Source of the DNA: Candidatus Poribacteria bacterium
GTDB taxonomy: Bacteria; Poribacteria; WGA-4E; WGA-3G
Assembly: GCA_965215265.1 (NCBI GenBank)
Contig: OZ244048.1
Coordinates: forward strand, 768,001-832,000
DNA length: 64,000 nucleotides
Direction of reading: 5' to 3'
A program made the translations under genes and the position numbers. This document shows positions 1 through 64,000 of this stretch, in pieces (within the stretch, counting starts at the first letter, position 1; each line of letters begins with the position of its first letter). The notes beneath the pieces were generated by a model, which worked only from the letters and a program-made list of their open reading frames with translations, did not search any database and was not told the origin of the DNA.

Positions 1-605
1 TCATGCGGGTCGAAGAAATCCACCCAGAGGAAGAAGGGACCCGAGCGGTAATTTTCCTCTAACCATCGAATTGTGGTTTCCGACGTTCTGCCGGAGAACG
101 TTTCAGCCTCATACTGATAATAGCGGTTTGTCCACCGGTGTGTATTAGGCAAGGTATTGCCCCTGAATGAAGGGTGGGGTCGCGTTTTCTCATCTGGCAT
201 GACAGTTTGAATCGGGTCATTGAGATGCAGTAACGGTTTATCGCCTTCTTGCCCACGGTGTTGGAACGCGGCATCAAATCCGTGTTGGAACCGTGTGTTG
301 AAAAGATGCGGACAATCACAGATGAGCTGCGTAGCATAACCCTGCGCGCTTAGCAATTGTGCGATATGGTTCGGGCCACTCTGATCGATCGGTTGCCATG
401 GGTAGTGTGGCCATCCGACCGTTCCGGTGGCAACATCTGTGCGATGCGGAACCGTCGGAAAGCTGCTCATATAGAATTTGTCAATAGCAGTTGCGCGCTC
501 TGCCTCAAATCTATCCAGCTGCGGGGTCCGAATCGGCCGCTCCGCCCGTTCTCCTAAATTGTCATAGCGGAATGTATCTGTAATCAACAAAATGATGTTT
601 TTCAT
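1..605 (-). CDS. Sulfatase/alkaline-phosphatase superfamily hydrolase (runs off the window start; not in the ORF track)
   Basis: Manual translation from ATG 605: MKNIILLITDTFRYDNLG...IRTPQLDRF...SSFPTVPHRTDVATG...PFFLWVDFFDPH; upstream AAGGAGG. Confidence 0.85.
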   Translation of the reverse strand, partial: MKNIILLITDTFRYDNLGERAERPIRTPQLDRFEAERATAIDKFYMSSFPTVPHRTDVATGTVGWPHYPWQPIDQSGPNHIAQLLSAQGYATQLICDCPHLFNTRFQHGFDAAFQHRGQEGDKPLLHLNDPIQTVMPDEKTRPHPSFRGNTLPNTHRWTNRYYQYEAETFSGRTSETTIRWLEENYRSGPFFLWVDFFDPH

Positions 606-707
606 AATTTTCGTGTTTTTGCCTCCTTATTTTGTATAGTGGCGTACCCTGCGGGTTTTTGTCATGTTAAAGTCCCTATAGATTTCGTCACCGGCGGATA
701 AACTGAT

Positions 708-1634
708 TCAGACCTCCTGTTGTGTTGTTTGTAACAGAAATGTTGTTACCACAAGTAGTGTCACAATTACTGCGGCGGCCACGGTAATAGAGAGCTGCGT
801 AGCGATGAAGCATGGAAAAAAGAGAATTGAACCAATCATTGAACCCTTTAACGCGAAATAGCCATTTTTTTCATTGGGCTGGAGATAGAGCGGGATGCGG
901 GTTGCAATCGTAGCAACAATGCCCAAAACCACCCAAATGGCATAAGAACTGTGAGCAAGCGGTTGTTCTACCCAGTATGGTAGCAACGCGACAGCGAATG
1001 CTACTACTGTTGCTGTCGCAGATAGGATTAACGCCGCTCGGATGCCGAGTTGAAGCGGTGTTGTGGTGATGCCGAGTTGCTTATCGCGCGAAAGATCTTT
1101 GAAAGTCGTTGTAATGTGCGTGCCGAAGTCGTAAAGTGTCGTTGCACCGAATGCGTACCATACCAAGCGCGGGACCTCGCCGCTCACAACCAGTGCCCCG
1201 AAGATATTTAACAGTCCAATCCCTAAAGGCAGGGTAAGACTCCCTAAGATACCGCGCGCTTTGAAAATGGCATTATAGAGATGCGAAATTGCGACCAGGC
1301 CCATCACTAAAAGTCCGGCTTTGAAGTTCAGCCAAAAGCCGATTAAGACACAGACACCGTAGATAATGCTCGCAGGTATCATTACCTGCCGCGGGGTTAA
1401 CCGCTGAGACGGGAGCGGACGCTCTGGGTTCGTCAAACTATCTGTTTCACGGTGGAAGTAATCATTTTTCATCATTCCGGCGAAGTAACCGCATAGTGCG
1501 ATCAGCAACGCTACTGCTACACGCCACGTGAAACTTCCTTCGCTTGCAATGAGTGCACCTGGCAGTGTAGCCACTATCGGAATCGCAAAGAGCGGATAGC
1601 GGATGAGTTCTAGATAGGCTTTGAATCGATGCAT
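708..1634 (-). CDS. UbiA-family prenyltransferase
   Basis: NDYFHRETD...PERPLPS first motif, multiple TM helices, second motif TTFKDLSRDKQLG. Confidence 0.85.
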   Translation of the reverse strand: MHRFKAYLELIRYPLFAIPIVATLPGALIASEGSFTWRVAVALLIALCGYFAGMMKNDYFHRETDSLTNPERPLPSQRLTPRQVMIPASIIYGVCVLIGFWLNFKAGLLVMGLVAISHLYNAIFKARGILGSLTLPLGIGLLNIFGALVVSGEVPRLVWYAFGATTLYDFGTHITTTFKDLSRDKQLGITTTPLQLGIRAALILSATATVVAFAVALLPYWVEQPLAHSSYAIWVVLGIVATIATRIPLYLQPNEKNGYFALKGSMIGSILFFPCFIATQLSITVAAAVIVTLLVVTTFLLQTTQQEV

Positions 1635-1702
1635 TTTTTTTACAAGATACAGATATAAATGACGCTGAAAAATCCTATAGGGAAGTAGGTGGTTCCGTTT
1701 AT

Positions 1703-2719
1703 CTAGAAGTTCTCTTGTTGGATCCCTGCTTCTGAGACGCGCGTGGTTCTCGGGTCTAAAGTCTCATCAACACTATAAAATTGATTGCTTTGGGTACCTA
1801 TAGCAAGTTCCGTGACATTGGGGCCAACCTGCTTGTTCCCACTGATAAAATTGTCCCGGAGCCTTCCACCATCATAGACTGCCCATCCGACGTTCATTGT
1901 GATATTGTTAGAAGTAATCTCCGGTGAAGCAGTGGAATAACAGACGATGGCGTGTTGGTAATTTGCACGGATCTCGTTGTAAAAGATACGCGGGCGGGAA
2001 TCATCCTCGCAAATGATGCCGTACTCGTTAGCTGCGAAAGCGTTGTGTTCGATTTGTGGTGCGGACGAACCGCGAAATTGCATCCCTGTTCCGTTCCTAT
2101 TGAACTCGTTATTGGTAATAGTCGGATTACTATTTTCACACAGTATGCCTATATTATTGATGCTGAAGAGACACCTCTCAATCTGAACTGTATCCGCGCC
2201 GATCGTAATACCGGCAGTAGCATGTTGGATTCGACAATACGTTAGACGGCTGTTCGGGCTCTGCGGGTCGATCTGAATGCCGGCCCAATCACCTGCCTTT
2301 GGGGGTACCGCGGTTGTCGTTAAAGTTGCTTCTGCCATTGCTGCGGGGACGGTTGCTGATTCTGTTTCAGTTTCCGGAAGAGGCTCCTGTTTTCCTAAGG
2401 AACCGAAGACTATCATCAAGTCCGGAGATCCTTCTGCGTAGAGTTCACCTTGCACAAGAAGTTGACTCGGGGCCTCCAACGGCTCAAAACCGACGATAGT
2501 TCCGGAACGGATAGTCAACGTTATACCTTGTGGCACAATTACGGTGCCGGTAATGTACACTCGACCGTCCCATACTTCATTTTCTGTCAATTCCCCAGAT
2601 TTCTCCACGATAGCTGAACTTCCAGCCATAGAATCAAAATTGAACGCGCTGCCTTGACATCCGAAATGGAAACAGGTTAGGGCAAAGGTCAAGATGATTT
2701 TTACTGTTGCTCTTTTCAT
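1703..2719 (-). CDS. Exported right-handed beta-helix (NosD/PbH1-repeat) protein, probable lipoprotein
   Basis: Signal peptide with FGC; repeated N-x-x-GI-x-C / P-x-I-x-x-N-x-F/I units. Confidence 0.7.
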   Translation of the reverse strand: MKRATVKIILTFALTCFHFGCQGSAFNFDSMAGSSAIVEKSGELTENEVWDGRVYITGTVIVPQGITLTIRSGTIVGFEPLEAPSQLLVQGELYAEGSPDLMIVFGSLGKQEPLPETETESATVPAAMAEATLTTTAVPPKAGDWAGIQIDPQSPNSRLTYCRIQHATAGITIGADTVQIERCLFSINNIGILCENSNPTITNNEFNRNGTGMQFRGSSAPQIEHNAFAANEYGIICEDDSRPRIFYNEIRANYQHAIVCYSTASPEITSNNITMNVGWAVYDGGRLRDNFISGNKQVGPNVTELAIGTQSNQFYSVDETLDPRTTRVSEAGIQQENF

Positions 2720-2864
2720 AGTAGTTTAATGATGCTTATAAAATATTTTTGAGACGTTTATAAGCCCTTTCTAAAGTTGCTCTTTTCATAATAACTTCAT
2801 GATACCGCAAAAGATAGTTTTGTTCAAGAGTTTTGACAGAAGTTTTTGTTAACTGCGAAAAAAT

Positions 2865-2893
2865 TTGACATTCTAGATAAAATTTGCTATAAT
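2865..2893 (+). promoter_or_regulatory. Sigma-70 promoter of ffh
   Basis: TTGACA-17 nt-TATAAT with extended TG. Confidence 0.8.
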
Positions 2894-2959
2894 ATTATAA
2901 TTAGAAATAACTGTGCAGTTTTATAACGCAAGTGCCAACATACAAAGGATACCCTTCCG

Positions 2960-4348
2960 ATGTTTGAGAGTTTAAGCAATAGATTGCAAAACACTTTAAA
3001 AAAACTAAAAGGACAAGGGCGTTTAACAGAGAGTAATATCTCGGATGCCCTGCGTGATGTCCGGCGCGCACTTCTGGAAGCAGATGTTAACTATAAAGTC
3101 ACACGTGAGTTTATAGAGCAGGTCAAAGCACGTTCTCTTGGCCAAGAGGTGTTGGGCAGTCTCACTCCTGAGCTCCAAATTGCCCGCGTAATTGGGGAAG
3201 AGTTAACCCAATTGATGGGTGCTGAAGCAGAAAAGATCTGTGTTGCACCCAGCGGTCCAACCGTTGTGATGCTCGTTGGACTGCAAGGTGCAGGCAAAAC
3301 CACAGTTGCTGCGAAATTGGCACTCAAATTTCGCAAAGAGGGACGCAACCCATTACTAGCTGCCGCCGATGTTTACCGTCCGGCTGCTATTAAGCAGCTG
3401 CAGGTACTTGGTGAACAGACTGGAACCCCCGTTTTTTCAATGGGTACGGATGTCTCTCCAGTTAATATTGCAAAGGCATCGGTCAAAGAGGCATTGGTGC
3501 GCGGGCAGAACTGTGTAATTGTAGACACAGCGGGCCGCTTACACATTAATGAAGAATTAATGGGCGAACTGTGCGGTATCAAGGAAGCAGTGAAGCCCTC
3601 AGAAATCTTACTCGTGGTTGATGCAATGACCGGGCAAGATGCCGTAAATGTTGCAGAGCACTTCAACACCGAATTGGATATTGATGGGGTTATCCTCACA
3701 AAAATGGATGGCGATGCCCGCGGTGGCGCGGCTCTCTCTATTCGTCACATTACGCAGAAGCCGATTAAGTTTATCGGGGTCGGTGAGAAAATTGAGGCAG
3801 CGGCATTAGAAGAGTTTCATCCAGAACGGATGGCATCACGTATTCTAGGTCAGGGCGATTTTCAGACGCTGCTCGAAAGAGCAGAAGAGGTTTTCACTGA
3901 AGACCAGGCAAAAGCACTCGAGCGAAAACTCACAGAGAATAAAGGCCTAGATTTTAATGATTTTCTCACGCAGCTTGACCAAATTAGAAATATGGGACCC
4001 TTGGAACAGTTGATGGATATGATTCCGTTTAAAAATCAATTGCCTGTCAAGGATCTCAAGTCTGATGAGAGTCAACTCAAGTACGCAAAAGCGATTATCC
4101 AATCAATGACCCCCGAGGAACGTCAGAGCCCGTCTCTGTTAAATAGGAGCCGGAAAATCCGAATTTCCAAGGGCAGTGGCACAACGGTCAATCAGGTAAA
4201 TAATTTAATAACTCAACTTCGGATGATGAACCGTATGTTAAACCAGCAGACAGCGATGGCGATGCCGCAAATGCGGGCAAAAGTTGGAGCACTACCTCGC
4301 TCGAATCGTAAAGGGAGAAAGCCCCGGCGACGCAAACGCCGCAGATAA
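2960..4348 (+). CDS. ffh: Signal recognition particle protein Ffh
   Basis: GLQGAGKTT, DTAGR and TKMDGDARGG motifs; Met-rich M domain. Confidence 0.98.
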   Translation: MFESLSNRLQNTLKKLKGQGRLTESNISDALRDVRRALLEADVNYKVTREFIEQVKARSLGQEVLGSLTPELQIARVIGEELTQLMGAEAEKICVAPSGPTVVMLVGLQGAGKTTVAAKLALKFRKEGRNPLLAAADVYRPAAIKQLQVLGEQTGTPVFSMGTDVSPVNIAKASVKEALVRGQNCVIVDTAGRLHINEELMGELCGIKEAVKPSEILLVVDAMTGQDAVNVAEHFNTELDIDGVILTKMDGDARGGAALSIRHITQKPIKFIGVGEKIEAAALEEFHPERMASRILGQGDFQTLLERAEEVFTEDQAKALERKLTENKGLDFNDFLTQLDQIRNMGPLEQLMDMIPFKNQLPVKDLKSDESQLKYAKAIIQSMTPEERQSPSLLNRSRKIRISKGSGTTVNQVNNLITQLRMMNRMLNQQTAMAMPQMRAKVGALPRSNRKGRKPRRRKRRR

Positions 4349-4405
4349 CGAAACCCCTTGCAGCAGCTCGCTTTGTTCGCACACACGGATACTAGGAGGT
4401 ATTTT

Positions 4406-4786
4406 TTGGCAGTTAGAATTAGATTACAACGGCACGGCAGAAAGAAACGGCCTTTTTATAAACTGGTCGCCGCTGATGCACGTGCACAAAGAGATGGTGC
4501 TTTTTTAGAGCATCTCGGGCATTACAATCCCATAACCGAGCCGGCCGACGTTTTCATTGATGAAGAGAAAGCCTTAAAATGGCTCAGAAATGGGGCACAA
4601 CCTTCCGACACTGCAAAACGGTTGCTTTCTAAGCAGGGAATCTGGAAGAAATTTACCTATGAGAAACTTGGGAAACCTTTGCCTGAAACTGAAGATGCAG
4701 AAGAACCGAATGAAGACGTTCAAACCGGAGATACCGAAACGGATGTCTTGCTCACAGAAGCAGCCCCGGAACCAGAAACAGAGTAA
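4406..4786 (+). CDS. rpsP: 30S ribosomal protein S16 with acidic C-terminal extension
   Basis: TTG start after AGGAGGT; [17 protein letters not shown]...[12 protein letters not shown]. Confidence 0.95.
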
Positions 4787-4996
4787 AAACTTTCGCACGT
4801 CTCATCAACTTCAATGACTTTTTTCGTAAGAGAGCTGAGCTCAATTTAAGCAACAAATTATAAGGGCGCTTGCCCGCACCTGCCCGTTCGGGGTAAGCAT
4901 TCCAAAGTTATTATCGAAATGGCAAAAAGACCTTCACATGATGCACTGAGGATGTTAAACGCCAAACTCGCCTGATCGATAACTTATAGAAAAAAT

Positions 4997-5278
4997 ATGT
5001 TCAAAAATTTGATTGAATACATCGTAAAAGCGCTCGTTGATTATCCAGATCAGGTAGTGGTTCAAGAAATAACTGGCGAAACCGTAGTTATTATTGAATT
5101 GACGGTGAGTGACGAAGATTTAGGGAAAGTCATCGGTAGATATGGACGAACACTTAAAGCAATAAGAAGCGTACTCTATACTGCGGGATTGCGTGCCAAT
5201 AAAAAAGTCATTCTTGAATTGATTGAATCCGCTGAGCCGGAAGAAGCACTCGCTGATGGCGCGCAACATGAAGATTGA
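4997..5278 (+). CDS. khpA: KH-domain RNA-binding protein KhpA
   Basis: DLGKVIGRYGRTLKAIR; conserved position after rpsP. Confidence 0.9.
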   Translation: MFKNLIEYIVKALVDYPDQVVVQEITGETVVIIELTVSDEDLGKVIGRYGRTLKAIRSVLYTAGLRANKKVILELIESAEPEEALADGAQHED

Positions 5279-5987
5279 TATCCTCGCTCTATTCCCAGAG
5301 ATAATCGCCCCAGCATTGCAAACAGGTATCCTGAGGCGTGCTGAAGCGGCAAATAAACTCACCGTCAACCTCTATAATCTTCGAAGTTGGGCGACGGATA
5401 AACATCAATCCGTTGATGATTATCCTTACGGCGGCGGGGCAGGCATGATTCTCAAACCGGAACCTATCTGGGCGGCAGTTAAGGAATTAAATCCGCAGGC
5501 GACTGCACATATTATATACATGACCCCCCAAGGCAAACCGTTGACGCAGGCCCTTGTGGAGTTATTGTCCTTGGAAACGCACCTCATACTTTTATGTGGA
5601 CGTTACAAAGGGATTGATGAACGTGTCCGCCATAAACTGATAAAAACCGAAATTTCAATCGGTGATTATGTCTTAAGCGGCGGTGAAATTGCTGCGCTTG
5701 TCTTAATTGATGCCATGGCACGTGTGCTCCCAGGCGTACTCGGCGATTACGAATCGGCACAAGTGGATTCGTTTAGCCATGAGCTGCTTGATCATCCGCA
5801 TTACACGCGCCCAGCTGTCTTTGATGGAATGAGCGTACCAGAGGTGCTTTTAAGTGGGAATCACGAAAACATTCAAAAGTGGCGCTATGCCGAGGCACTG
5901 AGGCGGACAGCAAAACGCCGTCCCGAGCTCGTTCACAAACTTGAGCTCACCGAAGACGATATCGCCATTCTTGAACAGCTGGATTGA
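5268..5987 (+). CDS. trmD: tRNA (guanine37-N1)-methyltransferase
   Basis: MKIDILALFPE, VDDYPYGGGAGM, SIGDYVLSGGE, VPEVLLSGNH. Confidence 0.97.
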   Translation: MKIDILALFPEIIAPALQTGILRRAEAANKLTVNLYNLRSWATDKHQSVDDYPYGGGAGMILKPEPIWAAVKELNPQATAHIIYMTPQGKPLTQALVELLSLETHLILLCGRYKGIDERVRHKLIKTEISIGDYVLSGGEIAALVLIDAMARVLPGVLGDYESAQVDSFSHELLDHPHYTRPAVFDGMSVPEVLLSGNHENIQKWRYAEALRRTAKRRPELVHKLELTEDDIAILEQLD

Positions 5988-6105
5988 TACACTAAAACAT
6001 CAATTTCTTATGAACTTCTGCCCTCTCCTTACGCATCCGTTAACGAACGATTGGGAACGCAGCCGGGCAGCCACTAACGCAACTGAGAATAAGGAGTAAT
6101 AAAAA

Positions 6106-6450
6106 ATGAACTTGATTGAGTCTGTTGAAAGTCAATATATAAAAAGTGACATTCCGGAGTTCGGAGCCGGAGATGTCATCCGGGTTAATACCCGCATCCG
6201 TGAAGGACAGAAAGAACGAATTCAGGCGTATGAAGGTACTGTGATTCGTCGTGCACACGGTGGGGCACGGGAGACGTTTACAGTCCGACGCATTGCCTTT
6301 GGCACCGGAAGCGAGCGAACATTTCCGCTTCACTCCCCCAATATTGAAAGCATTCAGGTGGTTCGATACGGGGCTGTCCGACGTGCAAAGCTGTACTACC
6401 TGCGCGAACGGACCGGTAGAGGGGCTCGTGTTAAAGAACGGAGAAGATAG
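6106..6450 (+). CDS. rplS: 50S ribosomal protein L19
   Basis: KERIQAYEG, TFTVRR, VRRAKLYYLR. Confidence 0.97.
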   Translation: MNLIESVESQYIKSDIPEFGAGDVIRVNTRIREGQKERIQAYEGTVIRRAHGGARETFTVRRIAFGTGSERTFPLHSPNIESIQVVRYGAVRRAKLYYLRERTGRGARVKERRR

Positions 6451-6633
6451 CAGGTCCCAAGGCACATAAGGCATTTAGTTTTACAAATTGGCTTTATCTG
6501 TGTGAATATTTTTTCTGACATTGCAGAAAACGCATATGATATCTCATAAAGACCTTATTTTGTAATCCCGAAAATTAGAAGCGAGAAAACTAAATCGCGC
6601 TGCAAGACACAAGGGTAGCAGGTTAAATTATCT

Positions 6634-7308
6634 TTGGCGAAAATCGGCAAGATGACGAAATTAACATATTTGTCACGTAGGCATATAAATCCAATTTTCA
6701 AATACAATGCTTTTGAGCAGGCTTGCCGGCAAGACGGTTATAAGCAAATTGCCGGTATTGATGAGGCAGGTCGTGGTGCCTTGGCAGGACCGGTCATCGC
6801 CGCTGCAGTGATTCTGCCACCTCTGCGGCAGATTAACGGTTTGCGGGATTCAAAGCAGCTCACAGTGATGCAACGTGAACGATTAGTCGATGAAATCCAA
6901 CAGACGGCTATCTCAGTCGGGATCGGTTCAGCTGACAGCGAAGCCATCGATCAGTCGAACATCTTAGAGGCAACGCTTTTAGCAATGCAGGAAGCAATTA
7001 CAAAACTCACCCCTCAGCCTGATTACCTCCTGGTCGATGGCTTGGATTTGCCGGAAACAGATATTGCAGGGCAGCCAATCGGCAAAGCAATCCCGAGAGG
7101 AGATCGTTTGAGCCCTTCCATCGCCGCAGCTTCCGTTATTGCCAAGGTCACGCGCGACCGGTTGATGGAGGAAAAATTCCATAGTACCTATCCCAACTAC
7201 GGGTTCCGGCAACACAAAGGGTATCCGACTGTGCAACATCGGCAGGCAATAGAAAAGTTTGGACCTTCACAGATCCACCGGCGCACCTTTAAACTGATTG
7301 CAGAGTGA
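6634..7308 (+). CDS. rnhB: Ribonuclease HII (start uncertain)
   Basis: GIDEAGRGALAGPV, DSKQL, SIAAASVIAKV, HKGYPT. Confidence 0.95.
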   Translation: MAKIGKMTKLTYLSRRHINPIFKYNAFEQACRQDGYKQIAGIDEAGRGALAGPVIAAAVILPPLRQINGLRDSKQLTVMQRERLVDEIQQTAISVGIGSADSEAIDQSNILEATLLAMQEAITKLTPQPDYLLVDGLDLPETDIAGQPIGKAIPRGDRLSPSIAAASVIAKVTRDRLMEEKFHSTYPNYGFRQHKGYPTVQHRQAIEKFGPSQIHRRTFKLIAE

Positions 7309-7550
7309 AAAAGAAAAATCACGCCATAAATTAATTGTAAGTGCGAATTTTAAGCATTTCCGCTATGTATCTAACAGTCTTTTGTCGATTAAAGCGATAG
7401 AGATTGCTTGATGTGAATGTTCACGCGCTTATCCGGTTAGAAACACTCGAGGCGGTAACCTCCAGCAAAATAGTTTCGAGATACTTCCTGCCAACGAGCC
7501 CTGAAGGCTTTAATCGATCCGGGCAAAGTTGCTCTTAACTGTCCAAAATG

Positions 7551-8378
7551 CTATGCATCCCAGTGTTCCAGCCCAAGGAGTCTCTTTCCTAGGGGTGTCA
7601 ATTCTGCGGTCTTGCCGTGGTAATGTTCTTTCTCTTTCTGCTCTTTTCCAAGTCCGGTTAGCCGTTCCTTCCAGCCCTCAATGCGGTGATTTCGCGCTTG
7701 CTCATTCGCATTTTGCGGTGCAGGTGACATTGTGATATATTGCGCCATACGCGGACGCTCAGCCGAGTTTGGGCTACTTCCGTGCGGTAACGCACTGTGC
7801 CAGATAACCAAATCACCTGCTTTTCCCTCAACAGGCACTGCCTCATGCTGGTAATCGCGAATAACTCTCCGCGGTTCTGCATCAGACGGCAGGTTCTTTA
7901 ACCAGTCTTCCAATTTTTTATGAAAACCCGGTATACACGTAAACGCTCCCTGATTGCCAGGCGTATCAGCAAGGTATAGAACACCTTGGACTTTTAAGCG
8001 AACTGGCATATTGTCCAGTGACATGTCCCAGTGCAGATAGGGCCCGGTGAACTTGCAGTCTGGACGCTCAGGCGGATTCATGCTCGCGCGGTCAAAGCTA
8101 ACCCAAAGTTTATCTGTCCCCCAAATCTCTGAGAACGCTTGATGCACGCGTGGATATTGGCGATTGTCCCATAAAGCCTGATGTTGATAGATTTCCACCA
8201 TGATGCTCTTTCTTGGCGGAGTCGGGTACCAACTCTCCGGATTGTCACGCTCCATCTCCAGGAAATCCCACACAGCTTGTTCGGCGGCACGGCAATTCTC
8301 AAACGGAACTGCTTCTCGGACAACAACGTACCCGTTTTCTTCCCAAAATTCGAGATCTTCTGTGTCAAAAACTGGCAT
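7551..8378 (-). CDS. Phytanoyl-CoA dioxygenase (PhyH) family 2OG-Fe(II) oxygenase
   Basis: FWEENGYVVV, LHWD (HxD), GDLVIWHSALPHGS...R. Confidence 0.85.
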   Translation of the reverse strand: MPVFDTEDLEFWEENGYVVVREAVPFENCRAAEQAVWDFLEMERDNPESWYPTPPRKSIMVEIYQHQALWDNRQYPRVHQAFSEIWGTDKLWVSFDRASMNPPERPDCKFTGPYLHWDMSLDNMPVRLKVQGVLYLADTPGNQGAFTCIPGFHKKLEDWLKNLPSDAEPRRVIRDYQHEAVPVEGKAGDLVIWHSALPHGSSPNSAERPRMAQYITMSPAPQNANEQARNHRIEGWKERLTGLGKEQKEKEHYHGKTAELTPLGKRLLGLEHWDA

Positions 8379-8628
8379 GAGTTTCTCCTTCTAAAATTAC
8401 GAAAAAGTGAGGTAGCAAAGTACTGAAGCTCAGATCTGCATGTCCCATCCTTGCTCTGTTTCATAGCCACCAAGTTACTGAAATTCTGCTACTTTATCTA
8501 GCCACAGATTATACGCCAAAAACGTGAAAAAGTCAAATTTTTAGGAAACGAAAGGAACCGTCCGCCATAAATGCCGTGCACCTCTATCCACGAAGAATTC
8601 TTGGGAACGATTTTTACGCTTGGTCTCC

Positions 8629-9012
8629 TTATTCCGGCGGTTGAAATTCGAACGCATTTTCAATCTGCTCAAGGTGTACTAATTGGCACTGCGGAGACAA
8701 TTGAATAGCAATGACATCAAAGCGGCATGGAGAATCTAATAGATTTTGCGTCTGTAGATATGCTAAGGCAATTTTAGAGAGCTGTCGTTGTTTATGAATT
8801 GTTACAGCGTCCTGAGGCAGACCAAATCTAAGACTGCGGCGCGTTTTTACTTCCACAAAAACGATCTGTTTGCCATCCATAGCCACCAGGTCAATTTCGC
8901 CACGTCCCCAACGGTAATTCTGCTCAATAATTTGGTACCCTCGAGCCTTAAGATGCGAGGCAGCTAATGATTCACCTATTTTTGAAATGTTTCGACGTGT
9001 CTGTTGTACCAT
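8629..9012 (-). CDS. yraN: YraN family (UPF0102) nuclease-like protein
   Basis: GESLAASHL...GEIDLVA...FVEVKTR...RFDVIAI. Confidence 0.9.
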   Translation of the reverse strand: MVQQTRRNISKIGESLAASHLKARGYQIIEQNYRWGRGEIDLVAMDGKQIVFVEVKTRRSLRFGLPQDAVTIHKQRQLSKIALAYLQTQNLLDSPCRFDVIAIQLSPQCQLVHLEQIENAFEFQPPE

Positions 9013-9212
9013 ATAAGACAGCCTAACATATTTCCAATTTTCAGGCAAATTTTGACAGGGGCCCGTACACTCCTTCAAGTCGTAGAGAATACAGTCCTGA
9101 ATACTTGCAAATTATCTCTGCAATGTGTTATTATTGTGTCAACGGTAAAGAAAAGCATATCAGGATAGGAAGCCTATATTTATTCGCCATCATGGAAAGA
9201 GAAATTTCGTAA

Positions 9213-11018
9213 ATGAGTATCCGTGCGCAATTGACGCTCAGTTATATTGGCATTGTCCTTCTGGTGCTGTTCGTGATGTACCTCTATCTCGGTGCGACAC
9301 TCAAGGCATCTCTCAGCAGTCGAATCACAAGCGAATTAGAAGTTCAGGCGGCATTAACCCGAGAATTTTTGTTAGAAAAGTTACCGGAAACAGACAACTT
9401 CACTTACGAACTAGATGCACTTGTTGATAGACTTGGAAAGACAACAGAAATAGCCCAGGGTGGGGGAATGCGTGTAACGTTTATTGATGTTGATGGACGC
9501 GTCTGGGGCGATACTGAACGTGATGGCGCTGCGCTTCGCGCGATGGATAATCACCTTAACCGCCCGGAGATTGAAGATGCACTACGGGGAGGGCGGGGTA
9601 TTCGTGACCGTTATAGTAACACAACCCAGACAGAATTCCGTTATTTTGCAACCCCGATTGAGCGTGATGGAATCTTGCTTGGAATTTGTCGTGTTGCACT
9701 CCCGATGAAAACTGTCAACACTGCCATCGGAAATCTTTGGCGCATGCTCCTATTTGCAAGTGGGGCGGGGTTAATTCTCGTGGGCCTCTTCAGTATCTTT
9801 ACTACCGGCGCTATCGTCAAACCGATCCAAAAATTGACACAAACAACACAAGCACTTGCCGCAGGGAATATAACGTCACGCGTGCCTGTCAATTCTGTAA
9901 ACGAATTAGGGCAACTCTCCCGAAATTTCAATCTAATGGCGGATAGAGTGCAAGCGCACATTCACCGCATTTCTCAAGAACATGGACGCTTGGACACAAT
10001 TTTGACCAATATGGGGGAGGGGGTGTTACTTGTCAACGGTGCCTCTGAGATTACCTACGCCAATCCGGCGGCCATTACGATGTTAGCACTGCCCGATAAA
10101 TATATTGGTAGAGCTCTGATTGAAATCAACCGTAAACCTGAATTACAAGCACTCCTTAAAGAAGCAGCACAAACCGAATCCGTTGCTTTTGCAGAAATTC
10201 CACTTGGGATTCTCAGGGAGCCTGAGGCAGAGGTTACCGTGGTGCCGGTATCTGCGGGACGAGAATATCTTATTGTTATTCACGATGTCAGTCAAGTCCG
10301 ACAACTAGAGCGAATTCGCGCCGATTTTGTCGCCAACGTCTCACATGAACTTCGGACCCCACTAACCGCAATTCAAGGATACGCTGAAACCCTTCTGAAT
10401 TCCGATACCCCAGAAAATAAAAAGCACGAGCAATTCATCATCAAAATCCTCAATCACACCGTACGCCTCTCACGATTAGTTTCTGATTTGCTGGACCTGT
10501 CGTGTCTTGAATCTGGGGATGTTGAATTGAAACGGACACCTTGCCACCTCAATGACTTTCATCAACCGATTTTAGAGATTTTTGAACCGGTCCTCGAGGA
10601 ATCCGGTTTAGTATTGGAATGGAATACGCCCGGAACGCTCCCCCAGGTTAACGTTGACAAACAACTCTTCATGGAAATTTTTGTAAACCTCATCGACAAT
10701 GCAATTAAATATACCCCCGATGGCGGCACCATAACTGTCTCAGCAGATGTTTCAATAGCCGAGGATTCACCTACCGAGAACGAAATCGTCATTCATGTCA
10801 AGGATACCGGAATCGGCATCCCGTTGGAATCCCAATCTCGGGTGTTTGAGCGGTTTTATCGCGTGGATAAAGGGCGCGCACGCGCGATGGGGGGCACCGG
10901 GTTAGGCTTGGCGATTACCAAACACATTGTATTGTGCCATAACGGCAGAGTCTGGTTGGAAAGTACATTAGGACAGGGTACCGTGTTTCACGTTGCTTTA
11001 AAGGCACTGTCCAATTAA
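9213..11018 (+). CDS. PhoR-like sensor histidine kinase (HAMP-PAS-HisKA-HATPase)
   Basis: FVANVSHELRTPLT, NLIDNAIKY, FERFYRVDKGR, GGTGLGLAI; two TM helices. Confidence 0.9.
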   Translation: MSIRAQLTLSYIGIVLLVLFVMYLYLGATLKASLSSRITSELEVQAALTREFLLEKLPETDNFTYELDALVDRLGKTTEIAQGGGMRVTFIDVDGRVWGDTERDGAALRAMDNHLNRPEIEDALRGGRGIRDRYSNTTQTEFRYFATPIERDGILLGICRVALPMKTVNTAIGNLWRMLLFASGAGLILVGLFSIFTTGAIVKPIQKLTQTTQALAAGNITSRVPVNSVNELGQLSRNFNLMADRVQAHIHRISQEHGRLDTILTNMGEGVLLVNGASEITYANPAAITMLALPDKYIGRALIEINRKPELQALLKEAAQTESVAFAEIPLGILREPEAEVTVVPVSAGREYLIVIHDVSQVRQLERIRADFVANVSHELRTPLTAIQGYAETLLNSDTPENKKHEQFIIKILNHTVRLSRLVSDLLDLSCLESGDVELKRTPCHLNDFHQPILEIFEPVLEESGLVLEWNTPGTLPQVNVDKQLFMEIFVNLIDNAIKYTPDGGTITVSADVSIAEDSPTENEIVIHVKDTGIGIPLESQSRVFERFYRVDKGRARAMGGTGLGLAITKHIVLCHNGRVWLESTLGQGTVFHVALKALSN

Positions 11019-11136
11019 CCTAATTCGTGTTATTTTTCCATAGGGCTAGCTAGCTCTACCCAGCTGCGATATCCAGCAGTGGATTGCTATCATAGAAATT
11101 TGCAAAATCCGTCCTGACCATAATAAGGAGGTAAAA

Positions 11137-12039
11137 ATGTTTGAAAAACTCGGAATTGTGACGAATATCTGGGCCGTCGCAATGGAAAACGGTAGCAGTT
11201 TTGAGGACTGTCTGGTTACATTCGGCAAAGCTCAGCTTACCGATATGGAGGTGCGTGAAGGCCCTTATCTCCGCAATTCTGCGTTTGGTTCTCTGCTCAA
11301 ACAATTAGAATCTGCTATGCCTACTTACACGGATGCTGACTGGAAAGCGTTCTGCGAAGCTATATGGAATGAAGAACCTTTGCAAACCGAACATCCGGAA
11401 CTTTTTGATAAGGTAGCGGTTTTTGTTCAAAAAGCATCAGAATATAAATTAACGTTGAGTTATGCGATGTCGCATCCGTGGCTCAGGTCCCCAGCGGATA
11501 TTGATGCAGATACACAACAGATTATTAGAGGAAAAAAATTGGCATATCTGCTGTGCCCTGCACAAGCACGCCTTCGTGTCGTAGATCTGGACACTGAAGA
11601 ACTTCGTGAGCTGCAAGCGGTTAGCAATCTCAAACGTTATAATGCACTCGTGCCAGACTATCCGATAACTTTCGCCGTTGAAAACGCCCGGCAGTCCGCG
11701 CTGTTGACCTTAGAATTGGCGATTGCAGGAGGCGCGAAACTCACTTATGACGAAGCCAACACCTATCGTGCTGATGGAACAACTTTGAATTCACCGGATG
11801 AATTCTGGAGTGCTGTCAAGATGGAAAATCTCACGTCGGTCCACTTTAAGCAGAAAACAGGTGCCGGCGTGTTAAACAGTATCGAGGATGGGTTTGTAGA
11901 TTTCCAAACAATCGCCAACCACTTGCGAACGCGCGGTTATACCGGAGATCTGCTGCTTGAGAACAGTTCCACATCATCGGCACTGATGGATGCCTTGGCA
12001 AGTCGTGAATATCTAAGTAGAAAAGGCGAAAAACAGTGA
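11137..12039 (+). CDS. Sugar-phosphate isomerase/epimerase-like TIM-barrel protein
   Basis: AVEN, TYDEAN, SVHFKQ and GYTGDLLLEN metal-binding pattern. Confidence 0.6.
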   Translation: MFEKLGIVTNIWAVAMENGSSFEDCLVTFGKAQLTDMEVREGPYLRNSAFGSLLKQLESAMPTYTDADWKAFCEAIWNEEPLQTEHPELFDKVAVFVQKASEYKLTLSYAMSHPWLRSPADIDADTQQIIRGKKLAYLLCPAQARLRVVDLDTEELRELQAVSNLKRYNALVPDYPITFAVENARQSALLTLELAIAGGAKLTYDEANTYRADGTTLNSPDEFWSAVKMENLTSVHFKQKTGAGVLNSIEDGFVDFQTIANHLRTRGYTGDLLLENSSTSSALMDALASREYLSRKGEKQ

Positions 12040-12074
12040 TGTCTTCCGCCCTAGATTTGTTGTTTAAAAAGTAG

Positions 12075-12923
12075 TTAAAAAGGTGTTTCTTGAGATTGCG
12101 CTGTTTCTGTGTCAGATTTACTCGCTGTTGCCGCGCCATCCGACTCTGGTTCCTCAATCGTTGGCACTTCGCTTTCTTGGTTCGCCGTAGTTAACTGTTT
12201 AATCCGGATGCACAACTCATCCAACAGTTTTGGTGCGGTTTCCGCCGCTTTGAGCTCTGCCGAGAGCTGCGTCCACTGCATCTCCGACATATCGTTTCGG
12301 GATGCTACCGCGTACTTGCGTTTTATATAGTTCCACAAATCGACCTTAGAGATGCCCCTCTTTTCAAGCACATCCGCTAATTGGCTTGCTATGGCAAAGG
12401 CGGCTTTTTGAGCATTCGTAATATTTCCGCCGCCTTGACGCGATGGCGTTTGTTGCGAGTTTGCTTTGCCTTCACCGGCCTTCCGATGCAGGTAGTAGTT
12501 GAGTACCTCACGAATCACCGGCACCGGTATGAGCTGTTTAATCGCATTTCGTTGTGCTTTGTGAATCGCTTTGGTAAATGCAAACGGATCCGGCCGGCTA
12601 CCCATCATCTTGGGCTGTTCATACGCACCATAGCGCGATGAACCCGTGATGGTATCAGTCGCTTTTGCGATGACAATCCAGGAATGATCGCGTTCTTCGT
12701 ACTTGACTTCTTCGACTTGGATACCCCCTCGACGATTCGCGGCTTCGTTAATACCTGCTAATGTTAAACCTTCAACAGTACGGCCACTCTGTTTGAACGA
12801 ATAAACATAATCTTGAATCGTCTGGCCCGTCATTAACTCAATAATTGCCTGGTCGTCTACTTGATCTACGACTTCATATTCAGCCGTAACCGGCACAACC
12901 TCATTCTTTTTTTCTTCTGCCAT
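12075..12923 (-). CDS. Hypothetical protein, possible Rad52/Sak-like single-strand annealing fold
   Basis: ATG after GGAGAG; VIAKATDTITGSSRYG...AFTKAIHKAQRNAIKQLI; acidic tail ending in PF. Confidence 0.55.
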   Translation of the reverse strand: MAEEKKNEVVPVTAEYEVVDQVDDQAIIELMTGQTIQDYVYSFKQSGRTVEGLTLAGINEAANRRGGIQVEEVKYEERDHSWIVIAKATDTITGSSRYGAYEQPKMMGSRPDPFAFTKAIHKAQRNAIKQLIPVPVIREVLNYYLHRKAGEGKANSQQTPSRQGGGNITNAQKAAFAIASQLADVLEKRGISKVDLWNYIKRKYAVASRNDMSEMQWTQLSAELKAAETAPKLLDELCIRIKQLTTANQESEVPTIEEPESDGAATASKSDTETAQSQETPF

Positions 12924-13253
12924 GATACTCTCCAAAATTTATATTTAACATGAGTATACCCTATTTTCCCACTGATGTCAAGTAAAATTTTCGACTCGGA
13001 AGTAGTGATAAGGTATCTTTAGCGTGAGCACTCCGGTACCCATCTCGCCAGAGATCCCCTGGCCGAAGGTTTATCACCCGTAAACCTCACTTTCCACACA
13101 CTTCAGAATCTTCGCAAAGAATTTGAATTGCAAATCTTATTCTGCTATAATATGAATGGAGATCATTCCGTTATGCGTTGGCAAAGGAACCCAGACATCT
13201 AAGCGACACATCCAGTTTTTTATGATACATTTCTACGAGAGGATCGGCAATCG

Positions 13254-14843
13254 ATGACAATCCCGCTTCTCCAGATGCAGTCCATTACAAAAGATTTTCC
13301 CGGGGTGCGTGCCCTTGACAACGTATCGTTCTTTGTAAATTGTGCAATAGCGGGACGGGGTGAGATACACGCGCTTTGTGGAGAAAATGGTGCCGGCAAA
13401 TCAACGTTGATTAAAATTCTGGGAGGCGTGCATCCGTATGGACATTACGAAGGACACCTTCGGATTGATGGAGCGGAACAACGATTCCAAACGGTGCGCG
13501 ATGCGGAGCGCGCAGGCATCGCCATCATCCATCAGGAACTAGCACTCATTCCAGAAATGCCGGTCGCGGAAAATATCTATTTAGGCATTGAACCCCGGCG
13601 AGCCGGCATTATCAACAGACCCCGTCTGTACCGCGATGCAGCGCAACTGCTCTCACAGTTCGGTTTGAATATTCCACTACACACGCGTGTACACGAACTC
13701 GGCATCGGACAGCAGCAATTGGTAGAAATTGCCAAGGCACTCTCCCGGAATTCACGATTGCTCGTGCTTGACGAACCGACTGCAGCGCTCACTGAAAGCG
13801 AAGTCGGGCTGCTCCATCAGATTCTGGCAAAACTTCAAGAAAGGGGTGTCGCTTGTATCTATATCACCCACAAACTTAACGAAATCTTCCAAATTGCTGA
13901 CAGAGTCACGGTGTTACGCGATGGCAAAACAGTGGCGACACAAACAATTCAAAACTGCACTGAGGCACAGTTGATTTCTCAAATGGTTGGGCGGAAGTTA
14001 ACGACGCTATTTCCACATTGTAACCTACGCAACTGTGTTCTATCACAAGCTGAAACTCGAGCTTCCGAAATAGAACAGGAACAAGTAGCATTACGGGTTG
14101 AAAACCTAAGCACTTATCCTGCGGAACCGCCACGTCTGAATTCTATCAGTTTTGAAGTGCGGTGTGGGGAAATCCTGGGACTCGCCGGCCTGATGGGAGC
14201 AGGTAGAACAGAACTGATTAATGTGATTTTTGGGGCATCCTCCGTAAAAAGTCATGGGCAGGTGTTACTAAACGGGCACATTGTTGAGTTTGACTCTCCG
14301 CGAGATGCAATCGCGCATGGCATAGGGTTGGTTAGTGAGGATAGGAGACGCTACGGACTAATTTTGGATGCAGGTATTGACTGGAATATGACACTCCCGA
14401 GTTTAGGTGTATCCGCGGAAATGGTGCAATACGGTGTTATTAATCGTAATGCAGCGGTTCAAAAAAGCAAGCAGTATGTAGATGCCCTCCGTATCAAAGC
14501 TTCATCGCCAGAAATACCGGTGAACCATCTCAGCGGCGGAAATCAACAGAAAGTCGTCTTAGGCAAATGGTTAATGACACGTCCAAGCGTGTTACTCCTT
14601 GATGAACCGACTCGTGGCATTGATGTCGGAGCAAAGGTCGAAATTCACAGCCTCATTGCGCAGCTTGCAGCGGAAGGTGTCGCAATTGTACTCGTTTCGT
14701 CCGAACTTCCTGAAATATTAGGAATGAGCGACAGGATTTTAGTGTTACATGAGGGCGAAATCACCGGCGAATTTACCAACGAAAATGTAACGCAAGAGGA
14801 TATCTTGCGGTGTGCTGCAGGAATGTATGAAGAAGATATTTAA
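13254..14843 (+). CDS. Monosaccharide ABC transporter ATP-binding protein (XylG/RbsA type)
   Basis: Tandem NBDs: GENGAGKST, LDEPTAAL, LSGGNQQKV, DEPTRGIDVGAK. Confidence 0.93.
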   Translation: MTIPLLQMQSITKDFPGVRALDNVSFFVNCAIAGRGEIHALCGENGAGKSTLIKILGGVHPYGHYEGHLRIDGAEQRFQTVRDAERAGIAIIHQELALIPEMPVAENIYLGIEPRRAGIINRPRLYRDAAQLLSQFGLNIPLHTRVHELGIGQQQLVEIAKALSRNSRLLVLDEPTAALTESEVGLLHQILAKLQERGVACIYITHKLNEIFQIADRVTVLRDGKTVATQTIQNCTEAQLISQMVGRKLTTLFPHCNLRNCVLSQAETRASEIEQEQVALRVENLSTYPAEPPRLNSISFEVRCGEILGLAGLMGAGRTELINVIFGASSVKSHGQVLLNGHIVEFDSPRDAIAHGIGLVSEDRRRYGLILDAGIDWNMTLPSLGVSAEMVQYGVINRNAAVQKSKQYVDALRIKASSPEIPVNHLSGGNQQKVVLGKWLMTRPSVLLLDEPTRGIDVGAKVEIHSLIAQLAAEGVAIVLVSSELPEILGMSDRILVLHEGEITGEFTNENVTQEDILRCAAGMYEEDI

Positions 14844-15258
14844 AACAGAAAGTCCTGAGGAAACACAAATCCTCGGTGAACAACTCGGAAAAACGCTAAA
14901 ACCGGGCGATGTCATTGCACTGACTGGCGACCTCGGAACCGGAAAAACCTGCTTGACACAAGGCATCGCATGTGGTGTAGGTATCGCACCAGACGAAATT
15001 GTCTGCAGCCCGTCCTATATTCTGATTAATGAATATAACGGTACAGTTCCTATCTATCATATCGACCTGTATCGGTTGGAAAACCATATGGAAATTGCAG
15101 ACCTTGGGCTCATTGAGTATGTAGAAAGTGACGGCATCTGCATTATTGAATGGGCAGAGCGGATGGAAAACGCGTTACCAAAGGATTGTGTCAAGATTAA
15201 CATAACGTGGGAAGATGAAAACATCCGACAAATCACGATACAACGTCCTCTACCTTGA
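14827..15258 (+). CDS. tsaE: t6A biosynthesis ATPase TsaE
   Basis: GDLGTGKT, SPSYILINEY, HIDLYRL, IIEWAE. Confidence 0.95.
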   Translation: MKKIFKTESPEETQILGEQLGKTLKPGDVIALTGDLGTGKTCLTQGIACGVGIAPDEIVCSPSYILINEYNGTVPIYHIDLYRLENHMEIADLGLIEYVESDGICIIEWAERMENALPKDCVKINITWEDENIRQITIQRPLP

Positions 15259-16447
15259 TAGCGGTTCCGGAATCGGCGGTGGACAACGGAGCCTGCTCTT
15301 ACTGCTAAAGTCGTTAAACCAGAACCGGTTCCGTCCGTTTGTCGGGTGCTTGGACAACAGCCTCTTCAAAACAGCCTGCCAGCGTGGGACAGATGCCCAT
15401 ATTGTCCCCTTAGCACTTCCTGTAGCACACAACAAAACCGATAAAAACCGGCGCTTCACACTTCGCGATATTTTCAAGGATCTTCGGCAAATCAAGGTGA
15501 TTCATCAAATCCATCGTGCTGTCAAGGAGCACGCGATTGAGCTCATCCATGCCAATTCACTGTCGGTGGCTCTACTTGGAGGCATCGTGGCGAGATGGAA
15601 CCGCATCCCCATTATAATGCATAAACGGTACGCCACGTCCTACGGTATCCTTGATAGGATCTGTGAAAAACTCCTGCACCGTGTGATTCTAGTTTCAGAG
15701 GCAACACGTTGGAACTTCGCCCCAGAGGAAAAGCAGAACCTAATCTATAACGGGGTAGACCTAGATGCTTTTCAGGCATCTGATGCTGAAGTCGAAACTC
15801 TCCGCGCACAGTTCTTTCCACCAGAACCTCATAACGGTAAAACTCAAGAGAAGCAGTCTACTATAACGGTGGCAGCACCCACTTCCAGCCCAACTCCAAT
15901 TGTCACAGGAATTGTCACGCGGATAACACCAGAAAAGGGCATCCATTTTTTGGTCAGCGCGATGGCTGAATTGAAAGGGAAAACTGATGTCAAACTCCTC
16001 GTCGTCGGAGGTCCCTACTTTGAAAAAGATTACGATTATATGGAATCGCTAAAGCAGACGGTCGTGAAACACGGTCTTGAAGACACCGTTATGTTCACCG
16101 GGTTTTTAGCGGATACACGTGTTGTAACGTCCTTGCTTGATATCGTGCTGGTGCCATCTATTATCCCAGAAGCATGCCCGCGTACCATCATTGAGGCAAT
16201 GGCAGTCGGTACACCTGTTATCACCACGCCGTTAGGCGGAAGCAAAGAATTGGTCACACCGGAAACCGGAATGTTAGTGCCGCCTGAGAATGCAAAAGCA
16301 ATCGCTGATGCTATTGCCACACTCGCTTCCGATCCGGAACAACTAACTGCCATGGGAAAAGCCGCACGCCGCCGTGCAGAGGAGTTGTTTAGCAGTGAAA
16401 AGAATACCGCGTTGACCCAAGCAGTCTACGTGGAGTTATTAACGTGA
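15215..16447 (+). CDS. GT4 family glycosyltransferase
   Basis: GGGQR, RITPEKG, PSIIPEACPRTIIEAMAVG. Confidence 0.9.
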   Translation: MKTSDKSRYNVLYLDSGSGIGGGQRSLLLLLKSLNQNRFRPFVGCLDNSLFKTACQRGTDAHIVPLALPVAHNKTDKNRRFTLRDIFKDLRQIKVIHQIHRAVKEHAIELIHANSLSVALLGGIVARWNRIPIIMHKRYATSYGILDRICEKLLHRVILVSEATRWNFAPEEKQNLIYNGVDLDAFQASDAEVETLRAQFFPPEPHNGKTQEKQSTITVAAPTSSPTPIVTGIVTRITPEKGIHFLVSAMAELKGKTDVKLLVVGGPYFEKDYDYMESLKQTVVKHGLEDTVMFTGFLADTRVVTSLLDIVLVPSIIPEACPRTIIEAMAVGTPVITTPLGGSKELVTPETGMLVPPENAKAIADAIATLASDPEQLTAMGKAARRRAEELFSSEKNTALTQAVYVELLT

Positions 16448-16460
16448 GGTTGGCAATCTG

Positions 16461-16489
16461 TTGACAAATTGGGACAACCTTGCTACAAT
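16461..16489 (+). promoter_or_regulatory. Sigma-70 promoter
   Basis: TTGACA-17 nt-TACAAT with TG extension, upstream of 16554. Confidence 0.6.
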
Positions 16490-16553
16490 TAGTTGACTGA
16501 ATACGGAAACGCATAGTGAAAATTAAAGAATACAATCAAATTTAGGTGATACC

Positions 16554-17588
16554 GTGGATGAAAATAGAGGAAAACTGGTTAGCCCACCACAAGGCGCTCA
16601 AGTTAGCCAAGGCAAATTGGACCAAGCATCTCAACTCATAGGAGAGGAAATTAGCGACACTTCCAAGTGGGTAGAAATCTACCGCACTCGTGACGACTGG
16701 GAAGTCAAATTAATTCAAGCGACCTTAGGTGCACAACAGATTCGGTGCCGCCCGGTTCAGATAAAATCGGAACGCCAAACGCTACTTTTCGTTGAACCCG
16801 AGCATCAAGTTACAGCGATGGAGTTAGTGAGTCGTGTCGGCGTTGCAATTACGGATAATCAGATGACAACCCCTCAAGCAGAGACACTTAAACAACGTGA
16901 TATGGCAGCTGTCCAAGAACCGGAACAACAAGCAGCGCCATCGGATTCCGCTGAGGTAATCCTTGCAGAGCGCGAAAGCATCGGGAGTGTTGTCTACGTG
17001 CACGGACACGGATATGAACTCCGCATCGGAGCAGAACCCTACATGACTATACCAGAAGACGAATGGGAAGAATTCACGGATTTTAGCGCACAACGTCAAG
17101 AGTTTTTCATCCTTCTCCGTCATGAATATCCAGAACTTTTTCAGTGGTTACAACAAGAAAAGTTGTTAGCAGAATTCATTCGCCTCATTGAGATGACTTA
17201 TCAAGACGGTGCACCAATTCTCACTCCAACTACAGACAGCGAAATGTCTCCTTTTGGCAACTCGGTTTCAAACACTTCACAATTTGACTCCCCTTACAAT
17301 GGTCTCGCTACCCTCAGTCTCTCTATAGCCGTAATTTCACTCCTGACCTTGCTTATTCAGGCACCGTGGTACGCCACGCTTGGCCTCTCGCTTGTTAGCA
17401 TCGCTACTGCCGTAATTGCCAAGTCCCAGATTGATACCAGCGACTCTGATGTGAAAGGCACTCCTATGGCTTTCAGTGCTATTGTACTCTCATGTTTAAC
17501 GATAGTATTCGCCTGGTGGCTAAGTCAACAACCCCCTCCAGCAGAACCGGGGAGGCCACCGGTTAAGGAAATTATCGAAGATCGGTGA
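16554..17588 (+). CDS. Membrane protein of unknown function
   Basis: Soluble N-terminus (WVEIYRTRDDWEVKLIQATL, DUF2007-like) and three C-terminal TM helices. Confidence 0.6.
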   Translation: MDENRGKLVSPPQGAQVSQGKLDQASQLIGEEISDTSKWVEIYRTRDDWEVKLIQATLGAQQIRCRPVQIKSERQTLLFVEPEHQVTAMELVSRVGVAITDNQMTTPQAETLKQRDMAAVQEPEQQAAPSDSAEVILAERESIGSVVYVHGHGYELRIGAEPYMTIPEDEWEEFTDFSAQRQEFFILLRHEYPELFQWLQQEKLLAEFIRLIEMTYQDGAPILTPTTDSEMSPFGNSVSNTSQFDSPYNGLATLSLSIAVISLLTLLIQAPWYATLGLSLVSIATAVIAKSQIDTSDSDVKGTPMAFSAIVLSCLTIVFAWWLSQQPPPAEPGRPPVKEIIEDR

Positions 17589-17922
17589 AATAGTGGGCAC
17601 AGACAGCAGTACATCCTTTGCCCTACAAGTTCTGAAGGGTGATTAGACGACGGCTGTGGGAGTAATCTCCAGAGCTCGATTCTGTTTCCGCACCCGGCGA
17701 ATGCCATGTGCGCATGCGTCGTTGATTCGAGGCGGTATGTTTATAGCATGCCTCACATGCAACAGTTTTTCTCTGCGAATCCTTTCAGTCTATAAATCCA
17801 AGATTCAGACAAGGAGCCGGTGAACAGAATGACGCTACATACAAACCTGCAGACGTTGCAAACAGTGCACGATATATGATAAAATAGTCAATGAATTCTA
17901 TCAGAAAAAAAAAGGAATATTA

Positions 17923-18711
17923 ATGGCTCACTTACGCTACCTACAAATTGCTCAGGATATCCTCAAACAGATTGAGGCGACGCAAACCGATGCAATCGAT
18001 AGAGTCGCTGCGATGTGCTCTGCATCAATCGGTGAAGGCGGACTCGTCTATCTGTTCGGCTCTGGGCACTCCCGTATGGCAGTTGAAGAAATTTTCCCAC
18101 GCTACGGCAGTTACGCAGGTTTTTATCCAATTGTCGAACTTGCTGTGACTTACCATAACCAAGTTGTCGGTTGTAATGGCCAACGGCAGGCCCTCTTTTT
18201 AGAAAATGTCTCCGGATACGCAGAGGTAATCTTGCGAAACTTTACGTTCCGTTCTACAGATTGCATGATTGTCTTTTCCAACTCCGGCACGAATATCTTA
18301 CCCGTTGAAATGGCAATAGAGGCGAAAGAGAAAAACCTTCCTGTCATCGCCGTGACTTCTGTGGCACACAGTCAGGCATCCCGAGCAAAACATACCTCAG
18401 GTAAACGGCTATTTGAAGTTGCTGATGTGACGATTAACAACTGCAATCCGCCCGGCGATGCGGTGGTAGAAATCCCGCATCTCGCGCATCCGGTCGGACC
18501 TACCTCAAGTATCGGCACCCTGGCAATTGCGAACGCGATTAAATGCAGAACAGCACAACTGCTAACAGAAGGCGGAAAACCACCTGTGGTGCTCACCGGT
18601 TCCTATTTCCTTGGGCCCGAAGAATCAGCAAAGCAAATTGAAAGAGCTTATGACGATTACAGCCAACGCGTATCAAGTGCGAAAATGGGTTCGCACCTTA
18701 AGGACTCTTGA
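17923..18711 (+). CDS. SIS-domain sugar isomerase-like protein
   Basis: LFGSGHS, FSNSGTN, VIAVTS, GPTSS. Confidence 0.85.
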   Translation: MAHLRYLQIAQDILKQIEATQTDAIDRVAAMCSASIGEGGLVYLFGSGHSRMAVEEIFPRYGSYAGFYPIVELAVTYHNQVVGCNGQRQALFLENVSGYAEVILRNFTFRSTDCMIVFSNSGTNILPVEMAIEAKEKNLPVIAVTSVAHSQASRAKHTSGKRLFEVADVTINNCNPPGDAVVEIPHLAHPVGPTSSIGTLAIANAIKCRTAQLLTEGGKPPVVLTGSYFLGPEESAKQIERAYDDYSQRVSSAKMGSHLKDS

Positions 18712-18714
18712 AGA

Positions 18715-19788
18715 TCATTGCGTTAACCGTTGAAATTCAGCCAAATAAGCATCTGCTAACTCGCGATTCTCTTTGATAATCAGAAGATTTTCGCTGTTGC
18801 GCGTTTCAGCGTTACGTGAGAAGTTATACGAACCGGTAATCACCGTCTTTTCATCAATAACGATGACCTTGTGGTGCATAGTCGCCCTGTTTTTATCCTG
18901 AATTACGGGCATTCCCTCAGCCTTCATCGGGGCGTATTCGGAATGCTGATCGATTTGTCGCTTTTCAAACACGCCTTGCACCGCGACACCCGATTTAAAA
19001 CGGTCACGCATCGCTTTACCCAGTGCATTGTGCGTAAATGAAAACGCCATGAAATGGATGGACTGTTTAGAAGATCGAATTTCACTTAATAGCGGCGATA
19101 TCGTGTCGTTCCCTGGGGCGAAATAGGTAGAAATTTGTGTGCCATCGCTTAAGGTTAGCCGCGGATATGGAACAGCGGAATCTGACTGCTTGCCGAATCG
19201 GCGAATGAGAAACATCTCCCGAAATTTTTGCGTGAAGTTATAGGCAAGGGATGGTGAGTCAATCCATAAGACGTTATTATTGTTCTTGTAAGCCCCGTTA
19301 TAAGTCGGGTTATAAGAACCTGTCCAGACGTACCGTTCGTCAATTACCACAAATTTGTGATGCATCAATCCTTCGTGTCCGGCATCGTCAGCCACAGCAA
19401 TACCTACCTCTTGTAAACGTCTAATCTGTGATCCCTCTACATAATCGGTTTCGGTGACAATTCGTACCAGCGTCCCGCGTTCATGCGCTTCAATGAGAGC
19501 ATCCGCTACCGGTGCGGAATTTAGCATATAGAGGGCCGCATCAATCCGCTCATCCGCTGTAGCAAGTTTGGCTACGAGCCGGCTTTCAAGCGAGCCGGGT
19601 GCAGTTTTCTTCAGCGGCCCGGCATAGACATCGCTGAAGTAAACCTCCCATGGTTCACCGGCTACGCTTCGCGGTTGTCCATTGTAATAATTGAAAAGGA
19701 TACCGAGTGCAATCGCACCAAATAAAATGAAAAGGAACGATATAAATTTGCCGTTTCCACTTTTCACTTGCGCGCTATTTCCATTCAC
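18715..19788 (-). CDS. Phospholipase D-like (two HKD) membrane-anchored nuclease/lipase
   Basis: Two MHHKxxVID...TGSYN motifs; N-terminal TM helix. Confidence 0.9.
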   Translation of the reverse strand: MNGNSAQVKSGNGKFISFLFILFGAIALGILFNYYNGQPRSVAGEPWEVYFSDVYAGPLKKTAPGSLESRLVAKLATADERIDAALYMLNSAPVADALIEAHERGTLVRIVTETDYVEGSQIRRLQEVGIAVADDAGHEGLMHHKFVVIDERYVWTGSYNPTYNGAYKNNNNVLWIDSPSLAYNFTQKFREMFLIRRFGKQSDSAVPYPRLTLSDGTQISTYFAPGNDTISPLLSEIRSSKQSIHFMAFSFTHNALGKAMRDRFKSGVAVQGVFEKRQIDQHSEYAPMKAEGMPVIQDKNRATMHHKVIVIDEKTVITGSYNFSRNAETRNSENLLIIKENRELADAYLAEFQRLTQ

Positions 19789-19829
19789 TATATTTCCCCT
19801 TCATAGATAGCCCAAATTCATTAAAAAAT

Positions 19830-20720
19830 CTAAACACCCCACCTTTTTCGAGAAACCGCCAAAGGCTCAATTTGGGCATCGTGCTGCTTCCATGCGTAAT
19901 GCCCTTTCGGATTTTCACCTACCCAACGTTCATCCGCAGGTTCTTCAGCAAGTTGGTAACGCGTATCGGCAGTAATGCGAATTTTGTTTGAAGTATTACG
20001 CAGTGAGGCGTGCATGAGGAACATACTAAAGATAACGACATCCCCCATCTCAAATGTGGTAGTTGCCCAATTGCCCCCAAATTTTTCAACGATTTCAATC
20101 GGATTATCGCTGAAATGCCCCTCTATTAACTCTGTGTCAACATCTGCCGTGCCATACGTCTCTCTAACCTTCTCAAATCTATTAGATTCCAAGCAGAAGA
20201 CGATCGGTCCCATATCCGGCGATACATCACCAAACGGAGTCCAGCAGGAGTAAAGGTTTTGCGTGCCTCTCCCCATAAAGACGATATCGTAATGAATCGG
20301 AGAACCGCATCCAGGGCCCGCAGTGCGGAGCCACTTAAAATCAAATGTGAGCGCATCGCCCCCGAGGAATTGCTTAAAAAAGTTCATTATCGACGTGCCC
20401 TCAACTACTGCTTTGAAAGCCGGTAACTGAGTCAATTCTTGGTTTCCCATCGCCCCCGTTGAGGTCGGTTCCGCGTAATCAGGGTTAAAGATACCATCCA
20501 TCAAAGGTGTATTCGGCGCGCGCATCCCTTTCGCCTCTAATTTCTCCAGAATCTGTCGCCGAGCGGTAAGAACTGCCTGACGTTCATGGAGCCCGCGGAT
20601 CAGCAGATATCCGTCTTCGCTTATCCGCTCCTGAAGAGCCTGCGGGTTATTGAGGATGTCGTTGCTTTCACGTAAGTCGGTAGAAACTTCGGTTTCGTAA
20701 TGTAAAAAGGGGAGCCTCAT
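19830..20720 (-). CDS. PhyH family dioxygenase
   Basis: EDGYLLIRG, IHYD, CWTPFGD, GDVVIF...HAS...RITADTRY. Confidence 0.85.
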   Translation of the reverse strand: MRLPFLHYETEVSTDLRESNDILNNPQALQERISEDGYLLIRGLHERQAVLTARRQILEKLEAKGMRAPNTPLMDGIFNPDYAEPTSTGAMGNQELTQLPAFKAVVEGTSIMNFFKQFLGGDALTFDFKWLRTAGPGCGSPIHYDIVFMGRGTQNLYSCWTPFGDVSPDMGPIVFCLESNRFEKVRETYGTADVDTELIEGHFSDNPIEIVEKFGGNWATTTFEMGDVVIFSMFLMHASLRNTSNKIRITADTRYQLAEEPADERWVGENPKGHYAWKQHDAQIEPLAVSRKRWGV

Positions 20721-20923
20721 ATTTTTGTCGTCCTCTATAGGAAGCGTTCAGGATTATCTTGTAAGCACACGTATATTCGCAGTTTCGCTTGCCTCGATGG
20801 GTGAACTGCCATCTCTATAAACATATTTTTGCCGTTTCCTACCGGGTGTGGGCAGGCATTCTAGGTAAACAGAGTTGTTATGTCAATGCTACTCAGCTCG
20901 ACGGGCGAGTAACGTTCCTTTTT

Positions 20924-22948
20924 TTAGTCTGAATTCAAACTCGGTGGCAACGTCTTCAGCCATGCGAGGTTAAACCGATAGTGTTGTCGGCTACTAATCA
21001 GATGAATTATACCGTTTTTACCTTGGCAGCCTGCGAGATAGCCCCCGGGCTCAGCACTGCTAATATCCATCGTAAAAGGTCGCCCATCCATCGTTTCGAT
21101 TTCGTGCCCAGCACTATCATCACTTATCAGGCGAACGTGTGTCCAAGTGTCCCCATCATCGTAGGAGAGTGCCCCAAATAGGCCCGTGACCGGACGTTCC
21201 TGACCAGAGGCATCCATAATCGGCATCGCTGCCGGATCTTGCCGTTCCCCAGTAAAAGATGCAAGAAATATCGGTCCCTCCTTGAGTCTGAGTAGCACGC
21301 AACGTTGACCACCCGAAAGGGGTGGAAACGACCCGGCACTATAAGACCAAGTTCTGCCTCCATCTGTAGAAATGCTTTTAGGCATCTGCCCGTTAATTGT
21401 ATCGCCACGCCCATAAGCCATGAGTCTACCATCTGTGAGCTCAACGACAGCGGCGTGAATCCCGGCGATCCATCCACCGGATTTTCCATCCGCGAACTCA
21501 GGGATAGGTTGAGCTGCTCCAGGGTCGTGCCAAGTTTCTCCGTCGTCCTCACTGAGCCAGATTGCGGTTCCACCGTTGCCTCCACTCACTGCATCGCAGG
21601 CAAGGAGTATAGAGCCGTCTTGCCGGCGGAAAACAGACGTAATGGGCATCTGTCGGAGTTGATGCTCCGGCGAGATAAACTGGGGACGCGTCCACGTCGC
21701 ACCATTATCATCGGAATAACGCATGACTAATGCCAAGGGGCCCCATGTCGCAGCGGCGGAGAGCCCGTTGAAGTGATAAATTCGCCCGTTCTCATTGCAC
21801 CAGAGGGCAGTGGCGTGATTATTTCTATCCGGTGCTCCCCAGAAAGGTTTCGCCGCTTCCCATTCGTTTTGTCCGTAACGCAATCGACTCGCCGCCACGG
21901 TTAATTCTCGACCGCGTTCAGTCACGCACGAGTACCATGCAGCGAAAAGGTCTCCGTTTAGGCACTCAACAATTGACGGAACATGGTTATGTGCTGAAAA
22001 CAGCGGCCCGTTTGAACCTTCCTGAATCTTTACATAAGGGATTGGATGTGCAAAATAAGGAGTATCAATAGCAGGCGATGTCGTAGCTGCTTGTTTTACT
22101 GTGCGCCCCCATAACGCCACTTTCGGGACTGGCAGCGGCCGAGTATCAGGCAGGGCAGCGCAAACGACACGGAACCCGATGTACCAGTGTTTATCTTCAG
22201 GCACAGCACCCATCCGATTGGCAGAGCGCAAATAACAGAGCAAAGTTGAATGACTGCCCCCACGTGTCACACGGTAGAGCCCATCTGCTCTGCCAACCGG
22301 GTCTTCCTGCAGATACGGTTCGTACGGGCCATACCAATCGTGGCACCACTCTTCTACATTGCCGTGCATATCGTATAACCCCCAGGCATTCGGTGGAGTT
22401 TGCCCAACATGTAGGGGCACCACCTCTTTTACGCCACGGCTCCGTCCTGCATCAGGGTACCAACTCTCTCCTACATTCTTATGAAAGATATCAGGGAGTG
22501 TGTCTCCGGTATGAAAATGCGTCGTTGTGCCTGCGCGACATGCGTATTCCCATTCAGCTTCGGTTGGCAGCCGATACGGGATGCCTTCGCGTTCGGAGAG
22601 CCATTCACAGAAGCGAGCAGCATCGTGCCAACTCACGAAAACAACTGCCTCACTGTCTGCCACTGAAAAATTAAGCTTCCCGCGCAGGCAGCGATGGTCT
22701 GACTCGAATTCTTCATACTGTGCATTCGTTACCTGAAAAGCTCCCATGTAGAACGGCGTGCTGAGCGTTACCTCATGCACCGGACGTTCGTCCCAGTCGC
22801 CTTCACGCAAGTACGCCTTACCCGCTGTCAATTCATCCGATAGTTGGACATCATCCGAACCCATTAGAAAGTTACCGGGTTCAATTCTAACCAACTGCAT
22901 CCCGAGTGAATTGGTATGGTGAGCACCTTTGATTGGAAGTTTTTGCAT
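20924..22948 (-). CDS. FGE-sulfatase (SUMF1/PvdO-like) domain fused to a BNR-repeat sialidase-like propeller
   Basis: RLPTEAEWEYACRAG, PNAWGLYDMHGNVEEW; Asp-boxes SDDNGATW, SEDDGETW, STDGGRTW, SYDDGDTW. Confidence 0.85.
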   Translation of the reverse strand: MQKLPIKGAHHTNSLGMQLVRIEPGNFLMGSDDVQLSDELTAGKAYLREGDWDERPVHEVTLSTPFYMGAFQVTNAQYEEFESDHRCLRGKLNFSVADSEAVVFVSWHDAARFCEWLSEREGIPYRLPTEAEWEYACRAGTTTHFHTGDTLPDIFHKNVGESWYPDAGRSRGVKEVVPLHVGQTPPNAWGLYDMHGNVEEWCHDWYGPYEPYLQEDPVGRADGLYRVTRGGSHSTLLCYLRSANRMGAVPEDKHWYIGFRVVCAALPDTRPLPVPKVALWGRTVKQAATTSPAIDTPYFAHPIPYVKIQEGSNGPLFSAHNHVPSIVECLNGDLFAAWYSCVTERGRELTVAASRLRYGQNEWEAAKPFWGAPDRNNHATALWCNENGRIYHFNGLSAAATWGPLALVMRYSDDNGATWTRPQFISPEHQLRQMPITSVFRRQDGSILLACDAVSGGNGGTAIWLSEDDGETWHDPGAAQPIPEFADGKSGGWIAGIHAAVVELTDGRLMAYGRGDTINGQMPKSISTDGGRTWSYSAGSFPPLSGGQRCVLLRLKEGPIFLASFTGERQDPAAMPIMDASGQERPVTGLFGALSYDDGDTWTHVRLISDDSAGHEIETMDGRPFTMDISSAEPGGYLAGCQGKNGIIHLISSRQHYRFNLAWLKTLPPSLNSD

Positions 22949-23239
22949 AGCCTAACCTATTTTTTGTCTATTGGAGTACCATAAAGGCGGCTGCTTTGAT
23001 AACACCTATACAAATCTCGCCAGAGCCGCTTTAGGCAGTGTTAATCACTTTTTCAGAATTGATGCTATTATACCAATTAACGCTGCATTTGTCAAAAAAT
23101 TGTCGGTTACTAGCAATTTGGGATGCTACTAGGGAAATTGTGCTGCTATAACTAGGGAAAATTTGCCTCTTGTGAACGAATTTACCACATCGATAATTGA
23201 ATTGACTGAAACTTTTTTTCACAGTGGCATTTGCCAAAT

Positions 23240-23255
23240 TGGCACAGAAATTGCC
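23240..23255 (+). promoter_or_regulatory. Sigma-54 (-24/-12) promoter 1
   Basis: TGGCACAGAAATTGCC = GG-N10-GC consensus. Confidence 0.7.
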
Positions 23256-23400
23256 AAGATAGTTGAAGAAACCAATTGCTATCAATGATAACAAGAGCAG
23301 GCACTTAACGCTACCCAGTAAAAAATTCCCTTCTGCCCCTGAAATTAGGGAAAAGGGTGCTAATGAACGAGGTGAGGGAAGGGTTCTCCTTTTTCTAAAT

Positions 23401-23416
23401 TGGCATAGAAATTGCT
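23401..23416 (+). promoter_or_regulatory. Sigma-54 (-24/-12) promoter 2, upstream of the ftsZ paralog
   Basis: TGGCATAGAAATTGCT, near-perfect RpoN consensus about 80 nt before the ATG. Confidence 0.8.
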
Positions 23417-23494
23417 ACTGTTACTGAGCGGACTAAACAATAGGAGGATAAAGTTGCATCACGTTTGTAAACGAAAACTAAAAGGAGTGAAAAC

Positions 23495-24421
23495 ATGCGA
23501 ACCAGAATGAAGGCCATCGGTGTAGGAAGCACGGGTGGAAACGCAGTCAAATACATGGCTCAAGCCGGATTAACAGGCGTTGATTTTTACGCGGTTGACA
23601 CACATGCACAATCCTTAGAGGCTTGCCTCAGTGTCACACGAATCCAGATTGGAATTAACACTACTAATGGGTTTAGTGCCGGTAATAATCCTGCGGTAGG
23701 CCGACAAGCGGCTGAAGAAAGTCGGGAACGGCTTGAAACCGTTGTCTCGGACGCAGATTTGATTTTCGTTATCGCCTATATAGGCGGAGGTACTGGGACT
23801 GGCGCAGCACCTGTGATTGCAACCTTGGCTCAAGCACGTGGGGCAGCCTTTACGATTGGTGTGGTAACGCTTCCTTTCAAATTTGAAGGAGAACAGCAAA
23901 TTGAACAAGCCGAAAAAGGATTGCAAAACCTCCTCGAGGTAGCCGATTCAGTCATCGTTGTACCGAACCAACAATTGATTATGGAGGGTAACCTATCAAG
24001 GCGAGAGGCATTCGGACGCAGCAACGAGATATTACGTCGGGGTGTTCAGTGTATCGCTGATATAATTGTAGACTCAGGAGAAATTAATGTCAATTTTGCC
24101 GATGTCAAATATATCATGCAGGTCCCTGGAAGCGCAATCATAGGGGTAGCCAGTGCAACCGGCAAAAACCGCGCGAAAATCGCAGCAGAATCTGCCGTTT
24201 CTTCACTATCCCTCGACGGGACGAATCTTGCAAGTGCATCTGGGCTGATAGTACGCATTGAGGCTCCGCCGGATTTCATAATGTCCGAGTTGGATCAGAC
24301 AATGCAGATTATTCAAAAAACATCAGCAGATGCTCAGATTATCTTTGGACTGTGCTACAGAGATGAATTGGAAATTGGGGATGAGGTTCACATGACTATT
24401 ATTGCAACCGGTTTGATGTAA
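23495..24421 (+). CDS. Divergent FtsZ/tubulin-family GTPase paralog lacking the C-terminal tail
   Basis: GGGTGTG signature, PFKFEG, INVNFADVK; ends at IIATGLM with no linker or C-terminal peptide; not in a dcw cluster. Confidence 0.85.
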   Translation: MRTRMKAIGVGSTGGNAVKYMAQAGLTGVDFYAVDTHAQSLEACLSVTRIQIGINTTNGFSAGNNPAVGRQAAEESRERLETVVSDADLIFVIAYIGGGTGTGAAPVIATLAQARGAAFTIGVVTLPFKFEGEQQIEQAEKGLQNLLEVADSVIVVPNQQLIMEGNLSRREAFGRSNEILRRGVQCIADIIVDSGEINVNFADVKYIMQVPGSAIIGVASATGKNRAKIAAESAVSSLSLDGTNLASASGLIVRIEAPPDFIMSELDQTMQIIQKTSADAQIIFGLCYRDELEIGDEVHMTIIATGLM

Positions 24422-24733
24422 CAACCGTAGACTTGCGACAGTGCAATTTAGTTTTAGCTCTTTTCGTGGATTTGCCGAGGAGGTCCCTCTTACAGCAGAG
24501 TCTTGCGATTTAGCGTGCTTTCTTAGGGGTTAACTAAATGGCCTTGGATTCGCGACGCTTGACATATTAAAAAAAACTGTTATCCTATACACCTGAAGGT
24601 GAACGTTACCAAGCGTTAGGGAAACCTCTACCTGTAACGCCAGAATAACGTTGCCCAGACATAGATGCCACCCGTGTTCACTCAGAAGCAGGAGAAATTA
24701 TCAAGCACCGTATAAACCAAAAAGAACCTGAGG

Positions 24734-25867
24734 ATGTTCATGCTAAACCGACCGGACTCAATCAGCAATCAGAAAAGTAGTACTACAAAGAATCCGAGAG
24801 ACTTGTTGCGTGGGAATTACGATGCCATCATTGGTAGTAGTCCGCGGCTCCTTGAGGTTCTCACACAAATTGAACGGTTTACAAAGACACCTTTAGAGGT
24901 AATCATTTCCGGGGAGACAGGAACTGGCAAGGAATTAGCAGCCCGTGCTTTGCACGCAAACAGTATGCGTTCAAAGGAAGCGATGATTGTAGTCAACTGT
25001 GCGGCGATTCCGGATGAACTGTTAGAAAGTCACCTATTCGGCCATGAAGCCGGAGCATTTACCGACGCGAAGCAGCAGCGCATCGGCAAGTTTGAACAAG
25101 CAGACAACGGAACGTTGTTTCTGGACGAAATCGCGGAACTACCGTTGTCACTTCAACCAAAGCTGCTACGGGCTCTTGAAACCGGAGAAATTGAGCGAGT
25201 GGGCGGTACAGCTTCCATTTCGGTAAATGTCCGGATTGTGGCAGCCACCAATCGCGTACTCGACTTAGCTATCAAAGAAGGAGGCTTTCGCAGAGACCTC
25301 TATCATCGATTAGATGGGTGCTCTATCCATCTACCACCTCTGCGCGAACGACTGGAAGACATCCCTGAGTTGGTGGAACACTTTGTGAAAAAGGCTCAAT
25401 TAGAAACGTTTTTTATTCAGCTGCCGCCTCTGCGTGAACGACTCTCAGCCGGAGATACTGGGCAAAAACCTCATTCAAACTCCACAAAACAGGAAGGCAA
25501 GATTGCTTGGCAGACGTTAGAACTCCTTAAAGGTTACGCATGGCCAGGGAATGTCCGAGAACTAAAAAAGGTAATGCTGTATGCGCTCATTCTTGCTGAG
25601 GGGAAAGTCATCTTACCAGCACATTTACCCAAAAAACTTCATTCAGCAGACGGGCAGCTCAGCAACAGTGGAAAAGCCATTGAACCTGTGCAAAAACAAC
25701 AAGCGGTATCTTTTCCGATTGGACTAACGTTGAAAGAGATTGAACAGAGATATATTCAGGAGACTTTAGCACAGATGGATGGAAATCGGACGCGCACAGC
25801 GAAGACTTTGGGCATTAGTCCAAAGACTTTGCGCAGCAAATTAAAAACGTACTCCGGGTCAAGGTAA
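24734..25867 (+). CDS. Sigma-54-dependent Fis-family activator (bEBP) without an N-terminal regulatory domain
   Basis: GETGTGKE, ESHLFGHEAGAFTDA, LFLDEI, WPGNVREL, C-terminal HTH GNRTRTAKTLGIS. Confidence 0.93.
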   Translation: MFMLNRPDSISNQKSSTTKNPRDLLRGNYDAIIGSSPRLLEVLTQIERFTKTPLEVIISGETGTGKELAARALHANSMRSKEAMIVVNCAAIPDELLESHLFGHEAGAFTDAKQQRIGKFEQADNGTLFLDEIAELPLSLQPKLLRALETGEIERVGGTASISVNVRIVAATNRVLDLAIKEGGFRRDLYHRLDGCSIHLPPLRERLEDIPELVEHFVKKAQLETFFIQLPPLRERLSAGDTGQKPHSNSTKQEGKIAWQTLELLKGYAWPGNVRELKKVMLYALILAEGKVILPAHLPKKLHSADGQLSNSGKAIEPVQKQQAVSFPIGLTLKEIEQRYIQETLAQMDGNRTRTAKTLGISPKTLRSKLKTYSGSR

Positions 25868-26219
25868 TCACTCACCGCGTTAGAGTAAACCTAAAAATAT
25901 CCGGGCCTTTTCTTTAATTTATGTTAGAATCGTTATCTCATGAGATAAAAAAACAGAACGCAATAGAAATGTTGGTGTTTTCAAAGCATAGATTGTGTAT
26001 GGGTTCCTTGTAGAAAAGCAAAGCCGTCTTGTGTAAAAAGACATTGAGACAGTTTTGCTGCATACGAACCTGGAGCGCTACACGGTACGGGTTCTAGTAA
26101 TATGAGTTCTTGTAGTAGTAGCTGCCACCGGAATTTACGGTGCAAGTATGTGCCATGGAAGTTCCCGCGGGGAGCGTCTTACTGTATCTGCAAGAGCAAC
26201 TAAAAGCGGTGTCGGGGGG

Positions 26220-26657
26220 CTAATTTCCACAAGCGCTGCAACCGCGCCCATCACAATTATTGCAATCATCGTCGTCTGGCGGATCACACGTGTCGCAACC
26301 GGATCCATCACAATCGTAGCAGTTATCCTCTGGACCATCAAGAACATCCCAGAGAGCAACACCTGCACCCACGATACCTGCGCCCGCTGCAATGCCGCCT
26401 GCTAGAGGTACCCATGCAGGTGCTGTGGCGGTAGCGGCTGCAGCACCACCGGCCCAGGCGATACCACCGGCCACAGCTGCTAAGATTCCGGCCCCCGCTG
26501 CAATTTCCTCTCGAGGATCTCCGTCGTCTCCATGGCGATCGCTGCAGATCTCGGGAGTGACGGACACCAAGATACAGAAAGTTACCGTTACCGTCGCGAT
26601 GAAGTTGAGCAACGATACCTTTTTCTTCCACGTTGGATGTATGGATTTGTTAGACAT
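26220..26657 (-). CDS. Putative exported glycine-zipper protein with C-terminal CxxCxGxGC repeats
   Basis: Hydrophobic N-terminal segment; Gly/Ala-rich hydrophobic hairpin; CYDCDGSGCDTC and CNNCDGRGCSAC; AAAGAGG upstream. Confidence 0.7.
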   Translation of the reverse strand: MSNKSIHPTWKKKVSLLNFIATVTVTFCILVSVTPEICSDRHGDDGDPREEIAAGAGILAAVAGGIAWAGGAAAATATAPAWVPLAGGIAAGAGIVGAGVALWDVLDGPEDNCYDCDGSGCDTCDPPDDDDCNNCDGRGCSACGN

Positions 26658-27015
26658 TTATAGCCTCTTTACTATATTTGTCAATGCGACTTGAGGCTTT
26701 CTCCACAATCGCTTTCCAATGCTGTGACTCAGAATCTACGCACTCTCGCAATGGTTACACTCAGGTTCGGTGATTGCATCTATTATCTTGCCACCAAGAC
26801 TAACGGCCTGCTTGATAAGCTCTATAATAGGTTGTACCAGATTACAACTGTCCCAAGGCATCTGTCGCTATAAACAATGGCATAGTGCTTGACTCGCCCG
26901 TTGAACAGCGAACCAAGGAGTCATTGTTTGCTGTAAAAACATGAAATTCTCCTATCTCATTTCGCAGGAGACGTGCCTCATATTACCACATCTCCTACTT
27001 TAACTTCAATAAATC

Positions 27016-27084
27016 AACGAAAGTGAATATACATTCCCTCTTTTGAATCCAAAACAAGGACAAACCTGAAGCAGCCTGAATCGC
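27016..27084. repeat. 69-bp direct repeat, copy 1 (other copy 31106-31174)
   Basis: 63/69 identical by manual alignment. Confidence 0.9.
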
Positions 27085-27090
27085 GTTTTC

Positions 27091-27150
27091 GTATAGCTCC
27101 GTACCATCAACGTCTAGGTAATGATAGCTCGTGTGTAAATCTCGTCTGAG
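27091..27150. repeat. Dispersed ~60-bp repeat (CTCCGTACC...CTCGTGTGTAAATCTCGTC family)
   Basis: Related copies at 49248-49307 and 51496-51552; inverted copy about 51667-51720. Confidence 0.8.
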
Positions 27151-27225
27151 CCTCTTGATGTTTTGTCTCTAAAATGTTCCTGAACACGTTCACGAATCTT
27201 CCAACAGCGCGACTTCGCCGTGTTC
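27113..27225 (-). pseudogene. 3' remnant of a paralogous ECF sigma factor
   Basis: Minus strand reads NTAKSRCWKIRERVQEHF versus NTAKSRWRKIRQIVFKHF at the end of the 31178-31762 sigma; GACTTCGCCGTGTTC is shared. Confidence 0.8.
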
Positions 27226-27685
27226 ACTAAGAGTGATTAAGTTTGTGGCGGGGAATTCCCGTTTTTTTACATGTCGTGCGTTTTTCTCGACATCTATAAA
27301 AAGCACTCAGCAAATGGGGCCTGGGAACCTTGTGTTTTTAGGGTTTAGCAGGTATGGTGCTCTTCTATTTATAAGAAAGGCGATCAGGACGATGTGGCGT
27401 GCGCACCGTGTAAACTTGGCGGCGCATCAGTTTTGTGCATCCGTTTTATCACGGCATGGAGGTCAAGGAATTTCAACCGAGTGCGACATCATCCCGCGAG
27501 ATGACGGCACTCTATCAGTAGCTTAGCAAGGAATCGGAGATCGGCAGGGAAAAGGTAATCGTAGTAGGTGACGAACTATAGATGGCATCCCACCCACCCA
27601 ATTCCTCTGTCCTTCAGGACAGAGAAAGAATACCTTATCCTGCTACAAAGCGTGTGCTTCAGGACACGCCTTTTTATACCGAGTC

Positions 27686-28579
27686 TTACTGCTTAAGTCG
27701 TGCCCAAATAGTGGCGAGCTTTCCTTCTGCTTCGACTGCAAGCGCAATGCCGGTCTTTGCGCCATTTTTACCCGTCAGATGATGCACATTCCCCGAGGCA
27801 TCTAAGAAGGTCGCCGTGCCAGCAGGCTCATCAAAATGCCACAATGCCACCGTTTTTGCGTCATTCTTGAACTGGCCGTCTGGCATAAAACCCTTTTTCT
27901 CAACATCATAACGTGCAACCCTCGAGATGCGGACCTCATCAATATATCCCGTGAAGGAACCCCACAATACTTTGGATGGCGGACGACCAGGCACCTCAAT
28001 TATCTTTCCAAACCCTCCAAGCATGAAGTCCTTTGGAAGCAAAGCACGAGGATCAAGATCATGTCCGAGGGGGTGATCTTGTTGTATTGTCTTTACGAAA
28101 TCATTGACAATCATTGTTGTCTGAGGTCCATTCGACTGATAAGCGATGTGGTGCCATTGGTTCGGCTCCAGCGGGATCGGGAAAGATATTCTCCGACCGA
28201 ACATTCCCTCAATATAGGCACTCATTAGCAAGATAAAGTCTCCCTTCGGAGGCTCTATATTATGCCCATTAGCCAGATTATTTAGCAGCGGTTGATATTC
28301 ATCGTTCACGAGAGTCAGACGCACCTGTTGATGGAGTATCGTCAATAACGTGTCCTTGTTGTCGGGCGGTGTGGTGGGATATATCCAGGCTTCAACGGTG
28401 AACTTCTTCGTGCCGTTCGGTAAAATCCTACCGAAGGTTTCAAAATCTAAGACGGCGTGATCGTCAACGCCGTCAAGGACTAAATAGTTTCCACCAGCCG
28501 GTGAAGAGGGCGGGAGTGCTTTGGCACTCAGCGGAAGGAATATAAGTAAGAGCCATGCGAGGCGTTGCCGGTATCTCAT
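27686..28579 (-). CDS. Exported LamG/concanavalin A-like domain protein
   Basis: Signal peptide, FTVEAWIYP, QWHHIA, GYIDEVRIS, ALWHFDE; tail AVEAEGKLATIWARLKQ. Confidence 0.85.
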   Translation of the reverse strand: MRYRQRLAWLLLIFLPLSAKALPPSSPAGGNYLVLDGVDDHAVLDFETFGRILPNGTKKFTVEAWIYPTTPPDNKDTLLTILHQQVRLTLVNDEYQPLLNNLANGHNIEPPKGDFILLMSAYIEGMFGRRISFPIPLEPNQWHHIAYQSNGPQTTMIVNDFVKTIQQDHPLGHDLDPRALLPKDFMLGGFGKIIEVPGRPPSKVLWGSFTGYIDEVRISRVARYDVEKKGFMPDGQFKNDAKTVALWHFDEPAGTATFLDASGNVHHLTGKNGAKTGIALAVEAEGKLATIWARLKQ

Positions 28580-28733
28580 TTTTTTCTCTCCTTTTCGTAT
28601 ATAAGCTTGTGAGTTTCGTTGTAAATCTCAGTTTTCAGTGCCGGAGCGGCCACCGTTTCTATTCTCTCTTAAAGCCACTTTTTTGTCAAAAAACAGGCAG
28701 AATCTGAAAAAAGTTGAAAAAAATAGCCCACGC

Positions 28734-29039
28734 TTAAACGTCTAAAATTGTGCAATGCCAGAGAGATTCAATCGTGGCATAATCTGTCACGTCTCGCTGA
28801 AGATGCACATGGGTCTCACGCCACAACTTCGCCGTGCTTTTCAAGAGTTGTTTCAACTGATGTAGGTAGTCTGCCAAAGATGTCGCCTGAATCTGAGCCG
28901 CGAGGTGTTTTATCTCTCTAATATGTTGTAACCGTTTCGCCTCGTTCCACCGTTGATAAGCAAACGGACCAATAACAACAACCGTCAGAATCAGCGTCAG
29001 CAATATGTACTTTTTCACAAAAAACTTCAGTCTCCACAA
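28734..29039 (-). CDS. Small membrane-anchored hypothetical protein (possibly a fragment)
   Basis: One N-terminal TM helix; no recognisable motif. Confidence 0.35.
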   Translation of the reverse strand: MWRLKFFVKKYILLTLILTVVVIGPFAYQRWNEAKRLQHIREIKHLAAQIQATSLADYLHQLKQLLKSTAKLWRETHVHLQRDVTDYATIESLWHCTILDV

Positions 29040-29302
29040 TTTTAGGCAATTGTCAGCCTTTTTTTTAGGCGAGTTTCGGGTTTTGAATTTTCCCTAGTGG
29101 GTAAACAGTTGCTTGTTCAACCTGCCTCAACAGCACAAAATGGGGTTCAATGCGACAGATTTTTCGTTCGTCAGATTCGACTTCAACTTTCAGAGCCACG
29201 CCAGATGTTTTTGGATATCAGTGAGCATTTTCATATTACGGCTTCAGTTGTCCCCACGGGGTTGTGAGTTTTCCTCTGATTCGACTGCCAGTAGGTTGAA
29301 TG

Positions 29303-29335
29303 AAGCGAGGACTTAGTAATGATAAGTCCTCGCTT
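29303..29335. terminator. Perfect 13-bp inverted repeat downstream of the Cys-rich peptide gene
   Basis: AAGCGAGGACTTA-7 nt-TAAGTCCTCGCTT. Confidence 0.6.
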
Positions 29336-29378
29336 ATCTTATGTGAAAAGCCGTCTTACTTATAAACGGCTGCCCACT

Positions 29379-29636
29379 TTAATAACAACAGTCCTGCCAC
29401 GCATGATTGTCATCACTGAACCAACAACACCCGGGAGGGTCCGTACACCAAGTGTTATCACACTCTACTTGCCGCACACATGCTTCGGCTTCGGGTGCGA
29501 GCATCAGTGAGCTAAGGATTGCGCCTGTTACGACAGCCCCAGCGACTAAGGCGTTCTTATGCGCAACATGCCCATCTTCTTTGACGAAGAAATCGCTGAG
29601 ACGCTGTTTCGTCAGTTGGGCTATGTGAGTTTGCAT
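29379..29636 (-). CDS. Small Cys-rich exported peptide / RiPP-precursor-like
   Basis: AAGGAG RBS; leader ending in APEAEA; 33-aa core with 7 Cys and 3 Trp; downstream hairpin. Confidence 0.75.
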   Translation of the reverse strand: MQTHIAQLTKQRLSDFFVKEDGHVAHKNALVAGAVVTGAILSSLMLAPEAEACVRQVECDNTWCTDPPGCCWFSDDNHAWQDCCY

Positions 29637-30046
29637 GAGATTTTGTCTCCTTCACTTTGTAGTAGAACCGGTAATGTTTTAACCAGAGATGCACAAAACA
29701 TCTCAAATGTAGCAAACAACACCGCTTCTTAAAATTAAAAGTAGAGGGTTTTCGGTAAAATAATGATGAGATAGAGTGCCCTCATAACACTCTTTTCCCA
29801 GACTCGTCCGACATTACCCCGACAGTCCCACAGGCTGGTAAACCGTTGGTGCCGTGGGTAGCTTTCGACGAGGCGACAATTCTGTTTGTGTTGCTGTGAG
29901 GTGTGCGTCATCAATAACTTGTCCGCTTTCAGCAACTGTATCGTTTCGATACGAGATTTGAACCGACGCTTGAAATCGTTAACGTGCCTGACGTATGGTT
30001 CTTGATGTCGTATAGAAGCCATCTAAGAGAACACTTCTTAGAGGTA

Positions 30047-30889
30047 TCATTGTGTTTTGACTGTGAGCGGGATGCCGATCTTTGCGCCATTTTTACCCGC
30101 CAGATGGTGAGCATTCCCCGATGCATCCGAGAATATCCGCGTTCCGCCCGGCTCATCAAAATGCCACAACGCCACTGTCTTTGCGTCATTCTTGAACTTG
30201 CTGTGCGGCGTGAAACCAGTTTTATCGACATCGTAACGAGGAATCGTTGAGATGCGAACCTCATCAATATATCCCGCAAAAGCACCCCAGAAGTGGTTGT
30301 GATGCTTGGAACCAATTTTCTCTCCAAAGCCCCCAAGCACAAAATCCTTTGGACGCTCTAGACTTGACAGATCGTGTGCAATCGTTGTAGTTCGGCGTGA
30401 ACTGGCTGTCCAATTGTTAACGATTGTTGTTATTTGATGCCCATTCGCTTGGATAGCGATGTGATACCATTGTTTCAGCGGAAATGCTCTCGGGTGGTAG
30501 CCTGTCTCAGAGACCTCTCCACTGTGCGTAACATGCGCTTGAATTCTTAGGAATAAATCTCCTTTCTGCCACTCGATATCCTTTCTTATGCCCTCCCATC
30601 CAACGTGAACGTCGTTGACAACATCCATCCGCACCTGTTGGCTGAGTATCATTGCATGTATCTCATCGGCAGGCGGTGTGGTGGGATATATCCACGCTTC
30701 AACAGTAAATTCGTCCGTGCCTTCGGGTAAAAGTGTCCCGAAGGTTTCAAAATCTAGAACGGCGTAGTCATCAACTCCGTCAAGGGCTAAATAGTTTCCA
30801 CCAGCCGGTGAAGGGGGTGGGAGTGCTTTAGTACTCAGCGGCATGAAAACAAGCAAAAAGAGATAGGTAAGGATGTGTCGGTGTCTCAT
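30047..30889 (-). CDS. Exported LamG domain protein, paralog of 27686-28579, lacking the C-terminal W motif
   Basis: Near-identical N- and C-terminal segments to the 27686 paralog; ends GIPLTVKTQ. Confidence 0.85.
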   Translation of the reverse strand: MRHRHILTYLFLLVFMPLSTKALPPPSPAGGNYLALDGVDDYAVLDFETFGTLLPEGTDEFTVEAWIYPTTPPADEIHAMILSQQVRMDVVNDVHVGWEGIRKDIEWQKGDLFLRIQAHVTHSGEVSETGYHPRAFPLKQWYHIAIQANGHQITTIVNNWTASSRRTTTIAHDLSSLERPKDFVLGGFGEKIGSKHHNHFWGAFAGYIDEVRISTIPRYDVDKTGFTPHSKFKNDAKTVALWHFDEPGGTRIFSDASGNAHHLAGKNGAKIGIPLTVKTQ

Positions 30890-31105
30890 TGAAAAGTCCT
30901 TTCTGATAGGGGATTGACATGAGAACGCAAAGAGAGTGTGTTTTGCATCTGTGGCAATCCTCTGTATTGTATTAAGGTGCTAACCGAAACATCCCACAAA
31001 ACAACTCCATTCTATGATATACTTTCGGTTAGTGCCGTCATTTCACTCTCAACTCGCAGTAGACATGGCTCATATCATCACGATCACGTCTGCTGCATCA
31101 TAGTA

Positions 31106-31174
31106 AACGAAAGTTAACATACATTCCCTCTTTTGAGTCCAAAAAAGGGATAAACCTGAAGCAGCCTGAATCGC
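31106..31174. repeat. 69-bp direct repeat, copy 2, immediately downstream of the ECF sigma gene
   Basis: Matches 27016-27084. Confidence 0.9.
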
Positions 31175-31177
31175 ACG

Positions 31178-31762
31178 TTAGGACTTCTCGTTTTTCGGCG
31201 GAAACGGCACACCGAAATGCTTGAAGACGATCTGCCTAATCTTCCGCCACCTAGACTTCGCCGTGTTCTCAGGGATATTCAAACGAACCCCTATCTCAGG
31301 AAAAGTCAAACCCTGTTCACGTAATCTCGCTACTTCTACATACTTGGAACCCAGCTTCCTGATAACCGTCATCGCCTTTTCTTCATCAGACACGTCTCGA
31401 GGCAGATGCCGGCGTGACTCTCGCTCCTCTGCGTCCCACCGGATATCTATGGCGATAGCAAACGCATCCTGTTCTTTAGCAAGCTGCCGCCCGAAATCGA
31501 GACATTTGCTCCGCGTCACCTGCTTCACCCACTTGTCCACGGCGCGGATGCCGTGAGGATTCCTGCGAAACCTGACCACTATTGCCGCACGCGCATCTAA
31601 ATACACATCCTCTACCGCGTAAGCCGGCACCTCCCGGCGGACGATACTCATCATCAGCGGTTTATACTTGTCAAGGAGTGCCACGAGGGCGGCATCGTCC
31701 CCTTTTTGGATGCGTTCAAGTAAGTGAGTGTCTGAATTCGTTGTCAAAGTTTCAGGTTCCAT
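31178..31762 (-). CDS. ECF-type sigma-70 factor
   Basis: SDTHLLERIQKGDDAALVALLDKY (region 2), GLTFPEIGVRLNIPENTAKSR (region 4 HTH). Confidence 0.85.
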   Translation of the reverse strand: MEPETLTTNSDTHLLERIQKGDDAALVALLDKYKPLMMSIVRREVPAYAVEDVYLDARAAIVVRFRRNPHGIRAVDKWVKQVTRSKCLDFGRQLAKEQDAFAIAIDIRWDAEERESRRHLPRDVSDEEKAMTVIRKLGSKYVEVARLREQGLTFPEIGVRLNIPENTAKSRWRKIRQIVFKHFGVPFPPKNEKS

Positions 31763-31936
31763 GTGCTATTCTTAAGGTGTCGGAAAAAGTGAAATATGTC
31801 CCGCCACCTTACAAGTGATTAAATTTGTCGCGGGAAGTCACCGTTTTTTTTATATTTCGTTCATTTTTTTCCGCCATCTATAAGAACAAGACGTAAAAAA
31901 AAAGCAAAACGGTCACACGATGTAAAAATTCATAAA

Positions 31937-31968
31937 TTTGTAACAAATTTGTAACAAGTTTGTCACAA
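31937..31968. promoter_or_regulatory. Three 11-bp-period direct repeats TTTGT(A/C)ACAA, putative regulator binding site
   Basis: TTTGTAACAA-A-TTTGTAACAA-G-TTTGTCACAA in the divergent intergenic region. Confidence 0.55.
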
Positions 31969-32282
31969 TTTCAGGTAAAAAATGCGAATTAGGGGCGTGC
32001 AGATGGAAAAAAAACGCGTTTTCTTAGAAAAATTGATGTCTTCGTTCTTACAATTTTTCCCACATTTGCAGGTTCGCGTGCAAAACGCGTGCGTTTTTTT
32101 CACACATGTGCCTAAGTTTAAAAAAACTTTTTTCAGAATAAACAAAACTGCAAAAGAATGCCGAACCGCTTCGGATAAAAAAAATAAATACTTGACTTTT
32201 TTTTAAAATTCTGATATATTTAAAATATATTGGATATTTTGGAACTTCCTGTTTTTTTGAATAATATGATGAGAGAGTTTTT

Positions 32283-33032
32283 ATGAAACACATTACTATT
32301 TTTATAACTCTGTTTTTTATGCTCATAGTCCTGGCGGTGCCTTGCCCCGCAAAAGAACTCGTTCTACATCTCACTTTAGATGAATTGGACGGTAAGGTTG
32401 CTAAAGACTTGTCGCAATTCGGTAATCATGCAACATTTGATGGCAATCCAGAGTTAATTGAGGGCGTTTTCGGACAAGCCATTGCGTTTGATGGAAAAAC
32501 GTCCGCACAAATTCCAGATCATGCCAGTCTTGATATTGTTGATGGACTCACGATTGAATTCTGGGCATTCATTGAAGGCGGAGAAGCCATCCAGAGCGGT
32601 GTCGAAAAAGGGACTGCGTGGGTTTCAGGCTTGTATAACCTCGCTGCACTCTACAACGGCGGCACTATTCTACAATTCTTTGACTTGCCTGATGGATGCA
32701 ACGATGAAAATATCGGCCCCAATATTCAAGATGGAGAATGGCATTTTCTCGCAGGTACCTGGGATGGACAAAGCATCAAGCTCTACATTGACGGTGAACT
32801 GGAAGCAGAAATGAACTGTAAAGGCGAGCTGAACCCTAACGATGACCCGCTTTTTATTGGGGCACGCGGTGGAAACCAAAGGTTTCTCACTGGTGGACTT
32901 GACGAAATCAAAATGTACGACTACGCTTTGAGCAACGAAGAACTTCTCAAAGACATGGTTGAGCCAGTGACATTAAGCGTTGAGCCCGATGACAAATTGA
33001 CAACGGTTTGGAGCAGTCTAAAAACGCAATAA
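32283..33032 (+). CDS. Exported LamG domain protein
   Basis: Signal peptide, LTIEFW, EWHFLAGTWDG, GGLDEIKMY; tail SVEPDDKLTTVWSSLKTQ. Confidence 0.88.
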   Translation: MKHITIFITLFFMLIVLAVPCPAKELVLHLTLDELDGKVAKDLSQFGNHATFDGNPELIEGVFGQAIAFDGKTSAQIPDHASLDIVDGLTIEFWAFIEGGEAIQSGVEKGTAWVSGLYNLAALYNGGTILQFFDLPDGCNDENIGPNIQDGEWHFLAGTWDGQSIKLYIDGELEAEMNCKGELNPNDDPLFIGARGGNQRFLTGGLDEIKMYDYALSNEELLKDMVEPVTLSVEPDDKLTTVWSSLKTQ

Positions 33033-33047
33033 CTCGCTTAATACTTT

Positions 33048-33083
33048 GACGTGCTTCCATTTTGTTGAGCAAGGAAGCACGTC
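33048..33083 (+). terminator. Stem-loop after the LamG gene
   Basis: GACGTGCTTCC...GGAAGCACGTC, 11-bp stem. Confidence 0.5.
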
Positions 33084-33102
33084 GCTACCGAAAGGAGGGT
33101 GA

Positions 33103-33765
33103 ATGAAAACAAAGACTCATTTATTTTTAACGTTTCTTCTTCTCTGGCAAGTTCAAACCCTAATCGGCTGTGCGCTGCCCTTTGGTCAAAACCGATCATC
33201 AGAAGAGCAGGTAGCGGTAGTCACAACTGACAAAGGGCAATTCGTAATTGAGTTTTATCCTGATGCTGCCCCAGTGGCAGTTGACAATTTCAAAAAACTG
33301 ATTAAGGCGAAATTTTACGATGGACTTACATTTCATCGTAAAGTTAATGGACCTGGGCTGAATATCATTCAGGGCGGGTGTCCCAAGGGAGACGGAACGG
33401 GTGGGCCCGGCTGGACTATTATTGATGAATACACCCATCCGAACCAGCGTTTACATATAAGAGGTACGGTGGCGATGGCGCGGACGAACGCGCCTAATTC
33501 ATCCGGAAGTCAATTTTACATCTGCCTAAAACCACAACCGCATCTCGACGGAGCATACACTACCTTCGGAAAAGTTATCCAAGGAATGGATGTCGTTGAC
33601 CAGTTATCAATAGGTGATGTAATGACAAAAATCCGATTGGAGGCGAAGTCAAAATATGTTAGTGCGACGACACAAGAACAACCCACACAACCTCATACTG
33701 GCCATGCTATTAATTATCGCAGTTCTGTTTACGACTCTCCTCATGAGTTGTACACAACAGGATGA
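33103..33765 (+). CDS. Cyclophilin-type peptidyl-prolyl isomerase (probable lipoprotein)
   Basis: FYDGLTFHR, IQGGCP, GTVAMAR, GSQFYI, HLDGAYTTFG. Confidence 0.93.
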   Translation: MKTKTHLFLTFLLLWQVQTLIGCALPFGQNRSSEEQVAVVTTDKGQFVIEFYPDAAPVAVDNFKKLIKAKFYDGLTFHRKVNGPGLNIIQGGCPKGDGTGGPGWTIIDEYTHPNQRLHIRGTVAMARTNAPNSSGSQFYICLKPQPHLDGAYTTFGKVIQGMDVVDQLSIGDVMTKIRLEAKSKYVSATTQEQPTQPHTGHAINYRSSVYDSPHELYTTG

Positions 33766-34261
33766 ACAGAAGGCACCCGTGCCGCGTCAACGCCGTTCCG
33801 GCACTAGCGACGTGCAGACCACTGCGAAGCCAAAGACGGATCCGGCCAGTGTGATAGCTGTCATTGAGACAGCAAAGGGCAACATTGAATTTGAATTTCT
33901 CGCAACTGAAGCCCCGGAAACTTCACATAACTTCATCAAAAACGCGAAAGTTAATTATTATAAAGGCGAAAAATTCCATCGCGTCGAACCACTCCTCATC
34001 CAAGCCGGATCCCGGTTCGTGGTCGACCAGACTATCCCCATTGAAAACGCATCGCAAAAGATGTCAAGAGGGGTTGTCGCGATGGCAAAAGAAGAAGGCG
34101 CAAGCGTCGCTGATGCTTCCCAATTCTTTATCTGTCGAGATACCACCCTCGTTGATAGCGATTATACCATCTTTGGAAACGTTATCAGCGGAATGGAAGT
34201 AGTTGACAAAATCGCTATAGACGATGCTATTATTAATATCAGCATCCGAGACAAGGAGTAG
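33656..34261 (+). CDS. Second, divergent cyclophilin-like lipoprotein (start uncertain)
   Basis: Lipobox-like LMSC; KFHRV, GVVAMAK, SQFFIC, YTIFGNVISGM. Confidence 0.8.
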   Translation: MLVRRHKNNPHNLILAMLLIIAVLFTTLLMSCTQQDEQKAPVPRQRRSGTSDVQTTAKPKTDPASVIAVIETAKGNIEFEFLATEAPETSHNFIKNAKVNYYKGEKFHRVEPLLIQAGSRFVVDQTIPIENASQKMSRGVVAMAKEEGASVADASQFFICRDTTLVDSDYTIFGNVISGMEVVDKIAIDDAIINISIRDKE

Positions 34262-34372
34262 AATCTTGTAGGGCTTTTAAAGTAACCTACTTTATGAAAG
34301 CAGAATCAAGATTGGTGCGTGTCACGCGAAAGTTCCATGCGCTGACACGCCCTAATCATAACGGAGAAAGAT

Positions 34373-34744
34373 ATGGCATTAACAGTTATTCGTACAGCAC
34401 GACCCAGTCCGGTTTGGCAGGAAAGTTACGTTCGCGTGAAAAAAGGACAGCGCCTCGTTATTGACGCAGAAGGTGCCTGGTCGCCAGACTTGCAAAATAG
34501 AACGGGTTGGTGCGGCGGCGACGGCATCGCAAATACTCCAGGAGACTCCTCTTACCTATTACCCGGCACAAACATCGGCGCACTCATCGTTAAAATTGCA
34601 TCCACAGTATTTGCTGCCGGATCTCGTTACGACAATCCCGCACCAGCTGATGGCGTTATTTTTCTCGCAATGAATGAAAACCCAAACAATAACAATCAAG
34701 CCGGTAGCTTGCTCGCACAAATCATTATTTTTGACGAAGCATAG
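34373..34744 (+). CDS. LecA/PA-IL-like small lectin-fold protein
   Basis: WQESYVRVKKGQRLVIDAEGAWS...GALIVKI...GVIFLAMNE...GSL pattern. Confidence 0.6.
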   Translation: MALTVIRTARPSPVWQESYVRVKKGQRLVIDAEGAWSPDLQNRTGWCGGDGIANTPGDSSYLLPGTNIGALIVKIASTVFAAGSRYDNPAPADGVIFLAMNENPNNNNQAGSLLAQIIIFDEA

Positions 34745-34758
34745 AAAGGAAAATTGAT

Positions 34759-35127
34759 ATGGATGAGCCAATTGAACAAGAGGAACAAAAACTCCCGCCT
34801 ATGAACTTTATCTCTTTTCTGGCAGATCAAGTGACTATGGCGCAGCTGTACCTAGCAGGAATACGCAACCCGGAAACAGATCAAGTGGTTGTCAACCTGC
34901 CCTTAGTGAAACGAATTATTGACGGATTAGAGATACTACAAGAGAAAACGAAGGGAAACCTTACTGCACCCGAATCAAATTACTTGGCAAATTCACTCTA
35001 TGAACTCAGAATGAATTACATCCGGACCGCAAACCAAGCGAATAAGTCACAAAAGGAGGCCCAGCAAGAGGAGAATCTACAAGAAGATGAACCGCAAACG
35101 GACACTCTGCAAGACGAAACGTCTTGA
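34759..35127 (+). CDS. DUF1844 family protein
   Basis: IDGLEILQEKTKGNLT...LYELRMNY. Confidence 0.8.
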   Translation: MDEPIEQEEQKLPPMNFISFLADQVTMAQLYLAGIRNPETDQVVVNLPLVKRIIDGLEILQEKTKGNLTAPESNYLANSLYELRMNYIRTANQANKSQKEAQQEENLQEDEPQTDTLQDETS

Positions 35128-35196
35128 AGAATGCACTAGAAATTGGGTTAAGTACCGTTAGATTTCTAAAGAAAACGAAAAGGAGAAAATTCCGCT

Positions 35197-36237
35197 ATGG
35201 AGTTCTATCACGGTACAACCCTGAAAAGCGCGCGGCTCATCGTTCAAAACGGTTTTCGCCCACGAGGCGGGGCAGTTTGGTTCACAACGCAACTCGGATA
35301 TGCCAGAAATCGTGCTGAACAAAAGGCACGGAGGCGACATGGACGACCGCTTATCTTCAAATGCAACCTCCGACTTGCTGATCTTCAGGCACACACCGGA
35401 TTAGGAAAAATTCGGAGAAGAGGGAGTGTCATCGCCATTCATAATTCACTTGATGTTCAACCTCTGCAATCCACTTTTGAATTCGTCGCCTCTCCGGAAT
35501 TGCTGGCGCGTTGGATTAATAGCCAACTTGGATTGTTCCCTTACAACGGCGTGAGCCCATCAAACTGGGGTGTCGAACGACTATCCCATTGGATGAACAA
35601 TCGGATTGGATGCGGTACCGGAAATCGAATAGATCCGGATGAATTTCTACAAAAAGGCAGACAGTGGCTCCCGACGTTTTTCAACAAATTGGGGTTCGGA
35701 GCAGAAACCGTGCCACTCTATCCACTAAAGCACAACACTTTAAGGGTTAAAGTGGTTCTGCCGGCAAAAGCAAACCCCGTGCATGAGAAAACCGAGCATG
35801 CTGAAATTATAAAGATACTTGCCTCTGCAAATCCAAAGCGGCGGATCCGCGGGCTTAAACTTTTAGAGAAAACTGGGATTGAAGAATTATTTGAATGGTG
35901 TATCTTGCAGCTCAATGACGAATCGGTTGAAGTTGTCTGTACGGCACTGCGAATCATGAGCCGGTGCGATGATGGATACATTGCTCCTATTTTGCCCTAC
36001 GCGGCACATGAAAACAGACGTATTCGTGCAGGGGCAATCGCCGCACTGGCAAAACACACCGCTGAAGACACCGATTACTGGTTTGAACGTGGACTTAAAG
36101 ACTCTGCACCTTGTGTCCGGATGGAAGTTGCAAGACTCTTACCGGGGTTGGATAGGACAGCGCATCGAACCGTCTTTGACATTGCAAGGCACGATCCGCA
36201 TCCCGTGATAAAACGTATTGCCAAAAAACGGGCTTAG
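35197..36237 (+). CDS. Protein with N-terminal YHGT (ADP-ribosyltransferase-like) domain and C-terminal HEAT repeats
   Basis: FYHGTT...IVQNGF...AVWFTT; repeats such as RIRAGAIAALA and VRMEVARLL. Confidence 0.6.
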   Translation: MEFYHGTTLKSARLIVQNGFRPRGGAVWFTTQLGYARNRAEQKARRRHGRPLIFKCNLRLADLQAHTGLGKIRRRGSVIAIHNSLDVQPLQSTFEFVASPELLARWINSQLGLFPYNGVSPSNWGVERLSHWMNNRIGCGTGNRIDPDEFLQKGRQWLPTFFNKLGFGAETVPLYPLKHNTLRVKVVLPAKANPVHEKTEHAEIIKILASANPKRRIRGLKLLEKTGIEELFEWCILQLNDESVEVVCTALRIMSRCDDGYIAPILPYAAHENRRIRAGAIAALAKHTAEDTDYWFERGLKDSAPCVRMEVARLLPGLDRTAHRTVFDIARHDPHPVIKRIAKKRA

Positions 36238-36375
36238 CGTCCAAGGTGTTAAATTTATAGGGGAGACTCGTGTTAGAACATCCAGAGTATGATATACAAG
36301 CTCGTTCTATAGGCAGGCAGGCATCGAATCGTTAATCTAAAGGGAACCCCTCAATACAGCAAATTTCTGCCTGAT

Positions 36376-37407
36376 ATGAACTATCAACGCAAATTTATCA
36401 TTGCTTTTACCCTCTTAACTGCACTTATTTTCTGTGGAACTATCGGTTATGCACTGCTTGAAAGAAACAACACAGAAAGGTCTTGGACACTCCTCGATGC
36501 AATTTATATGACCGTTATTACCTTAACGACAGTTGGGTATAACGATATGGATATAAGCGATGCAGGACGCATTTTCACCGTCTTTCTCCTTATCGGTGGA
36601 TTCGGAGTATTCACCTATAGTGTGAGTGTTGCAACTGCTTTTTTTCTTGAGGGCCAACTCCAGGATTTTTTCCGACTCAGAAGAATGATTAGAACTGTTG
36701 AAAAATTATCAAACCACTATATTATTTGCGGCCTGGGAGATACAGGCATCCATGTGCTTGAAGAGATGATTAACGCGGAAGTGCCGTTTGTCGGCATTGA
36801 GATGGAAGAAGAACGGCTCCTCCAGCTTGCAGATAATCACGATTTTCCATACATCCACGGTGACGCAACCGATGATGAGGTACTGATACGGGCAAGCGTT
36901 GAACGGGCACGCGGGCTCGTCACATGTCTCAGTCGAGATCAGGATAACTTATTTGTAGTCATTTCTGCGAAAAACCTAAATCCATATCTCAGAGTTGCCT
37001 CTAAAGCCGTTGAGAATAATTCACCTAAAAAACTCATGCGGGCAGGTGCGGATGAAGTCGTCCAACCTGACCAGATTGGCGGCATACGGCTTGCAAGTGG
37101 AATACTTGAACCACATTTTGTGGATTTTTTGTCAAATATCATGCAAAATCAGCAGAAAAATCGTTTTCACGAGTCCATCATTCAGGAAAATTCTAAGCTG
37201 GTTGGACAGTCATTTGCAGTGGCACGTATTCGAGATCAGACCGGCCTCGTTGTTATCGCTATCCGTAGTAAAGCAGGAAAATTTATCTATAATCCATCTG
37301 GAGATAGGGAACTAGAAGTAGGGGATGCGCTTTTGGTTATTGCTAACAAGCCAGAGCTTGATAGGCTTCACCAGCTTACCGGAGATACCGATTATTCGCA
37401 GTTCTAA
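36376..37407 (+). CDS. Potassium channel protein with TrkA-N/TrkA-C (RCK) domains
   Basis: TLTTVGY pore, HYIICGLG, GDATDDEVL, TrkA-C segment. Confidence 0.92.
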   Translation: MNYQRKFIIAFTLLTALIFCGTIGYALLERNNTERSWTLLDAIYMTVITLTTVGYNDMDISDAGRIFTVFLLIGGFGVFTYSVSVATAFFLEGQLQDFFRLRRMIRTVEKLSNHYIICGLGDTGIHVLEEMINAEVPFVGIEMEEERLLQLADNHDFPYIHGDATDDEVLIRASVERARGLVTCLSRDQDNLFVVISAKNLNPYLRVASKAVENNSPKKLMRAGADEVVQPDQIGGIRLASGILEPHFVDFLSNIMQNQQKNRFHESIIQENSKLVGQSFAVARIRDQTGLVVIAIRSKAGKFIYNPSGDRELEVGDALLVIANKPELDRLHQLTGDTDYSQF

Positions 37408-37689
37408 CACAAAACTAGAAATAAAACCAGCATCAAGAAAGAGAATGTCACACCGGCGATTTAGAGAACGTTACATAACATGGAACTAAACCACCCTGAA
37501 GTATGGAAATTGCAAGATGTTTTCAACTAGGGTATAATAGAAAAATGTTTTTCTTTTTCGGATTCGCTTGAAGACTCATAGATGTATGGAATCGGAACCT
37601 CTGTGAACCTTCAAATTTAGGGAAAAAAGAAAGTATCCGCGTAAGAGCAGCACACTCGCAGCTCGCCCACAGCACAATAGGAATACTAT

Positions 37690-39228
37690 ATGCTTGCAAG
37701 AGTCCTCAGCAGCGCAATGCTGGGAATTGATGCCTATATCGTTAAAGTTGAGGTGGATGTCGCAGACGGCCTTCCGGCTTTCAGTACCGTAGGCTTACCT
37801 GACAGTGCCATTAGGGAGAGCAAAGACAGGGTTACGGCGGCAATTAAGAACTCCGACTACTACTTTCCCCCGGGACGCATCACTGCCAACCTCGCCCCCG
37901 CGGACATCCGGAAGGCCGGATCCGCCTTCGATCTTCCGATTGCAATGGGTGTCATGGGTGCTACCAATCAGGTCAGGGTAGAACGGCTTGAGAACACCAT
38001 GGTTTTAGGAGAACTCGCACTTGACGGTAGCATCCGGAGCATCCAGGGGGTCCTTCCGATGGCGATCGCCGCAAAACAGAATAAACTGCAAGATATCATC
38101 CTGCCCGCTGAAAATGCAAAAGAAGCAGCAATCGTTGAGGAATTGAACGTCTATCCGGTCGCTAATCTCACTGATGCTGCGGCGTTCCTAAACGGCACGA
38201 AAAAGATATTGCCCGAACCTCACACCCTCGGTTCCGAGGCACACTCACACCCATTGAACGCAGGGCTTGATTTAGCTGATGTTAAAGGACAAGAACATGT
38301 CAAACGTGCGATTGAAATCGCCGCAGCAGGTGGACATAACCTGATTATGATTGGGCCACCTGGTTCTGGGAAAACTATGATTGCCAAACGCATTCCATCA
38401 CTCCTGCCCCGGCTCTCTATGGATGAATCGCTTGAAACAACAAAAATTCAGAGCATCGTTGGAATCCTACCGAGTGACATGCCGTTGGTTGTAACGCGTC
38501 CCTACCGTTCACCACACCACACCATTTCAGATGCTGGGTTAATCGGCGGGGGGCAGGTGCCGCGTCCGGGTGAAGTGAGCCTAGCACACAACGGTGTTCT
38601 CTTTTTAGACGAGCTCCCTGAATTTCGCAGAAACGTGCTTGAAGTCATGCGGCAGCCGTTAGAAGATCGACACGTGACTATCTCACGTGCTGCTGCGTCG
38701 CTCACTTACCCTGCAAATTTCATGCTCGTCGCAGCGATGAATCCTTGTCCATGCGGATTCTTCAGCGATCCGAACCGCAGCTGCAAATGTACACCGAACC
38801 AAATTCAAAACTACGTCTCTCGTATCTCCGGGCCGCTATTAGATAGGATTGATATTCAGGTTGAGGTGCCTGCGGTAAAGTACGCCGAACTCTCGGCACA
38901 GACGGCCGGGGAACCATCCGAAACCGTGCGTGAACGGGTTGAAACAGCACGGAAAAAGCAACACAAGCGGTTTCAAGGTACAAAAATCCATGCCAACGCG
39001 GATATGGAATCCAAGCAAATTCGAGAATACTGTCAAGTTGATGCAGAGTCACAGGATTTGCTGCGGATCGCTATTAATCAATTAGGACTCAGTGCTCGTG
39101 CCTACGATCGAATTTTGAAAGTCTCGCGCACCATCGCAGATGTAGAACAGCACGCCTCTATTCAAGCAGGGCATGTCTCCGAAGCGATACAGTATCGTAG
39201 TTTAGATCGGAATTTTTGGAAAAAATAG
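37690..39228 (+). CDS. comM: YifB/ComM Mg-chelatase-like AAA+ ATPase
   Basis: GPPGSGKTM, PGEVSLAHNGVLFLDELPEF, MNPCPCG, SGPLLDRID. Confidence 0.93.
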   Translation: MLARVLSSAMLGIDAYIVKVEVDVADGLPAFSTVGLPDSAIRESKDRVTAAIKNSDYYFPPGRITANLAPADIRKAGSAFDLPIAMGVMGATNQVRVERLENTMVLGELALDGSIRSIQGVLPMAIAAKQNKLQDIILPAENAKEAAIVEELNVYPVANLTDAAAFLNGTKKILPEPHTLGSEAHSHPLNAGLDLADVKGQEHVKRAIEIAAAGGHNLIMIGPPGSGKTMIAKRIPSLLPRLSMDESLETTKIQSIVGILPSDMPLVVTRPYRSPHHTISDAGLIGGGQVPRPGEVSLAHNGVLFLDELPEFRRNVLEVMRQPLEDRHVTISRAAASLTYPANFMLVAAMNPCPCGFFSDPNRSCKCTPNQIQNYVSRISGPLLDRIDIQVEVPAVKYAELSAQTAGEPSETVRERVETARKKQHKRFQGTKIHANADMESKQIREYCQVDAESQDLLRIAINQLGLSARAYDRILKVSRTIADVEQHASIQAGHVSEAIQYRSLDRNFWKK

Positions 39229-39255
39229 AGCAAAACCACCTCAACGGAGAAGAAA

Positions 39256-40605
39256 ATGCCACCTAATTTTATCCTATTTTTGACAGACGACCAGGGCTAC
39301 GCGGATTTGTCTTGTATGGGCGCGCCAGATTTCAAAACGCCTCACTTGGATAGAATGGCAACAGAAGGCGCACGTTTTACTGACTGGTACTCTAACTCAC
39401 CGGTCTGTTCGCCTTCCCGCGCTGCATTGCTGACAGGACGGTATCCGTGCCATGCGGGGGTCCGTTCCATCTTAGCCGGACACCGTACCGCTACAGGCTT
39501 ACCTCCGTCTGTACCGACTCTCGCCACCGCTCTCAAGAAACACGGTTATTACACCGCTATGTCCGGTAAATGGCACTTAGGACTTGCAGAGGGCTCCCGA
39601 CCCGAGGACCACGGGTTTGATGATTGGTTCGGCTTTATGGCAGGATGCATCGATTTCTTCTCGCATATCTTTTACTGGGGCATGGCACAACAGGGAATCG
39701 ACCAGACGCACGATCTCTGGGAAAATGGGGAAGAGATATATCGAAACGGAGAATACTTTACCGAGTTAATCACGGAATACGCGCTCAGATACATCCGGAA
39801 AGCGGTTGAATTGGGCAAACCGTTTTTCCTATACGTACCGTATAACGCACCACATTACCCCATGCACGCACCACAGAAATACGTTGATCGGTTTCCAAAC
39901 ATGCCTTGGGCTCGGCAGATTATGGCGGCAATGCTGAGTGCAGTTGACGATAGCGTTGGGGAAATTTTCGCAGAACTGGAACGACAAGGCATCGCAGAAA
40001 ACACTTTCTCCTATTTCCAAAGTGATAACGGGCCTTCCCGGGAAACCCGAAATTGGTTAGACGGAACGCAAGACCCGTACTACGGCGGCACCACAGGAAA
40101 ACTGAAAGGACATAAATTTAGCCTTTATGAAGGCGGTATCCGCTCCCCAGGCATTATGAACTGGCCAGAACGCATCCCCGCAGGACAAGTTATCAGTGAA
40201 TCCGGCGCAGCTATGGATGTGTTCCCAACGTTCCTTAATGCTGCAGGTGGAGATGCTTCTACGTATGAACTTGATGGACTTGATCTTCTCCGCATGGTTG
40301 CTGACGGTGAGCCAACTCCACACCGTGCACTCTATTGGGAGATGGGCAAACAGACCGCTATCCGTCAGGGAAAATGGAAACTCGTCCTCAATGGCCAATT
40401 AGTCGAAGGCGCACCCCCGGAAGACGACATCCATCTCGCTGACCTTGAAACCGATATCGGGGAAACCGAGAATCGCTGTTCCTGCCATCCAGAACGCACC
40501 GCCGAACTCACCGAAGCAGCGCAAAACTGGCGAGAACAGATTGAAATACATTGGCAAAATCAATGGACAACGCCTAACGGAACAACCGGATATGTCAAGA
40601 GGTAG
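39256..40605 (+). CDS. Arylsulfatase-family sulfatase
   Basis: [30 protein letters not shown]. Confidence 0.95.
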
Positions 40606-40609
40606 TAAC

Positions 40610-41368
40610 ATGCTAAATTACAATCAAGACGCTTACGGGCATCTGCTCTCTGACTATCACAAAGGACAAGAAAACGTGCTGGAAATTATTGAACGCGAGG
40701 ACGGCTTGATCACCGCTAGCCCTTCACATCCTCAAGCATATTTTCATGAATATTCAGCCTGGCCTGAACATCAAAAACAGGGAATCAAATATGCCGCCGG
40801 CAGAATTTTGGATGTTGGAAGCGGGGCCGGATGCCATGCCCTCTATCTTCAGAAACAAGGACACGATGTCCTCGGAACCGATAATTCACCCCTGGCAATT
40901 CAACTTTGCCAACACCGAGGGCTAAAAAATGCGCAGGTAATGTCCATTACCCAACTCAGTCCTAAACTCGGCACGTTTGATACATTTCTCATGCTGGGAA
41001 ACAATTTTGGACTTGTCAGCAATTTCAAGAGAGCCCGGTGGCTGCTAAAACGTTTTGCAACCATGACAACCCAAACCGCAAAAATTATTGCCGAAGCTAC
41101 AAACCCTTATGAAACTGAAGACCAGCTACATCTTCACTATCACCAAGTTAACCGCGATAGAGGTAGGATGAGCGGCCAATTAAGACTGCGAGTTCGGCAC
41201 AAAAAATATGCGACACCGTGGTTTGATTACTTGTTTCTCTCAAAATCAGAATTGGATTCCATACTCCAAGGCACTAATTGGACAGTTGAACGCTATATTG
41301 ACAATACAGATACACCCTCTTATATCGCAATCCTACAAAAGCTATCACCCGCGAAGGATACGTCATGA
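40610..41368 (+). CDS. Class I SAM-dependent methyltransferase
   Basis: ILDVGSGAG, FDTFLMLGNNFG. Confidence 0.85.
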   Translation: MLNYNQDAYGHLLSDYHKGQENVLEIIEREDGLITASPSHPQAYFHEYSAWPEHQKQGIKYAAGRILDVGSGAGCHALYLQKQGHDVLGTDNSPLAIQLCQHRGLKNAQVMSITQLSPKLGTFDTFLMLGNNFGLVSNFKRARWLLKRFATMTTQTAKIIAEATNPYETEDQLHLHYHQVNRDRGRMSGQLRLRVRHKKYATPWFDYLFLSKSELDSILQGTNWTVERYIDNTDTPSYIAILQKLSPAKDTS

Positions 41369-42264
41369 CAGCCTTTAAATTCGCGTTTATTACAGACACG
41401 CATCTTTACCCGAACGCACCGGAAAACTTTGCAAGTGGACTGCAACAACAGAAAAATAGTATTGAACTCTATGAAAAATTGATTGAACAACTGAACACGT
41501 TCGATCCAGCATTTGTAATACATGGCGGCGACATTGTTTGCGGCGGTAAAAATTTTGACATGTCAGCAGACGAATATGAATACGCCCTGCACCACGCAAA
41601 ACGGCTCGGAGAACAACTAAAGGTGCCATGCTATTATATCCCCGGAAACCACGATCTGGATCCAGAGACCGGTTCCAAGGCTTCTTATATGAGACTCTTT
41701 GGGATAAATGGTCAGGCATATCACAGTTTGGTACATAACAATATCCGGTTTATCCTATTAGACGCGCAAGAAGTCCCCGAAGACCTCACGCACGGTTATG
41801 TTAGCACAGCACAACTCGCATGGTTAGAACATGAATTAAAAGTAGCTAAAGATAAAAGAGAAGAAGTTTTTATCTTCTCGCATCAACTCCTTTTTCCGAA
41901 TGTCGAGTTCCAGGGAATCGGTTCAAGAATTGGCAATTCTGCGGAAATGCTCGAAATCATAGCACCTTTCGAAAAAAATATATTGGGCTGTTTCTGCGGG
42001 CATTTGCATCTCAATCGTGTATTTCAAGAACAAGGCATGCGGTGCATCATTACTGCCGGCATTATCTGCTACCCCATGACTTACCGCAAAGTTTATGTTA
42101 ATACAGATAACATTGCGATTCGATCCGAGCAGGTAGCACTGCCAGAGGTGTTTGCCCGTTCGGAAGCAGTAAATGCTGATAATAATCCGTACCTCTCTGG
42201 CCGTGCATCGGATCAGGATTTTGACATACCGAGAAAAATGCAGTCCGTGGCAGCTAATGTATGA
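41365..42264 (+). CDS. Calcineurin-like metallophosphoesterase
   Basis: TDTH, GGD, PGNHD, FSHQ, GHLH. Confidence 0.9.
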   Translation: MTAFKFAFITDTHLYPNAPENFASGLQQQKNSIELYEKLIEQLNTFDPAFVIHGGDIVCGGKNFDMSADEYEYALHHAKRLGEQLKVPCYYIPGNHDLDPETGSKASYMRLFGINGQAYHSLVHNNIRFILLDAQEVPEDLTHGYVSTAQLAWLEHELKVAKDKREEVFIFSHQLLFPNVEFQGIGSRIGNSAEMLEIIAPFEKNILGCFCGHLHLNRVFQEQGMRCIITAGIICYPMTYRKVYVNTDNIAIRSEQVALPEVFARSEAVNADNNPYLSGRASDQDFDIPRKMQSVAANV

Positions 42265-42329
42265 GCGTGCCTCCGGTAGTTGCATGGGTACGAGAAGAAC
42301 CGTGTTTGCAAACCGTACAAAACAAAGAA

Positions 42330-43292
42330 ATGATAGATGTCCAACACCTCACAAAGAATTATGGCCCCTTTCAGGCACTCAAAGACATCTCCTTTAATGT
42401 AGACAAGGGCCAGGTGGTTGGATTTCTCGGTCCCAACGGTGCGGGGAAAACCACCACGATGCGTATCCTTACCTGCTTCATGCCCGCCAGCAGCGGGCGT
42501 GTCACCGTGGCAGGCTACGATGTTTTCAAAGAATCGAGAGATGTACGCAAGCGCATTGGGTACCTGCCAGAAAACGTTCCCCTCTATCTTGAAATGAGCG
42601 TGGCGAAGTACCTCATCTACATGGCAAAAATTCGTAATGTCCCTTCTCGGCAGCGTAAGAATCAGTTGGATATAGCAATTGAGGCATGTGGGTTAACCGG
42701 ACGCCGGCATCAGATTATTGGGCAATTGTCGCGAGGCTTCCGGCAGCGGGTTGGATTAGCACAAGCGCTCATCCACGACCCGGATGTCTTAATTCTCGAT
42801 GAACCGACTTCCGGCTTAGACCCGCGTCAAATCGTGGAGATTCGAGAATTAATAAAAACACTCGGCAAGGAACGGACAATCCTTTTTAGCACACATATCC
42901 TCTCTGAAGCGAGCATAACGTGTGAACGTCTGATTATCATTAGTCAGGGGCGTATCACAGGGGATGTCCAGCTCGCCGATGGCCGTGCTGTCTCTATACA
43001 AACTGAAATTGCCGAATTAGTTGAAAATAAAGAAGGCGATGCGTCGGTAAAAACACTGACACTTGAAATTGCAGGTGCCGCTGCAGAGGAGGTCTCGGCA
43101 GTACTCAGGAACATTCCTGAGGTGATAACCGCTATACACAAAGGCATGACGACGTTTCAGATTCAGTACGCCATGACAACAGATATCCGGGCAGAGGTGG
43201 CAGAAACCATTGTTAGGCATGGATGGAAGCTACTTGAAATGCATACCCCTGAAATGACACTGGAAGAAGTGTTTCTCTCTTTAACTGTCTGA
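42330..43292 (+). CDS. ABC-2 type transporter ATP-binding protein
   Basis: GPNGAGKTT, LSRGFRQRVG, LDEPTSGLDP, STHIL. Confidence 0.9.
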   Translation: MIDVQHLTKNYGPFQALKDISFNVDKGQVVGFLGPNGAGKTTTMRILTCFMPASSGRVTVAGYDVFKESRDVRKRIGYLPENVPLYLEMSVAKYLIYMAKIRNVPSRQRKNQLDIAIEACGLTGRRHQIIGQLSRGFRQRVGLAQALIHDPDVLILDEPTSGLDPRQIVEIRELIKTLGKERTILFSTHILSEASITCERLIIISQGRITGDVQLADGRAVSIQTEIAELVENKEGDASVKTLTLEIAGAAAEEVSAVLRNIPEVITAIHKGMTTFQIQYAMTTDIRAEVAETIVRHGWKLLEMHTPEMTLEEVFLSLTV

Positions 43293-43396
43293 ACCATCTT
43301 TTTGTAGTGTGAAGCGTTTAGGTGCTATGGGTGTGAAGCTTTTGGTGCCCATCTTGCTAGAGATTTCGCTGCCAAAAATCATCAGGAGACCTTTTT

Positions 43397-44353
43397 GTGA
43401 AACTCGTTACTTTCAAAAAATCGACATCAACAAAAGCGCCTCGTCTTGGCGCATGGATCGGCGATGATAAAATTGTGGATTTGGATACTGCTGCAAACGG
43501 GTTAGGCATGCTTGAATGCTTCGCGCAGAACCTTACCACTAACCTACAAAGCAGCATTGATGCCGTCCAAAAACAACTTACCGCCCGAACAGCCGAGGTT
43601 GGCGCGGTTTTCCCTGTTGCCGATGTGCAACTGCTGGCACCTTTCCCTCAACCTGCCAGTCTCCGCGATTTCGGAGTCTTCAAAACGCACATGGATGCTG
43701 CCGCACGGATTACTGGTAAAGAAATCTCGCCCGAATGGTTCAAACTACCTAACTATTACCGCGGCAGTACAAGTCCTGCCTCCATCGCAGGACACGAAGC
43801 TGTGATCACCTGGCCCAACTATACAGAAAAGCTCGATTTTGAGTTAGAATGGGGTGTCTATATCGGTAAAATAGGGAAAAACATTTCGGTAGCGGAAGCC
43901 CCTGAGTACATCGCCGGCTATACCATCTATAACGATATTAGCGCGCGCGACATTCAATTCCGGCACATGACCTTGGCACTCGGTCCTGCAAAAGGGAAGG
44001 ATTTCGATAATAGCAATATCATGGGCCCTTGCCTCGTCACACCTGATGAAATTGGCGATCCGTACAATCTGCGAATGATTGCCACAGTCAACGGCGAAGT
44101 CTGGGCAGACGGAAACACTTCCGATATGTATTACACGTTTGCGGAGATGATCTCATTCGTTTCTCAATCCGAAACACTTTATCCGGGAGATTTCTTAGGC
44201 TCCGGTACCGTCGGGAAAGGCTGTGGCTGGGAGCTCGATAGGTGGATCCAGCCAGGCGACGTGATTGAGCTGGAAGTGGAAAATATCGGCGTGCTTAGAA
44301 ACCGAATCGGCGAACCCGAACAGAACCGTGCCGCTTGGAAGGAAAAAGTGTAA
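43397..44353 (+). CDS. Fumarylacetoacetate hydrolase family protein
   Basis: LDFELE, NDISARDIQ, AKGKDF, GDFLGSGT. Confidence 0.9.
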   Translation: MKLVTFKKSTSTKAPRLGAWIGDDKIVDLDTAANGLGMLECFAQNLTTNLQSSIDAVQKQLTARTAEVGAVFPVADVQLLAPFPQPASLRDFGVFKTHMDAAARITGKEISPEWFKLPNYYRGSTSPASIAGHEAVITWPNYTEKLDFELEWGVYIGKIGKNISVAEAPEYIAGYTIYNDISARDIQFRHMTLALGPAKGKDFDNSNIMGPCLVTPDEIGDPYNLRMIATVNGEVWADGNTSDMYYTFAEMISFVSQSETLYPGDFLGSGTVGKGCGWELDRWIQPGDVIELEVENIGVLRNRIGEPEQNRAAWKEKV

Positions 44354-44355
44354 CC

Positions 44356-45105
44356 ATGCGCTTGAAAAATAAAGTCGCCATCATCACGGGGGCAGCCTCC
44401 GGTATCGGAAAAGCGGCAGCTATCCTGTTTGCAGAAAACGGTGCGAACGTTGTTGTTGCAGACATCAATCGCACTGGCGGAAACCGGACCGTGGACACGA
44501 TTCGCGACACCGGCGGCGAAGCCAGCTACATTCCAGTTGATGTGACAATAGCAGATGACTCGCAACGGATGGTTCAAGAAACCGTTAGAAGTTACGGCAA
44601 ATTGGATATTCTGTTCAACAATGCAGGCATTGCGATGCGCCTCCCTGTTGCAGAACTACCAGAATCAGATTGGCACCACTGTTTAGCTGTCAATCTCACC
44701 GGAGTATACCTCTGTGCAAAAGCTGCGATTCCAGCAATGCAGGAGAACGGTGGCGGCACCATCATCAATATGTCGTCCATTTACGGGATTGTGGGTGGGG
44801 ATGTTCGCGCGGCGTATGTGGCTTCTAAGGGGGGCGTGACAAACCTCACCCGCGGCATGGCACTCGACTACGCACAGGACAACATTCGCGTTAACTGTAT
44901 TTGCCCCGGTTTTATTGAAACGCCCTTAGTTGCCGGAGTCGTCAAAACGCCAGAGGAATATCGGAAGCTGGCAGACCGGCATCCGATGAAACGGCTCGGT
45001 AAGCCGGAAGAGATTGCCTACGGTGCGCTATACCTTGCCTCCGATGAAGCCGCGTTCGTCACTGGCATCGCCCTCCCAATTGATGGAGGCTATACTGCTG
45101 GATAA
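44356..45105 (+). CDS. Short-chain dehydrogenase/reductase
   Basis: TGAASGIG, NNAG, YVASK, IRVNCICPG. Confidence 0.93.
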   Translation: MRLKNKVAIITGAASGIGKAAAILFAENGANVVVADINRTGGNRTVDTIRDTGGEASYIPVDVTIADDSQRMVQETVRSYGKLDILFNNAGIAMRLPVAELPESDWHHCLAVNLTGVYLCAKAAIPAMQENGGGTIINMSSIYGIVGGDVRAAYVASKGGVTNLTRGMALDYAQDNIRVNCICPGFIETPLVAGVVKTPEEYRKLADRHPMKRLGKPEEIAYGALYLASDEAAFVTGIALPIDGGYTAG

Positions 45106-45322
45106 TGATAAATGAAGCATCAATCAAAAGTTATATTTTTGATTTTCAGTCAGTCAGTACATCATCAACCGCCTTAGAAAGTCCCATCGGCTTATTCTAT
45201 ACCGAGGGATGTCAGGACGTGAAAACCTGATGGACGCTATTGAAATATCTAACGCAGCGGAACTGCGTACCCTCGTAATATCATAGCACACCAACGGACT
45301 TACTCACTTTTCTATTTTAAAA

Positions 45323-48187
45323 ATGCGAAAACTATCCTTCTGTGCTTTTCTCTTTTTACTGCTAAACAGCGCATACCTATTCAGCTTCGGCGAGCCGACG
45401 CTTTTCTATATTTTTAACGTCTTACTCCACATCGTGCTGGGGATGTTCCTCCTAATTCCGTTCGGCATCTATGTGTATCGGCATTTTAGGCGCACCTCAA
45501 GGTTTAGTCAAATTGGCATCGCCTGTTTAACCCTCGGCATTTTGAGTGGTGTTTACCTCATGAAGGTTGGGGCGACGCGTCCATATCGGTGGCTGTTGAT
45601 TTTCCATATCGTCACCGTGACGCTTGGCACGCTGCTTTTCGTTATTCATCTACTTTTTCGAGAACAGAGATTCCGGCACTCAGCACGTTTAAAAAAGGGT
45701 GTGGTGTCAGTGTTTGTTATCATTTTTCTCTTTCCGCTCGGTGCGAAAGTCCTACAACACTACCTGCCGAACGAAGAATATCTTGTCAAGAACCCGGCCC
45801 TACCGCCCACCAGTATGTACGAAGAGGGGGGCGGGACAACAGGGCACTTTTTCCCCGCATCCGTTGAAACTGTAACAGGGAACCTTATTCCGACAGATTT
45901 CTTTCTCACTTCAGAGACATGTGCCGCGAAAGGCTGCCATCCGGATATTTACCAGCAATGGAATGAGTCAGCGCATCACTTCTCATCTTTCAACAACCAA
46001 TGGTACCGCAAATCAATTATCTATATGCAAGAGGTTAACGGCATTCAGCCGTCAAAGTGGTGCGGGGGCTGCCACGATCCGGCCATCCTCCTTAATGGCG
46101 TTATGGACAGGCCGATTCGGGAGAACCTGCATACACCCGCCGCGCAAGCAGGGCTTGCATGCACGGCATGCCACTCAATTGAGAAAGTCAAAGATACGAT
46201 GGGAAATAGTGGGTATCTGATTAAGTACCCGCCGCTGCATGACATCGCCGCCAGCGACAGTCCACTAGTCCGGAAACTGCACAACTACCTTATTCGACTC
46301 GATCCGGAACCGCATAAGAAGAGCTTCTTGAAACCGTTCCACCGGGAAAATACGGCAGAATTCTGTGCAACGTGCCACAAGGCGCACCTTGATGAACCTG
46401 TCAACAATTTCCGGTGGGTACGCGGCTTTAACGACTACGATCAGTGGCAAAAAAGCGGCGTTTCCCACCAAGGTGCCCTATCTTTCTATTATCCGGAAAA
46501 AGCAAAGAGATGTGTAGATTGCCATATGCCGTTAGTCGCATCCAATGATGCAGCGAATATCAACGGCAAGGTGCACAGCCATCGCTTTCCGGCAGCGAAC
46601 ACCGCACTCCCATTTGTGAATAAGCACGAAGAGCAACTCAAGGCCGTAACTGAATTTTTGCAAGATAATAAGGTAACTTTAGATCTGTTCGTGGACGGGA
46701 TGCCAATTCCACGTATACAAACAGCAACAAAACCGAGCCAAGCCGCTAAGGGGACCGAGCTTGGCAGGTATGAGTCTGCACAATTGAAAAAAGGCGGAGA
46801 CGTACGGATTGATGTAGTTGTACGCACACGGGATGTCGGTCATCGATTTCCGGCAGGGACAATTGATGCCTTCGACATCTGGCTAGAGGTGAAAGTTGTT
46901 GACGAAAACGGTAAGGTTATTTTCTGGAATGGGAGAATCGCCGCACCTGATGGAAATGGACCTGTTGACCCAAGCGCGCACTTTTATCACAGTTATTTGC
47001 TCGATGAGCACGGGAACCGCATCAATAAACGAAATGCATGGGCAATGCGCACAGTGCTGTATAGTAGAACAATTCCACCCGGTGCTGCCGACACGGTTCG
47101 TTACCGTTTGGAAATCCCAGAAGACTGCGGAGACACGCTGACACTGACAGCTAAATTGAACTATCGTAAATTCAACTGGTGGCACACGCAATGGGCTTAT
47201 GCTGGCGTACGCAATCCGGAGGATACAGATTTTCAGATGGATAAAGGGTACGATGATGGGACGTGGGTATGGACTGGGGATACATCGGATGTCGCAGGGA
47301 AAATCAAGGCAATCCCTAATCTACCCATTACTGTCATGGCATCTGCAACCGCCACGCTTAGCGTGGGAAAGGATATTGGTAAGGATACTCGTGTCGAACA
47401 AGAGCTTGGAGCTCTGCCTTCTTCTGTTAAGCGGGATGCTAGTTTGTCCAACGAGGCGAGCAGATCCGGTAAAACAACCTCGTTTACCAATGGTTCCTTT
47501 GGTTCCTTATCGCATCCGTTAGGGCAATACAAAACACACGAACGATGGAATGACTACGGCATCGGTTTCCTACTGCAAGGCGACCTGAAAGCCGCAGCGT
47601 CCGCATTTCTAAAGGTAACGGAGATAGAACCGACCTACCTTGACGGTTGGGTGAACGTGGCGCGATGCCGTATTGAAGAAGGGGAAATGCGTGGGGCAGA
47701 AACAGTTCTTGACAAGGCGTTTGAAATCCAGAAGACGTTACCCCCTGAAAATCCACATCGTGCAAAGGTTCACTACTTTTATGCCCTTGTACAGGAAGCT
47801 TACGGGAATTACGACACAGCCATTCAGCACATTCAACTCGCCGCCTCGCAATTTCCACGCGACACACGGGTCCGAAACAAGTTGGGACGGCTCCGCTTTC
47901 TCAAACGTGATTATGAAAACGCCCTGCAAGAATTTCAGAAAACGCTGGCAGTCGACCCGGAAGATCTGGATGCACATTATAATATGATGCGTTGTTACCG
48001 CGCACTCAAGAATCCTTCCATGGCCGCGCAATCCCAGAAATTATATCTGCGGTTTAAAGTGGATGAATCTGTCGAAGCGATCACCGGCACCCCACGGCGC
48101 ACCGATGCCAACGCTAATCGGGAGCGCCAACCGATTCACGAACATACCAACAGTTATGAACCTTCAAGCGAAATACCCAACGATTGA
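45323..48187 (+). CDS. Membrane-anchored multiheme cytochrome c with C-terminal TPR repeats
   Basis: N-terminal TM helices; CGGCH, CTACH, CATCH, CVDCH plus atypical CAAKGCH; TPR-like C-terminus. Confidence 0.85.
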   Translation: MRKLSFCAFLFLLLNSAYLFSFGEPTLFYIFNVLLHIVLGMFLLIPFGIYVYRHFRRTSRFSQIGIACLTLGILSGVYLMKVGATRPYRWLLIFHIVTVTLGTLLFVIHLLFREQRFRHSARLKKGVVSVFVIIFLFPLGAKVLQHYLPNEEYLVKNPALPPTSMYEEGGGTTGHFFPASVETVTGNLIPTDFFLTSETCAAKGCHPDIYQQWNESAHHFSSFNNQWYRKSIIYMQEVNGIQPSKWCGGCHDPAILLNGVMDRPIRENLHTPAAQAGLACTACHSIEKVKDTMGNSGYLIKYPPLHDIAASDSPLVRKLHNYLIRLDPEPHKKSFLKPFHRENTAEFCATCHKAHLDEPVNNFRWVRGFNDYDQWQKSGVSHQGALSFYYPEKAKRCVDCHMPLVASNDAANINGKVHSHRFPAANTALPFVNKHEEQLKAVTEFLQDNKVTLDLFVDGMPIPRIQTATKPSQAAKGTELGRYESAQLKKGGDVRIDVVVRTRDVGHRFPAGTIDAFDIWLEVKVVDENGKVIFWNGRIAAPDGNGPVDPSAHFYHSYLLDEHGNRINKRNAWAMRTVLYSRTIPPGAADTVRYRLEIPEDCGDTLTLTAKLNYRKFNWWHTQWAYAGVRNPEDTDFQMDKGYDDGTWVWTGDTSDVAGKIKAIPNLPITVMASATATLSVGKDIGKDTRVEQELGALPSSVKRDASLSNEASRSGKTTSFTNGSFGSLSHPLGQYKTHERWNDYGIGFLLQGDLKAAASAFLKVTEIEPTYLDGWVNVARCRIEEGEMRGAETVLDKAFEIQKTLPPENPHRAKVHYFYALVQEAYGNYDTAIQHIQLAASQFPRDTRVRNKLGRLRFLKRDYENALQEFQKTLAVDPEDLDAHYNMMRCYRALKNPSMAAQSQKLYLRFKVDESVEAITGTPRRTDANANRERQPIHEHTNSYEPSSEIPND

Positions 48188-48941
48188 ACATCAAAACGCC
48201 GCCGAAGCCGTTATTGACTTCTTTGCACCGCTTGATAAAATTGACGCACTCTGCTTAACATGTTCATGTGCACGTGGTAAAGCGACTAAAGATAGCTGCC
48301 TCGACCTGCTTGTGATTGCAAAGCCAGAAGTTATCTCCACATCCCAGGGCGGACTTGAAAAAATGTGGACGGAATTCTATGCGACAGCGCCTGTTTTTCA
48401 ACGACTCGCTGCTGTCGGAAAATATGCACACGTAGATTTAGAATTCAGCGACGGGCACTTTTTGCCAAGGCAACGCGGCTGGACAGGTGGACCGGATGAA
48501 TTCGAACTCGTCATCGGGAATTACCTTGTTTACAGCGTCGTGCTGCATCAAAAGAGCAGCTATTTTCAGCAACTTAAGGAAAAATGGCTCCCTTATTACG
48601 ATGAAGCTCTGCGCCAAAAACGGCTCCGCACGACACGTGACTATTGTCTCAACAACCTCGATCATATTCCGCTTTACGTTGCACGCGGACTTCACTTTCA
48701 AAGTTTCAACCGTTTTTACGATGCCTTTCGCGAATTCTTGCAGGCACTCTTTATTGCACACCGCACTTACCCTATCGCCTACGACAAATGGATCCAAGAA
48801 CAGATTGTGGATATCTTAGAAATGCCACAACTCTATGTACAACTACCGCGTCTGTTTGAGCTCGATAATTTCGAAAGCACCCACATTGTGGAAAAGGCAG
48901 AGCTCTTGAGAAGTCTATTGGCTACATACGCACCTGTCTAA
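48156..48941 (+). CDS. Nucleotidyltransferase-domain protein
   Basis: CSCARGKATKDSCLDLLV resembles GSxARG...SDxD; helical C-terminus. Confidence 0.6.
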   Translation: MNLQAKYPTIEHQNAAEAVIDFFAPLDKIDALCLTCSCARGKATKDSCLDLLVIAKPEVISTSQGGLEKMWTEFYATAPVFQRLAAVGKYAHVDLEFSDGHFLPRQRGWTGGPDEFELVIGNYLVYSVVLHQKSSYFQQLKEKWLPYYDEALRQKRLRTTRDYCLNNLDHIPLYVARGLHFQSFNRFYDAFREFLQALFIAHRTYPIAYDKWIQEQIVDILEMPQLYVQLPRLFELDNFESTHIVEKAELLRSLLATYAPV

Positions 48942-49050
48942 TTCAACTCATACACCGATTCGTTAATCAAAAGACGCTATTTTCTCACTTACCCTCATTT
49001 TTTTTGAGAGTCGTCTGTGTGTGATATTGTTACGGTTGTCTGTGAGAAAA

Positions 49051-49152
49051 GTGGCAGGATAGGTATTCTTTATCTCTCTTTTCAGGAGAGTGGCAGGATA
49101 GGTATTCTTTGTCTCTCCTTCAGGACAGACAAGATAGCCTTTTACCTGCCAC
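49051..49152. repeat. REP-like palindromic repeat with partial tandem duplication (39-bp period)
   Basis: GTGGCAGGATAGGTATTCTTT twice, closing with CCTGCCAC; inverted relative at 27605-27646. Confidence 0.65.
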
Positions 49153-49247
49153 CGACTAGGCAGTGCGCTTGTGTCAAATCAGAACGGATCTCCTCTATGG
49201 TAGCTCTGCATGAAAAACGAGATAAGAAAGCGTTGGCTCCATTTTTT

Positions 49248-49361
49248 GTATATCTCCGTACCATCAATGCGTATGTAATGATAACTCGTGTGTAAATCTC
49301 GTCGGAGACTACTTAGGTAATGTCTTTAAAATCATAACATCAAACGGCTCCGACGAGATTT
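49248..49361. repeat. Dispersed repeat copy with a 14-bp perfect inverted repeat
   Basis: AAATCTCGTCGGAG (49294-49307) / CTCCGACGAGATTT (49348-49361); left part matches 27091 and 51496. Confidence 0.8.
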
Positions 49362-49432
49362 GTAAGGGATTCAAAATAGCAGCAGCCTGGATTGGGTGCC
49401 TGTAGACAAACAAAAAATCCGTGAGAAAGGGC

Positions 49433-49461
49433 TTGACAATTCGGCAAAAATTTTCTATACT
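49433..49461 (+). promoter_or_regulatory. Sigma-70 promoter of the TA remnant / methyltransferase
   Basis: TTGACA-17 nt-TATACT, ending 7 nt before ATG 49468. Confidence 0.7.
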
Positions 49462-49467
49462 TGAGAT

Positions 49468-49735
49468 ATGCAAAGTCGCACCAGGCAGATACTCGTCTAT
49501 ACTACGCCAAGCGAACGTAATCCTTATCGGCAATGGTACACGCGGATTACAGATGAAAAGGCGAAGATAAATATCTCTCATAGAATTGGACTTTACGAGC
49601 AGATAACTTTGGCGATTTCAAGCAACTGAGCGCTAGAAGAAGTAGCAGAAGCACAAGGCGGAATTGCTTTCCTTGTGGCATAGACACAACTCAGTTATCA
49701 GAATCTTACTTATCTTCAAAATTCTGGACATTCGG
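49468..49735 (+). pseudogene. Decayed RelE/HigB-type toxin fused by deletion to an HTH antitoxin fragment
   Basis: MQSRTRQILVYTTPSERNPYRQWYTRITDEKAKINISHRIG, frameshift, LRADNFGDFKQL, then ALEEVAEAQGGIAFLVA*TQLSYQNL. Confidence 0.7.
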
Positions 49736-49744
49736 AGGAACACG

Positions 49745-51488
49745 ATGAAAATCAGCCCTGTTAAAGGGAGAGCGATGCTTCATTGGGTGGGCAAACGCCC
49801 CCTCGAGACGGTGAGCAACTATCCCGCCCAATTGGTGGAAACTTATAACGTTGAAGACCCAGAGACAGAGCCGCTATATGGTAGATTTTTGGAGGGGCCG
49901 AACCTCCTCTTTCACGGCGATAACAAGGAAATTCTCTCCACCTTACTTGTCAACGGCTTCCGTGGCAAGATAGATCTCATCTACATTGACCCGCCCTTTG
50001 CTAGTGGTGCAGACTATGTCCGAAAGGTGAAACTCCGCGGCATTAGAGGGACTATCCTGAGTGAAGGTGCTGGGAACCCAGGTGGGAGTAGGGGGGGGTA
50101 AACCCGCTTCTTTAACAGGCGAAGGTCCCTCCATTATTGAACAGACACAATACACCGACATCTGGGCGAATGACACTTATCTCCAGTTCATGTTTGAGCG
50201 GCTTATCTTGATGCGAGAGCTGCTGAGTGAAAAAGGGAGCATCTACCTGCACTGCGACTGGCATAAGAGCCATCATCTCCGTATGCTCCTCGATGAAGTA
50301 TTCGGCGAACAGAACTTCGTCAATGAGATTATCTGGTGCTACACAGGGCCGTCTCGGAAAAATAAATTCTTCCCACGGAAACATGACACCATACATCTTT
50401 ATAGCAAGGTAAGAGATCACATTATTTTTAACATGGATGAAATAAAAATCCCGTACAAAAAAACACGGACAGGCACATCTAAGGGATCAGCATTCTTGCA
50501 GGATGACTATGAGATGGACGAAGCGGGTAAGGTTCCTGAAGATTGGTGGGATAATATAACACCGGTTGGACGAAAACCTCACGAACTGTTGGGGTTTCCC
50601 ACGCAAAAAACTGAAGCTCTGATAGAAAGGATTATTAAGGTGTCAAGCAATGAAGACTCCATCGTGCTGGATTGCTTTGTAGGAAGTGGCACCACCGCAG
50701 TCGTCGCTGAAAAACTCGGCAGACGCTGGATCGCCGTAGATTTGAACAGAGGCGCGATACAGACGACAATGAAACGCATCCAGACAACTATTGCCGAACA
50801 CCGCGGAATCGCTCACTATCGCATTAATAACTATCACTTTAGCGAACAACAGGAACTCCGCAGGCTCCTCATCGAAAAGTATGGCATAGAAACGGACAAG
50901 AAAGACCGCTTCTTTGACGGCACCGTAGACGGAACCCTCGTCAAAATCGTTGAACTGACAAAACCGCTCACCCGATTAGATATTCAGCTTATCAAAGACG
51001 AACTGCAGCACCGCCCGGATGAGACGCGCGCGGTGACGGTGCTCTGCAACGGTAGCGAGCTGGGAATACAAGCCGAACTTGACGCAGAAAACAAGCATCA
51101 CCCGATTAATAAACTCATCGTGCGGGACATCCAACGCGACGGCGTCACCACCTTCGCCCCTGCTGAAGCAGAAGTTGACTTCAAAAGAGACAGGCAACAC
51201 GTTACCATCACCCTCGTAGATTATATCAGTCCGAGCCTCTTAGGGCGTTTGGAGATAGCCCGCACCCTCTTTGACGAACAAATAGATGATTTCCGTGCGC
51301 AGATTGATTGCGTGCTGATAGATACGGACTACAACGGCAGGCATTTCAGAATCGTTGAGAGTGATGTGCCGGAGAAGCAGCGCGATTTTATCAAGGGCCA
51401 ATACACGGTAGTGCTGCCGCACCCTGATGCCCGCGTTGCCGTCAAGATTATTGATATGCTGGGTGAGGAAACCGTGGTAACAGAATAA
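49745..51488 (+). pseudogene. Beta-class (Type III Mod-like) DNA methyltransferase split by a frameshift near the G8 tract at 50091-50098
   Basis: IDLIYIDPPF in ORF 49745-50101; YTDIW, GSIYLHCD, FPTQKTEAL and DCFVGSGTT in the +1 frame to 51488. Confidence 0.85.
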
Positions 51489-51495
51489 ACAGTTC

Positions 51496-51726
51496 GTATC
51501 TCTCCGTACCGTCAACGCTTATGTCGTGAGTCCTCGTGTGTAAATCTCGTCGCCCGCCCACCTAAATCCTCTCTCTGTTTAGATTCATAGCATAAGAACC
51601 CTCTGGCGAGATTTGTGCTTAGGTTTTCAAAACATAAAGAGTTGTTGGGCTGAAAGAGACGAAAAAACGAGATTTATACAGTGATTGACACAACATCAAC
51701 CGTTGATGGGCTGAAAGAGACGAAAA
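51496..51726. repeat. Dispersed repeat cluster (direct copy, inverted copy, 20-bp duplication)
   Basis: 51496-51552 matches 49248; inverted relative about 51667-51720; TGGGCTGAAAGAGACGAAAA at 51646 and 51707. Confidence 0.7.
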
Positions 51727-51942
51727 GAGGTATTTTATCATAAACCGACTGCTTTTCTCACGCTTTTCCAAACAAAAACCTTTCATGACAAACCTTCAAA
51801 AAAAATGGGGGGTAAGTGACACACTATTTTAACTTGACTTTTTGCGTGGAGTGTATTAGACTTTAACGTTAAGTCAAAAAACCACTGGAAATCCGGGTAT
51901 CTCTTTCATACAATAACAGTGGGTGTAATAGGAGAAATAGTC

Positions 51943-52506
51943 ATGCAAATCGCAAGACTTGTGCCGCGTAATATTAGACTACCTTCGGGTGAAAATTGCA
52001 CGTCCTTATGGAAAAGGCTGCCCGAGCAGCGGCACCGTACGCTATGGATAAAGCGAGCAATAGGAATATCAATCTTTCTTGCACTCTGTGGTTTGATCGC
52101 AGTCGCCGAAAAAAATGGGGCTCAACAACAAGGTATTACCTTGGCAGACCTTGGCGTAACGCCGGCACAGAAAACCCAAATTGAAGCGATGTGGACGCTG
52201 AAACGCCAGAAACAGATAAAGGCAGTCGAAGATTTGAAACGTTTGAATCGACTTTCGAAAGACTCACTGGCTACAGAAATGAAAATTAAAGAGACATTGG
52301 AAAAGATTCGTGCAGAACGGCAGGAGATGCAGCAACAGATCGAGCAGCATGAAGAAGAGTTGATTCAGACGTTGTTGCCACGTGCACAACTGCATCTGAC
52401 ACTCCTGGGCGTGTTGGATAATGGGCTGCCTCGCCGAATTGTGAAGCCACAATATGAGAAAACAACGCAAGAAACGCCGCCGAAAACGCGTGCAACCCAA
52501 AAATAA
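51943..52506 (+). CDS. Membrane-anchored helical protein, Spy/CpxP-like
   Basis: One TM helix then DLGVTPAQKTQIEA and coiled coil; AGGAG RBS. Confidence 0.55.
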   Translation: MQIARLVPRNIRLPSGENCTSLWKRLPEQRHRTLWIKRAIGISIFLALCGLIAVAEKNGAQQQGITLADLGVTPAQKTQIEAMWTLKRQKQIKAVEDLKRLNRLSKDSLATEMKIKETLEKIRAERQEMQQQIEQHEEELIQTLLPRAQLHLTLLGVLDNGLPRRIVKPQYEKTTQETPPKTRATQK

Positions 52507-52516
52507 AAATAAAAAG

Positions 52517-52589
<73 letters not shown>

Positions 52590-52657
52590 ACGCGATGATC
52601 TAATTATCTTAATTATACCATATCTACACCGGAAATGCAAATTTTTTTTAAAGAATT

Positions 52658-53491
52658 ATGAAAACGCACAAACCAGACCTATTTTTTGATTTCGCCAGGC
52701 AACCAGATAACGAGATTGATTTGGCAACGGGCGCACTACTTATTGCACAAAGCAGTTACCCAGAACTGAATATAGATACTTATCTGCAGCAACTGGATGA
52801 GATGGCAGACGTTGTGAGGCAACGTCTCAATGGCGTAACCCTCCCGGACCACCAGATCGCTCAATTGAATCGCTATCTCTTTACGGAACAACTTTTTAGA
52901 GGCGACTATGAAAACTACGGTGCCTTGGATAATAACTTCATCAACGCTGTACTGGATAGGAAAATCGGGATGCCGATTACTCTCTCTATTGTCTACATTG
53001 AAGTCGGTAAACGGGCTGGTTTACCACTCGTGGGTGTCAATTTCCCGACCCATTTTATTGTAAAATACAAGCGCCAATACCTCGATATTTTTATTGACCC
53101 ATCTCAGTCTGGAATGCACATGTCAGAACTACTCCTTGAAGAAAAATTAAGCGAAAACCTCGGAAAATCAGTAGAGCTCGAATCGAGTATGTTATTAGAA
53201 GCGACCCCTAGGGAGATCTTAGCACGTATGTTACGGAATCTCATACGTGCCTACACGCACCTTGAACAAGAGGATAAGGCATTGCAAGCTGCACAACGCA
53301 TCACATGGCTCCTCCCGAAATCTGCGGTGGACCTTCAACACTTCGGCTTCCTACTTTGTAAAAATCATGCATACAACGACGCAATTTCTACTTTTGAAAA
53401 ATGCATCGAACTAGAAGAAGATCTAACAGAGGTGGCGATGCTTGAGGAAAATATCCAACTTGCTCGCCAATTCCTCGCACGATTCAATTAG
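52658..53491 (+). CDS. SirB1/YchA (transglutaminase-like + TPR) protein
   Basis: VLDRKIGMPITLSIVYIEVGKR, GVNFPTHF, ILARMLRNL. Confidence 0.85.
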   Translation: MKTHKPDLFFDFARQPDNEIDLATGALLIAQSSYPELNIDTYLQQLDEMADVVRQRLNGVTLPDHQIAQLNRYLFTEQLFRGDYENYGALDNNFINAVLDRKIGMPITLSIVYIEVGKRAGLPLVGVNFPTHFIVKYKRQYLDIFIDPSQSGMHMSELLLEEKLSENLGKSVELESSMLLEATPREILARMLRNLIRAYTHLEQEDKALQAAQRITWLLPKSAVDLQHFGFLLCKNHAYNDAISTFEKCIELEEDLTEVAMLEENIQLARQFLARFN

Positions 53492-53809
53492 GAACGGTTT
53501 GACAGCCCCTTTGAATATGTGTTAATATGTTATTATGAGTCTGATTGGAAAACCACAATTTGCCGGTGAAATACACAACTGAAAATAAATTCAGCAACCC
53601 TCTACGTGAAGACAGTACAAAATTAACGATGGTTCTACCCATTAAAAACAACAAACCGGTAAATTTCAAATATCACGAAGCCCCGTTCCGGGATTGCATT
53701 TGCTCTGAACAAAAATTTTCCGGTGAGATGGATTGTTTATTTACGTATAGACAGTTGTTGGGTTTGAGAACTACCTCCCTAACATTCTAATCGCGATTCC
53801 AAACAAAGG

Positions 53810-55138
53810 TTGTTAACAAAATTGAGATACTCAGATTTTTTAAGGTTACGTGCTTTCGGGCTTTTGCTCTTAATTGGAGGGCTGTGCAGCTTTCCAATTG
53901 GTGAAGTTGCCTCAGAACCCGAGACGACAGAAATATCAGAAACCCGCTTCCCTAAACCACACAACAACTTCGCAACGGTTCCTGTTGCGGATGGCAGTTC
54001 CGATAACTATCAAAACGCTATTCCATCTGCTTTTGATAGTGTAGCAGCCCCCAAACACGCTACATCTGCTAAAAACCCTGGTACCAGCATTAACTTATCT
54101 ACATATAAATTGCAAATCGGTGACACGTTTGTGGTAACAGTTGAAGGATACCCAGAGTATAGCAAAGAACGGACCCCTATTCCGATCCAGCGTGACGGTT
54201 ACATTTCTTACCCTCTCATCGGTATTATCGAGGCGATAGGGTTAACGGTTTCCGAACTCGAGTCGCGGATGCAAAAGGCTTTTTCGCAACACCTGCAGAA
54301 TCCACGTGTGTTCGTAACACTTATGCAAACCAGACGCAACATTCTCGTGCTGGGAGCCATAGAAATGAGGGCAAGAGGAAATCCGCATGTCTTTGAAACA
54401 GGGCAGGTTTATCTCATGCATGCCTTAGCGGCGGCAGGCATCAACTATGAACTCGCAGATCTTACCAAGATTACTATCTGGCGCGATGGAAAACTTTACA
54501 AACAGGTAGATTTCCTAAAACTTCTTGAGGCAGGTGGCCCCGATATTCCACTCATAGACTATGATGTAATCATTATCCCCTCCATTTTCCAGCAACGGCC
54601 GATCCGGGTTATCGGTGCAGTCGTGGCACCTGGTATCTATCCGATCCGCTCACAGCAGATTCCGGCGATTCAGGCTTTAAAACTCGCCGGGGGGTCCAGA
54701 GCCGATTTCGCAGATCTGAGCAAGGCTGAAATCATCACGAACACCGAACGTATCTCTGTTGACTTGACAGCTGATAACGTGGATTCAATGTTGGGAGCGG
54801 GCGATACCTTATACATACCGCTCGCTGAAGCAAAAATTAGCATTATTGGTGCCGTAGATAAACCTGCCGAATACATTGTCACTGAACCTGTGCTTTTAGC
54901 AAAAGCAATTGCCATGGCAGGTGGATTGGACGAAGAGCGAGCAAACCCGAAAAAATGCATCTTGACGCGCGCAGATGGGACACAAGAGGAAATTAACTTT
55001 GATTTGATGCACTCAGAAATTTATCTCTACCCTAACGATCAACTCCGCGTTCGGGAACGCACGCGAATCGATTGGCGCGTCTTAAATTTTGCAGCATCTG
55101 CCGCCAGTCTCGTTGTTAACGTCTTGCTAAGATTTTAG
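53810..55138 (+). CDS. Polysaccharide export protein (Wza/SLBB domains; start uncertain)
   Basis: YKLQIGD, DGYISYPLIG, repeated V/I-I-G-A-V-x-x-P SLBB units. Confidence 0.85.
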   Translation: MLTKLRYSDFLRLRAFGLLLLIGGLCSFPIGEVASEPETTEISETRFPKPHNNFATVPVADGSSDNYQNAIPSAFDSVAAPKHATSAKNPGTSINLSTYKLQIGDTFVVTVEGYPEYSKERTPIPIQRDGYISYPLIGIIEAIGLTVSELESRMQKAFSQHLQNPRVFVTLMQTRRNILVLGAIEMRARGNPHVFETGQVYLMHALAAAGINYELADLTKITIWRDGKLYKQVDFLKLLEAGGPDIPLIDYDVIIIPSIFQQRPIRVIGAVVAPGIYPIRSQQIPAIQALKLAGGSRADFADLSKAEIITNTERISVDLTADNVDSMLGAGDTLYIPLAEAKISIIGAVDKPAEYIVTEPVLLAKAIAMAGGLDEERANPKKCILTRADGTQEEINFDLMHSEIYLYPNDQLRVRERTRIDWRVLNFAASAASLVVNVLLRF

Positions 55139-55341
55139 ATAGCCTGCAACAGAGAAGCAAACTGTGCACACTTCAATCATTCAAAGAATTCACAAACCCC
55201 CAAGCAACAAGCAGCAATTTACCAGATCAACGCTACGAATTTTCGCACGCAATTAAGCGTTAAGCACAGAAGTCCTTGTAGTTTTGATGCACACTGAGAG
55301 AAGGGGTTTGAAAACCAAAGAGAAAAAACATGAGGTAATCT

Positions 55342-57768
55342 ATGCCAGAAACCATTGATAGGCACCTTGAAGAAATTAGGGAAATCCGATTATCAGACTA
55401 CTTTTGGATACTTTTTCGGAATAAATGGAGTGTCATCTGCATTTTTTTGCTCACCATTTCCGCGGCGTTTCTTGTAACTGACTTCACTCCACCGGTTTAT
55501 CAGGCAGAGACAACAATTCGCGTTGTTGACAGCCAACAAGCACCTTCGTTCCTCTCACAGATCCCGTTATCCGGATTATTTGGAAGTACTTCATTAGGGG
55601 CTTATGCAGCCCAATTGCAGTCCCGTGACCAAGTCATCGCACCCACCGTACGGCAAATGAGGACCGAAGGTTTATTAGAACCTTTGCCGATCCACCGGGC
55701 AAAGTCTCTCGTATGGGTTGCTAACATGCTTAACATTGAACTCGCACAAGACGCTACAGAACAAGGAGAACTCAGCCTAACAGAGTGGGAGGACTTCTTC
55801 ATCAAAACCCTTATTGATGAACAATTAAAAGTTGAAGAATCGCCAGACGGCAATGTGATTACCGTTACAGTACAACAACGGACTCCGGAACGGGCACAGC
55901 AGCTAAGCAATCGGATTGTCGCCGTCTTTCAACAACTTGTTGAGGCAGAAACAAAAAAACAGATACAGTGGTGGGAAAAACAGAAACCGCAAGCGATGCT
56001 GACGCAAACGAAGCAGAACCTTAAAACCGCTGAAGAGGAACTCTTTCAATTTCAGCGAGATTATCCAGAAATTACCTTAAATGTAGAGGGAAATACACAC
56101 GCGCAGCTTATCCTAGCCCTACAACTAAACGAAAATGAGTTAAGCGGGCTCTTGTCAGGTGCCGAATTGAAACTTTCAGCCTATCAAGAGGAATTGGAGA
56201 AACTTGAGGAGGATTTAGTATCCGAAACAGTCACAACAAATCCTTCATACTCCAGACTAAAAGACAATTTGCACGAATATGAGATCGAACGCTCAGGGCT
56301 CATCGGAAAATACGATGAAACGCACCCTGATATTGCCGCTTTGGATAAAAAAATTGCCGAAACAGAAACACGATTGGCTGAGGAGGAAAAACAGATAACC
56401 AGTACAACCACGGCTTACAACCCATTACACCAGATGCTCTCTGAAAAAATCAATGAAGCAGATGCAACAATTAAGAGCCTTGTAGAGCAGCAGGCAAAAG
56501 TCGCTAACCAGATTAAAAGTCTCCTCGCGCAACTTAGCACCTGGTCAGAGATGCAGATGCGCTTGTTCCGGCTCAAAAGAGATGTTGAAATTTACAACGC
56601 ACAGGTTGTTGCATTAGAAACAAGAATGCAGGAGTCTGAAATTATCACCGAAGCACGGACAGAAGCGATTAAGGTCTTAGATATGGCACGGGCCCCCGAA
56701 GAACCCATCAAACCGCGGATGAAACTCAGTCTCGTTTTGGGAGGACTACTTGGCGCGATACTCGGTTTCACCTTTGCTGTTGCAAAGAACTACTTCCAAG
56801 ATACATACTTAAGGTTAGAAGAGGCTGTCCGGCAATTGGAATCTCTCCCGGCACCGCCGAGTTTCCTTGGTGTGATTCCGTCCATGAAAAAAAGCCGCTC
56901 AGACCTATCACCTCTGATTGTTCATGGTGCACCTAGTTCCACAGCTGCTGAAGCGTTCCAAGTACTCCAAGCGAAGCTGCCCTTTCTGAAACCCGGGAGT
57001 GAACTGAAAACCGTGCTCGTTACCAGTGCCACACGCGGTGAAGGGAAAAGCACCATCTCCGCGAATTTGGCCGCAGTAATTGCACAAAACGGAAATAAAG
57101 TACTACTAATAGATGCAGATATGCGCCGGCCTTCCCAGCATAAGGCTTTTCCTATAGCCATGCAGAACGAATCCGACTCATCAGCAAACAGCCTTGAGAC
57201 ATCTGAAAATAACGGGACCGACTACGATACTTCTGATCAAACAGACACGTCATCTCATACACCGCACCGGCGTTCTCAAAATAACATACAAAGAAAATTC
57301 CGCAAACCCGGGCTAAGCGAAGCACTCATTCATATCACGCCACAAAACGGATACGACGTGTTTCAAGCGACAGTTAAATCTACCGGTATTCCGAATTTGC
57401 ATCTCGTATCCGGCGGCACTGTGCCACCGAATCCAGTTGAACTTCTGAATTCAGAAATGATGACACAATGGCTCGAATTGGCAAAATCGGATTACGATGT
57501 TGTTGTGATTGACTCGCCACCTGTCCGTGCTGTCGCAGACCCCGTAATTCTTGCGACCATCGTTGACGCTGTCGTTTATGTATTTGACATCACAAAAACC
57601 CGACGCTTTGATATGCTCACAGGAGTACGCCACCTGACAGAAATCTTACCGACGCAGGGCATTGGAGTCCTCTGTAATATGATTAATCCCAAACATGCTA
57701 AATCCTATGGGTACTACGGCCGCCATACGAGTTCCTACGAGATGGGAGATGAAGATAGTGACTCATAG
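55342..57768 (+). CDS. Polysaccharide co-polymerase / tyrosine autokinase (Wzc-like)
   Basis: Two TM helices, periplasmic coiled coil, GEGKST, LIDADMRRP, IDSPP, Tyr cluster SYGYYG. Confidence 0.92.
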   Translation: MPETIDRHLEEIREIRLSDYFWILFRNKWSVICIFLLTISAAFLVTDFTPPVYQAETTIRVVDSQQAPSFLSQIPLSGLFGSTSLGAYAAQLQSRDQVIAPTVRQMRTEGLLEPLPIHRAKSLVWVANMLNIELAQDATEQGELSLTEWEDFFIKTLIDEQLKVEESPDGNVITVTVQQRTPERAQQLSNRIVAVFQQLVEAETKKQIQWWEKQKPQAMLTQTKQNLKTAEEELFQFQRDYPEITLNVEGNTHAQLILALQLNENELSGLLSGAELKLSAYQEELEKLEEDLVSETVTTNPSYSRLKDNLHEYEIERSGLIGKYDETHPDIAALDKKIAETETRLAEEEKQITSTTTAYNPLHQMLSEKINEADATIKSLVEQQAKVANQIKSLLAQLSTWSEMQMRLFRLKRDVEIYNAQVVALETRMQESEIITEARTEAIKVLDMARAPEEPIKPRMKLSLVLGGLLGAILGFTFAVAKNYFQDTYLRLEEAVRQLESLPAPPSFLGVIPSMKKSRSDLSPLIVHGAPSSTAAEAFQVLQAKLPFLKPGSELKTVLVTSATRGEGKSTISANLAAVIAQNGNKVLLIDADMRRPSQHKAFPIAMQNESDSSANSLETSENNGTDYDTSDQTDTSSHTPHRRSQNNIQRKFRKPGLSEALIHITPQNGYDVFQATVKSTGIPNLHLVSGGTVPPNPVELLNSEMMTQWLELAKSDYDVVVIDSPPVRAVADPVILATIVDAVVYVFDITKTRRFDMLTGVRHLTEILPTQGIGVLCNMINPKHAKSYGYYGRHTSSYEMGDEDSDS

Positions 57769-57790
57769 CCATACCGCTTACTAAATGGAA

Positions 57791-57818
57791 AAGGCAGCGA
57801 ACGGCTGTTCACTGCCTT
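57791..57818. terminator. Putative bidirectional terminator between convergent genes
   Basis: AAGGCAGCGAAC-GGCT-GTTCACTGCCTT. Confidence 0.55.
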
Positions 57819-57848
57819 CTCTATGAGAGGTATGCTAACTGCTCCATT

Positions 57849-58589
57849 TCATTCAATCTCATAAACCACCGTGATGTTGACAGTGACAGTGAGCTCACCG
57901 GCTTGAATCGGTGTAGCAGTCTGCCTCAAATCAGCGGATGCCGCTTCATCATAAGCAATTGGGGACGGTCCAGAGGCATCGGTTACCTCAGAAATGGAAA
58001 CCGGTTTTCCAAGTGTCACGCCGCTCTCTTGTGCCAGGGTTCTAGCTTTCGCCTCTGCATCTTTAACTGCGAGCATACGTGCGTGCGTTGCTAATTCGCT
58101 GCTATCTTCAATTGCGAATTGAATTGAGTTAATAACCGCTAAATCTCCGCCGGCTCCAGCCGCATCGTCTATAATCTGGCTGAGGTTGTCAAGAGCTCGA
58201 ATCTTTGCTGTGACGTTGTTGCTCACGTTATAACCACGCAGTATTCGCTTCCCGTTGTTGTAGTCGTAAGCGGGTGAGATGTTGAACATCTGCGTTTGAA
58301 TGTCGGTTTCAGCAATGCTGTTGCTTTTCAAGGAATCCAACACCGCTGTCATTGCAGCTGCAGCTGCCTCCCGGGCTTCAGCAACGGTTGGCTTCTCAAC
58401 GTTCACCCCTAAACGAAGCATGGCGATATCGGGTTTACCCACAACGGAACCACTCCCAGCGACGTGTATCTGTCTACTATCCTCCGGAACTAGTAAAAAC
58501 GTCGTGGTGAGTTGTGAATCACACGCTGTAAAGGTCGTTATTCCTACCAATATACTTATACATAATAGGGAAAATTTTAATCTGTGCAT
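57849..58589 (-). CDS. SIMPL/DUF541 family protein
   Basis: IHVAGSGSVVGKPDIA, DIQTQMFNISPAY, AVKDAEAKA. Confidence 0.9.
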   Translation of the reverse strand: MHRLKFSLLCISILVGITTFTACDSQLTTTFLLVPEDSRQIHVAGSGSVVGKPDIAMLRLGVNVEKPTVAEAREAAAAAMTAVLDSLKSNSIAETDIQTQMFNISPAYDYNNGKRILRGYNVSNNVTAKIRALDNLSQIIDDAAGAGGDLAVINSIQFAIEDSSELATHARMLAVKDAEAKARTLAQESGVTLGKPVSISEVTDASGPSPIAYDEAASADLRQTATPIQAGELTVTVNITVVYEIE

Positions 58590-58701
58590 TCAAAATCTCC
58601 TTTAAGAATTGGCGAGACAAATTACAAATCCGGTCTGTCCTCTACACAGATGCTCGCCGTGCAAAAACGCTTGATGCGACTCATGCCTAAAATCGGGTTA
58701 A

Positions 58702-59844
58702 CTAATTACTCTCTTCAGGAATCACGAGCCGCGTCCGCCCCGTCAGGAGCTCCTGCATCATCGCCAGTTTGATGTCGCGCGTCTTCTCAACCTGTTTCTC
58801 CAGTGCAGCTAGCTCCCCATCCATATCCGATAATACCTCCGCGATGGCACGTTGCTCGGCAAGTAGCGGAAACCTAATCTCCAATGGCATCAAGTCAGTA
58901 GGATAAATGTGGGGTTGGACACCTCCTGTTTGTGCTTTATAAATGGTTTGTTGTAAAAATCGCAGATGATAATAGATAAAATCAATTAAAAAGCTGGAGT
59001 TTTCGCTAATAGTTAAGCAATCCGAAGCGAAGATTGGTTGATGATAGAGTGAAACAAACCCAGCACTCGCTCCAGAGCCACTAATAGTAATGGTCTTACC
59101 AGTACGATTGGCAGCATTGTGAAAGTACGCAGGTTTCTTACCACCAGCGATGACAGGAATGGGTCCAGGCACGACATCCTTCTGGGTAATAGGGGATCCC
59201 CTTTGAATCTCTGTAATCTCCCCTAATCGCTTCGTCTGCCACTCGTCTGTGAACCCCGGCAGTCGCGTTTTACCCGTCAGCAGTTGCTGCATCGCCGCGA
59301 GTTTTATCGCCTGCTTCTTTGCAATCAGCGCCTCCAACGAGTTGATGAGTCCATCCACATCCGATAAGACTTCCGCGATGGCAGCTTGTTCTTTTATATT
59401 TTCAGGAAAACGAACAACCATCCCACGGAATTTTGGCAGGCTTATGACATACCGCGTTCCACTCCCATCACACTCTCTGCTGGCTTGATCGAGGAATCCC
59501 TTCGTGTCAAAAACATAAGCACGAAAGCGAAGGTCCCAATTCGTTTTCAAACGCAACCGGATAACGTGATAACTATAAACACCATCCGGAATATCCTCCA
59601 TTGCTACCGCACAGCGACCTATATCTTCACGTATCTCCGAGGAGGGCGTGAAGAAAATATCACCCTTTTCAACTGCAAAGCGCCGAACCTGATCCGGTTT
59701 CGCTGTAACATAGTGCGTCAAATCTTTTGAATACAAAAAGGTCTTGTTGTAGACATCAAGATAGTTCACAAGCCGGACAGGCAACTCATCACGACTCACT
59801 TTTTTGTTAACTCCAGTTCCTGTTATGTCACCAATTTCCCCCAA
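58702..59844 (-). CDS. hsdS: Type I R-M specificity subunit (true start unresolved)
   Basis: Two TRD/conserved-region units: EQxAIAEVLSD and MQxLLTGxTRL twice; WQTKRLGEI twice. Confidence 0.9.
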   Translation of the reverse strand: MGEIGDITGTGVNKKVSRDELPVRLVNYLDVYNKTFLYSKDLTHYVTAKPDQVRRFAVEKGDIFFTPSSEIREDIGRCAVAMEDIPDGVYSYHVIRLRLKTNWDLRFRAYVFDTKGFLDQASRECDGSGTRYVISLPKFRGMVVRFPENIKEQAAIAEVLSDVDGLINSLEALIAKKQAIKLAAMQQLLTGKTRLPGFTDEWQTKRLGEITEIQRGSPITQKDVVPGPIPVIAGGKKPAYFHNAANRTGKTITISGSGASAGFVSLYHQPIFASDCLTISENSSFLIDFIYYHLRFLQQTIYKAQTGGVQPHIYPTDLMPLEIRFPLLAEQRAIAEVLSDMDGELAALEKQVEKTRDIKLAMMQELLTGRTRLVIPEESN

Positions 59845-59937
59845 TCGCTTCGTCTGCCACGCCCCGCTGAACCGCTTTGGGGAGGGCTTGAAATCACGCG
59901 AACTGTCCGACTCACACGGAGCTTGGGTTGTGTTTGC

Positions 59938-62487
59938 TCATATCCCTGTCCACTCTATCCCCATATTTTTCAGATGCACTTCCAGCTGCGCGCTGAACGC
60001 TGACACTTTGACGGCTAATTCTCGCAACGGCATCGCATAACGCCCCGCCAACCCCTGCACACTCCCCGTCAACGCTTGCGTCACCCCTTCTATTTCCGCC
60101 TCAATCGCCCCATGGATACTGGCTAACCACTTCCCTTCCACTACCAACGTCTTAATCTCTATTTCGCGCAGCTCCGCATACTTCCCAAGCACCGAAACCG
60201 CCAGCGCCTCTGATGTCTCTTTCTGCAGCCGCTGCAGGCGCGTCTCCTCCCCTATCAGCTGCAGATACTCATAAAGAACGTCCAATTCCGCAAACAGACA
60301 CCCGGCATCCTTCACGCCCTTCGTCCAGGCGCAAGCACCGAAACTCGCTTTCTTAATCGCTTTCGCCTGTTCAGACGCAGCAGTGCCTTCAGCAAACTCC
60401 CTCAAAATAATGTCCCTATACTCCATCACGCGCTGTAGCACATTCCCCTTGCTTATGCCTCGCGCCCCTTCAAGCCCAGCCAGCGCACCACCCTCTGCGG
60501 CGTGTTCCTCAACGAACGCCTCAACTTCCTGCGCTGCCCTTTCATGCGACGCTTGGAGGCACTCTATAGCCGCCTGCTCATCCGAAAAGTAGCGTGCAAC
60601 AATCAGACCCGGCGGTATCAGATCCAGCTTATATTTCTTGCGCTTGACGACGAGGTCCGGTGCCTCCTTGATCCGCTTATCCTGAATCAGCGCGCGCGGT
60701 TTCACCCCTTCACGCCACCCCTCGGCAGCGATAAGATACACATCGTCCTGCATCACCGCTTCCCAATAATCCATCAATCCTTGGTAGACATCATACGCAT
60801 CCAGCAGCGGCGCGTCTGCAAAGTACGTCAGTAAATCCGCAGACAACGCATCAATTACCGCTTTAGGCGATGTCCCTACCTCAATGCCAAACAGACGCCG
60901 CGTGTGAACCTCACGCCAAGCGTGAAAACACCTCTCAACCCCCCGCCGGTAAACTTCTAACTCATGATGTCCTACTATCGTGCTTTTCACTTCTTCTGCT
61001 TCCACGCGCACATCGCTATAGCCCGGCCGGATGCCACTCTCAAACAACTCCTCACGTAATGTCGGGAATACCTTCCAATACCCCTCCAAGCTGGCAAGCT
61101 CACTCTCAGGAATCCCACCGTTCAGGTGGGCATCCAAGTCATGCAAATCTTCCGCCTCGCTCGCATCTAGATAGCGCGGGATGTTCAGATTGTAGGCGTT
61201 CGCGGCACTCGCAATCTCAGACACGGGCACCAGCCGCGCATAACCCGCCATCTCCCGCTGTTCGGTGAACACCCTCACTATTTTATCAATATCTCGCGCA
61301 CGCAGCCTATTCTTGTTACCCGCCTTCAGGAACCCCCGGCTCGCATCTATCAGGAAGATGCCACGGCGCGCAGGCGCCTTCTCCTTGTCAATAACCAGAA
61401 TACACGCGGGAATGCCGGTACCGTAGAACAGATTCGCAGGCAACCCGATTATCCCCTTGATGAACCCACGCTTGACCAACGCTTTCCGAATCTCCCCTTC
61501 TCTATTCCCTCTAAACAACACGCCATGCGGCAAGATTATCGCCCCCTTCCCGTTGCTCTTCAACGAGGCGAGGAAATGGAGCAGAAAAGCATAATCTCCA
61601 TTCTTCGCAGGCGGCACTCCATACGCAAAACGGCCATAAGCGTCATGCACAGGATTCAGCCCGTTTGACCACGCTTTGTCCGAGAACGGCGGATTCGCAA
61701 CCGCAAAATCGAACGTCTTCAAACCATGCTCCGCGTTCAGAAAGTAGGGCGCGGAGAGCGTGTTACCATGCCAGAGCTCCGCCGTCGCCGTATCGTGCAA
61801 AATCATGTTCATCCTGGCCAGCGCGTAAGTCGCATGATCCTTCTCTTGTCCGTAAACCGACAACCCCCGCGGCGCCTCCGCATTTGCCCTCAGCAACAGA
61901 GACCCGGAGCCACACGCTGGATCATAGACAGTCCTATATTGGGGCGTGTCTGGGCCGATGCCGATAACTTTTGCCACTACGCGCGACACTTCCGCAGGGG
62001 TGTAGAATTGTCCCTTACTCTTCCCTGACTCCGTCGCGAAATGCCGCATCAAATACTCATACGCGTCACCCAGCAGATCCTCAGCCGATGCCCTATGCCC
62101 CCGTAAATCAAGCCCCTCAAAAATAGAAACCAGTTTCGAGAGCCGGTCCTGCATCTCTTTCCCTCTGCCCAGTTTGCTCTCATCGTTAAAATCCGCCTGA
62201 TCTATCACACCTTTCAGTTCATTGGCGTCTGCCAGTCTTCCGATGATTTTATTGATTTTGTCACCGATGTCTTTGTTCCCCTTCAACTTCACCATATCGG
62301 AGAACCCCCCGCCAGGGGGAACCACAATCAGCGTCGCATCCCCAGGCACTGCCGCCTTATCCGACACGGACTTCAGGAAAAGCAGTGTCAGCACATAGTC
62401 TTTGTATTGTGACGCGTCCATCCCACCGCGCAGCTCATCGCAGCTCGCCCATAGAGACGCGTAAAGTTGTGATTTCTTTATTCCCAT
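59938..62487 (-). CDS. hsdM: Type I R-M methyltransferase subunit (long form)
   Basis: ELRGGMDASQYKDY, GQFYTP, YDPACGSG, ANPPF, LPHGVLFRG. Confidence 0.95.
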   Translation of the reverse strand: MGIKKSQLYASLWASCDELRGGMDASQYKDYVLTLLFLKSVSDKAAVPGDATLIVVPPGGGFSDMVKLKGNKDIGDKINKIIGRLADANELKGVIDQADFNDESKLGRGKEMQDRLSKLVSIFEGLDLRGHRASAEDLLGDAYEYLMRHFATESGKSKGQFYTPAEVSRVVAKVIGIGPDTPQYRTVYDPACGSGSLLLRANAEAPRGLSVYGQEKDHATYALARMNMILHDTATAELWHGNTLSAPYFLNAEHGLKTFDFAVANPPFSDKAWSNGLNPVHDAYGRFAYGVPPAKNGDYAFLLHFLASLKSNGKGAIILPHGVLFRGNREGEIRKALVKRGFIKGIIGLPANLFYGTGIPACILVIDKEKAPARRGIFLIDASRGFLKAGNKNRLRARDIDKIVRVFTEQREMAGYARLVPVSEIASAANAYNLNIPRYLDASEAEDLHDLDAHLNGGIPESELASLEGYWKVFPTLREELFESGIRPGYSDVRVEAEEVKSTIVGHHELEVYRRGVERCFHAWREVHTRRLFGIEVGTSPKAVIDALSADLLTYFADAPLLDAYDVYQGLMDYWEAVMQDDVYLIAAEGWREGVKPRALIQDKRIKEAPDLVVKRKKYKLDLIPPGLIVARYFSDEQAAIECLQASHERAAQEVEAFVEEHAAEGGALAGLEGARGISKGNVLQRVMEYRDIILREFAEGTAASEQAKAIKKASFGACAWTKGVKDAGCLFAELDVLYEYLQLIGEETRLQRLQKETSEALAVSVLGKYAELREIEIKTLVVEGKWLASIHGAIEAEIEGVTQALTGSVQGLAGRYAMPLRELAVKVSAFSAQLEVHLKNMGIEWTGI

Positions 62488-62533
62488 ATCTCAATGCCTA
62501 TCCTTACTGGATGCTTTATTACAAGCAAGCCAT

Positions 62534-62635
62534 AAAAAAGTCATCCCTAAAACGGTAGCGATGACGCGCCTTTAAACGGTTTACGGCGTTTGCCGGCAAT
62601 TCCAACGGGAACCTCCGGGTCCCCGCTCTCCTATT
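62534..62635 (-). ncRNA. Candidate small structured RNA / attenuator upstream of hsdM
   Basis: Minus-strand promoter TTGATT-17-TATAAT (62671-62643), hairpin CGGGGACC-CGGA-GGTTCCCG, terminator GTCATC...GATGAC-T6. Confidence 0.45.
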
Positions 62636-62860
62636 TTAAATTATTATACCATTTTAACAGATAAAAATCAACTGGCTCTGATTTTTTCTTGCTTAATTTT
62701 CTAATCTGTGTTAGTATACCTATTACATCACTAGTAGCGAACATCACCCCATCTCAACCGAGTGATGAGATGAGGAGTGATGTCTCCACTAGTAACATAA
62801 ACGCATTAACTCACATATCAAACTAGGATTTGTACCCTATTGTGGTAAAAGGAATAAACC

Positions 62861-63232
62861 ATGACAAATAGTTCTATCTCAATCCTTGTGGTTGTGTTGC
62901 TCTTCAGCATGCCGTTGTCCGTATCTGCACAAGAGACGGACTCGGAAATCCAGCAAGCTCGCGAGGATGCCGAAAACGATGCCGAGAAGTACGTTTCTCT
63001 GTTATCATGGGGAGCCGCCGGCTTCGCATGTAGTTGTTTCGGTTTTGCCTATGCATACGCCTCAACTCCACAGATACCAGCAGCCAGCTTAATCGGGAAA
63101 TCGCCAACTTACGTTGCTATCTATACGGACGTATACCGCCAGCACGCCAAACGGAGACGAATGCAAGCCTCCGTTATCGGTTGGGGATTGAGCAGTGCGT
63201 TTGGCACTGTTTACTACCTGTTGGCACTCTAG
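62861..63232 (+). CDS. Small exported/membrane hypothetical protein
   Basis: Signal peptide ending in VSA; two hydrophobic segments. Confidence 0.65.
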   Translation: MTNSSISILVVVLLFSMPLSVSAQETDSEIQQAREDAENDAEKYVSLLSWGAAGFACSCFGFAYAYASTPQIPAASLIGKSPTYVAIYTDVYRQHAKRRRMQASVIGWGLSSAFGTVYYLLAL

Positions 63233-63482
63233 ACCGCTCGAACCTCTTTATAACTAACAACGGGAGGGGCCTTTTGGCTCCCTCCAACCTACAATCGCCT
63301 TCCAAATACGTTATGCACCGTTGTGTTTGCACAGGGCTGTCTCAAAACTTTTTCACGTCCACCGGGGACGCACAGGATGCTCATCGAGTAAGATGCGCTA
63401 GAAAATGCCAAAAATAAAACGAGTTGTCTTATTGAGAATGGATAATAAATGTGGTTTCATAGAGAAAAAAGGGGGAGTCCGC

Positions 63483-63986
63483 ATGAAAAATGTTTCACTT
63501 CTCTCAATACTGTGCTTGTGCTTTGCAATCGCACCCCCAGCTCTCGGGGAACTAACCCCTCAAGACTTAGACAAGATCCGCTTGATTGTCAGCCAGGAAA
63601 TCGAGCCGATTAAGGCGGATATCGTCTCTCTAAAAACAGATGTCGCATGGCTACGCGGCAAACTTGAGGGTGTTGACAAACAATTTGAAGGCGTTGACAA
63701 ACAATTTGAGGGTATTGATAAACAATTTGGGGGTGTTGACAAACAATTTGAGGGTGTTAACAAACAATTTGAGAGTGTTAATAGACAAATCACGCACAAC
63801 ACATATTTAATCTATGGGTTAATAGGACTCGTCGCGGCAGCGATAGGCATACCCCAAATTATCATGGCGTGGAGGAGCGCAAAGGATCGTGCCCTCGAAA
63901 GACAGGATCGTGTCCTCGAAAGACAGATTGAAACCCTCAGAGAGGAAATTGAAACCTTGAAAAAACAGCGGATTGTAGGCTCTTGA
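63483..63986 (+). CDS. Coiled-coil membrane protein with heptad tandem repeats
   Basis: Signal peptide, (EGVDKQF)-type repeats, TM helix, C-terminal coiled coil. Confidence 0.75.
   Translation: MKNVSLLSILCLCFAIAPPALGELTPQDLDKIRLIVSQEIEPIKADIVSLKTDVAWLRGKLEGVDKQFEGVDKQFEGIDKQFGGVDKQFEGVNKQFESVNRQITHNTYLIYGLIGLVAAAIGIPQIIMAWRSAKDRALERQDRVLERQIETLREEIETLKKQRIVGS
63666..63791 (+). repeat. Six tandem 21-bp coding repeats
   Basis: Variants of GAGGGTGTTGACAAACAATTT. Confidence 0.9.
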
Positions 63987-64000
63987 TGCGGCGCTCCCCC

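What the first reader, a model, noticed from the sequence alone, without database searches (positions are those of the whole stretch)
23100..25867. Sigma-54-controlled, tail-less, divergent FtsZ paralog paired with a sensor-less sigma-54 activator
Seen: a 308-aa FtsZ-fold protein outside any dcw cluster. It keeps GGGTGTG but alters other conserved positions: GGGG to GSTG, NTD to DTH, GLGAG to GFSAG, FEGxxR to FEGEQQ, and T7 loop NxDxxD to NVNFAD. It ends right after the globular core. It follows RpoN consensus promoters, and the next gene is a bEBP with only AAA+ and HTH domains. Established: the FtsZ C-terminal peptide binds FtsA/SepF/ZipA, T7-loop aspartates drive GTP hydrolysis, and sensor-less bEBPs such as PspF are controlled in trans. 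Inference: an inducible, non-division FtsZ module, either a distinct filament system, a division inhibitor that co-polymerises with the main FtsZ, or a partner regulating the bEBP.
Basis: partly seen in the sequence, partly recalled or inferred. Interest (0 to 1): 0.75.

Follow-up and report, generated by a model that had tools for sequence, protein, structure and literature searches.

The report
Sigma-54-driven tail-less pseudo-FtsZ with activator
A sponge-symbiont bacterium carries, besides its normal division gene ftsZ, a second tail-less copy that has lost residues needed to build filaments, sits behind stress-type (sigma-54) promoters beside its own activator gene, and in a sister genus is fused to the DNA sliding clamp.

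Summary
ORF 23495-24421 (+) encodes a 308-aa FtsZ-fold protein that ends at the globular core. Two exact sigma-54 -24/-12 sites precede it, and a 377-aa sensor-less sigma-54 activator (bEBP) follows at 24734-25867.

The genome (Candidatus Poribacteria by its nearest hits) also has a canonical 427-aa FtsZ with the C-terminal peptide, and it has rpoN.

The locus is collinear with three genomes of a sister genus. There the same position holds a beta-clamp (DnaN)-FtsZ fusion, behind a conserved sigma-54 promoter and before the orthologous bEBP. That bEBP shares a 26-aa insert with the window's.

The paralog belongs to a Poribacteria-only FtsZ clade. Its other members are fused to ECF sigma factors and to a truncated DnaE.

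Three of six residues that experiments show are needed for FtsZ assembly or catalysis are replaced: D46H, R143Q and D210N (S. aureus numbering). A self-assembling filament is therefore unlikely.

My best reading (about 0.4) is an inducible, non-polymerising modulator of the main FtsZ. The rivals are a trans-regulator of the bEBP (0.25) and a decaying remnant in this genome (0.2). The fused relatives are under purifying selection (dN/dS 0.23-0.25). I found no paper describing any of this.

The parts
22960..23047 (.). Copy of a dispersed short intergenic repeat, between the FGE-sulfatase/BNR gene and the promoter region
   Evidence: 30 blastn hits in the genome. Word depth in public-run contigs is up to about 30 times that of the flanks, and many contigs end here. 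Earlier notes on this genome describe the same kind of repeat.
23128..23166 (+). Two direct ACTAGGGAAA(A)TT repeats 23 nt apart; candidate activator-binding site (inferred)
   Evidence: Repeat family D7. CTAGGGAAA occurs 13 times in the genome, 2 of them here. No other TGGCAY-N5-TTGC site in the genome lies within 400 nt of a CTAGGGAAA or TAGGGAAAA motif. G002 has CTAGGGACAAAA about 63 nt before its -24 element by my count of the sequence.
23240..23255 (+). Sigma-54 promoter P1 (TGGCACAGAAATTGCC), 255 nt before the start codon
   Evidence: Exact -24/-12 match. It lies in a 25-nt direct repeat with P2, spacing 161 nt, 88% identical (D1).
23343..23354 (+). Third TAGGGAAAA motif, about 56 nt before P2
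   Evidence: Repeat family D2; motif position.
23401..23416 (+). Sigma-54 promoter P2 (TGGCATAGAAATTGCT), 94 nt before the start codon
   Evidence: The core TGGCA...AAATTGC is identical in G000 P1, G000 P2, G002 and G007. rpoN is present in the genome.
23484..23487 (+). Ribosome-binding site GGAG, 7 nt before the ATG
   Evidence: Read from the sequence.
23495..24421 (+). Tail-less, interface-degenerate FtsZ paralog, 308 aa
   Evidence: The ORF is intact in contigs of runs from three other studies, partly covered in one of them.
24422..24733 (+). 312-nt spacer with a sigma-70-like promoter match at 24559-24586; no terminator-like site on the + strand
   Evidence: promoter 10 of 12; the only two terminator-like hits in 22900-26300 are on the - strand. 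No Rfam match. Fold no better than shuffles, z = +0.94. Only ORFs of 36 aa or fewer.
24734..25867 (+). Sensor-less sigma-54 activator (bEBP), 377 aa, with GAFTDA loop
   Evidence: Orthologs are found only in G000 and in 3 of 3 genus-g2 genomes, out of 159 genomes of the order.
25394..25471 (+). 26-aa insert in the AAA+ lid (residues about 221-246), with a second LPPLRERL and an invariant Q222-L223-x-x-F226
   Evidence: Alignment with 3 orthologs and 5 other bEBPs; invariant columns.
25631..25636 (+). A6 run inside the bEBP gene; one public-run contig has A7, a frameshift before the HTH domain

Best explanation
Shown: this is a real, intact gene for a 'pseudo-FtsZ'.
- It has an FtsZ globular core derived from the Poribacteria FtsZ.
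- It lacks the linker and the C-terminal peptide that tether FtsZ to the membrane.
- Three of the six residues needed for longitudinal assembly and GTP hydrolysis are replaced.
- It is the middle part of a conserved three-part module: sigma-54 promoter(s), FtsZ paralog, and a sensor-less bEBP with an insert.

Inferred mechanism:
1. The neighbouring bEBP, switched on by a signal it receives in trans, opens the sigma-54 promoters.
2. The paralog accumulates.
3. It cannot build its own dynamic filament or reach the membrane. It therefore acts by binding the canonical FtsZ (59% identical core), either monomers or a filament end, and slows or blocks Z-ring turnover. That would make it a conditional division brake.

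In the sister genus the same domain is carried on a beta-clamp. This suggests the ancestral module linked the brake to the replisome.
For: Gene, fold and module:
- Gene and fold are established.
- A second, canonical ftsZ with a tail is present.
- rpoN is present.
- 45 strict sigma-54 sites occur genome-wide, against about 14 extrapolated from the window shuffles. They include sites 41-191 nt before dnaK, clpB, hsp20 (two in tandem) and glnA, so sigma-54 serves stress genes in this organism.

Orthology:
- Flanks on both sides are collinear with G007 and G002.
- The bEBP is 58-61% identical over its full length and shares the insert.
- A sigma-54 site lies 111 nt (G002) and 140 nt (G007) before the start codon.
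- In the tree the window paralog is sister to 10 DnaN-FtsZ rows (UFboot 97 / SH-aLRT 94), inside a 26-row paralog clade (96/97).

Selection:
- Genus-g2 FtsZ domains give dN/dS 0.23-0.25 at dS 0.33-0.51.
- The window paralog's branch (0.42) is not longer than the path to its fused sisters (0.23 + 0.22 + about 0.12).
- It changes 36 of 137 canonical-invariant columns, against 34-39 in the fusions.
- The ORF has no stop or indel in any of the three other studies' runs that cover it.

Residue mapping through the alignment to PDB 7oja:
- H37 = D46, Q135 = R143, N200 = D210 (replaced).
- Q39 = Q48, N198 = N208, D203 = D213 (kept).
- Ruiz et al. 2022 (PMC8936486, passages) report that D46A, R143Q and D210N each suppress SaFtsZ assembly. 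They also report that bottom-interface mutations block division and are toxic, whereas top-interface ones are not.

Precedent: the truncated paralog FtsZ1 of A. tumefaciens inhibits division when expressed continuously (PMC13732431, abstract) and likely co-polymerises with the main FtsZ (same paper, passage citing Howell et al. 2019).
Against: - No binding or expression data exist for this protein.
- Both faces of the subunit carry inactivating-type changes: top face D46H and R143Q, bottom face D210N. It may therefore dock on canonical filaments poorly or not at all.
- Changes unique to this genome cluster in the nucleotide pocket: G12S, D37H, G61S, G95Y and R135Q.
- The protein is a singleton. 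The next-best hit among the candidates scored from a 5.8-billion-protein database is 61% identical. The other genome of the same genus has no trace of the module at the collinear site.
- Within-population variants are 5 nonsynonymous to 3 synonymous (pN/pS about 0.5). That is too few to separate constraint from neutrality.
- The AU test does not formally reject a recent genus-level duplication (p = 0.069, 23 lnL units worse).
- That the neighbouring bEBP is the activator of P1/P2 is inferred from conserved adjacency only.
Confidence: 0.4

Rival explanations
1. The FtsZ-like protein is the trans-acting regulator, or signal input, of the neighbouring sensor-less bEBP. It would work as PspA does for PspF: it holds the activator off, or on, until its own state changes through nucleotide binding, through binding the divisome, or (in the sister genus) through the clamp. 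The module would then be a transcriptional switch that reads the state of division or replication.
For: - The paralog clade is repeatedly tied to transcription initiation factors. 15 of the 26 clade rows in the tree come from ORFs with an N-terminal extension; the 8 of these I scanned, spanning all its sub-branches, carry ECF sigma regions.
- The other 11 rows are the window protein and DnaN-FtsZ forms. For all 4 of these with DNA in hand, the insert-bearing bEBP is the next gene.
- One sigma-fused form keeps only the N-terminal GTPase domain (399-407 aa), so filament building is not what that clade member is kept for.
- Adjacency has survived saturated synonymous divergence (dS above 1.5) inside an otherwise variable region.
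- The bEBP has no sensor domain.
- Its orthogroup-specific insert carries an invariant QLxxF. This resembles the beta-clamp-binding motif QL[SD]LF (recalled, not tested) and would fit docking on the DnaN part in the sister genus.
Against: No FtsZ-family protein is known to bind a bEBP (my knowledge; literature searches found nothing). Position 4 of the QLxxF motif is T or R, not hydrophobic. The window protein has no DnaN part. Nothing here tests binding.
Confidence: 0.25
2. In this genome the gene is a recently disabled remnant. The module lost its N-terminal partner domain and its key residues, and it is on the way out, as it already is in the sister species.
For: - It is the only unfused member of the 26-row paralog clade.
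- Changes unique to this genome sit at pocket and interface positions that are otherwise invariant even in the other paralogs: D37H, G95Y, L119F, G219A and L239S.
- G001 of the same genus lacks the module entirely.
- Population variants are 5 nonsynonymous to 3 synonymous in the paralog. One run shows a frameshift in the bEBP (A6 to A7) before the HTH domain.
- A dispersed repeat and a 161-nt promoter duplication show recent rearrangement just upstream.
Against: - 308 codons are open at saturated synonymous divergence from every relative (dS 1.6-2.5).
- The branch is no longer than those of selected sisters.
- A good GGAG ribosome-binding site and two exact promoters are kept.
- In run X9 the coding regions vary less than the spacer: 6 of 865 nt and 6 of 1134 nt, against 6 of 312 nt.
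- The ORF is intact in runs of three other studies.
- The model folds with confidence, although the alignment drives that result.
Confidence: 0.2
3. It forms its own cytoskeletal filament, independent of the division ring.
For: It has the full FtsZ core fold, keeps GGGTGTG, and keeps Q48, N208 and D213 equivalents.
Against: R143Q and D210N are exactly the changes that abolish assembly of S. aureus FtsZ, and D46 is also replaced. There is no membrane-tethering tail. There is no partner gene for anchoring in the module.
Confidence: 0.05

Closest known systems
Truncated FtsZ paralogs of Rhizobiaceae/Phyllobacteriaceae, e.g. Agrobacterium tumefaciens FtsZ1 (Aubry et al. 2026, PMC13732431, abstract and passages; Howell et al. 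preprint 10.1101/412759, search listing only)
   Same: Both are extra ftsZ copies outside the dcw cluster that keep the GTPase core and lack the C-terminal motifs. The known ones are thought to tune or inhibit division by joining the main FtsZ.
   Different: - Independent origin: this paralog clade branches inside Poribacteria FtsZ.
- FtsZ1 is reported as GTPase-active and co-polymerising. This protein has lost D46, R143 and D210.
- This one is under sigma-54 control with a dedicated bEBP.
- Its orthologs are fused to a beta-clamp.
- I did not see such fusions or Poribacteria mentioned in that paper ('fusion', 'fused', 'sigma' and 'Poribacteria' each occur 0 times).
Engineered S. aureus FtsZ interface mutants D46A, R143Q, D210N (Ruiz et al. 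2022, PMC8936486, passages; PDB 7oja, 7ojd)
   Same: The window protein naturally carries Q at R143 and N at D210, and H at D46. Its best PDB sequence hit is the D210N mutant itself.
   Different: Those are single laboratory mutations in a division FtsZ. Here three are combined in a natural paralog that is 42% identical to SaFtsZ, so transfer of the phenotype is an inference.
PspF-PspA and HrpS-HrpV: sensor-less bEBPs held in check by a separate protein (recalled from general knowledge)
   Same: The activator has only AAA+ and HTH domains. A neighbouring gene is transcribed from a sigma-54 promoter, and the candidate regulator comes from a polymer-forming family.
   Different: This bEBP is not a PspF ortholog: TIGR02974 scores 268.6 bits against a cut-off of 443.55. 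The partner is FtsZ-like rather than PspA/ESCRT-III-like. The genes run in the same direction rather than divergently.
Inducible protein inhibitors of FtsZ: SulA, MciZ, MipZ (MciZ capping as described in PMC8936486; MipZ in PMC9897490, passages; SulA recalled)
   Same: These are conditional brakes on Z-ring assembly that work by capping or sequestering FtsZ.
   Different: None of them is an FtsZ homolog. Here the brake would be a disabled FtsZ subunit.
FtsZm of Magnetospirillum (recalled; only a search listing seen)
   Same: A tail-less FtsZ paralog with a role outside ordinary division.
   Different: It is encoded in a magnetosome operon and reported as an active polymerising GTPase (recalled). 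It has no sigma-54 module.

Membership tests
FtsZ (cell-division protein, TIGR00065 equivalog) | Tubulin/FtsZ GTPase domain plus FtsZ C-terminal (GTPase-activating) domain | tested here: met
   PF00091 1.3e-37 and PF12327 3.7e-17. Model TM 0.95 to B. subtilis FtsZ.
FtsZ (cell-division protein, TIGR00065 equivalog) | Score above the curated equivalog cut-off | tested here: not met
   288.4 bits against a cut-off of 295.2.
FtsZ (cell-division protein, TIGR00065 equivalog) | Tubulin signature GGGTGTG (T4 loop) | tested here: met
   IGGGTGTGAAP at residues 96-106.
FtsZ (cell-division protein, TIGR00065 equivalog) | Six conserved interface/catalytic residues D46, Q48, R143, N208, D210, D213 (SaFtsZ numbering; Ruiz et al. 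2022) | tested here: not met
   3 of 6 are kept (Q39, N198, D203) and 3 are replaced (H37, Q135, N200), by the alignment to 7oja; the residue roles come.
FtsZ (cell-division protein, TIGR00065 equivalog) | Flexible linker and conserved C-terminal peptide that binds FtsA/ZipA/SepF | tested here: not met
   The ORF stops at ...IIATGLM. The canonical copy ends ...DWDMPAFLRVQKKGTPQK.
Truncated FtsZ paralogs of Hyphomicrobiales (FtsZ1 type) | Descent from the Rhizobiaceae/Phyllobacteriaceae duplication | tested here: not met
   The window protein and its clade branch within family-f1 Poribacteria FtsZ. It is the same kind of protein but of separate origin.
Bacterial enhancer-binding protein (sigma-54 activator) | Sigma-54 interaction AAA+ domain with Walker A | tested here: met
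   PF00158 7.2e-67; GETGTGKE present.
Bacterial enhancer-binding protein (sigma-54 activator) | GAFTGA loop that contacts sigma-54 | tested here: inconclusive
   The loop reads GAFTDA. The same variant is in all 3 orthologs and in one further Poribacteria bEBP; two others have GAYTDA, one GAFTSA and one GAFTGA. It is typical of the lineage, but its activity is untested.
Bacterial enhancer-binding protein (sigma-54 activator) | C-terminal Fis-type HTH | tested here: met
   PF02954 1.1e-13, residues 332-373.
PspF (phage-shock activator) | Score above the equivalog cut-off | tested here: not met
   TIGR02974 scores 268.6 against 443.55; NF008622 scores 230.5 against 529.
Sigma-54-dependent promoter | GG and GC elements spaced as TGGCAY-N5-TTGC, upstream of a gene, in a genome that has rpoN | tested here: met
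   The sites are conserved in G002 and G007.
Sigma-54-dependent promoter | Transcription start and dependence on sigma-54 and the bEBP | not testable with these tools
   No RNA run was listed.

The most novel reading that the evidence does not exclude
Poribacteria have turned spare copies of cell-cycle machines (FtsZ, the beta-clamp, the DNA polymerase III alpha subunit) into input domains for transcription factors. In most lineages these copies are fused in cis to ECF sigma factors. In this lineage they are paired in trans with a sensor-less sigma-54 activator.

The window's pseudo-FtsZ would then be a PspA-like switch protein. It would report the state of the divisome or replisome to its bEBP, and the whole set would be a previously unseen way of coupling gene expression to division and replication. 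A sigma-clamp fusion would be a cellular, fused counterpart of clamp-activated late transcription in phages T4 and Mu.
Probability: 0.2. Interest if true: 0.9.

Novelty: new variant of a known kind. Interest (0 to 1): 0.7.

Why it matters
Tail-less FtsZ duplicates are known, but why they are kept is an open question. This one comes with unusually clear clues:
- a dedicated sigma-54 switch;
- natural versions of laboratory 'assembly-dead' mutations;
- orthologs welded to the DNA sliding clamp.

That makes a specific idea directly testable with a few purified proteins: a disabled FtsZ subunit used as a regulated brake or sensor that links replication, division and transcription.

The wider set of sigma-FtsZ, sigma-clamp and sigma-FtsZ-DnaE fusions in the same bacterial family is, as far as my searches show, undescribed. 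If it is real biology, it points to a new class of input domains for ECF sigma factors. The organisms are uncultured sponge symbionts, so all tests must be heterologous.

Tried and rejected
- Complex prediction of the bEBP with the paralog, each given as an alignment: no verdict (score 0.16, mark 0.32, controls not run). This is not evidence either way.
- RNA evidence: no RNA holder was listed among 21 runs, so expression is untested.
- Metagenome scan with the bEBP alignment: the patterns chosen were generic. 596 relatives were found and 80 kept, the best 47% identical, none orthologous.
- Search for a dnaN remnant upstream of the paralog: the best E-values were 0.66-0.95 against an 800-nt subject, which is noise. 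Whether this genome lost DnaN or the sister lineage gained it is not resolved by the tree or by parsimony.
- Rfam on 22000-27000 at E up to 1: no match. The 312-nt spacer folds no better than shuffles and holds only ORFs of 36 aa or fewer.
- Defence reading: PADLOC gave no hit for the paralog, the DnaN-FtsZ, sigma-FtsZ or sigma-FtsZ-DnaE proteins. The bEBP matched only through its generic AAA+/HTH part (RtcR/PspF models). I dropped a decoy-sensor defence idea to mere speculation.
- Short proteins P0005 (338 aa) and P0054 (330 aa) looked like other tail-less forms. They are canonical-type sequences with cut tails and were set aside.
- Earlier notes of this scan: nothing on this locus or on look-alike sequences.
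- Du et al. 2018 (PMC6196554) is not held. I used the statement about toxic bottom-face mutants as worded in PMC8936486.
- Rows left out of trees: the two sigma-FtsZ forms with the N-domain only (too short), and the long-branched G036 second copy.


Full report
**What is there**

The window belongs to a single-contig 4.83-Mb genome. Its nearest FtsZ relatives are named Candidatus Poribacteria by their sources. Earlier notes of this scan also call it a sponge-associated Poribacteria genome.

ORF 23495-24421 (+) encodes 308 aa with the Pfam Tubulin and FtsZ_C domains. It scores 288.4 bits on the FtsZ equivalog model, just below the 295.2 cut-off. An AlphaFold2 model built on 41 sequences is confident (pLDDT 90.5, pTM 0.90). 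It superposes on B. subtilis FtsZ at TM 0.95.

The stop-to-stop frame is 316 aa, so there is no room for a hidden N-terminal domain. The protein ends at the last core strand. A GGAG lies 7 nt before the ATG.

The next gene, 24734-25867 (+), is a 377-aa sigma-54 activator. It has the AAA+, lid and Fis-type HTH domains and no sensor domain. It is not a PspF ortholog by score.

The genome has rpoN. It also has a second, canonical ftsZ of 427 aa with a linker and a ...DWDMPAFLR... C-terminal peptide. The two cores are 59% identical, 183 of 309 positions.

**Promoters**

The only two exact TGGCAY-N5-TTGC matches in the 64-kb window are at 23240 and 23401, which is 255 and 94 nt before the start codon. 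They lie in a 25-nt direct repeat 161 nt apart. By chance alone this would be weak: the strict pattern gives 1 match against 0.18 expected, and 18 of 100 shuffles reach 1.

Conservation supplies the weight. The orthologous genes of G002 and G007 have TGGCACGGAAATTGCA and TGGCACGAAAATTGCT at 111 and 140 nt before their starts. The core is identical in all four promoters.

Genome-wide there are 45 strict sites. That compares with about 14 if the window's shuffle rate is scaled up, which is my extrapolation. Strict sites lie 41-191 nt before dnaK, clpB, an hsp20 gene (two in tandem) and glnA. Sigma-54 is therefore in real use here, and it serves stress genes.

An ACTAGGGAAA motif occurs twice, 23 nt apart, before P1, and TAGGGAAAA occurs once before P2. 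No other TGGCAY-N5-TTGC site in the genome has either motif within 400 nt. It is a candidate binding site for the neighbouring activator, but that is inference.

**Relatives and orthology**

In 40 related genomes and in a 5.8-billion-protein collection, the best non-self hit is 61% identical and is an ordinary FtsZ. The 308-aa protein is a singleton.

The locus, however, is not. The genes on both sides (window 17.9-22.9 kb and 32.3-34.7 kb) are collinear with genus g2 and with the same-genus genome G001.

At the same position G002, G007 and G010 carry a 693-706-aa protein; the G010 copy is cut by a contig end at 631 aa. This protein is a complete beta-clamp (three DnaN Pfam domains) joined by about five residues to an FtsZ core, and it also ends right after that core. 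The next gene is a 358-aa bEBP, 58-61% identical to the window's. The two bEBPs share a GAFTDA loop and a 26-aa insert with a second LPPLRERL and an invariant QLxxF.

With a threshold of E 1e-95, this bEBP is found in 4 of 159 genomes of the order: G000 and 3 of 3 genomes of genus g2. G001 has 5 kb of unrelated ORFs at the site and no remnant. No dnaN remnant lies before the window gene. The genome's own dnaN genes are two tandem 367-aa copies elsewhere.

**Phylogeny**

All non-canonical FtsZ domains of family f1 form one clade: 26 rows, UFboot 96 / SH-aLRT 97. Within it, the window protein is sister to 10 DnaN-FtsZ rows (97/94) (the quick tree agrees).

An AU test of the alternative, a recent duplication of this genus's own FtsZ, gives a tree 23 lnL units worse but p = 0.069, which is not a formal rejection. 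Synteny and the shared bEBP insert are independent support for orthology.

The rest of the clade comes from ORFs with N-terminal extensions. The 8 I scanned, spanning all its sub-branches, are fused N-terminally to ECF sigma regions:
- sigma-FtsZ, 551-615 aa;
- sigma-FtsZ-DnaE, residues 1 to about 810-880 of DnaE, 1340-1490 aa in total.

Outside the tree, a form with sigma and only the FtsZ N-domain is 399-407 aa.

G012 and G022 keep a normal 1176-aa DnaE as well, so the fused polymerase is a paralog. The protein database also holds 13 clusters of DnaN-FtsZ and many sigma-DnaN proteins of about 576 aa.

Extra FtsZ copies are a family-f1 trait. 23 of 24 other f1 genomes have two or more matches, against 1 of 16 in the other three families.

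**Is it alive?**

Evidence that it is functional:
- The fused orthologs are under purifying selection. The FtsZ part gives dN/dS 0.23-0.25, the DnaN part 0.24 and the bEBP 0.10-0.15, at dS 0.3-0.5.
- For the window gene, dS to every relative is saturated (1.6-2.5), yet 308 codons are open.
- Its branch (0.42) is no longer than the path to its fused sisters.
- It alters 36 of 137 columns that are invariant in 21 canonical sequences, against 34-39 in the fusions.
- The 3-kb stretch is held almost word for word (0.59-1.00 of sampled words) in runs of five coded studies. One of these may be the source sample.
- Contigs of three other studies cover the ORF without stop or indel.

Evidence against:
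- The variants seen are 5 nonsynonymous to 3 synonymous in the paralog, and 4 to 3 in the bEBP.
- One contig adds an A to an A6 run, which would cut off the bEBP's HTH domain.
- In that same contig the spacer varies more (6 of 312 nt) than the two genes (6 of 865 and 6 of 1134 nt).

These counts are too small to decide.

**What the residues say**

The best PDB sequence match is, tellingly, the S. aureus FtsZ D210N mutant (7oja). Using that alignment:
- Paralog H37, Q135 and N200 stand at D46, R143 and D210. These are replaced.
- Q39, N198 and D203 stand at Q48, N208 and D213. These are kept.

Ruiz et al. 2022 (passages read) name exactly these six residues as key for association or hydrolysis. 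They show that D46A, R143Q, N208L, D210N and D213N each suppress assembly, and that R143Q is incompetent for polymerisation and catalysis. They also note that bottom-face (T7 side) mutations are toxic and block division, while top-face ones do not.

The g2 fusions keep R143 and, in G002 and G007 but not G010, D46. They have lost Q48 and, variably, N208 and D210. That is a mostly bottom-face defect, the pattern expected of a capping subunit.

The window protein has defects on both faces. It also has changes unique to this genome in the nucleotide pocket: G12S, G61S and G95Y.

**Reading**

A self-assembling, hydrolysing filament is unlikely. The protein cannot reach the membrane through FtsA-type anchors.

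The most economical function is a regulated, non-polymerising binder of the main FtsZ, made when the bEBP opens the sigma-54 promoters. A truncated FtsZ paralog that inhibits division on continuous expression is already documented in A. tumefaciens (abstract of PMC13732431). I give this reading about 0.4.

The repeated pairing of this clade with transcription factors (sigma fused in cis, bEBP in trans) keeps a regulator-of-the-bEBP reading alive at about 0.25. Decay in this one genome stays at about 0.2. The single complex-prediction job gave no verdict.

**Novelty**

Full-text searches found no paper on FtsZ paralogs or fusions of this kind:
- 'Poribacteria' + 'FtsZ': 15 papers, of which I saw the 13 listed titles and abstract starts; none appears to be on paralogs.
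- 'ECF sigma' + 'C-terminal extension' + 'FtsZ': 1 unrelated paper.
- 'FtsZ paralog' + 'sigma-54': 0 papers.
- 'FtsZ' + 'DnaN' + 'fusion protein' + 'domain architecture' + 'sigma factor': 0 papers.

The window gene itself is a new variant of a known kind, the truncated FtsZ paralog. The family-wide fusions noticed along the way may be the more novel matter.

Noticed in passing
L044:9899-11554 (-), L045:7058-11170 (-), L047, L049, L056, L059, L060; protein P0139: Family-f1 Poribacteria encode ECF sigma regions 2 and 4 fused in one frame to paralogs of housekeeping proteins. The forms seen are sigma-FtsZ (551-615 aa), sigma plus the FtsZ N-domain only (399-407 aa), sigma-FtsZ-DnaE truncated at about residue 810-880 (1340-1490 aa), and sigma-DnaN (about 572-576 aa, many clusters). 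G012 and G022 also keep a normal 1176-aa DnaE. A sigma-clamp fusion recalls clamp-activated late transcription of phages T4 and Mu (PMC2988020, PMC7892883, PMC12867686; search listing only).
   Followed up: partly
G000:C1:4303169 (+), 573462 (-), 1344852 and 1344936 (+), 2714735 (+); outside the window: Strict sigma-54 -24/-12 sites lie 41-191 nt upstream of dnaK, clpB, an hsp20-family gene (two tandem sites 84 nt apart) and glnA (gene identities confirmed with NCBIfam). Heat-shock chaperones therefore appear to be sigma-54-dependent in this organism.
   Followed up: partly
window 22960-23047: A dispersed short repeat has 30 blastn hits in the genome. Its depth in public-run contigs is far above that of the flanks, and contigs break there. 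It sits directly upstream of the duplicated promoter region.
   Followed up: partly
G000:C1:2762687-2763790 and 2763867-2764970 (-); outside the window: Two tandem, very similar dnaN genes of 367 aa each, neither fused to a sigma domain.
   Followed up: no
window 25631-25636: An A6 run in the bEBP gene is A7 in the contig of one public run (depth 26.5). This shifts the frame before the HTH domain. It could be a real polymorphism, a slippage-prone tract or an assembly error.
   Followed up: no
window 25394-25471 (bEBP residues about 221-246): The orthogroup-specific insert repeats LPPLRERL and holds an invariant Q-L-x-x-F (QLETF here, QLTRF in genus g2). This resembles the beta-clamp-binding motif (recalled), which is suggestive because the neighbouring gene in g2 starts with a beta-clamp.
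   Followed up: no
L042:1814-2833 (-), L043:3989-5008 (-): Genus g2 has a second sensor-less bEBP of 339 aa (GAYTDA loop, no insert) 5-9 kb downstream in the same region. The window genome has no counterpart.
   Followed up: no
window 25868-32282: The stretch between the bEBP and the next collinear gene differs between G000, G001 and G007. Here it holds a 145-aa Cys/Gly/Asp-rich ORF with no family match (26220-26657, -) and two Laminin_G-type genes (27686-28579 and 30047-30889, -). The module sits in a variable hotspot.
   Followed up: no
L001:742-2025 (-) = G000:C1:3.97 Mb; FtsA at G000:C1:2463366-2463860: The canonical ftsZ of this genome is not next to ftsA or a dcw cluster either.
   Followed up: partly
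L021 and L055 (G013): One relative (G013) has two canonical-type FtsZ genes (439 and 415 aa) as well as a sigma-FtsZ.
   Followed up: no
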